From an uncultured virus (IMG/VR IMGVR_UViG_3300033074_001867) (Duplodnaviria; Heunggongvirae; Uroviricota; Caudoviricetes), in the IMG/VR virus record IMGVR_UViG_3300033074_001867: 20,000 nucleotides of DNA, one strand, 5' to 3'. Positions within the stretch are counted from its first letter, which is position 1, and the number at the start of each line of letters is the position of its first letter. Position numbers and translations under genes: made by a program. The notes beneath the pieces are model-generated. The model made no database searches. It was given only the letters and a program-made list of their open reading frames with translations, and had not been told where the DNA came from. Shown here one piece after another: positions 1 to 20,000 of the stretch.

Positions 1-1
1 A

Positions 2-985
2 TCAGCAGGAGCACATACTGTAATTGTAAAAGATGCGAACAACTGTTTAAAGTCTACGGATTACTTCGTAGGTCAGCCAACAGATATTGTAGTTACTAAA
101 ACAGTAACAAATCCTAGTTATACCGGAGCTTCAGACGGTTCGATCGCTCTTGCTATTTCAGGAGGAGCTTATCCTATTGTAACAACATGGGCGGATGGAA
201 CGGTGTTTACACTTGCTTCTGCAGGAAGTATCTTATATGATGGTCTTGCAGCAGGAACATATACAGCAACGGTAGTAGATGCCAATGGTTGTACTAAAAA
301 CGTATCTCAGGCACTTGTTGATCCGCCGGATGTACCACCGGTAGAGCCACCGAATGATGTGGATGTGGACAGGTTCTCTGTAATTGCCAATTGCTGTTTA
401 GGAGATAAGATCTATGAAGTGTTCAAAGGCTATGCAAATGGGCACGTAGCACTGGATTGTATTGCATATCCTGCGATGTTACTGAGTAAAAAAGTGAATT
501 TACTTCGCAAGTGGTACACATTAGGTCAGACCCTTGGCGGGGCAAAAGGAATATTTGTATTCTCGCTCCCTGTCTTTATTGGAAGAACGATCGTTGTTTC
601 AATGGTAGGGCTTCCAACGGTGACGTATGTAGGAATAAACTCAATCACAAACATTACATTATTTATAGCCGCATTGACCACAGCGGGGTATGATGTGGAA
701 TATGAGTCGGATTCAGGATTGATATTTATTTATTCTCCTATGAATTCGTTTTACAACGGAATAGTTCCATCTGTACTTATTACAGAAACAGCAAATGGCA
801 GACCTGTAAAGAGTGGTGTATTAAGCACAACAGGTTTCATGGGTGCGGCAACACCGTGTGTGACAAGTGATAAATTTACTCCCAACTGTTTATCGGTAGA
901 GGACAAGAACTTACTTATTGAACAGATCCGTGTGGCGTGCGATTCATGCTTGTGCGGAGATTATAAAATAAAAGACAGAATATGA
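2..985 (+). CDS. SprB-repeat-containing virion/adhesin-like protein, 5'-truncated by the window
   Basis: Frame is open from base 2 and reads SAGAHTVIVKDANNC...NPSYTGASDGSIALAISGGAYP...W...GLAAGTYTATVVDANGC, matching the SprB repeat pattern; Cys-rich C-terminal part. Confidence 0.8.
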   Translation, partial: SAGAHTVIVKDANNCLKSTDYFVGQPTDIVVTKTVTNPSYTGASDGSIALAISGGAYPIVTTWADGTVFTLASAGSILYDGLAAGTYTATVVDANGCTKNVSQALVDPPDVPPVEPPNDVDVDRFSVIANCCLGDKIYEVFKGYANGHVALDCIAYPAMLLSKKVNLLRKWYTLGQTLGGAKGIFVFSLPVFIGRTIVVSMVGLPTVTYVGINSITNITLFIAALTTAGYDVEYESDSGLIFIYSPMNSFYNGIVPSVLITETANGRPVKSGVLSTTGFMGAATPCVTSDKFTPNCLSVEDKNLLIEQIRVACDSCLCGDYKIKDRI

Positions 986-1488
986 CAACGGCAAAACAAA
1001 AGATATACGATGGGTTCTATACTCTGGTAAATTCTTCTCAGGTATCCGGTATTGATATTTGGAGAGCGATCTCTAATATTAGCGGTATTACGGCAATTGA
1101 AGAGATGAAGGTCTCTATCAGTGCCGAAGCATTGAAGGGAATTGCCTCTTCTCCATTTATTCTGATTTCTGCTCAGGGAGCAGGAACAGCGATACAGGTG
1201 ATTTCTGCGTCAGCACGGGTAAATTTCGGCACGGAGATCTTTGATTCCGGAAAAGATCTGTCTATCTGTTCGGCAGGGCAGCTGGTGAGTCAGTTTGCTT
1301 GTCCGGGAGTATTACAAGCTACGCATGACGGACTATGGGTATTTTCTCCGCCAGCTACAGCAGATGCTCACGAAGATGCGATGGAAGTAAATACTGCATT
1401 GGTGATCTATGATCCTACGGGAACAGATTCTACCGATGGAGATTCTACAATTGACATTTATCTATCTTATAAAGTAATTACACTATAA
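982..1488 (+). CDS. Hypothetical phage structural protein
   Basis: 168-aa ORF with ATGA overlap; beta-rich, Ala/Gly/Thr/Asp-rich; lies in the tail region. Confidence 0.6.
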   Translation: MTTAKQKIYDGFYTLVNSSQVSGIDIWRAISNISGITAIEEMKVSISAEALKGIASSPFILISAQGAGTAIQVISASARVNFGTEIFDSGKDLSICSAGQLVSQFACPGVLQATHDGLWVFSPPATADAHEDAMEVNTALVIYDPTGTDSTDGDSTIDIYLSYKVITL

Positions 1489-2597
1489 TGAGTGCACAGA
1501 CAGAGATACGGGATAGGATATTAGGTGATCTGAAGGATGATAAGATCCTGCAGAATGTCACCTTAGAACGGTTATGGTATTACTTTGAACTGATCGGTGA
1601 TATTACCGGTGGTGGAGGAAGTGGCTTTACGTATGGTGCAGGTGAACCAAGTGGAGGTGCAGATGGGGATTATTATATCCGGACCGATGCAACTCAAATT
1701 TGGTATAACAACGGTGGTACATGGGAAGTGACATTATCACTTACTCCTTTGCAGATTACAGGAGATCAGTTTGCTGCTTTGATTGCTACTCCTGCTGATA
1801 TTATTCAAGGCCAGGTGTATCGTGTGGTTCCTGATGGTGGGGATGCGTTTGCCCTTCCGCTTAGTATTGGTGATATGTATATTACCGGTGGCAATGGAGT
1901 CTTTTTGGCGGGAGCCTTAGCAAATGTTACTCTTACAGGTAGATATGAGTTTGTAACTTATTATACTTCTGACAATACTGTTTTTCAGAATAGTATTTCA
2001 ACTCTTACTGTTGATCTTGCGCAAGCCTATTTTTCGGGGAGTGATATTCAGAATTCCTCTGTGATTGTCAATACAGATTATGTTATTATCAGCGGGATTA
2101 CACCTGTGCTTCCAGCAGGAATATCAAGAATAAAAGGAAAAGCGGTGCTTGACCCATCGGGTAATGTGGTGTGGGATAAAGGGAATTGTGAGGCGTGGGT
2201 TACTGCTTTAGGGTTGTATCTCCCTTGTACGTATGATGTGGCAACGAATAAAGTTTTCTGCAAGTACATCGCATGGGCAGGTAATATTTCGCAGACAGGG
2301 GGAGGCGATGCTGTAATAGATTTAACATTTGTTAATCTGCTTGGTGAAACACCTGTATTTGATGCGTCAGCAGTAGGAGTATTAGACATTCTAACTACTA
2401 CATGGAATTGGACTAATCATAGAGTAATTATGTATTCTCCACACTATTTTGATGGTACTAATCTATGGGCTCCGACAATGAATTTTGGTACTGCTACCCA
2501 ACTACAAATGTTCATGGTAAAGAATAACGGAGATTTAGCAGACGACATCTACAACAATCAATACATCGAACTATCAGTAATCATTTCTAATCTATAA
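1488..2597 (+). CDS. Putative tail fibre / tail-associated protein
   Basis: Motif GAGEPSGGADGDYYIRTD..IW....GTW typical of phage tail fibre repeats; acidic and beta-rich; TAATG coupling to the upstream gene. Confidence 0.6.
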   Translation: MSAQTEIRDRILGDLKDDKILQNVTLERLWYYFELIGDITGGGGSGFTYGAGEPSGGADGDYYIRTDATQIWYNNGGTWEVTLSLTPLQITGDQFAALIATPADIIQGQVYRVVPDGGDAFALPLSIGDMYITGGNGVFLAGALANVTLTGRYEFVTYYTSDNTVFQNSISTLTVDLAQAYFSGSDIQNSSVIVNTDYVIISGITPVLPAGISRIKGKAVLDPSGNVVWDKGNCEAWVTALGLYLPCTYDVATNKVFCKYIAWAGNISQTGGGDAVIDLTFVNLLGETPVFDASAVGVLDILTTTWNWTNHRVIMYSPHYFDGTNLWAPTMNFGTATQLQMFMVKNNGDLADDIYNNQYIELSVIISNL

Positions 2598-2610
2598 CAA
2601 CAAAAACAAA

Positions 2611-2835
2611 ATGGCACAATTCACCGCTGACATCGCAGCCTATTATTTATCAGATGAAAACCGTTTCAATGTTGCTGCGGCTCACGCTTTAGTAACAGGA
2701 AATTCAAACGCCTACAACTCATTATTGAAAGCAGTTTCAGAACTTGAAACAACGCTAACAGAGGCAGACCAAATCTCTGACCTTGCTTATTGGGCGATGA
2801 AAGATGAAATTAATTCATTAACACTACCTGAGTAA
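2611..2835 (+). CDS. Hypothetical protein
   Basis: 74-aa ORF with A-rich leader typical of Bacteroidota. Confidence 0.65.
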   Translation: MAQFTADIAAYYLSDENRFNVAAAHALVTGNSNAYNSLLKAVSELETTLTEADQISDLAYWAMKDEINSLTLPE

Positions 2836-2836
2836 T

Positions 2837-2923
2837 TTGAAAAACCTATCAACACTACGCTTGCTATTAATCTGCGCTATTGGTGCAATAGTAGTAAGTG
2901 TAGTACTGATGCTAACAAACTAA
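2837..2923 (+). CDS. Small single-TM peptide (28 aa, TTG start)
   Basis: Hand translation MKNLSTLRLLLICAIGAIVVSVVLMLTN; starts 1 nt after the previous stop. Confidence 0.4.
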   Translation: MKNLSTLRLLLICAIGAIVVSVVLMLTN

Positions 2924-2926
2924 AAC

Positions 2927-3016
2927 ATGGAAAAGTCTAAACCATCAACACTATCTATATTTTTAGTAGTGGCGTTGTTTTGGGGGATTCTTTTCTATAT
3001 GATATTTCACAGTTAA
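2927..3016 (+). CDS. Small single-TM peptide (29 aa)
   Basis: Hand translation MEKSKPSTLSIFLVVALFWGILFYMIFHS; fills the gap between neighbouring genes. Confidence 0.5.
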   Translation: MEKSKPSTLSIFLVVALFWGILFYMIFHS

Positions 3017-3026
3017 AAACTAACAC

Positions 3027-3878
3027 ATGGCAAAAAAAGCAATAGCATTATCAAAAGCAGTTCCATTAAATACCGTAAAAGCAGTATCAGTTAACAACGG
3101 TATGAGTGGATGGTACAATAATACCCTGAAACCATTGTTATCATCTAACTACGGTAAAGCTGATTTGGATTGGATGATTAAAAACAAACAAAATCCTACG
3201 GGATGGGATTTGAATACTTTTTATGACAATGGTTCTTTGCTCGGTAATTCTAAATTCCCGCAGTGTGTCCTCAATGCTTACAATGCAAAGATAAAAGTCG
3301 GTATTCCTTTTTCTGCTGACTCAGAGGTGAATCAGGCTATCAACTACAACAGAGCGCAAACCGATTCACGCAAACGTATTTCACACATTGTTTCTGAAAT
3401 TGAAGACTACGGAAACGGAAATGCCACCCCTGCTGAATTTAAAACGCTAATGGAGAATAACTACATCAAGGCAAAAGGTGCGGGGATTCGATTTGGTTGT
3501 TATAACGGCTGGACAAAACAGTGGGATATGGTAGTAAAAAATACCGACTTCTTATTACTTCATTGCTATATTCCGTCTGCTAATATGAGTAGCGGTAAAA
3601 AATTGTATGACTATCTATGTGGAAGTTCAAATACTGACCGATTACCAAAGATTGCTACAGCAGCAAAAGCATTGGGTAAAATTTATCCGGTATCAATTAT
3701 CTATTCATCAGAAGCGGCCTACGGACAGACATTCTTTAAAACAAACGCATGGACAAAAGCACATGAATTGTTTTTGGAATACTATGCAACAAAAGCTACT
3801 GCTAACATGAAGTCAAATATCATTATTGACGGATGTTATCAGTTCGTAACAAAAACAGGAAAAGTATCAAAACCATAA
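3027..3878 (+). CDS. Hypothetical protein, possible TIM-barrel glycoside hydrolase
   Basis: Alternating beta/alpha pattern with HIVSEIE, FGCYNGW, DFLLLHCY and IIYSSE motifs reminiscent of glycoside hydrolase barrels; family not identified. Confidence 0.45.
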   Translation: MAKKAIALSKAVPLNTVKAVSVNNGMSGWYNNTLKPLLSSNYGKADLDWMIKNKQNPTGWDLNTFYDNGSLLGNSKFPQCVLNAYNAKIKVGIPFSADSEVNQAINYNRAQTDSRKRISHIVSEIEDYGNGNATPAEFKTLMENNYIKAKGAGIRFGCYNGWTKQWDMVVKNTDFLLLHCYIPSANMSSGKKLYDYLCGSSNTDRLPKIATAAKALGKIYPVSIIYSSEAAYGQTFFKTNAWTKAHELFLEYYATKATANMKSNIIIDGCYQFVTKTGKVSKP

Positions 3879-3883
3879 ATAAA

Positions 3884-4129
3884 ATGGCAACAAGTTATTA
3901 TAAGAAAATAAGCACCTCTCCTGCTGTATCGATCTATTACAAGGAGACAGAATCCAAGATCATTGAGATCACGTTTTCTGAGAACACATGCACTTCTAAG
4001 ATCGTAGAGGAAAAGCAGCCAAGTACGGTATCTGCAACAGTGTGTGAATTTGAAAGGGCGGTAGTTGCGGTGAATCAGTTTTCCATTAATGGAGAGGAGC
4101 CGGCTGAAGATATTTATCCGAAGTCTTGA
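3884..4129 (+). CDS. Hypothetical protein
   Basis: Start moved to the ATG at 3884 (MATSYYKK), just after the previous stop. Confidence 0.6.
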   Translation: MATSYYKKISTSPAVSIYYKETESKIIEITFSENTCTSKIVEEKQPSTVSATVCEFERAVVAVNQFSINGEEPAEDIYPKS

Positions 4130-4557
4130 TTACAGCAAAGAAGATATCTTTTTTATCGCTACTGACCTTTGTTGGTGGAAGTGCGGTAAGTATCTATGCT
4201 TTCAGGCACTGGCATGTGCTTCCTGCAGAAATGCGGGGAGAGTTTGCCAGAAACACCAGAAGCATCTATTTGTTGCTGTTCATTGTTTCCTACTGGTTAT
4301 TAACAATTGCCTATGTTAAAAAAGAAGATACTATTGTATCTTTTGCGATGAAAATCATTGCATTTGATGTAGTATTTTTAGCAGTATACAATGTGTATGA
4401 CTGTTATAGCGGTTCCTGGGGAACGATCTCTGCTTCGGAACATTTGTTTTTAACAGTAGTAATCGTTGTGAATACTATCCGGATTTCTTTATATAAATAC
4501 CATACCAAGGATCTGTATGAAGGATTTAAAAAGAAGATAAGAGAAATGATCAAATGA
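4126..4557 (+). CDS. Multi-pass membrane protein (lysis region)
   Basis: About 4 hydrophobic segments and a basic C-terminus. Confidence 0.65.
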   Translation: MITAKKISFLSLLTFVGGSAVSIYAFRHWHVLPAEMRGEFARNTRSIYLLLFIVSYWLLTIAYVKKEDTIVSFAMKIIAFDVVFLAVYNVYDCYSGSWGTISASEHLFLTVVIVVNTIRISLYKYHTKDLYEGFKKKIREMIK

Positions 4558-4871
4558 CCCACATTTGCCAGTTCATAGTACCAACACTAAAAAAAACAGT
4601 AATTATGAATCAATTAGAACAAATAGACTATAAAGACATGAACGCTACAGAAGCATTCGCATTTACAACCATTTGTACTGTCTTGAGTGTCATATCAGCA
4701 TCTTATCTGAAATCATTTTGTGTGGTATTGGATTACATTCTGATTGATTTTCTCTATGGGTGTGCAAAACTGGTACCCTTCTTCTCTCTGTATCTTGCTC
4801 ACAGCGGGAAGATCAACCGGAATATAGCAAAAGTGTATAAGTGGGTAAAGAGAAAGGCCGGGATGAAATGA
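4554..4871 (+). CDS. Holin-like membrane protein
   Basis: Two hydrophobic segments and a basic amphipathic C-tail; true start may be the downstream Met of MNQLEQ. Confidence 0.5.
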   Translation: MTHICQFIVPTLKKTVIMNQLEQIDYKDMNATEAFAFTTICTVLSVISASYLKSFCVVLDYILIDFLYGCAKLVPFFSLYLAHSGKINRNIAKVYKWVKRKAGMK

Positions 4872-5116
4872 CAGAACACATCGGGAAACCGTCCATACAG
4901 AATTTCTTTAAGCCCCGTCCTAAAAAGATGCGGGTAATCGGTGGCTGGATGCAATCTTTGGCAACTACCTCAGCAATTACTACTTTTATCACCGATGACA
5001 AAACCATCAGGATAATCGGTATCGTGCTCTGGTCGGTTGGTCAATTAGGTGATCTGATCACAAAACTATATTCCAAAGAAATTGAAGAGGATGAAAAAAA
5101 TGATAATTTAAACTAA
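4868..5116 (+). CDS. Putative holin
   Basis: ATGA-coupled start at 4868; basic PRPKKMRVIG segment, two TM segments and a charged tail. Confidence 0.55.
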   Translation: MTEHIGKPSIQNFFKPRPKKMRVIGGWMQSLATTSAITTFITDDKTIRIIGIVLWSVGQLGDLITKLYSKEIEEDEKNDNLN

Positions 5117-5127
5117 ACAAAAACCAA

Positions 5128-5592
5128 ATGAAAAAACTCAAAAATTACTTGCTTGTTGCAGTACTTGCAACATTAACAACCTTCGCATTTGCGCAAGGTG
5201 ATTCCATTGTGCCGGTAGATACTGCTACTGAAGTAGTGGCCGGAGATACAGGCGTAACAACTCCTACTTCTCCTGCTCTGCCATCGATCACAAAAGACTT
5301 TACTGCTCTTAGTTTGCCGGTATTGGCGTGGATCGGTATCGGATTCTTAGGGTACTTTATCACTCGTTTCCGGATTGCTTTTGCAGGAACAACTACTCCG
5401 TTTAACTTAGGGATTTGGTTCCAGCGAAACTATATGAATGTGGCTTATATCATAATCGCATTGGTATGTATTCATGTATTTAAAATACCACTGTCCCCAC
5501 TTGAAGGAATTGCTCTTGGAGCCTCACCGAATTTACTGATCGACTGGATCCAGAGAGAGATAAAAGCAACCGGTTTACCTAATCTCGGATAA
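5128..5592 (+). CDS. Signal-peptide-bearing membrane protein (holin/antiholin-like)
   Basis: Sec signal MKKLK...AFA|Q, Thr/Pro linker, then 2-3 TM segments. Confidence 0.6.
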   Translation: MKKLKNYLLVAVLATLTTFAFAQGDSIVPVDTATEVVAGDTGVTTPTSPALPSITKDFTALSLPVLAWIGIGFLGYFITRFRIAFAGTTTPFNLGIWFQRNYMNVAYIIIALVCIHVFKIPLSPLEGIALGASPNLLIDWIQREIKATGLPNLG

Positions 5593-5594
5593 TC

Positions 5595-5897
5595 ATGACA
5601 GCAACCAAAAAGAAGATCGCTACTATTCCTGCACATCGAATTGATGTAGTGAAGGAAAAAGGAACACGGGTAAAAAATGGCTTTAATTATCAGGAAGTCA
5701 TTGATGGTCCGAAAGGTCGTAATGTGATTCATAAAGGAGTCGGTTACGATGATTATACTCAGGCGTTACGTGCAGGGAAACGTGCCGCTGACCGACTGAT
5801 GGATGATCTGAAAGTATACTTTAATGGGGTTTTGAAATACACTCCAAAAAGTGTTGCTGAACGATTTGAAAAATACCTTTCAAAGAAGAAAAAATAA
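5595..5897 (+). CDS. Basic hypothetical protein, weak YegP/DUF1508-like motif
   Basis: FNYQEVIDGPKGRNVIHKGVGYDDYTQALRA resembles the YegP pattern. Confidence 0.5.
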   Translation: MTATKKKIATIPAHRIDVVKEKGTRVKNGFNYQEVIDGPKGRNVIHKGVGYDDYTQALRAGKRAADRLMDDLKVYFNGVLKYTPKSVAERFEKYLSKKKK

Positions 5898-5923
5898 TTA
5901 CCATGTTTTAAGGTTTATTACGG

Positions 5924-5958
5924 AAGCACTGTATCTTAGTTGACACAGTGCTTTTTTT
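5924..5958 (+). terminator. Rho-independent terminator
   Basis: Stem AAGCACTGT/ACAGTGCTT followed by a T run, directly after the + strand operon. Confidence 0.8.
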
Positions 5959-6017
5959 ATTTCATTAATATATTTATTGGGACAATAGATTCTCATAACT
6001 GTTGCGTCAATATAGAT

Positions 6018-6372
6018 GTTAGCGGTCAGGCTAAAACAACGAAGCAGCTAATTCGCAACCTGCATTATCATCGCTTACATCTAATCCCGCAAATGGTCTT
6101 TGGTAGTTAAGTCTGTGAACTTTTCTAACATCAGGTTGCTTAACATTTCGTGCTTCAATAAAAAGCGTTCCATTTTCATCTTTTACAAAATCACATTCAA
6201 CATAATCATTGGCATCATAAGCCTGCTGTAATGTTTCAAATTTTGTAGTGTCAAAGAAATCATCAAATGTTCCTCTGCTTTTTTGTTTCCCAAATAGGTA
6301 AATTTTTTCGTAACTCATTTTTCTTATTATTAAACTTTAGACTTCTAAAAGCGGAGAAGCCCGAACCGCTAA
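6018..6372 (-). mobile_element. IR-flanked single-gene cassette (attC-like ends)
   Basis: GTTAGCGGTCAGGCT (6018-6032) and AGCCCGAACCGCTAA (6358-6372) are imperfect inverted repeats bracketing the 95-aa ORF. Confidence 0.5.
6031..6318 (-). CDS. Hypothetical protein (cassette cargo)
   Basis: 95-aa ORF opposite to its neighbours, with A-rich leader; stop codon overlaps the left IR. Confidence 0.7.
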   Translation of the reverse strand: MSYEKIYLFGKQKSRGTFDDFFDTTKFETLQQAYDANDYVECDFVKDENGTLFIEARNVKQPDVRKVHRLNYQRPFAGLDVSDDNAGCELAASLF

Positions 6373-6479
6373 TGCTACTTTTTTTTCGATTTTAATAATT
6401 TCACTTTTGAGCATAAAATGGGCAATTATTACTATTGTTACTGTACTAAGTGTTACTGTTATCAAAGAAAACCAGAGAA

Positions 6480-6890
6480 GGAGTTTGTTGAGAGAAGAGC
6501 AAAGTTCTGTCTAAGAAATACGTTTCCGTACCTCTTAGAACAGCTCATTGCAAAAAGAAAACCATGTCGGTCGCCCGCTTCGCTTCGAGATCAGGTCTTA
6601 ATAATCTATCCTGACTGAGAAATTTTATCGCCGGATTATCGGCTATTGGCTTGGGTCATTTCTCTTTAGTTCTAACCCTGACGGTTGCCACGTCCCACAG
6701 TACCGTCTTTTTACTCAGGAACATGCTGCCAGCTTTCTGTAATCCAGACCACGTCCTGTTATGAACGGGAAATCCCAGCTAACCTTTCGGCGCCGGGACT
6801 TTTACAAATAACAAAAATCAGTTACCTGACTCTATTAATTTTCTTTGTTAAAAAAACCTGATACTCTGATTTTTATTATTGTAATTCCCG
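6480..6890 (-). ncRNA. Candidate large structured non-coding RNA / long leader
   Basis: At least six stems; G-U wobbles and two GAAA tetraloops read on the minus strand; consensus promoter immediately upstream; no credible ORF. Confidence 0.6.
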
Positions 6891-6895
6891 TGCCA

Positions 6896-6928
6896 CAAAG
6901 ATACACACATAGATTTATTCCATGCAAA
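6896..6928 (-). promoter_or_regulatory. Bacteroidota primary-sigma promoter
   Basis: Minus strand TTTG (6928-6925) - 21 nt - TATCTTTG (6903-6896), matching TTTG-N19-21-TAnnTTTG. Confidence 0.75.
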
Positions 6929-6947
6929 TATTTTTTACATTTACTTC

Positions 6948-7535
6948 ATGGAAAACCGAATAAAGTGGGTAGTATGCGTAATTCTTGCAATAATCGCACT
7001 TTTTATTTTGAATAAATTTGCTGACAAAAAGGAAATTCCGGACCAAGTGACGGTAATTGTACAGGATTCAAGTAAATTCGAGGTGAGTAATCCTGCTCCC
7101 AAGATCACTATTCCGCCGGCCAATTATGATTTTGGATGGATAAACCAGATGCAGTCAATCGATTCCTTAAAAATGGCATTGATACAGGCTATTACGGACG
7201 CTAAGACGGTGCGTGAATACGACAGCACTCATATAGCCAAAAACACTTCCGGCGATACCCTGGCAATCGCTACACTGAAACAAACAGTAACAGACAACCG
7301 TTTGAGTAAATACTCTTTGAACATAAAGACTTTTAATAAAGAAACGACTATTCGGGAGCAGTTGAAGTGGGGGATTATGGGTGGCGTTCAGTTTCGAAAG
7401 GATTCTACTACTCACTTGGATCTGCAAGCCGATGTAATGCTGCCGAAAATGACTTTGAGTGGATTTAAAGAAATTGGGGGCAATGGCTTTGGAATGGGAA
7501 TAAAATTACCAATCATAAAAAACTATGGCAAGTAG
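6948..7535 (+). CDS. Spanin-like / lysis-associated membrane-anchored protein
   Basis: N-terminal TM anchor, extended middle region, C-terminal amphipathic beta strands (WGIMGGV...GFGMGIKL); overlaps the endolysin start. Confidence 0.5.
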   Translation: MENRIKWVVCVILAIIALFILNKFADKKEIPDQVTVIVQDSSKFEVSNPAPKITIPPANYDFGWINQMQSIDSLKMALIQAITDAKTVREYDSTHIAKNTSGDTLAIATLKQTVTDNRLSKYSLNIKTFNKETTIREQLKWGIMGGVQFRKDSTTHLDLQADVMLPKMTLSGFKEIGGNGFGMGIKLPIIKNYGK

Positions 7536-7953
7536 AAACATTGCAGACTGCGTACCTGAACTACAGGTAGCATGGACAGACTCTCAGGCGGAGTGGAAAC
7601 AACTATTCCCTGATCAACCACAACCATTTTTAACATGCACGCACCGGCCCGATGAAGAGCAGGAAATTCTCTACATGATGAATAAGAACGGCAAGGATGA
7701 TGATGGTGATGGAAAAATCGATGAAGGAGATGAATGGAGAAGTAATGCCAAGCCCGGACAGAGCAAGCATAATAAGTTTCCTGCCCAGGCTCTTGATATT
7801 GCTTTTAAGAATTCGAAAGGTAAACTGGATTGGTCAGAGAAGCTATTTGCCGGATTTGCTATTTTAATGAAGAAAAGAGGTATAAAGTGGGGTGGCGATT
7901 GGGTAAGTTTAAAAAAATCCAAAAAAAATGACACTCCTCACTTTGAGGTTTGA
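7525..7953 (+). CDS. Endolysin, peptidase M15 family (L-Ala-D-Glu peptidase-like)
   Basis: Motifs TCTHR..EEQ, SKH....AQALD, WGGDW and DTPHFE (Zn ligands H, D, H). Confidence 0.9.
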   Translation: MASRNIADCVPELQVAWTDSQAEWKQLFPDQPQPFLTCTHRPDEEQEILYMMNKNGKDDDGDGKIDEGDEWRSNAKPGQSKHNKFPAQALDIAFKNSKGKLDWSEKLFAGFAILMKKRGIKWGGDWVSLKKSKKNDTPHFEV

Positions 7954-8541
7954 TATTTAGTATATTTGGGAGTGAATAAACGACCAGAAAACAGCCACCT
8001 TTATAGAAGATGTAGAATTTGCAAGGAAACAAAACCTTTAAATAACATATTTTTTTATAATGAAAAAAGCAGACTGTATGGACTGTCTTATGTTTGCAGA
8101 CCATGTGAGAGTATAAGGGGAAAAGAAAAGGCACTGAAGTATCCAAGAAAGAATCGAGTATATAATTTCAGTCCAGAACAGATAGAAAGAAGGCGAAAGC
8201 ATGGTAGAAATTATAAGTTAAAGGCGCTTGGAATAATAAAGAAATATACGCTAATAGATCGTAAAAAAGGAGGTCGGCATGTTTGTGATTTAACAGAAGA
8301 TTTTTTAAATCAAAACATATTGCCTTGTGCCTGTGTATACTGTGGAGATAGATGGAAAATAGGGTGTGATAGAATAGATAATTCTAGGGGACATTCTATG
8401 GACAATGTAGTTCCTTGTTGCAAATTATGTAATGTAACCAGGATGCATAATTATACTCACGAAGAAATGAAGTTATTAGGAAAAGTAATTATGCGTATAA
8501 AAAAGAAGCGCAAGAAAGACACTCCTCATTTCGAAGTATAA
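7930..8541 (+). repeat. Direct repeat of the DTPHFEV* coding sequence (7930-7953 and 8518-8541)
   Basis: GACACTCCTCACTTTGAGGTTTGA vs GACACTCCTCATTTCGAAGTATAA: first 11 nt identical, then only synonymous changes. Confidence 0.9.
7966..8541 (+). CDS. HNH-like (homing) endonuclease
   Basis: N-terminal CRIC...CRPC Zn ribbon; C-terminal CVYCG...DRIDNSRGH..DNVVPCCKLCN nuclease motif; TTG (7966) or GTG (7972) start. Confidence 0.8.
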   Translation: MGVNKRPENSHLYRRCRICKETKPLNNIFFYNEKSRLYGLSYVCRPCESIRGKEKALKYPRKNRVYNFSPEQIERRRKHGRNYKLKALGIIKKYTLIDRKKGGRHVCDLTEDFLNQNILPCACVYCGDRWKIGCDRIDNSRGHSMDNVVPCCKLCNVTRMHNYTHEEMKLLGKVIMRIKKKRKKDTPHFEV

Positions 8542-8593
8542 ATTTGTTAATAACTTTTTCGTATATTATCGTATGCTTTAGGACGCAGTGATG

Positions 8594-8601
8594 TATCTTT
8601 G
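8594..8601 (+). promoter_or_regulatory. Bacteroidota -7 promoter element
   Basis: TATCTTTG 23 nt upstream of the ATG at 8625; no clean -33 box. Confidence 0.55.
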
Positions 8602-8624
8602 TAGAGTAACAAAAACAAAGAAGT

Positions 8625-8804
8625 ATGTCAGAAACAAAGGAAATCCGGATATATGAAGCGCCGGAAGAGTTGTATGATTGGATTACTGCATTAAGTAAGA
8701 AGATGGCTAATGCAGGAGTATCTAAAACGTCTCTAATGTTGCTTAATGAAGCAAGAGAAGCCAGAGATAAACAAGAGAAAAAAAATGCGGGTAAGAATAA
8801 CTAA
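8625..8804 (+). CDS. Small ribbon-helix-helix (Arc/Mnt-like) regulator candidate, 59 aa
   Basis: Hand translation MSETKEIRIYEAPEELYDWITALSKKMANAGVSKTSLMLLNEAREARDKQEKKNAGKNN; beta-helix-helix pattern; first gene of the operon. Confidence 0.55.
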   Translation: MSETKEIRIYEAPEELYDWITALSKKMANAGVSKTSLMLLNEAREARDKQEKKNAGKNN

Positions 8805-8985
8805 CCGGGAATACGATGATCGTGTTATCTTCCTGAATCAAAATGATTTTGACGATCAGGGGACAAAATTTGTCCGTAAATCCGATGGAATGGAAGTCTC
8901 CAATGAGGAACTTGAATTTCTGGATAAGCCCGAATGGCAGGAAAAAGTAGTCAAAACAAAAGTCAATAAACTAATAACAAACTAA
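8785..8985 (+). CDS. Hypothetical protein
   Basis: Start moved to the ATG at 8785 (MRVRITNREY). Confidence 0.6.
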   Translation: MRVRITNREYDDRVIFLNQNDFDDQGTKFVRKSDGMEVSNEELEFLDKPEWQEKVVKTKVNKLITN

Positions 8986-8989
8986 AATA

Positions 8990-9562
8990 ATGGCAAAATC
9001 TAACATCACACCTAATCCGGCAGCTTCCGGAGATCTTGATTTTTTAACGAATGATATGGACAAGAAAGAGCCTGTCCAGGAACAGAAAGTAAGTGACGTA
9101 TCCTCTGATGTTGCAGTGATCGAAGATCAGGAAAGCTCAGAAGTAATGGTTGTGTCTGGAAAACCGTCTCTATTAACAGTAGTGGATCTTTCTTCGGAAG
9201 AATTCCCCGACATGGATAATACAGATGTTGCTCCGATCGATCTAATGTCGGAATACTGGACACCAAAGGTTGCCGGCGAAAAGAAAAAAGTGGTATTTGC
9301 TCACTTTGGAGAAATGGAAGTGTTGGATCAGAAAACTAATCCGCCGTCACCTCAGATGCTTAAATGTGCTTTCTTCTATGAGAAGCAAGGAGAGCACATC
9401 AAATGTGTGAGCAATGGAAGTAAACGTTTGGTAGGAGCACTAGAATCTCTGCATTTGGCTCCGGGAACTCTTCTTCAGGTAGAATACTTGGGTAAGAAGA
9501 AAAACTCTACCAACTCAAATATGTCAGATGATTGGAGTGTAAAACCACTTGTTCGCAGATAA
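8990..9562 (+). CDS. Hypothetical protein, possible OB-fold ssDNA-binding/recombination protein
   Basis: Acidic disordered N-terminus and beta-rich C-domain; adjacent to the SMC-like ATPase. Confidence 0.5.
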   Translation: MAKSNITPNPAASGDLDFLTNDMDKKEPVQEQKVSDVSSDVAVIEDQESSEVMVVSGKPSLLTVVDLSSEEFPDMDNTDVAPIDLMSEYWTPKVAGEKKKVVFAHFGEMEVLDQKTNPPSPQMLKCAFFYEKQGEHIKCVSNGSKRLVGALESLHLAPGTLLQVEYLGKKKNSTNSNMSDDWSVKPLVRR

Positions 9563-9576
9563 TTTAAAAAAGCCAC

Positions 9577-10866
9577 ATGAAGATTCAAAAAGTCAAGATT
9601 TCCAACTTCCGCAACATTGAAAAGCTGGAAAAGGATCTCAATGGAGCAAGTATCTTGCTTATCGGAGAGAACACGGTCGGCAAAAGCAATTTTATCAAAG
9701 CAATCACCGGCGTATTAACAGATACATTCGGAGAAAGTCCTTTAATGAAAGGAAAGAAAGACGGATTTATCGAAGCAATTGTCGGAGCCGATGGTCAGAA
9801 CTACGTTTTTGAAGCCAAGTTCAAAGAGGGATCAGATAAGGTTACTCTTACTGTAACAGGTCCGGACGGATTAAAATCAAAAGCGAAAAGCGCAATCGGT
9901 GCTGTTGGTGGAGAAGTTGAATTTGACATTTTTGACTTTGTGGAGAAGAGTAAAACTTCAAAAGGTCGCAAAGAGCAGGTAGAAATAGTCAAGTCTTTTT
10001 TCCCGGAAGAGGTAAAGATTGAACTTCGCAAGTATGAAAATCATGTGCAAAGTGCGTATGAAGATCGTGCAGAACTCAATAAGAAGATCAAAGACAAAGA
10101 AGGTGCAATCTCTCAGATGGAGATTACCGGTGATACGGTAAAGAAGTACAAAGAACCACTTTCGGTAGATGCTATTTCTGCTAAGATAGAATTGGCTGAT
10201 AAGCACAATCAGAATGTGCAGAAAGCTCAGAATGCACTGGATACTTGTGTGGCTCATGAAAAACAATTGAGTGAACGTTTGGAAGAACTGCAAGCGGAGA
10301 TTGAAAAGGTGAAGGGAATCCAAAAGACGAATGATGAAAAGAAGGTAAAAGTTCAGGATTGGCTTGATGATCCTAAAAATGCTGCAATCCCGAAAGATGC
10401 TCTGATGGAACAGTTAAAGAGCGTGAACGATCACAATATCCTTCATGAGCGAGTAAAGAATGCACTCAAAGTCCAGGAAGAGTTAAAATTACTTCGGGAT
10501 GAATCAGAAGATCTTACTGTTTTAATAGAAACACAACGTCAGGCAATTTCTGATACAGTGAAAAGCATGGATGATCAGATGCCGATCTCAGGATTAGGAT
10601 TCAGCGAAGAATGCTTGCTATACAACGGCATGCCGGTAGACGAATCTACTATGAGTACTTCAGAGATCATGATGCTGGGAGCAAGATTGCAAATGGCTCG
10701 TAATCCAAATGTAGAAGTGATTTTCCTGGAGCACGGCGAATCGCTTGGTCAGGCAAAATTCGATGAACTGAAGAAAATGTGTCAGGACTATAATTTTCAA
10801 CTGATACTCGAACAGATGGAAAGAGGTGTGGGAGAACTGAAGATTGAATTTATTCCGGAAGTGTAA
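9577..10866 (+). CDS. SMC/Rad50-like ATPase (AAA_23)
   Basis: MKI..V.ISNFR start, Walker A GENTVGKS, central coiled coil, degenerate signature MSTSE, Walker B VIFLEHGESL. Confidence 0.85.
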   Translation: MKIQKVKISNFRNIEKLEKDLNGASILLIGENTVGKSNFIKAITGVLTDTFGESPLMKGKKDGFIEAIVGADGQNYVFEAKFKEGSDKVTLTVTGPDGLKSKAKSAIGAVGGEVEFDIFDFVEKSKTSKGRKEQVEIVKSFFPEEVKIELRKYENHVQSAYEDRAELNKKIKDKEGAISQMEITGDTVKKYKEPLSVDAISAKIELADKHNQNVQKAQNALDTCVAHEKQLSERLEELQAEIEKVKGIQKTNDEKKVKVQDWLDDPKNAAIPKDALMEQLKSVNDHNILHERVKNALKVQEELKLLRDESEDLTVLIETQRQAISDTVKSMDDQMPISGLGFSEECLLYNGMPVDESTMSTSEIMMLGARLQMARNPNVEVIFLEHGESLGQAKFDELKKMCQDYNFQLILEQMERGVGELKIEFIPEV

Positions 10867-11193
10867 GTGATAAAAATTGACATTAAACCATTATCAGTAA
10901 ATGATGCGTGGAAAGGAAGAAGATTTAAAACAAAGCAGTACGAGAAGTATGAGAGAGATGTTTTATTTCTTCTTCCTAAGATAAAATTACCGGATCCGCC
11001 TTTCCATGTGAATTACGAATTTGGTTTTAGTAGTGCAGGAAGTGACCTCGATAATCCTGTAAAATTATGCACAGACATTTTACAAAAGAAATATGAATTC
11101 AATGACTCTTCAATTCATTCGATGAACATTCGAAAGTTCAAAGTTGAGAAGGGTAAAGAGTATTTTAAGTTTGAATTTAAGACATTAGAGTAA
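10867..11193 (+). CDS. rusA: RusA-family Holliday junction resolvase
   Basis: PLSVN..W, SDLDN..K...DIL and NDSSI motifs. Confidence 0.8.
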   Translation: MIKIDIKPLSVNDAWKGRRFKTKQYEKYERDVLFLLPKIKLPDPPFHVNYEFGFSSAGSDLDNPVKLCTDILQKKYEFNDSSIHSMNIRKFKVEKGKEYFKFEFKTLE

Positions 11194-11326
11194 AGAGTAC
11201 CCGATTCTCCCCACATCTTACCGACTAAAAACTATGGCGTAGTTTAAATTTGTATTGTTAATAAATAGTACAAAAAACTGTAGTCGGCTGTTTTTATAGT
11301 AGAATTTATTGCCCCACATTGCACAC

Positions 11327-11453
11327 GCTGACTAACTTAAAATGAATCATTCAAAGACATAATAGAAACGCCTCGTTGCGTAGAAGATAATGGTCATTAC
11401 CGAAAGGTGGGTTATTCAGCACTTCTACAAAAACGGGGCGTTTCTGTTATTTT
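11327..11453 (+). ncRNA. Structured leader RNA / attenuator (C4/CI-like)
   Basis: 19-bp stem 11359-11377/11432-11450 with two G-U pairs, inner 7-bp stem, GAAA tetraloop, and an upstream complementary box. Confidence 0.55.
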
Positions 11454-11464
11454 AATCCGTAACC

Positions 11465-11749
11465 ATGGATGTTATTTGTAAAAAATGTGGTAGTGTAAAC
11501 GACTACCGGATCGAGAAAAGAGCCAAGAATAATTGTGCTTTTTGTAATGGATGCGATCAATTCATTAAAAACATTCCTTATAAAAGTCAGACAATTTTAT
11601 ATTTTGGAAAATATAAAGGAATGGACATACTCGAAATGACCGATATTTCTTACATGAAATGGTTGTATGAGAATGCTTCAAGTCTTAAAGAGCATCAAAA
11701 AAAAGCACTAAATGATCGTATGGATTTCTTAAAAAATGAAGGCCAATGA
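11465..11749 (+). CDS. Zn-ribbon plus FGKYKG-motif (DUF3820-like) protein
   Basis: CKKC...CNGC followed by FGKYKG..I......SYMKW. Confidence 0.7.
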   Translation: MDVICKKCGSVNDYRIEKRAKNNCAFCNGCDQFIKNIPYKSQTILYFGKYKGMDILEMTDISYMKWLYENASSLKEHQKKALNDRMDFLKNEGQ

Positions 11750-12315
11750 GAGATAGTTGTATATTTTATCGGTCGTTTTACGACGCTATTTTGACCATGC
11801 CTCCGACTGATCAAAACACCTTGTTTCGGGCTGTTTTTGACTACTCCTTTGATCAAAAAGAGCCGGAATTGGACGGATTACCTAAGACTATATTTAACTT
11901 GTTTAAACCTGTGATAAACAGTAATATAAAGAACTGGAAGAATGGGTCGAAACCAAAGAAAAAGCCAAACCGAAGCCAAACCGAAGCCAAACCGAAGCGA
12001 AAAGGAAGCCAAACCGAAGCCTATAAGGATAAGGATAACAATAAGGATGTAGATAAGGATAAGGATTATTCTTTCGAGCAATTCTGGCAATTGTATGGCA
12101 AGAAAGAAAAGAAGGTGGAGGCGCAAAAGAAATTTGAAAAGCTAACTCCTCAAGATGTGCAGGAAATATTTGAAACGCTGCCCGGATTTTTGAAGAGCAA
12201 CAAAGAAATACAATATCGGCCATATCCATTAACTTATCTCAATCAGCGCAGGTGGAAAGATGAAGCGCCGCTGGTGCCCGCAAAAAAACAGCAAGAGGAG
12301 GCTAATTCATGGTAG
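11746..12315 (+). CDS. Phage replication initiator (DUF6291-like N-terminus, lambda O-like layout)
   Basis: RDSCIFYRSFYDAI N-domain, repetitive linker, DKDKD tract, C-domain FEQFWQLY.KK..K..A...YP.TYLNQRRWKDE. Confidence 0.8.
   Translation: MRDSCIFYRSFYDAILTMPPTDQNTLFRAVFDYSFDQKEPELDGLPKTIFNLFKPVINSNIKNWKNGSKPKKKPNRSQTEAKPKRKGSQTEAYKDKDNNKDVDKDKDYSFEQFWQLYGKKEKKVEAQKKFEKLTPQDVQEIFETLPGFLKSNKEIQYRPYPLTYLNQRRWKDEAPLVPAKKQQEEANSW
11962..12021 (+). repeat. 11-bp tandem iterons AAGCCAAACCG, putative replication origin
   Basis: Perfect copies at 11962, 11973, 11984 and 12006; degenerate copy at 11995; partial copy at 12017. Confidence 0.8.
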
Positions 12316-14168
12316 GTAGCATTACAATCTTTGCAAATATTTTTAGTAAAGATCCGCATTATATCACTGTTGATACAGCTCTTGATCGTATTAAGACTGG
12401 CATAAAAAGCAAAGAAAGGGTGCTGGAGATACGGTCGCAGATAGACAAAGAAAGAGCAAATGTACTGAAGCAAAATCTGCCAAGTATTTGTTTTTCAGGG
12501 AAATTCACCGGCGAAAGAAAAGACGCTACGATTATTACTCACAGTGGTTTTATTTGTCTTGATTTTGACAATATTGAGCAGTTGGAAAGTAAAAAAGAGG
12601 AACTATCTAAAAGCCCTTTTTGCTTTTCCGTATGGGTAAGTCCTTCCGGATCAGGATTAAAGATGCTTGTAAAAATAGCAGATGGGTCTAAGCATCGCCT
12701 TCATTTTGCATCGTTAAAAAAAGAGTTTCCAGAGATCGATAGGTCCGGCGTAAATGAATCAAGGGTGGCTTACGAAAGCTATGATCCTGAAATTTATGTT
12801 AATGAAAAAGCGGAAGTATATACAAAAATCCTTAAAACAGAATTTGTTGAGCAGCGGGAAAAGGTAGAAAATCAACAAGACGTTTTTGATAAAATCGTTG
12901 TTTGGCTGACTAATCGAGGAGACGCATTTGTTTCGGGGGAGAGAAACCAATTTATATTCAAATTGTCATCTGCTTGTTGTCGATTCGGAATACATGAACA
13001 GAATACGCTTGATTACTGCGCCATATCGTTTTTAACGCATGATAATACTTTTTCTGCCTCAGAGTGTCAAAAAGCTATTCAAAGTGCTTACAAGGCAAAT
13101 AGGCAGTTGTTTGGAAGTGCTGCTTTTGAAAGCGGGAAGTTGGTTGAAAAAACAACACGACACGAAATTTCATTGCCGGCAACTAATCCGGATATTTTTG
13201 ATCTTGAAATAAGGCCAAAGGATGTAATATTTGGGGAGGATGTAAAAGCAGCAGCGCTTAATATTTATGATAGTGGATACGAAAGCATTCAGAGTATGGG
13301 TATTTCGGAGTTAGATGAATATTTTAAGATGAAAAGGGGAGAGATCACCTTGCTTTCGGGAATAGGTAATTACGGAAAAAGTTCGTTATTGAAATTTCTT
13401 CTGTTGATGAAAGCAATCTTGTTTGATCAGAAATTCGCATTATTTTCTCCCGAAGACTGCCCTGCAAGTGAGTTCTATCATGATCTGGTAGAAATATATC
13501 TTGGGTGCGATTGTACTCCCAAAAATCCTAATCGACCATCAAGAGAAAAGTACGATGTTGCCTATGATTGGATAAGCAAACATATTTTTTATGTCTATCC
13601 AAAAACGATTGCTCCAACTCCGGAATACATAAAAGAACGATTTCTTGAGTTGATCATTAAGCAAAAGGTGGATGGTTGTGTAATAGATCCTTTTAATCAA
13701 CTCAGCAACGAGTATGGAGCAAGATCAGACAAGTACCTGGAAACATTTCTTTCCGATTGCAGTCGGTTTGCTCAAACGAACAACGTGTATTTTATTATTG
13801 TTGCGCATCCGACTAAGCTAAAAAAGATACAAGGCGAAGAAAATTATCCGTGTCCTGATATATTTGACATTGCCGATGGTGCCATGTGGAATAATAAAAT
13901 GGACAATATTTTAATTTATCATAGACCAGAACATCAGAGTGATCCCAATAGTTCGTTGTGCGAATTACATACTAAAAAAATCAGGCGGCAAAAAATGATC
14001 GGTAAAAAAGGAGTTCTTGAATTTCAGTTAAACAGAACAATAAGGCGTTTTGTGTTTTCCGGAAAAGATGTGATGGGATCGGCATTAAAGGGAGAAAAAG
14101 AAACTAAGCAATTAAACATTACGGATTACAGAAACTTCCATGAGCCAAACAAAGACTTCGAGTTTTAA
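12309..14168 (+). CDS. Primase-helicase fusion (BT4734/VirE-N-like primase, PriCT-like domain, SF4 DnaB/Twinkle-like helicase)
   Basis: HSGFICLDFD, VSPSGSGLK, GERN..IF, Walker A GIGNYGKS, IDPFNQL and VAHPTK motifs. Confidence 0.85.
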   Translation: MVGSITIFANIFSKDPHYITVDTALDRIKTGIKSKERVLEIRSQIDKERANVLKQNLPSICFSGKFTGERKDATIITHSGFICLDFDNIEQLESKKEELSKSPFCFSVWVSPSGSGLKMLVKIADGSKHRLHFASLKKEFPEIDRSGVNESRVAYESYDPEIYVNEKAEVYTKILKTEFVEQREKVENQQDVFDKIVVWLTNRGDAFVSGERNQFIFKLSSACCRFGIHEQNTLDYCAISFLTHDNTFSASECQKAIQSAYKANRQLFGSAAFESGKLVEKTTRHEISLPATNPDIFDLEIRPKDVIFGEDVKAAALNIYDSGYESIQSMGISELDEYFKMKRGEITLLSGIGNYGKSSLLKFLLLMKAILFDQKFALFSPEDCPASEFYHDLVEIYLGCDCTPKNPNRPSREKYDVAYDWISKHIFYVYPKTIAPTPEYIKERFLELIIKQKVDGCVIDPFNQLSNEYGARSDKYLETFLSDCSRFAQTNNVYFIIVAHPTKLKKIQGEENYPCPDIFDIADGAMWNNKMDNILIYHRPEHQSDPNSSLCELHTKKIRRQKMIGKKGVLEFQLNRTIRRFVFSGKDVMGSALKGEKETKQLNITDYRNFHEPNKDFEF

Positions 14169-14376
14169 TTTAACTTACAGGGATAAGATATTTTGTATGT
14201 TTCTGAGTTTAGAAGTGGATCAGGAATTTGAAATATATAAAAAAGTTCATCCCGAAAACATTAAACAATTCATTGAAGAGTGTAAGCAATTAATCAAAGA
14301 GGATTTAATGCTTTCGCATTATATGCTCTTTGATGACCATTACACTAAAATTAAAAAGAAACTAAAAGTATTTTAA
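14140..14376 (+). CDS. Hypothetical protein
   Basis: 78-aa ORF packed within the operon. Confidence 0.6.
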   Translation: MSQTKTSSFNLTYRDKIFCMFLSLEVDQEFEIYKKVHPENIKQFIEECKQLIKEDLMLSHYMLFDDHYTKIKKKLKVF

Positions 14377-14379
14377 GAT

Positions 14380-14664
14380 ATGAGCACATTAACCATCAAA
14401 GGCAAGATCAACAAAATATTTCCTGTAGAGGGAGACAAAGATAAATTCCAGAAGCAGGTCTTCTGGCTGGACTACGAGGAGAATGGATTTTCTCAGGTCG
14501 TAGCATTTGAATGCTGGAAAAACAAATTGCATTTGATACAGAACTGTGTTCCGGGTGAAACTGTAGAAGTCAGTTTTAACGTAATGGGAAGAGTGCATGA
14601 AGGCAAGTGTTATAATTCACTCAGGGTTTGGAAGATTGTTGCTGAAGCTAATGGAAATGGATAA
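14380..14664 (+). CDS. DUF3127-like OB-fold protein (putative SSB)
   Basis: I.GKI.KI...F.KQ.F...Q.V.FE....K...G..V.VSFN..GR...GK.YNSL..WKI pattern. Confidence 0.8.
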   Translation: MSTLTIKGKINKIFPVEGDKDKFQKQVFWLDYEENGFSQVVAFECWKNKLHLIQNCVPGETVEVSFNVMGRVHEGKCYNSLRVWKIVAEANGNG

Positions 14665-15430
14665 ATTTACTCACGGATCGCTCTTCAGCGGCATTGGAGG
14701 TTTTGATTATGCAGCTCAATTAATGGGATGGAATAATGTTTTTCATTGCGAATGGATTGAAAGCAAAAGAAAGTTTTTAGAAAATAAATTTAAAGGGTCA
14801 ATTAGTTATGGCGACATCAGTAAAACAGACTTCACTATTCACAGAGGAACAATCGATGTGCTTTCCGGTGGATTCCCTTGCCAGGATGCAAGTATTGCAA
14901 AGCAAGATGGAAAAGGACAACAAGGGCTTAATGGAAGCAGGACAGGATTGTTTACAGAATTCTGCAGATCCATTGAAGAAATCAAACCAAAATTTGTTGT
15001 CGCCGAAAATGTCGCTAACATTCTTAGAACTAATGGAGGGGCAGACTTTAGCGCAATTCTCACCGAACTATCCAGATTGGGGTATAATGCAGAATGGCGA
15101 GTTTGTTATGCGTCAGAAGTCGGTGCGCCGCATCAAAGAGCCAGGTTGTATATCGTTGCTTACTCCTGCAGCATCAGATTACAAGAGGGAGCGTCTTTCT
15201 TTTCCTTTCTTCACCAGAAGACATCACCGTTCACCTGGATCGCTGCCGGAACATCTGTACAGATTATTCGGGGCGGTGCCTGGCAGACTGAACCCCCAAC
15301 TTTATGCTTACCTGATGGGATATCCGGTCGATTGGTTAGAGAACAATTACACGGATATGGAAACGCAGTAGTACCACAAATACCATTAGCAATATTTAAA
15401 GCAATACAAGAAACAGATAATGAAACCTAA
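14657..15430 (+). CDS. DNA cytosine-5 methyltransferase, large (alpha) subunit
   Basis: Motif I FSGIGG, IV GFPCQD, VI ENV, VIII QRARLY, X YGNAVV; no motif IX in frame; start at 14651 or 14657. Confidence 0.9.
   Translation: MDKFTHGSLFSGIGGFDYAAQLMGWNNVFHCEWIESKRKFLENKFKGSISYGDISKTDFTIHRGTIDVLSGGFPCQDASIAKQDGKGQQGLNGSRTGLFTEFCRSIEEIKPKFVVAENVANILRTNGGADFSAILTELSRLGYNAEWRVCYASEVGAPHQRARLYIVAYSCSIRLQEGASFFSFLHQKTSPFTWIAAGTSVQIIRGGAWQTEPPTLCLPDGISGRLVREQLHGYGNAVVPQIPLAIFKAIQETDNET
14808..15371 (+). CDS. Nested alternate-frame ORF, putative methyltransferase beta subunit
   Basis: 187 open codons inside the MTase gene; contains LLTPAASD and the motif IX-like RLNPQLYAYLMGYPVDW. Confidence 0.75.
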   Translation: MATSVKQTSLFTEEQSMCFPVDSLARMQVLQSKMEKDNKGLMEAGQDCLQNSADPLKKSNQNLLSPKMSLTFLELMEGQTLAQFSPNYPDWGIMQNGEFVMRQKSVRRIKEPGCISLLTPAASDYKRERLSFPFFTRRHHRSPGSLPEHLYRLFGAVPGRLNPQLYAYLMGYPVDWLENNYTDMETQ

Positions 15431-15875
15431 GATCTGTTCCAAGTGTGAAAAGCCAGTAGAGAAGTACGGTAACGCATTTAAGAAACTTTGCATTTGGTGC
15501 AATCGGGACCGGCTGAATGAGAATAAGCCTAAGAAGTATAGCAGTATCAAATTTAAACCGGCAGAGAGAAGTCCAGAAGGATTGACAAAGCCTGAGTTTT
15601 TCCGGGAAATATGGCTAGATCGTGTAGGTAATCACTTTTGTGTAGATGGCGGCAAATGGCTTGGAGAAACAGCGTATCATTATATGTTTTCTCATGATAT
15701 TGATGTCAGTTTAAATAAAGCGTTGGAATGGGAGAAAAGCAATGTGAGTCTTCGGTGTTATCGCCATCACCACCTCAAAGATCACGGAACCATAAAGCAG
15801 TATGAAAAGAGTTTGGAAGATAAAAACTGTAGTTGCCAGCCGTATTTTACCATGGCTCATGAATATAGCTCATGA
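15420..15875 (+). CDS. Zn-finger plus HNH-like (NinG-like) putative nuclease
   Basis: CSKC...CIWC N-terminus; C..GG....FSH...NV.LRC.RHH C-domain. Confidence 0.55.
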   Translation: MKPKICSKCEKPVEKYGNAFKKLCIWCNRDRLNENKPKKYSSIKFKPAERSPEGLTKPEFFREIWLDRVGNHFCVDGGKWLGETAYHYMFSHDIDVSLNKALEWEKSNVSLRCYRHHHLKDHGTIKQYEKSLEDKNCSCQPYFTMAHEYSS

Positions 15876-16169
15876 TACATTATTCCCTGTAAGCGTAGGC
15901 TCTACTACCGGAACCTTAACAGTGATCTCAGAGTACAGGACTTCTATCTGGATATTGTATTTGAACTTGAAATTAAGGATTTCTCTTTCTATGTGAATTG
16001 GCTGGAAACAGGTAATCATAAGACACTGAAGCCCGTTGTGCATAAAATGCGCTCCGAACTTACACATAAAACCCTTTTTCTCAGGCTTCTGAGCTTTGCC
16101 GAACTTTTTCTTGATCCTCCAGGCATATCCGGGAGAACCGGTGAGTAATACGCAGTTAAATACTTCCAT
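15870..16169 (-). CDS. Hypothetical protein
   Basis: Last gene of the minus-strand array, convergent with the + operon. Confidence 0.55.
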   Translation of the reverse strand: MEVFNCVLLTGSPGYAWRIKKKFGKAQKPEKKGFMCKFGAHFMHNGLQCLMITCFQPIHIEREILNFKFKYNIQIEVLYSEITVKVPVVEPTLTGNNVS

Positions 16170-16260
16170 GGTGTGTTATTTCCCGTCTGAACTCTTCGTA
16201 GCTGCTCTGTGGCAGTCCGAGCAGGGTTACTGTTTCTTGGTAGTTGTGGAGGTGGTTCAT
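16156..16260 (-). CDS. Small hypothetical protein (34 aa)
   Basis: Hand translation MNHLHNYQETVTLLGLPQSSYEEFRREITHHGSI; ATGA-coupled to the upstream gene. Confidence 0.45.
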   Translation of the reverse strand: MNHLHNYQETVTLLGLPQSSYEEFRREITHHGSI

Positions 16261-16472
16261 GATAGCTCATCAATTGCAGTATAACCCGCTAGAAGCGATG
16301 GAATAACTATTGTTACTGCTGCGCTTGCTATTGCTAATGCAACCCTAGCATCTTGTGACCATTCTGCGGGGTTAAGTTTCCATGTCCCGAAAGCAAAGGC
16401 TAAATAAACTATTAAACTTATTACCATTGCTGCTGCAAGCCCGTAAGCTGCGCTTTTTATTATTTTATTCAT
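16257..16472 (-). CDS. Small two-TM membrane protein
   Basis: Two hydrophobic helices around a W.LNP.EWS...R loop. Confidence 0.75.
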   Translation of the reverse strand: MNKIIKSAAYGLAAAMVISLIVYLAFAFGTWKLNPAEWSQDARVALAIASAAVTIVIPSLLAGYTAIDELS

Positions 16473-16505
16473 ATCTCTTCCTTTATAACAGTGTTTATGG
16501 TTGGG

Positions 16506-16649
16506 TTAATCAATAATTTCCGCTTGTGGATACCTTTGTTTCCATAGCTTAAAACTTGACATTTTGGTAACCACAATGGTTGTTTTCTTGTCAAGCCTTA
16601 CTTTAATCTTTTTTGAATCTGTTTTCGTTTTCGGGTATTTCTCTTTCAT
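16506..16649 (-). CDS. Small basic hypothetical protein (47 aa)
   Basis: Hand translation MKEKYPKTKTDSKKIKVRLDKKTTIVVTKMSSFKLWKQRYPQAEIID; ATGA-coupled. Confidence 0.6.
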   Translation of the reverse strand: MKEKYPKTKTDSKKIKVRLDKKTTIVVTKMSSFKLWKQRYPQAEIID

Positions 16650-17029
16650 CCTTGCGTCTGTTTTTGTGAGTGGAATAGTTTACGTAAATATGTTTCTAAT
16701 AATTCTGAGTTTGTTAGTTCTCTTGGGCCGCTACTGCCGCCGCTTCCAGCTATTGGATGAACTGTGACTTTATCCATAAAGGAAAGTTTGTCGCACCAAT
16801 CTTTGAACTCAATCGCAAACTTGTCACGGTCTAAGATTAACGCTACTAAGTAGTCGTGCTTTGCTTTCGGGGTTTTGCCTTTCAGCAGATCCATTATTGT
16901 GTTTTGGTATGATGTCATAGTTTCTATTTTTAAATTATCGTTTATACATGGACAGGTTAAATATTCGTCTTCGCCTGTTTTAACTGCTCCTGAATTTCCG
17001 CAGTCGGAACAACGTTCCTGTTCTTTCAT
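16646..17029 (-). CDS. Hypothetical protein with N-terminal Cys cluster
   Basis: CSDC...CPC motif. Confidence 0.65.
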   Translation of the reverse strand: MKEQERCSDCGNSGAVKTGEDEYLTCPCINDNLKIETMTSYQNTIMDLLKGKTPKAKHDYLVALILDRDKFAIEFKDWCDKLSFMDKVTVHPIAGSGGSSGPRELTNSELLETYLRKLFHSQKQTQG

Positions 17030-17070
17030 TCTTATGTCTGTTATGCCCGAAGGCGGTTAGGGGTTAGGGG

Positions 17071-17502
17071 TTACGACTGCATTATTATTTTTGCATCAAC
17101 TAAATAGTTCATGACTTTCCACCAATTTACAAATGGTCTTTCACTTTTTGTTTCATCTACAATTAATGGACAACCAAGTGCGGCATCATCAATATAAAGT
17201 TGGGCGTATGCTTTCGGGCTTGTGGTCCAAGTGTGTTGTGTTGGATTACTTTGAATTCCGTACAATGGGATGTCATTGTCTTTAAACCATTGGACCGCAT
17301 CACTTAGATAGTTTCCGCTTTCAAGGTGCAACTCATTATCTTCGCCTGTCGGATTCACTATATCGCTTCGCATTGTGAATAATACTAGTTGGTGACCGTC
17401 ATTTACAATCTGTTTCAAAACAGGAATTGCGCCAATATCTTTTCCAACTTTCGGAAATTCGTGGGTTACGCAAGTCCCGTCAAAATCTATTGCTATTATC
17501 AT
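17071..17502 (-). CDS. HAD-superfamily hydrolase (BT0820-like)
   Basis: IAIDFDGT motif I, LFTMR motif II, K.YA.LYIDD motifs III/IV. Confidence 0.9.
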   Translation of the reverse strand: MIIAIDFDGTCVTHEFPKVGKDIGAIPVLKQIVNDGHQLVLFTMRSDIVNPTGEDNELHLESGNYLSDAVQWFKDNDIPLYGIQSNPTQHTWTTSPKAYAQLYIDDAALGCPLIVDETKSERPFVNWWKVMNYLVDAKIIMQS

Positions 17503-17967
17503 TTTTCTTAGTCTTTAGTGTTGGTGAATTATTTGGATTTAAGAATATCTGTAATCTTTACATTAATGTCCATGCTATGCCATTGTCCTTTATTTTCGTT
17601 TATTAATTTTATAAGTTCATCGCTCATTTTATAATACTTCTCTGCTATCCCCTTCAACTGTTCTACTTCTGATTGCAAGGATTGAATAGTTTTATTAGCA
17701 AGTGAGAACCGATTAATTAAAGCAGACAATACAACATCGGTATCATAATTTAATCTTACAGGCACAGACATTGTAAATGCTTTTCCTCCTGTTTTACACA
17801 TCTTACTAACCCATTCATCGCAGATCAAATCTTTTGTTTTGTGTGAAGTGTTCCCTTCTAGCAGGTCAAACAACTTGCCGCACCTGCACACGCAAGGCAT
17901 TTCCATTTCATCGTCAAATTCTCTACTCATTTTTCTTAGTCTTTAGTGATTGGTGAATTATTTGGAT
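17499..17967. repeat. 40/41-bp direct repeat at gene junctions (17499-17538 and 17927-17967)
   Basis: TCATTTTTCTTAGTCTTTAGTG(A)TTGGTGAATTATTTGGAT, identical apart from one inserted A. Confidence 0.9.
17529..17930 (-). CDS. Hypothetical mosaic protein
   Basis: 133 aa; Cys-rich N-terminus and coiled-coil C-terminus. Confidence 0.65.
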   Translation of the reverse strand: MSREFDDEMEMPCVCRCGKLFDLLEGNTSHKTKDLICDEWVSKMCKTGGKAFTMSVPVRLNYDTDVVLSALINRFSLANKTIQSLQSEVEQLKGIAEKYYKMSDELIKLINENKGQWHSMDINVKITDILKSK

Positions 17968-18063
17968 GTGTAATGTTCTATTTTACCTCTTAACATTGTT
18001 CCGCAAAAAGGTTGCGCCTCTTTCAGCAACCCCTTCAACTGTTCTACTTCTGATTGCAGGGAT
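17649..18063. repeat. 34-bp intragenic direct repeat (17649-17682 and 18030-18063) encoding SLQSEVEQLKG
   Basis: CCCCTTCAACTGTTCTACTTCTGATTGCA[A/G]GGAT, one mismatch. Confidence 0.9.
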
Positions 18064-18650
18064 GAGGTCTTTTGACCGATAAAATCTTCTAGTGCAATAA
18101 GCATTTTAGGATTTGAAATTGTCATTGTTCCAAAAGGTGAAACTCTTTTGATGACATCTTGAAGTGTTTCCTTTTTCCCTTCCATCACAGGGGGCTGAGA
18201 GGCGAGTTTAAAGTGACGGTTTAAAAGTTTCATATCAGACCAAACATGGCTATGATTGTCTGTATTATTTGTAATACACCCTTCCAAATCGCAAACGTAT
18301 GTTTTGCCTTTAGTATAAGCCACCTTGTTTGATGGGTGCATAAAAAGTGTTTCAATACACTCAAACCTATTCCCTACAATCAAATCCTTATCTGTCAGCA
18401 AGTGTGCTTGTGATTCGGGGGCGGAAAGGAGGAGTAAGTAGTCGGAGGGTGAAATTAAATTATATGATGACGGCTTTCTGATAGTAGAAACAGGGTGGCC
18501 GTCTTTAGTAATCCAATATTTTTGTGTAAGTACGCCACCAAACTCAACCTCGTATTTTTTATTTATAAGTTGAATACACTCAACGGCTTCTTGGCTTCCA
18601 TCATATCGAAAGCAAACATTCTCTAGTGTCATTTCTGTTTTAGTTGTCAT
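17958..18650 (-). CDS. Hypothetical mosaic protein
   Basis: 230-aa ORF sharing a coiled-coil segment with the adjacent gene. Confidence 0.7.
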   Translation of the reverse strand: MTTKTEMTLENVCFRYDGSQEAVECIQLINKKYEVEFGGVLTQKYWITKDGHPVSTIRKPSSYNLISPSDYLLLLSAPESQAHLLTDKDLIVGNRFECIETLFMHPSNKVAYTKGKTYVCDLEGCITNNTDNHSHVWSDMKLLNRHFKLASQPPVMEGKKETLQDVIKRVSPFGTMTISNPKMLIALEDFIGQKTSSLQSEVEQLKGLLKEAQPFCGTMLRGKIEHYTSK

Positions 18651-18657
18651 GGGGTAG

Positions 18658-18909
18658 TTATTTGGAATCTTTTTTAGTTAATCGTGCTTTTAATTCGTGA
18701 ACAAATATTTCCGATTTGCTTGCAGGGAAAGTTGTATCTAAAGCGGTTAGAGCCGAAAGAAATAAATCGCTTCTATCAGCAACATATTCGGGTGAAATGA
18801 TTTTCACTTTGTCGGGTTCATCACATTCAATGACAACAATCCCTTTCTTTTCAATCTGCTTTCTCTTTGTAGCAGTGATTGCATTTTTTGGCAGTACGAT
18901 TATGTTCAT
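18658..18909 (-). CDS. Hypothetical protein
   Basis: 83-aa ORF in the tightly packed array. Confidence 0.7.
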   Translation of the reverse strand: MNIIVLPKNAITATKRKQIEKKGIVVIECDEPDKVKIISPEYVADRSDLFLSALTALDTTFPASKSEIFVHELKARLTKKDSK

Positions 18910-18940
18910 CTTGTATCTGTTGTTTAGTTGTTAGATTGGT

Positions 18941-19075
18941 TTAATTAAGTGGTTTATGTTTTTTGCACTTTTCGTTTGGACATACTACGTAGTAAATTCT
19001 CAATACTTCGTAATATTTAATATCACTATTTTGATAAGTGAATTCTAAATTACAGTAGTTACACTTTGTTTTCAT
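18941..19075 (-). CDS. Small Zn-ribbon protein (44 aa)
   Basis: Hand translation MKTKCNYCNLEFTYQNSDIKYYEVLRIYYVVCPNEKCKKHKPLN; ATGA-coupled. Confidence 0.65.
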   Translation of the reverse strand: MKTKCNYCNLEFTYQNSDIKYYEVLRIYYVVCPNEKCKKHKPLN

Positions 19076-19386
19076 TTCCCTTTCTCCTTTCCATTAGCAT
19101 CAATGACTTTCTGTTCCTGTTTAAATGTTTGATTGAAATAATCTTCGCTTCCATTATACGTACCTCTTATTTCCGAAACCGCTCCATTTTCAAACGCATC
19201 CACTATATTCTGCCGTTCTTCGGATTGTTTGGATTGAAGGTCTTCTACTACTGATTCTAAAATAGCTATGTGATTCATTACGGATAATTTGTTATCATCG
19301 CCTTCAATAAAATCTAAATACTCTCGCTTTGACTTTATACTTTTCTGATACTCCCCTATCAGTTGGGTTGTGATTAGTTCTTTCAT
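19072..19386 (-). CDS. Hypothetical protein
   Basis: EERQNIVDAFENG...EDYFNQTF segment of a type seen in Bacteroidota phage accessory proteins. Confidence 0.7.
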   Translation of the reverse strand: MKELITTQLIGEYQKSIKSKREYLDFIEGDDNKLSVMNHIAILESVVEDLQSKQSEERQNIVDAFENGAVSEIRGTYNGSEDYFNQTFKQEQKVIDANGKEKGK

Positions 19387-19850
19387 GGTAGGTTTAGTGT
19401 TTCAAAATAGAATATTACAGGCTTTGGTGTTTCCTGAACTTGTCCGTATCGTTTTGCAAATTTGTATGTTGCATTGTGATTTCTGTTTAATGAGTCAACC
19501 GTTTGCTCAATGTATTTTCTGAAATCATCTACTGAACTATTGCTTTTTGTGATATTGCAACTGTGACAAGCGGGTAAAGAATTTTCAACCGTATCACGTT
19601 CAGGATTTAAAACTTTGTCAAGAACCAATTTACTTGGAATGTGTTCGTATTCAGTGAACCATTGATTGGGTAATTCTTTATAGGTTACTTTTTCTTTTGT
19701 AACCTTGTGTCGGTAATGGCTTTCACTGTATTTCATTTGACGATTAACCGGTAGTACATGGTCTATGTGCCAATTCTTACCTAAAACATTCCCGCAATAA
19801 GCACACCGCCCATTACATTTATCAAGAATGTTTTTTCTGTCCGCTTTCAT
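19383..19850 (-). CDS. HNH endonuclease
   Basis: GRCAYCG...WHIDHVLP...ENSLPACHSCNITK. Confidence 0.85.
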   Translation of the reverse strand: MKADRKNILDKCNGRCAYCGNVLGKNWHIDHVLPVNRQMKYSESHYRHKVTKEKVTYKELPNQWFTEYEHIPSKLVLDKVLNPERDTVENSLPACHSCNITKSNSSVDDFRKYIEQTVDSLNRNHNATYKFAKRYGQVQETPKPVIFYFETLNLP

Positions 19851-19980
19851 CTTCTTTATTTTTTAACTGTTCTTTTTTAAAATACTCATCCCATTTTTCT
19901 AGTTTCTTGTTATACCTTTTTAATTCTCTGTAAGGATTGCAAGAGGTGAAAAGCAGGAGCAGGATTAGGAGGGGTTTCAT
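19822..19980 (-). CDS. Small lipoprotein (52 aa)
   Basis: Hand translation MKPLLILLLLFTSCNPYRELKRYNKKLEKW...; lipobox FTSC. Confidence 0.6.
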   Translation of the reverse strand: MKPLLILLLLFTSCNPYRELKRYNKKLEKWDEYFKKEQLKNKEDESGQKKHS

Positions 19981-20000
19981 TGGGGTTAGCCGATTATTTT

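Follow-up and report, generated by a model that had tools for sequence, protein, structure and literature searches.

A conserved three-way junction RNA, possibly a two-state leader, at the head of an exchangeable accessory slot in a Bacteroidota-type phage

A minus-strand slot opposes the lysis genes

We analysed a 20,000-nt stretch of DNA from an uncultured tailed virus (Caudoviricetes; IMG/VR record IMGVR_UViG_3300033074_001867), referred to here as the window. Its gene content is that of a Bacteroidota-type tailed phage and includes an M15 endolysin, an endonuclease VII/HNH protein, an SMC-like ATPase, a DUF6291 initiator-like gene and a BT4734-type primase-helicase; the nearest cultured matches were Flavobacterium phages, with 26-37% identity. 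A slot of approximately 1 kb that reads on the minus strand lies between the plus-strand genes 5595-5897 and 6948-7535. The second of these genes, upstream of the M15 endolysin (7525-7953), encodes a 195-aa protein with an N-terminal hydrophobic stretch and served as the anchor for finding relatives. At the far boundary of the slot, 3' of gene 5595-5897, is a plus-strand hairpin followed by a T run (5924-5960; arms 5924-5935/5942-5953), and a similar hairpin marks the far end of the slot in L127, one of two relatives described below. The 3' region of the gene (5898-5960, plus strand) carries the word TTTAAGGTT and then this terminator; the L127 counterpart (231-303) gave a weak Rfam match to the Bacteroidetes FopS small RNAs (22.6 bits; cut-off, 56). 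The flanking proteins had no relatives in the viral collection, which thus covers this phage group poorly. Among the 16 window proteins that we scanned, none was recognisable as a recombinase.

Within this slot, a first-pass annotation had described an ORF-free stretch that folds on the minus strand into a large RNA of approximately 400 nt. All of the stems that it listed do pair, with G-U pairs and no mismatch on the minus strand. Folding of positions 6900-6480 was equalled by none of 100 shuffles on the minus strand (z = -5.31), compared with 6 of 100 on the plus strand (z = -1.71). Hairpins of at least 3 bp with GNRA loops numbered five on the minus strand, where 1.0 was expected (p = 0.003, 3,000 shuffles), and none on the plus strand, in keeping with the claimed strand specificity. 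The stretch is also ORF-free in the stronger sense that we found no coding signal in any of the six frames (codon scores of -0.11 to 0.09, versus 0.21-0.40 in four neighbouring genes). A read-through or decayed minus-strand gene was rejected on codon usage and Pfam, and no protein remnant was found. The repeat of GGACGUGG at 6756-6749 and 6695-6688 is real, but an 8-mer repeat occurred in 71% of 2,000 shuffles, and we rejected it as a signal.

A three-way junction is conserved behind a Bacteroidota promoter

Collecting homologues and looking for covariation, a check that had been proposed with the first-pass annotation, yielded two relatives. The 195-aa flanking protein had 10 homologues, and their alignment retrieved two metagenome contigs, L126 and L127, whose identity to the window is 97% from 6896 on and 82% from 6882, respectively. 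The pattern of a Bacteroidota primary-sigma promoter is present in the window as annotated (6896-6928, minus strand), with TTTG at 6928-6925 and a TAnnTTTG box at 6903-6896. On its own this pattern is at chance level (1.32 expected in the window; seen in 152 of 200 shuffles), but both boxes are present in L126 and L127, with the L126 identity stopping exactly at 6896, the last base of the TAnnTTTG box, and it is this conservation that supports the promoter call. According to PMC9723704, the TAnnTTTG box lies at -12 to -5 relative to +1; the Bacteroidota consensus is also given in PMC7366714. Transcription is accordingly predicted to start at 6891. Computed from the box spacing, the predicted +1 is the first paired base of the helix P1 in all three variants, despite P1 lengths of 7, 7 and 5 bp.

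The unit that is conserved behind this promoter is a 127-nt three-way junction (6891-6765, minus strand). It consists of P1 (6891-6885/6771-6765), a long, AU-rich P2 (6884-6866/6821-6802) and P3 (6799-6789/6784-6772), which carries a GAAA loop. P1 is the closing helix that joins the first two annotated stems into a three-way junction, and it had been overlooked in the first reading. The junction folds far better than shuffles (z = -6.0 to -6.4, with z = -6.4 for 6891-6764). A covariance model built from window positions 6893-6762 alone had as its best non-self matches L127 (E = 7e-5) and L126 (E = 1e-4), each at the corresponding place, with E values that are rough. In a sequence-only alignment of the three full variants, RNAalifold returned the same three-way junction, with changes on both sides in 8 of 26 pairs; this covariation comes from three full variants, too few for a formal statistic, and a count of 22 of 37 pairs from a structure-fitted alignment was not relied on. 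The junction keeps its shape while its letters change, beside a flanking gene that is 82-97% identical. These comparisons, together with the covariation, support an undescribed structured phage RNA over the first 127-150 nt behind the promoter. We regard the junction, judged from sequence, as a real, uncatalogued leader RNA whose shape is kept across related phages.

The RNA matched no catalogued class. No Rfam 15 family came near its cut-off for the window, L126 or L127 (best, 10-26 bits), and there was no homology to the catalogued P4 CI, P1 c4 or IsrK RNAs. ARAGORN found no tRNA or tmRNA gene. A group I or II intron was rejected, as the stretch is intergenic, has its own promoter and has no Rfam intron match; the core motifs did not close by manual mapping either. 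That the phage captured an RNase P RNA, which then decayed or diverged strongly, is scarcely credible. It would account for a weak Rfam match (9.8 bits; cut-off, 100), a similar length and two trimmed signature words in the right order (6802 and 6510), as seen in 1 of 20,000 shuffles, but the words were trimmed after the fact and the first lies in P3, which is accounted for by the phage homologues. Moreover, the full CR-I and CR-V motifs, present in 27 of 30 and 30 of 30 host RNAs, are absent here, P4 around the bulged U forms 5 of 8 pairs versus 8 of 8 in all 30 hosts, and a profile of 30 host RNAs gives the window no score, whereas 227 of 500 shuffles score. The initial impression that this is not a tRNA, tmRNA, RNase P RNA or intron thus holds.

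Wider searches returned no further homologue. BLAST against cultured phages and plasmids gave no true homologue of the RNA, and RNA BLAST in sets of 4 and 401 genomes gave nothing true and 25 short chance matches. One viral pattern scan returned at least 121 loci, none similar, and others returned 0, 4 and 25 matches, those inspected being chance; likewise, the inspected ones among 20 matches in a genome pattern scan were chance, and a Bacteroidota pattern search hit 11 of 400 genomes, like its reversed control. The covariance model found nothing in 150 genomes, and the flanking region found neither a match nor a related prophage in 301. These searches are samples without a positive control and are not proof of absence. 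Titles and the opening parts of abstracts held no description of this RNA. Six short words from it were absent from three of the six supplementary files of a large screen for phage RNAs (PMC10690425); a listing elsewhere in that screen is possible.

Close relatives differ in what follows the junction

Behind the TAnnTTTG box, L126 and L127 each have a sequence that differs from the window and folds at z = -5.4 and -6.5. In the window, the junction is followed by 270 folded nt, 117 AT-rich nt and a gene for a 95-aa protein. In L127, a 247-aa gene with a GUG start begins 15 nt past P1 and is followed by two small genes. The L126 contig ends 120 nt past P1, and its sequence after the junction is unlike the window. 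Among the matches listed, contigs of four runs included partial variants whose agreement with the window stops at 6882 and 6925. The idea of a single conserved RNA of approximately 400 nt is therefore not supported, as both readable relatives have unrelated sequence after the same promoter and junction, and L127 has a gene there directly; what is supported of the proposed large phage RNA is its first 127-150 nt.

The L127 gene (951-1694, minus strand) lies in the accessory slot behind the junction and belongs to a small family of 223-260-aa two-winged-helix proteins, most of which have no Pfam match. The 247-aa protein had seven matches at E = 0.001, one of them spurious-looking. Its predicted structure has a two-winged-helix fold (pLDDT 81), and the protein is similar to HTH and initiator proteins of viruses, including a 'replication initiator' (E = 3e-5), and one of the seven family members matches a PHROG initiator family. 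No match was found in plasmids, cultured phages or solved structures at E = 0.001, nor by a profile search of 401 genomes. For the structured origin or primer RNA that had been suggested for this locus, this initiator-like gene is an indirect hint only. The corresponding reading would make the slot a second replicon, with a leader-controlled initiator gene in L127 and a ColE1-type RNA primer or single-strand origin in the window. The modelled fold and the initiator resemblance of the L127 protein speak for it, but the window already has a replication module, the protein lacks plasmid relatives, no consensus-type promoter (TAnnTTTG) occurs on the plus strand over 5900-6900, where a counter-transcript would start, and the strand asymmetry fits RNA folding rather than DNA. 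We consider a second replicon very unlikely.

A predicted competing hairpin lies at the start codon

A second possible partner for the 3' strand of P1 lies 5-7 nt downstream in each of the three variants. In the window, this strand can form a competing (anti-P1) hairpin (6749-6769, minus strand) with the first GGACGUGG, which contains GUG. The predicted probability of P1 was 0.81-0.96 in the three variants when the transcript ended just past P1, and with the next arm added it was 0.08 in L127 and 0.01 in L126. In the window it was 0.63-0.73 at 145-200 nt and 0.15-0.26 at 280-400 nt. The competing arm of the window was stronger than 194 of 200 random 30-mers; random window 30-mers equalled or beat the arms of the three variants in 6, 2 and 1 of 200 cases, and shuffled native 30-mers equalled them in 5, 7 and 4 of 200, in tests designed after the pattern had been seen.

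The start codon has the same position relative to the junction in all three variants. The competing arm contains it in the window (GUG 6752) and in L126 (AUG), and in L127 the arm falls 3 nt short of it. GUG 6752 opens a predicted 13-codon mini frame in the window (6711-6752, minus strand) that could encode a leader peptide. An equally long frame, starting with AUG, follows P1 at the same distance in L126, and the L127 frame is the 247-codon GUG frame.

We propose, with a probability of roughly one half, that the conserved part acts in cis as a leader that switches between two states at the head of an interchangeable accessory transcript. The stretch would then form the 5' portion of an accessory transcription unit that runs against the lysis genes and exchanges its contents between related phages. 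We favour this reading because the promoter and junction are kept, with different letters and different downstream sequence, in both readable relatives; because +1 coincides with the first P1 base and the start codon keeps its place in three of three variants; because P1 probability falls as the competing arm appears and that arm is rarely equalled by random 30-mers; and because the folding advantage of the minus strand is much larger with RNA than with DNA parameters and cassette boundaries are seen in independent runs (both below). During transcription, the three-way junction would close first, pairing the first nucleotide and probably shielding the 5' end, and with P1 closed the start codon, 12-15 nt downstream, would be accessible. 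As the next 20 nt emerge, the P1 3' strand could swap to the hairpin that covers or abuts the start codon, and the 5' end would be freed. Translation would then be confined to a brief period, or would depend on a protein, an antisense RNA or P2 cleavage to shift the balance in vivo; from the general properties of RNase III, the long P2 could be a site for this enzyme. In its simplest form, the leader would be a kinetic or factor-controlled gate, the competing hairpin being the state with a hidden start and an open 5' end. The gated codon would directly open the winged-helix gene in L127 and a 13-codon leader frame in the window and L126. In the window, the leader would run on through 270 nt of lineage-specific folded RNA and the AT-rich spacer to the docked 95-aa cassette, which the promoter would express.

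Several observations count against the two-state leader. The local switch is weak in the window (P1 probability of 0.6-0.7 at 145-200 nt), the context of GUG 6752 is not A-rich, the 13-codon peptides of the window and L126 are unrelated, and 430 nt separate the leader frame from the start of the cassette. The reading accounts for little of the 270-nt part, including the hairpin cluster and GNRA loops there, and it draws on only three full variants. The sole recorded RNA library among the four runs (X18) has no contig over 6259-6918; all four runs consist of contigs, and gaps in their cover prove nothing.

Two alternatives concern the junction itself. It could be a mere 5' stabiliser of an accessory mRNA, with the rest being functionless debris of cargo exchanges. 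Pairing of +1 in all three variants and the weak folding of 6763-6680 (z = -1.0) would suit such a role, but all three variants retain the competing arm despite changed letters, and the slot holds no recognisable protein remnant, which makes this highly improbable. Release of the junction as an sRNA of approximately 127 nt is unlikely, if less so. Like P4 CI or Gifsy-1 IsrK, such an sRNA would act in trans, its target being the long transcript that it comes from or a related phage entering the cell, with the fast-changing P2 loop setting immunity specificity. Changed letters in a constant shape next to a flanking gene that is 82-97% identical are what this predicts, and a further variant, in a contig of run X16, diverges at the base of P2. 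The P2 loop (6862-6853) can pair with 6599-6590 over 10 bp, a single pairing without covariation, and the leader with its small upstream frame recalls IsrK as outlined in PMC4825925. However, a consensus scan found no terminator after P1 or in the leader, no perfect complement elsewhere in the window exceeds 14 nt, the longest being AT-rich and located at the start of ORF 11465 (no null computed), and no related prophage, which would have spoken for a temperate lifestyle, turned up in the 301 genomes.

A lineage-specific extension leads to a swappable cassette

The two-state leader accounts for the first part of the stretch, and folding strength is uneven beyond it. Positions 6763-6490 gave z = -2.65 on the minus strand and -0.18 on the plus strand; of 72 background windows, 5 attained the minus-strand value, one of them overlapping this RNA. 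Positions 6763-6546 alone did no better than shuffles (z = -1.0). Against shuffled controls, a comparison that had been suggested with the annotation, the whole stretch thus folds strongly and its extension only moderately. In 6763-6490, the minus strand gained 20.6 kcal/mol over the plus strand with RNA parameters and 3.6 with those for DNA, which is the pattern expected where G-U pairs contribute. GC content in the 270-nt part is 45%, versus 38% for the window, and its GNRA excess, taken alone, is not significant (2 versus 0.7 expected, p = 0.16).

Three small hairpins (6678-6653, 6643-6630 and 6614-6591) form a minus-strand cluster at 6590-6680 (z = -2.9, with limits chosen post hoc). Possible pseudoknots are predicted within it, between 6664-6658 and 6623-6617 and between the loops 6639-6634 and 6606-6601, the 6-nt loop-loop complement being found in 2% of 300 shuffles. 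Further along the minus strand, the fold has a 3-bp hairpin with a GCGA (GNRA) loop at 6568-6577 and a strong 3' hairpin with a GAAA loop at 6506-6545 (z = -3.2 to -4.3), which is not a terminator by consensus scan and may mark the 3' end of a processed RNA. The letters of the extension recur in run X13 (6337-6692, one difference) and run X16 (6488-6624, none), so it is not an assembly error. No search gave a diverged homologue of the 270-nt part (6763-6490), and nhmmer with 6763-6373 had no match over 208 loci.

The slot cargo in this phage might instead be a stand-alone ncRNA of approximately 385 nt (6891 to about 6500), the junction being a protective 5' cap common to all cargoes. The pseudoknot cluster and GNRA hairpins would then build a compact structure that has either a protein partner, from the host or the phage, or catalytic activity. 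We hold this as a tentative alternative. It would explain the non-coding, GC-richer 270 nt with their minus-strand folding, cluster, loop-loop complement (p = 0.02) and strong 3' hairpin, and the recurrence of the same letters in two other runs. It is countered by the lack of a diverged homologue in any search, the shuffle-level folding of 6763-6546 and insignificant GNRA excess, the missing terminator and the absence of the RNA from both readable relatives. More speculative still is a combined version, in which a constant 'socket' of promoter and switch takes either protein genes or a large RNA. The pseudoknot-rich RNA of approximately 385 nt would here be a decoy, scaffold or ribozyme, possibly serving the cassette-capture site, and the P2 loop would encode phage identity.

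An AT-rich spacer (6373-6489, minus strand; 28% GC) leads from the extension to a docking point at 6373/6372, where a contig of run X16 that agrees with the window over 6372-6440 continues with other letters. Beyond it is a swappable cassette (6019-6372, minus strand) with the 95-aa ORF (6318-6031) and 8-bp inverted repeats at 6372-6365 and 6026-6019. Contigs from independent runs part from the window at both cassette ends, 6372 and 6018-6022. The 95-aa ORF has 71 homologues, and the gene is present without this RNA in all four viral loci examined; we therefore rejected it as a partner of the RNA. By these comparisons the gene is an independent, exchangeable cassette. An atlas search with it gave no usable match. 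At another viral locus (L122, 2200-3000), the 95-aa gene is one cassette in an array of small genes with TAAC...GTTA hairpin spacers. Across the spacer, a three-base periodic AT-rich stretch holds hydrophobic 35-42-aa frames from TTG on either strand (6337-6510, minus; 6341-6514, plus); the minus-strand frame crosses the cassette junction, and the stretch is possibly the remnant of a small membrane-protein gene.

Relation to known regulatory RNAs

Integrons place a promoter and an attI site before their cassettes. The present slot is similar in having a fixed promoter and leader before a docking point with an exchangeable single-gene cassette; unlike an integron, it has no recognised recombinase (among the 16 window proteins) and has a 520-nt structured leader before the docking point, and L127 lacks such cassette ends. 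The GOLLD, ROOL and OLE RNAs are large phage or bacterial ncRNAs of several hundred bases with GNRA loops. Our RNA shares their length, GNRA loops, possible loop-loop contacts and phage location, but it has no Rfam match, its full length is not conserved in relatives and its folding signal is far weaker. Stabilising stem-loops occur at the 5' ends of mRNAs, and the pairing of the first nucleotide in all three variants resembles them; a plain stabiliser would, however, need neither three helices nor a conserved competing hairpin. In the leaders of plasmid initiator genes, such as the repY-repZ pseudoknot of IncI/IncB and CopA-tap of R1, alternative folds gate a start codon and a leader peptide is involved. 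The predicted folds over the start codon, the possible leader peptide and the initiator-like L127 gene are comparable. The differences are that no counter-promoter was found, that the junction is closed on +1 and that no initiator gene follows it in the window, the winged-helix gene of L127 itself having no plasmid match.

The Gifsy-1 IsrK and P4 SeqA-CI leaders combine a phage promoter with a structured 5' RNA that has two folds, one of which hides a small upstream frame (PMC4825925). Our locus has the same predicted elements, namely alternative folds over an upstream start codon behind a phage promoter, a small frame and downstream accessory genes. It differs in showing no sequence or Rfam similarity, in having no terminator after the leader and in its Bacteroidota promoter, its downstream genes differ between close relatives, and a short form acting in trans is only hypothetical here. 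By analogy, the leader would work like the IsrK/P4 type and the plasmid rep leaders, and it is a member of neither group, as no homology, terminator or consensus-type counter-promoter was found.

Bacteroidota start translation without a Shine-Dalgarno sequence (PMC9723704), and because of this RNA gating of translation is little described in their phages. The present leader, in which the first base, three helices and a competing hairpin are kept through changed letters, is compact and would be well suited to reporter assays and structure probing. The leader also marks the position of an exchangeable accessory slot, which would link one fixed regulator to gene cassettes. If functional, the 270-nt extension would add to the known phage ncRNAs a rare class that evolves more quickly than the genes beside it and would escape screens based on conservation.

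Other features of the window

The endonuclease VII/HNH gene (7966-8541, plus strand) shares its last seven residues with the preceding endolysin (7525-7953), and the DNA matches too. This duplicated gene end (7525-8541) looks as if a mobile nuclease had inserted into the 3' end of the endolysin gene; L127 has a different endolysin and no endonuclease VII/HNH gene at that place. A long structured plus-strand leader (11190-11465; z = -4.2, with a 19-bp stem) precedes the replication operon, behind a TAnnTTTG match, and may be of the kissing-loop type. Two further long plus-strand hairpins lie at 2845-2925, a very stable one in the gap between ORFs 2611-2835 and 3027-3878 (z = -5.7), and at 14279-14337, within ORF 14140-14376 (z = -4.1). 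Finally, two long frames overlap on the plus strand at 14597-15430 (277 aa, methyltransferase-like by eye) and 14808-15371 (187 aa).

Follow-up and report, generated by a model that had tools for sequence, protein, structure and literature searches.

A probable HNH homing cassette that replaces the 3' end of a phage endolysin gene

How does a nuclease come to carry the C-terminus of the lysin encoded next to it? The question is raised by a 20,000-nt stretch of DNA from an uncultured tailed phage (hereafter the window), in which an endolysin and the adjacent HNH ORF both terminate in DTPHFEV. The endolysin ORF (7525-7953, 142 aa) has the C-terminal end KKSKKNDTPHFEV and the stop codon TGA; the HNH ORF (7966-8541; 191 aa from TTG, 189 aa from GTG 7972) ends in KKRKKDTPHFEV and TAA. 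The DNA copies of DTPHFEV begin at 7930 and 8518, an offset of 588 nt or 196 codons. They have GACACTCCTCA in common and differ only in CAC/CAT, TTT/TTC, GAG/GAA, GTT/GTA and TGA/TAA, such that 19 of 24 nt are the same, three codons are identical, five (including the stop) are silently changed and none is replaced. Our reading of the sequence and its ORFs thus bears out what the initial annotation had described, namely two ORFs ending in the same residues, with silent differences only, 588 nt apart. A direct-repeat search of 7400-8700 returned one family only (26 nt, 81%, spacing 588). Taken as DNA alone, the repeat is weak and not significant: mononucleotide shuffling of 7400-8700 also produced a 19/24 pair somewhere in 16 of 200 trials, the one point that speaks for chance. 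By position, however, the repeat is real, comprising the last seven codons plus stop of adjacent ORFs in the same frame and matching at 7/7 residues. Our judgement thus rests on position and on comparative evidence (an empty allele, independent assemblies and recurrence) rather than on the DNA match.

The best explanation, in which we have high confidence, is that 7900-8514 represents a cassette built around a free-standing HNH homing-endonuclease gene, of the type that replaces a host gene's 3' end, accompanied by a co-converted stretch that starts at about 7764. The features of the locus are as follows, L001 being an HNH-free relative.

7525-7953, plus strand: endolysin CDS, M15_4 / LAS-type L-alanyl-D-glutamate peptidase of 142 aa; intact, with H82 and D136-x-x-H139 present
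7764-7899, plus strand: putative left co-conversion tract, where divergence from L001 rises from ~1% to ~15-17% (alignment A1)
7900-7953, plus strand: replacement lysin tail of the cassette (W126, loop, DTPHFEV, TGA), missing from the empty allele
7954-7965, plus strand: spacer between lysin stop and HNH start, 12 nt (18 nt with GTG 7972), in frame and with no further stop
7966-8541, plus strand: HNH (His-Me finger, PacI/EndoVII-like) nuclease CDS, with the native part running to about R182 (8509-8511) and the ORF lacking its own stop codon
8515-8541, plus strand: displaced native lysin tail K-DTPHFEV-TAA, now the last nine codons of the HNH ORF, with 26/27 nt equal to the L001 lysin end
8542-9562, plus strand: downstream flank and presumed right homology arm, with genes of 59, 79 and 190 aa; the same ORFs are found in L001

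Both gene products could be assigned by profile and structure comparison. The endolysin matched Pfam PF13539 (Peptidase_M15_4) with 29.2 bits (cut-off 25, E 1.5e-6) over residues 77-142, covering profile positions 5-70 of 70, and phrog_465 (endolysin) at 1.8e-12. A lysin profile matched Ply500 (2vo9) at 3e-10, with the aligned end reading ...DyPHFEL. In the alignment, SKH82...D91 is paired with sNHN..vaVD and D136-T-P-H139 with DyPHFEL of Ply500 and LysB4, and from work on EndoT5 and Ply500 we take motif residues of the H82/D91/D136/H139 type to be zinc ligands and the catalytic Asp. The AF2 model (pLDDT 73.9) had 2vo9 (1.4e-4), 6akv and 5opz as top Foldseek matches and EndoT5 (2mxz) at rank 7; as modelled, the endolysin is a LAS-fold enzyme. 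The HNH ORF carries an N-terminal CxxC...CxxC, followed by CxxC...DRIDN..GH...N..PCCxxCN. No Pfam HNH model matched it at E<=0.1, and among PHROG families it hit phrog_1035 ('endonuclease VII', 5.8e-19) and phrog_3118 ('HNH endonuclease', 3.6e-5). Its profile A4 matched PacI (3ldy) at 8e-6 and the HNH structure 4h9d at 1.2e-4, and residues C123, C126, R136, N139, H143, N147, C152, C155 and N156 are unchanged across 10 relatives, which identifies a predicted beta-beta-alpha-metal motif together with putative zinc-binding Cys pairs. The window HNH is intact, with all invariant family residues kept, R182 being the last of them. Most relatives end 0-6 residues past the R182 position, soon after I[KR]xxR. 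Because relatives normally stop just past this basic patch, the DTPHFEV of the HNH protein is borrowed and not the native C-terminus of the family. In the 189-aa version of the protein (P0063), a gene caller placed the start at GTG 7972.

The initial annotation had proposed an intron-less, intein-less insertion into the endolysin 3' end with a swap of tails, and had predicted HNH-free alleles in which the downstream-type codons are joined to the flank at 8542 and beyond. Such alleles exist. They were found in L001, which is ~97-98% identical to the window on both sides of the element, and in an independent metagenome contig, from run X9. Both lysins end in WGGDFKKRKDTPHFEV, using the downstream-type codons (26/27 nt equal to window 8515-8541) and continuing directly into the 8542+ flank. 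Where the window has 615 nt, L001 has F-KKR (12 nt), and in the X9 contig 7892 and 8515 are connected by 19 nt coding GGDFKKR. Run X9 harbors both alleles, namely the empty contig at depth 7.0 and a separate HNH contig spanning 8062-8512 with 0 differences at depth 4.9; the X runs being Logan contigs, these are contig-level depths and not allele frequencies. Compared to the displaced copy, the inserted copy matches L001 at only 20/27 nt and has a loop that is 15 nt longer. The displaced copy thus appears as the native end shared with relatives and the inserted copy as the divergent one, just as in the mitochondrial and yeast elements considered below. GC content falls toward the insertion, from 0.445 (7525-7825) to 0.367 (7826-7953) and 0.335. 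On the other side, identity with L001 is ~97.7% from 8515 onward. The right junction itself is ambiguous within ~8500-8514 (~15 nt), as both partners have A-rich Lys/Arg codons there. L001 further differs from the window by a methyltransferase insertion just upstream. A blastn search with 6900-9000 gave no match among 50,697 phage records.

The occupied allele, in turn, was recovered repeatedly. Contigs of runs X15, X3 and X7, from three studies, cross the region unbroken. X15, possibly the source of the window, shows 0 differences and X3 shows 10. For X7, there are 36 differences, 34 of which are listed: 31 of the listed ones fall in 7333-7825, none in 7826-8542 (at most two are unlisted), and the others are at 8543, 8670 and 8756. 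A near-identical cassette therefore sits within a left flank that is ~6% diverged, showing that it has spread across diverged backgrounds. The left switch point also varies, lying at ~7764 in the comparison of window and L001 and at 7825-7852 in X7. An element that is more conserved than its flanks, bordered by what appear to be co-conversion tracts of variable length, has the marks of a homing gene, as does its presence (window, X15, X3, X7) or absence (L001, X9) at one and the same site.

We next consider where the replacement tail comes from. It consists of W126, a 9-residue loop VSLKKSKKN (7903-7929), DTPHFEV (7930-7950) and the stop TGA at 7951, as opposed to F + KKRK + DTPHFEV in the empty allele, with a 4-residue loop before the Asp. 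In the AF2 model, VSLKKSKKN has pLDDT <50 and lies between structured strands. The long-loop class of tail occurs in 8/62 lysin relatives. In L026, L027 and L028, a long-loop lysin is the sole lysin and is followed at the 3' side by the next gene or by an intergenic region of terminator-like sequence, with no adjacent HNH. These three rule out the hypothesis that long-loop tails are invariably accompanied by an HNH gene, and the imported tail is thus not diagnostic of the cassette. They also modify the suggestion that the tail had been recoded: the silent differences are real, but the tail is also longer (9 vs 4 residues in the loop) and belongs to a natural class. Given that this allele class is also found without HNH, the replacement tail was probably imported from a diverged donor and is not a recoded copy, and the silent differences are most readily explained by donor and recipient lysins having diverged. 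When the long-loop tail is mapped on a tree of lysin bodies, five changes are required, with the window being sister to the short-tailed L001 (100/92) and P0003 sister to the short-tailed P0019 (100/99).

The cassette consists of the foreign last 17 lysin codons plus stop, a 12-nt spacer and an HNH gene lacking a stop of its own, placed between the WGGD and K-DxPHF codons of the M15 endolysin gene. The native tail is displaced 588 nt downstream, and the HNH ORF reads through it to the native TAA. Since the cassette supplies the imported tail, the lysin stays complete. We infer that, during co-infection, the HNH protein, if expressed, would introduce a cut or nick into HNH-free lysin alleles within the conserved WGGDW-loop-DxPHF codons or close to them. 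The break would then be repaired from the occupied genome, which offers homology on the left through the lysin body and on the right through the displaced tail and the genes downstream of it; in this way, the cassette would be copied in along with a variable length of left flank. The occupied allele should be immune to its own nuclease, as the insertion splits the presumed site; in addition, the imported copy has silent changes and the 15-nt longer loop between the two motifs.

Taking up the survey of lysin/HNH pairs for duplicated ends that the initial annotation had proposed, we compared the neighbourhoods of 113 ORFs related to the HNH within the fetched loci; at 90% identity, these form 87 clusters. 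In 27/87 clusters, the HNH abuts a lysin-like gene at its 3' end, the lysin being upstream and co-oriented in 7, convergent in 19 (with a 3' overlap of 20-113 nt) and downstream in 1; when tested, 11/12 lysin-like neighbours proved to be Pfam Peptidase_M15_4 above cut-off. The other 60/87 clusters have no lysin neighbour by the motif test, which undercounts pairs, PHW lysins (L102/103) being missed. Duplication of the lysin 3' end around an HNH gene was seen in six non-redundant loci (the window, L062, L069, L119/120, L102/103 and L067), three of them co-oriented and three antisense (L119/120, L102/103, L067), so that such pairs do recur. Their HNHs share 33-46% identity with that of the window, and the lysins belong to different subtypes. 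In 5/6 loci the displaced copy begins 0-3 codons from DxPH, a correlation supporting the idea that these codons are targeted. The L062 junction, lying 17 codons 3' of DxPH, indicates that they are not the universal insertion point. In addition, the spacing of 571 nt between the L062 copies is not divisible by 3, and in L069 the displaced copy is out of frame. Further HNH proteins end in lysin tails, among them P0064 (STPHYEI), P0069 and P0127 (DLPHFE[LI]), P0227 and P0148, as well as P0066-68, P0125 and P0128 with tails of the LEAGKPYV type. Judging from the tails only, the P0003 lysin would pair with the P0064 HNH. In L060/61, L063, L065 and L088/89, where a co-oriented HNH gene directly follows the lysin stop, no duplication was detected, scores staying within the shuffled-tail null. 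A motif search of 19 convergent loci found a displaced copy in 1 only; an alignment-based scan added L102/103 and L067. The high alignment scores in L035, L079, L055, L135, L113 and L106 were low-complexity noise. With these four co-oriented and most convergent loci lacking a displaced copy, the tail-replacing layout is a minority state of the family.

Does the lysin simply retain a useful neighbour? The HNH could be domesticated or beneficial, for instance as a weapon against co-infecting relatives, and be kept by the lysin for regulation, the tail duplication being a by-product. Its weak start (TTG/GTG), in the same frame and 12-18 nt past the lysin stop, suggests coupled late expression, and, according to the available text of PMC11620839, a jumbo phage intron endonuclease mediates interference between co-infecting phages. 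Such a benefit would be compatible with homing. Against a need for the gene, its presence or absence between near-identical genomes and within one sample makes it dispensable, and the 19 convergent clusters argue that co-transcription with the lysin is not required. We therefore consider domestication an unlikely explanation. Similarly improbable is a one-off illegitimate recombination by microhomology, in which a passive or defunct HNH gene without lysin specificity was spread by ordinary homologous recombination. The junction does lie in A-rich microhomology (HNH ...IKKKRKK vs lysin ...FKKRK), phage genomes are mosaic, and L001 also differs by the methyltransferase insertion. Yet a single accident does not account for a layout present in six non-redundant loci, in both orientations, with distant HNHs and several lysin subtypes, for junctions that adjoin DxPH in 5/6 cases, for the clusters abutting lysin 3' ends or for a near-identical cassette within diverged flanks.

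It is very improbable that the HNH region is removed or bypassed as a self-splicing intron, an intein or by TGA read-through yielding a lysin-HNH-tail polyprotein. Lysin and HNH do share a frame, with only TGA and four sense codons between them, and the copies are exactly 196 codons apart. However, no Rfam family was found in 7000-9200 at E<=1, arguing against a group I intron, and no Pfam Hint/intein domain was detected. The lysin is complete before TGA 7951, its Pfam and PDB homologues ending at PHFE, and TGA is an ordinary stop that ends 10/31 ORFs counted in the window. The L062 spacing, the out-of-frame copy of L069 and the antisense copies of L119, L103 and L067 likewise speak against a bypass. 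Chance resemblance or an assembly chimera has a negligible probability in light of the precise empty allele, the 7/7 residues at two ORF ends and an occupied structure that is contiguous in the assemblies of three studies, which refutes the chimera and excludes the mis-assembly that had been a concern. The insertion with tail swap, lacking intron and intein features, is thus supported by the empty allele, the assemblies, the native HNH ends and the recurrence.

Beyond the homing cassette itself, a wider generalization can be offered tentatively, although we hold it to be rather less probable than its alternative. The HNH family may specialize in M15 endolysin 3' ends, as a phage counterpart of WHO/FBA1 (see below), recognizing a bipartite target of WGGDW and DxPHF codons, with 12 nt separating the two motifs in ordinary alleles. 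The long-loop tail (9 vs 4 residues) might then be a cassette-borne resistance allele that persists as a scar after HNH loss, which would account for long-loop tails scattered over at least five lysin lineages, and such cassettes might more generally give rise to mosaic 3' ends of phage genes. For the homing cassette, several implications follow. It would explain why phage genes can have 3' ends that are mosaic locally, and odd C-terminal extensions of annotated HNH proteins can be understood as borrowed host-gene tails, in sense or antisense. For annotation, the last nine residues of the 'HNH protein' are to be treated as lysin sequence, and full-length lysin trees mix two histories. Finally, L001/X9 and the window provide natural matched pairs, presumably of sensitive and resistant lysin alleles, for studying HNH target recognition and immunity.

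Homing endonucleases that act without introns are familiar from phages, with T4 SegF, SegG and MobE being free-standing examples. This intronless homing of T4 was reportedly described by Belle and colleagues in 2002. Like such genes, the window element adjoins a conserved phage gene, is sporadic among relatives, shows signs of co-conversion of flanking markers and has an HNH/EndoVII-type catalytic motif; F-CphI of cyanophage S-PM2, a free-standing homing endonuclease, also carries an EndoVII motif, as stated in the accessible part of PMC6083498. The non-subscription literature in scope, including the available portions of PMC10448857 and PMC12724721, yielded no phage nuclease with a substitute host-gene 3' end. 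The end-replacing layout is therefore apparently new for phages, having been documented so far for fungal mitochondria and one yeast nuclear gene.

The mitochondrial cases, as far as the accessible text of the sources goes, are mobile ORFs (mORFs) with an inserted gene C-terminus in Glomus atp6, atp9, cox2 and nad3 (PMC3630166) and in Allomyces macrogynus atp6 (as cited in PMC3630166), and C-terminal duplications flanked by endonuclease ORFs in Endoconidiophora atp6 and cob (PMC6279837). In these, too, a nuclease ORF with a foreign C-terminal segment has been inserted toward the 3' end of the host gene, the native C-terminus being displaced downstream; the native copy is almost the same as that of close relatives, the inserted copy is divergent in DNA and conserved in protein, and some mORFs are in phase with the host gene. 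The yeast case are the WHO elements of Torulaspora and Lachancea (PMC7282813; bioRxiv 10.64898/2026.08.13.744650), which likewise swap the 3' end of the host gene rather than splitting it, need no splicing and leave sensitive and resistant host alleles side by side. The available sections of these two papers do not name 'phage' as a case. According to the portion seen of the latter, silent changes in the WHO target can give resistance, 33% of synonymous changes doing so. The structure common to these systems, a nuclease with an alternative 3' end and a displaced native end, is present in the window (7966-8514, 7900-7953 and 8515-8541, respectively) and in five more loci.

The likeness is one of working only. 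Descent from LAGLIDADG or GIY-YIG mORFs or from WHO/HO can be rejected given the HNH-type nuclease. Compared to mORFs, as portrayed in the passages available, the element resides in a bacteriophage endolysin gene instead of a mitochondrial one and encodes an HNH (His-Me finger) rather than a LAGLIDADG or GIY-YIG nuclease; moreover, the duplication can span as little as 8-9 codons, the HNH takes the displaced tail and its stop as its own ending, and antisense versions exist. WHO nucleases, in the same partial accounts, combine an intein-like LAGLIDADG domain with a zinc finger, act in a nuclear genome on the host gene FBA1, replace half of the gene and build clusters, whereas here a single phage HNH gene is accompanied by the replacement of 17 codons. 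Allele-specific cleavage has been shown for WHO and is predicted for the window element. Whereas known free-standing homing genes of phages sit between genes or split a gene in two, the window element replaces a 3' end, which would give homing endonuclease genes a third route into essential phage genes, alongside introns/inteins and free-standing genes in intergenic positions.

In the window, an endolysin gene and the nuclease gene behind it end in the same heptapeptide, DTPHFEV, and the locus comprises the following features.

7525..7953, plus strand: M15 endolysin (lysin), 142 aa, ending ...GIKWGGDWVSLKKSKKNDTPHFEV, stop TGA
7966..8541, plus strand: HNH nuclease, 191 aa, starting 12 bases past the lysin stop in the same frame, ending ...GKVIMRIKKKRKKDTPHFEV, stop TAA
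7900-8514: cassette, composed of the lysin tail, a 12-nt spacer and the HNH gene without a stop of its own
8515-8541: displaced copy of the native lysin tail

The two DTPHFEV-stop copies start at 7930 and 8518, spaced by 588 nt. They have GACACTCCTCA in common and then differ silently at one position per codon over the last four codons and the stop, amounting to 19 of 24 identical nucleotides and no replacement changes, which confirms the duplicated, silently differing tails described in the initial annotation. A direct-repeat search of 7400-8700 recovered this repeat as the sole family. Because 16 of 200 shuffles reached a 19/24 match somewhere in the region, the bare DNA match is unremarkable, and the repeat draws its weight from its position and from comparative evidence.

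The first gene is predicted to encode an M15_4 (LAS-type) L-alanyl-D-glutamate peptidase endolysin. It matches Pfam PF13539 at 29.2 bits (cut-off 25), up to the last profile position, and phrog_465 'endolysin' at 1.8e-12. A profile of 17 relatives matches the solved catalytic domains of Ply500 (2vo9, 3e-10) and LysB4 (6akv), and Ply500 is also the best Foldseek match of the AlphaFold model (pLDDT 73.9). Both solved domains share the ending ...kwGGDWksfkDyPHFEL, indicating that four residues between WGGDW and D-x-P-H (short loop) are the family norm. The window lysin has nine (VSLKKSKKN; long loop), modelled as a low-confidence surface loop that connects two structured strands. Elsewhere in the protein, residues 56-72 (window 7690-7740) form an acidic insertion, GKDDDGDGKIDEGDEW, which is missing from Ply500 and LysB4, is modelled with low confidence and looks like a metal-binding loop; D58, D59, D60, D62, G63, D66, E67, D69 and E70 are invariant in the 17 relatives. 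Upstream of the lysin module, a stretch of roughly 1 kb (5900-6947) lacks ORFs longer than 95 aa on both strands.

For the second gene, profile comparisons point to a His-Me finger nuclease. Pfam HNH models gave no match at E<=0.1; phrog_1035 'endonuclease VII' (5.8e-19) and phrog_3118 'HNH endonuclease' (3.6e-5) did match, and a ten-relative profile aligns to the HNH restriction enzyme PacI (3ldy, 8e-6) and to the HNH structure 4h9d (1.2e-4). The Cys pairs and the H143, N147 and N156 positions are invariant in the alignment of relatives, and the last invariant residue among the ten aligned relatives is R182. In most of the 150 representatives nearest the family profile, the stop lies 0-6 residues past an I[KR]xxR motif; among relatives in fetched loci, examples of endings are ...IKRRRKQ (L008) and ...IKNNRTKNLE (L007). 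Since the relatives end at or near this point, DTPHFEV is foreign to the nuclease: the HNH ORF has no stop of its own and extends across the displaced tail as far as the TAA that used to end the lysin, as the initial annotation had proposed. Judging by their endings, further family members appear to terminate in other lysin tails. P0064 ends in ...KRRSTPHYEI (the short-tailed lysin P0019, near-twin of the long-tailed P0003, ends in ...NRRKDTPHYEI), P0069 and P0127 in ...DLPHFE[LI], P0227 in ...KDWMHFEGCR, P0148 in ...YDAPHFQYNEGRSMAQLRDAY... and P0066-68, P0125 and P0128 in ...LEAGKP[YF]V. A longer HNH form in L090/L093 (2572-3414) ends in ...DKGEEIIIEIV, similar to the end, ...DRGEEITIEIV, of a 153-aa ORF preceding the HNH gene in L008 (2994-3455), so the family may also borrow the tails of a second host gene. 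The window carries another, different HNH endonuclease gene at 19383-19850 (minus strand, 155 aa, phrog_2118 2.5e-38), for which no duplicated neighbour tail is apparent, its upstream gene being truncated by the window end.

An HNH-free allele is found in L001, a near-identical IMG/VR contig whose DNA matches the window at ~99% over the first 255 nt of the lysin gene and ~97.7% over the downstream genes. Its lysin, 137 aa and 90% identical in protein, ends in ...WGGDFKKRKDTPHFEV; of the final 27 nt, 26 are identical to window 8515-8541, and the sequence of 8542 onward follows directly, exactly the junction anticipated for an allele without the element. Window 7900-8514 (615 nt) stands where L001 has 12 nt. 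As both partners consist of A-rich Lys/Arg codons at 8500-8514, the right junction can be placed only to about this interval. A second insertion/deletion polymorphism adjoins the same lysin: in L001, a 260-aa DNA methyltransferase gene (232-1014; phrog_67, 2.3e-77) separates the lysin from the upstream gene; in the window it is absent and these two genes overlap (between 7535 and 7525).

The stretch 7300-8800 was found in 18 public metagenome runs (8 studies, covering wastewater, freshwater and rivers), and contigs were compared for four of these runs.

Assemblies of the 7300-8800 stretch in four public metagenome runs
X15: a single contig spans all of it, with 0 differences; may be the source
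X3: a single contig spans 7354-8800, with 10 differences
X7: a single contig spans all of it, with 36 differences
X9: one contig joining 7892 to 8515; another, separate, covering 8062-8512

In X7, 31 of the 34 listed differences fall within 7333-7825 and the others at 8543, 8670 and 8756; 7826-8542 contains none of those listed, no more than two differences being unlisted. The cassette is thus near-identical within a left flank diverged by ~6%, as expected for an element moving between genomes. In the X9 joining contig (depth 7.0), 19 intervening letters complete ...WGGDFKKR, the empty allele; the separate HNH contig shows 0 differences (depth 4.9), so this one sample contains both alleles. 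The position of the left switch varies, being ~7764 when compared with L001 and somewhere in 7825-7852 for X7, which looks like variable co-conversion tracts. GC content drops from 0.445 in the lysin body to 0.367 in 7826-7953 and 0.335 in the HNH gene. The anatomy of the locus, the empty/occupied polymorphism and a cassette that is nearly identical across diverged backgrounds are direct observations.

Where does the replacement tail come from? The long loop (W[VI]xLxK[SA]xxND.PH...) is present in 8 of 62 lysin relatives, the rest being short. That the cassette makes the long loop, or is always linked to it, is ruled out by the long-loop lysins L026, L027 and L028, which have no adjoining HNH gene. 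In a tree built from 53 rows of lysin bodies, each cut off before WGG, five changes of the long-loop label are required, and a single change suffices in none of the bootstrap trees; the window pairs with the short-tailed L001 as its sister (100/92), and P0003 with the short-tailed P0019 (100/99). The simplest reading is that the cassette took its lysin 3' end from a long-loop gene and introduces this end into lineages with the short loop, the donor and the recipient gene each having long been under selection for the same peptide. The silent differences are then ordinary donor/recipient divergence. Of the 'recoded' tail in the initial annotation, the silent differences stand; a recoding event gives way to import from a diverged allele. 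These differences may make it less likely that the copies recombine and so delete the element, and together with the 15-nt longer WGGDW-DxPHF spacing they could make the working copy uncuttable.

The same site is occupied recurrently in lysins that share little DNA. HNH-alignment scans yielded 113 related ORFs (87 clusters at 90% identity). By a motif test, at least 27 of the 87 clusters adjoin the 3' end of a lysin-like gene, a lower bound as the motif missed PHW lysins such as L102/103; the lysin lies upstream and co-oriented in 7, is convergent in 19 and lies downstream in 1. Pfam Peptidase_M15_4 scored above cut-off in 11 of 12 lysin-like neighbours tested. We compared both HNH flanks at the protein level in 108 loci (median score 33) and found clear duplications of the lysin end in six, including the window; a survey of such pairs had been proposed in the initial annotation.

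Loci with duplicated lysin ends
L069: score 128; co-oriented; 32 codons starting at FKDMPHFD, the displaced copy being out of frame
L119/120: score 110; HNH antisense; ...PHFQWTGGLTLAQLRAGK...
Window: score 60; co-oriented; DTPHFEV
L102/103: score 52; HNH antisense; PHWEL...YPA
L067: score 47; HNH antisense; GPHYQL.W.SYP
L062: score 43; co-oriented; ALLEAGKPYV

The displaced copy starts 0-3 codons from the D of DxPH in five of the six loci, and 17 codons further 3' in L062. The copies are always divergent, chiefly at silent sites: 8 silent and 1 replacement in 11 codons (L062), 13 silent in 27 codons with no replacement within PHFQWTGGLTLAQLRAGK (L119), and 7 silent and 10 replacement in 32 codons (L069). 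In L139-L142, HNH-free relatives of the L062-type lysin, the native end is ...LEAGTPYV or ...FEAGKLKV, and the same membrane-protein gene comes next. Four co-oriented loci were searched for a duplication and had none, and most convergent loci have no displaced copy, so many family members are plain free-standing genes behind a lysin. In convergent loci the 3' ends overlap by 20-113 nt, and the HNH tail (...QSEGHQE... and similar) is an antisense reading of the lysin FPDGPHFEL codons. Such tail-to-tail overlaps occur in 28 loci (e.g. L097:3473-3546, L091:3515-3594), the last 7-38 nuclease residues being read antisense to the DGPHFEL region; this conserved overlap merits its own study. In a tRNA cluster on a MAG contig (L054:816-1622), two tRNA-Asp(GTC) genes (816-891 and 1548-1622) enclose an HNH relative (951-1523), and a whole small gene appears to be duplicated around the nuclease, analogous to the lysin tails.

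In sum, an HNH cassette replacing the end of a phage endolysin gene is real, mobile and recurrent, its cleavage specificity being predicted; the empty allele, the assemblies in diverged backgrounds and the recurrence support the original interpretation of a homing element with a replacement tail. We infer that the nuclease would cut or nick the lysin gene of empty alleles where it encodes the conserved WGGDW-loop-DxPHF segment. Repair would copy the cassette from an occupied genome, with the lysin body as one homology arm and the displaced tail plus downstream genes as the other, and the occupied allele would be immune. The layout probably arose from a free-standing HNH gene behind a lysin, as in L060, L063, L065 and L088; microhomology would have linked this gene to the broken end of the recipient's lysin while the cut recipient was being repaired.

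Searches of open-access literature returned no description of a phage element carrying a host-gene tail, and passages from two phage homing-endonuclease surveys (PMC10448857, PMC12724721) mention no element-borne host-gene tail. The same design is described, in passages of PMC3630166, for mobile endonuclease ORFs (mORFs) of fungal mitochondria: in Glomus atp6, atp9, cox2 and nad3, an inserted divergent C-terminus and mORF, in phase in some cases, precede a native C-terminus nearly identical to that of relatives, and the same source names Allomyces atp6 as the first case. Parts of PMC6279837 report C-terminal duplications of Endoconidiophora atp6 and cob adjoining endonuclease ORFs. Yeast WHO elements, according to sections of PMC7282813 and bioRxiv 10.64898/2026.08.13.744650, combine an endonuclease gene with an alternative FBA1 3' half, and their cleavage is allele-specific. 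The window nuclease is of the HNH type, whereas these systems use unrelated LAGLIDADG or GIY-YIG enzymes; the cassette works like mORF and WHO elements and is not a member by descent. Replacement of a gene's 3' end by an endonuclease element, known in fungal mitochondria and yeast, is seen here in a phage endolysin gene.
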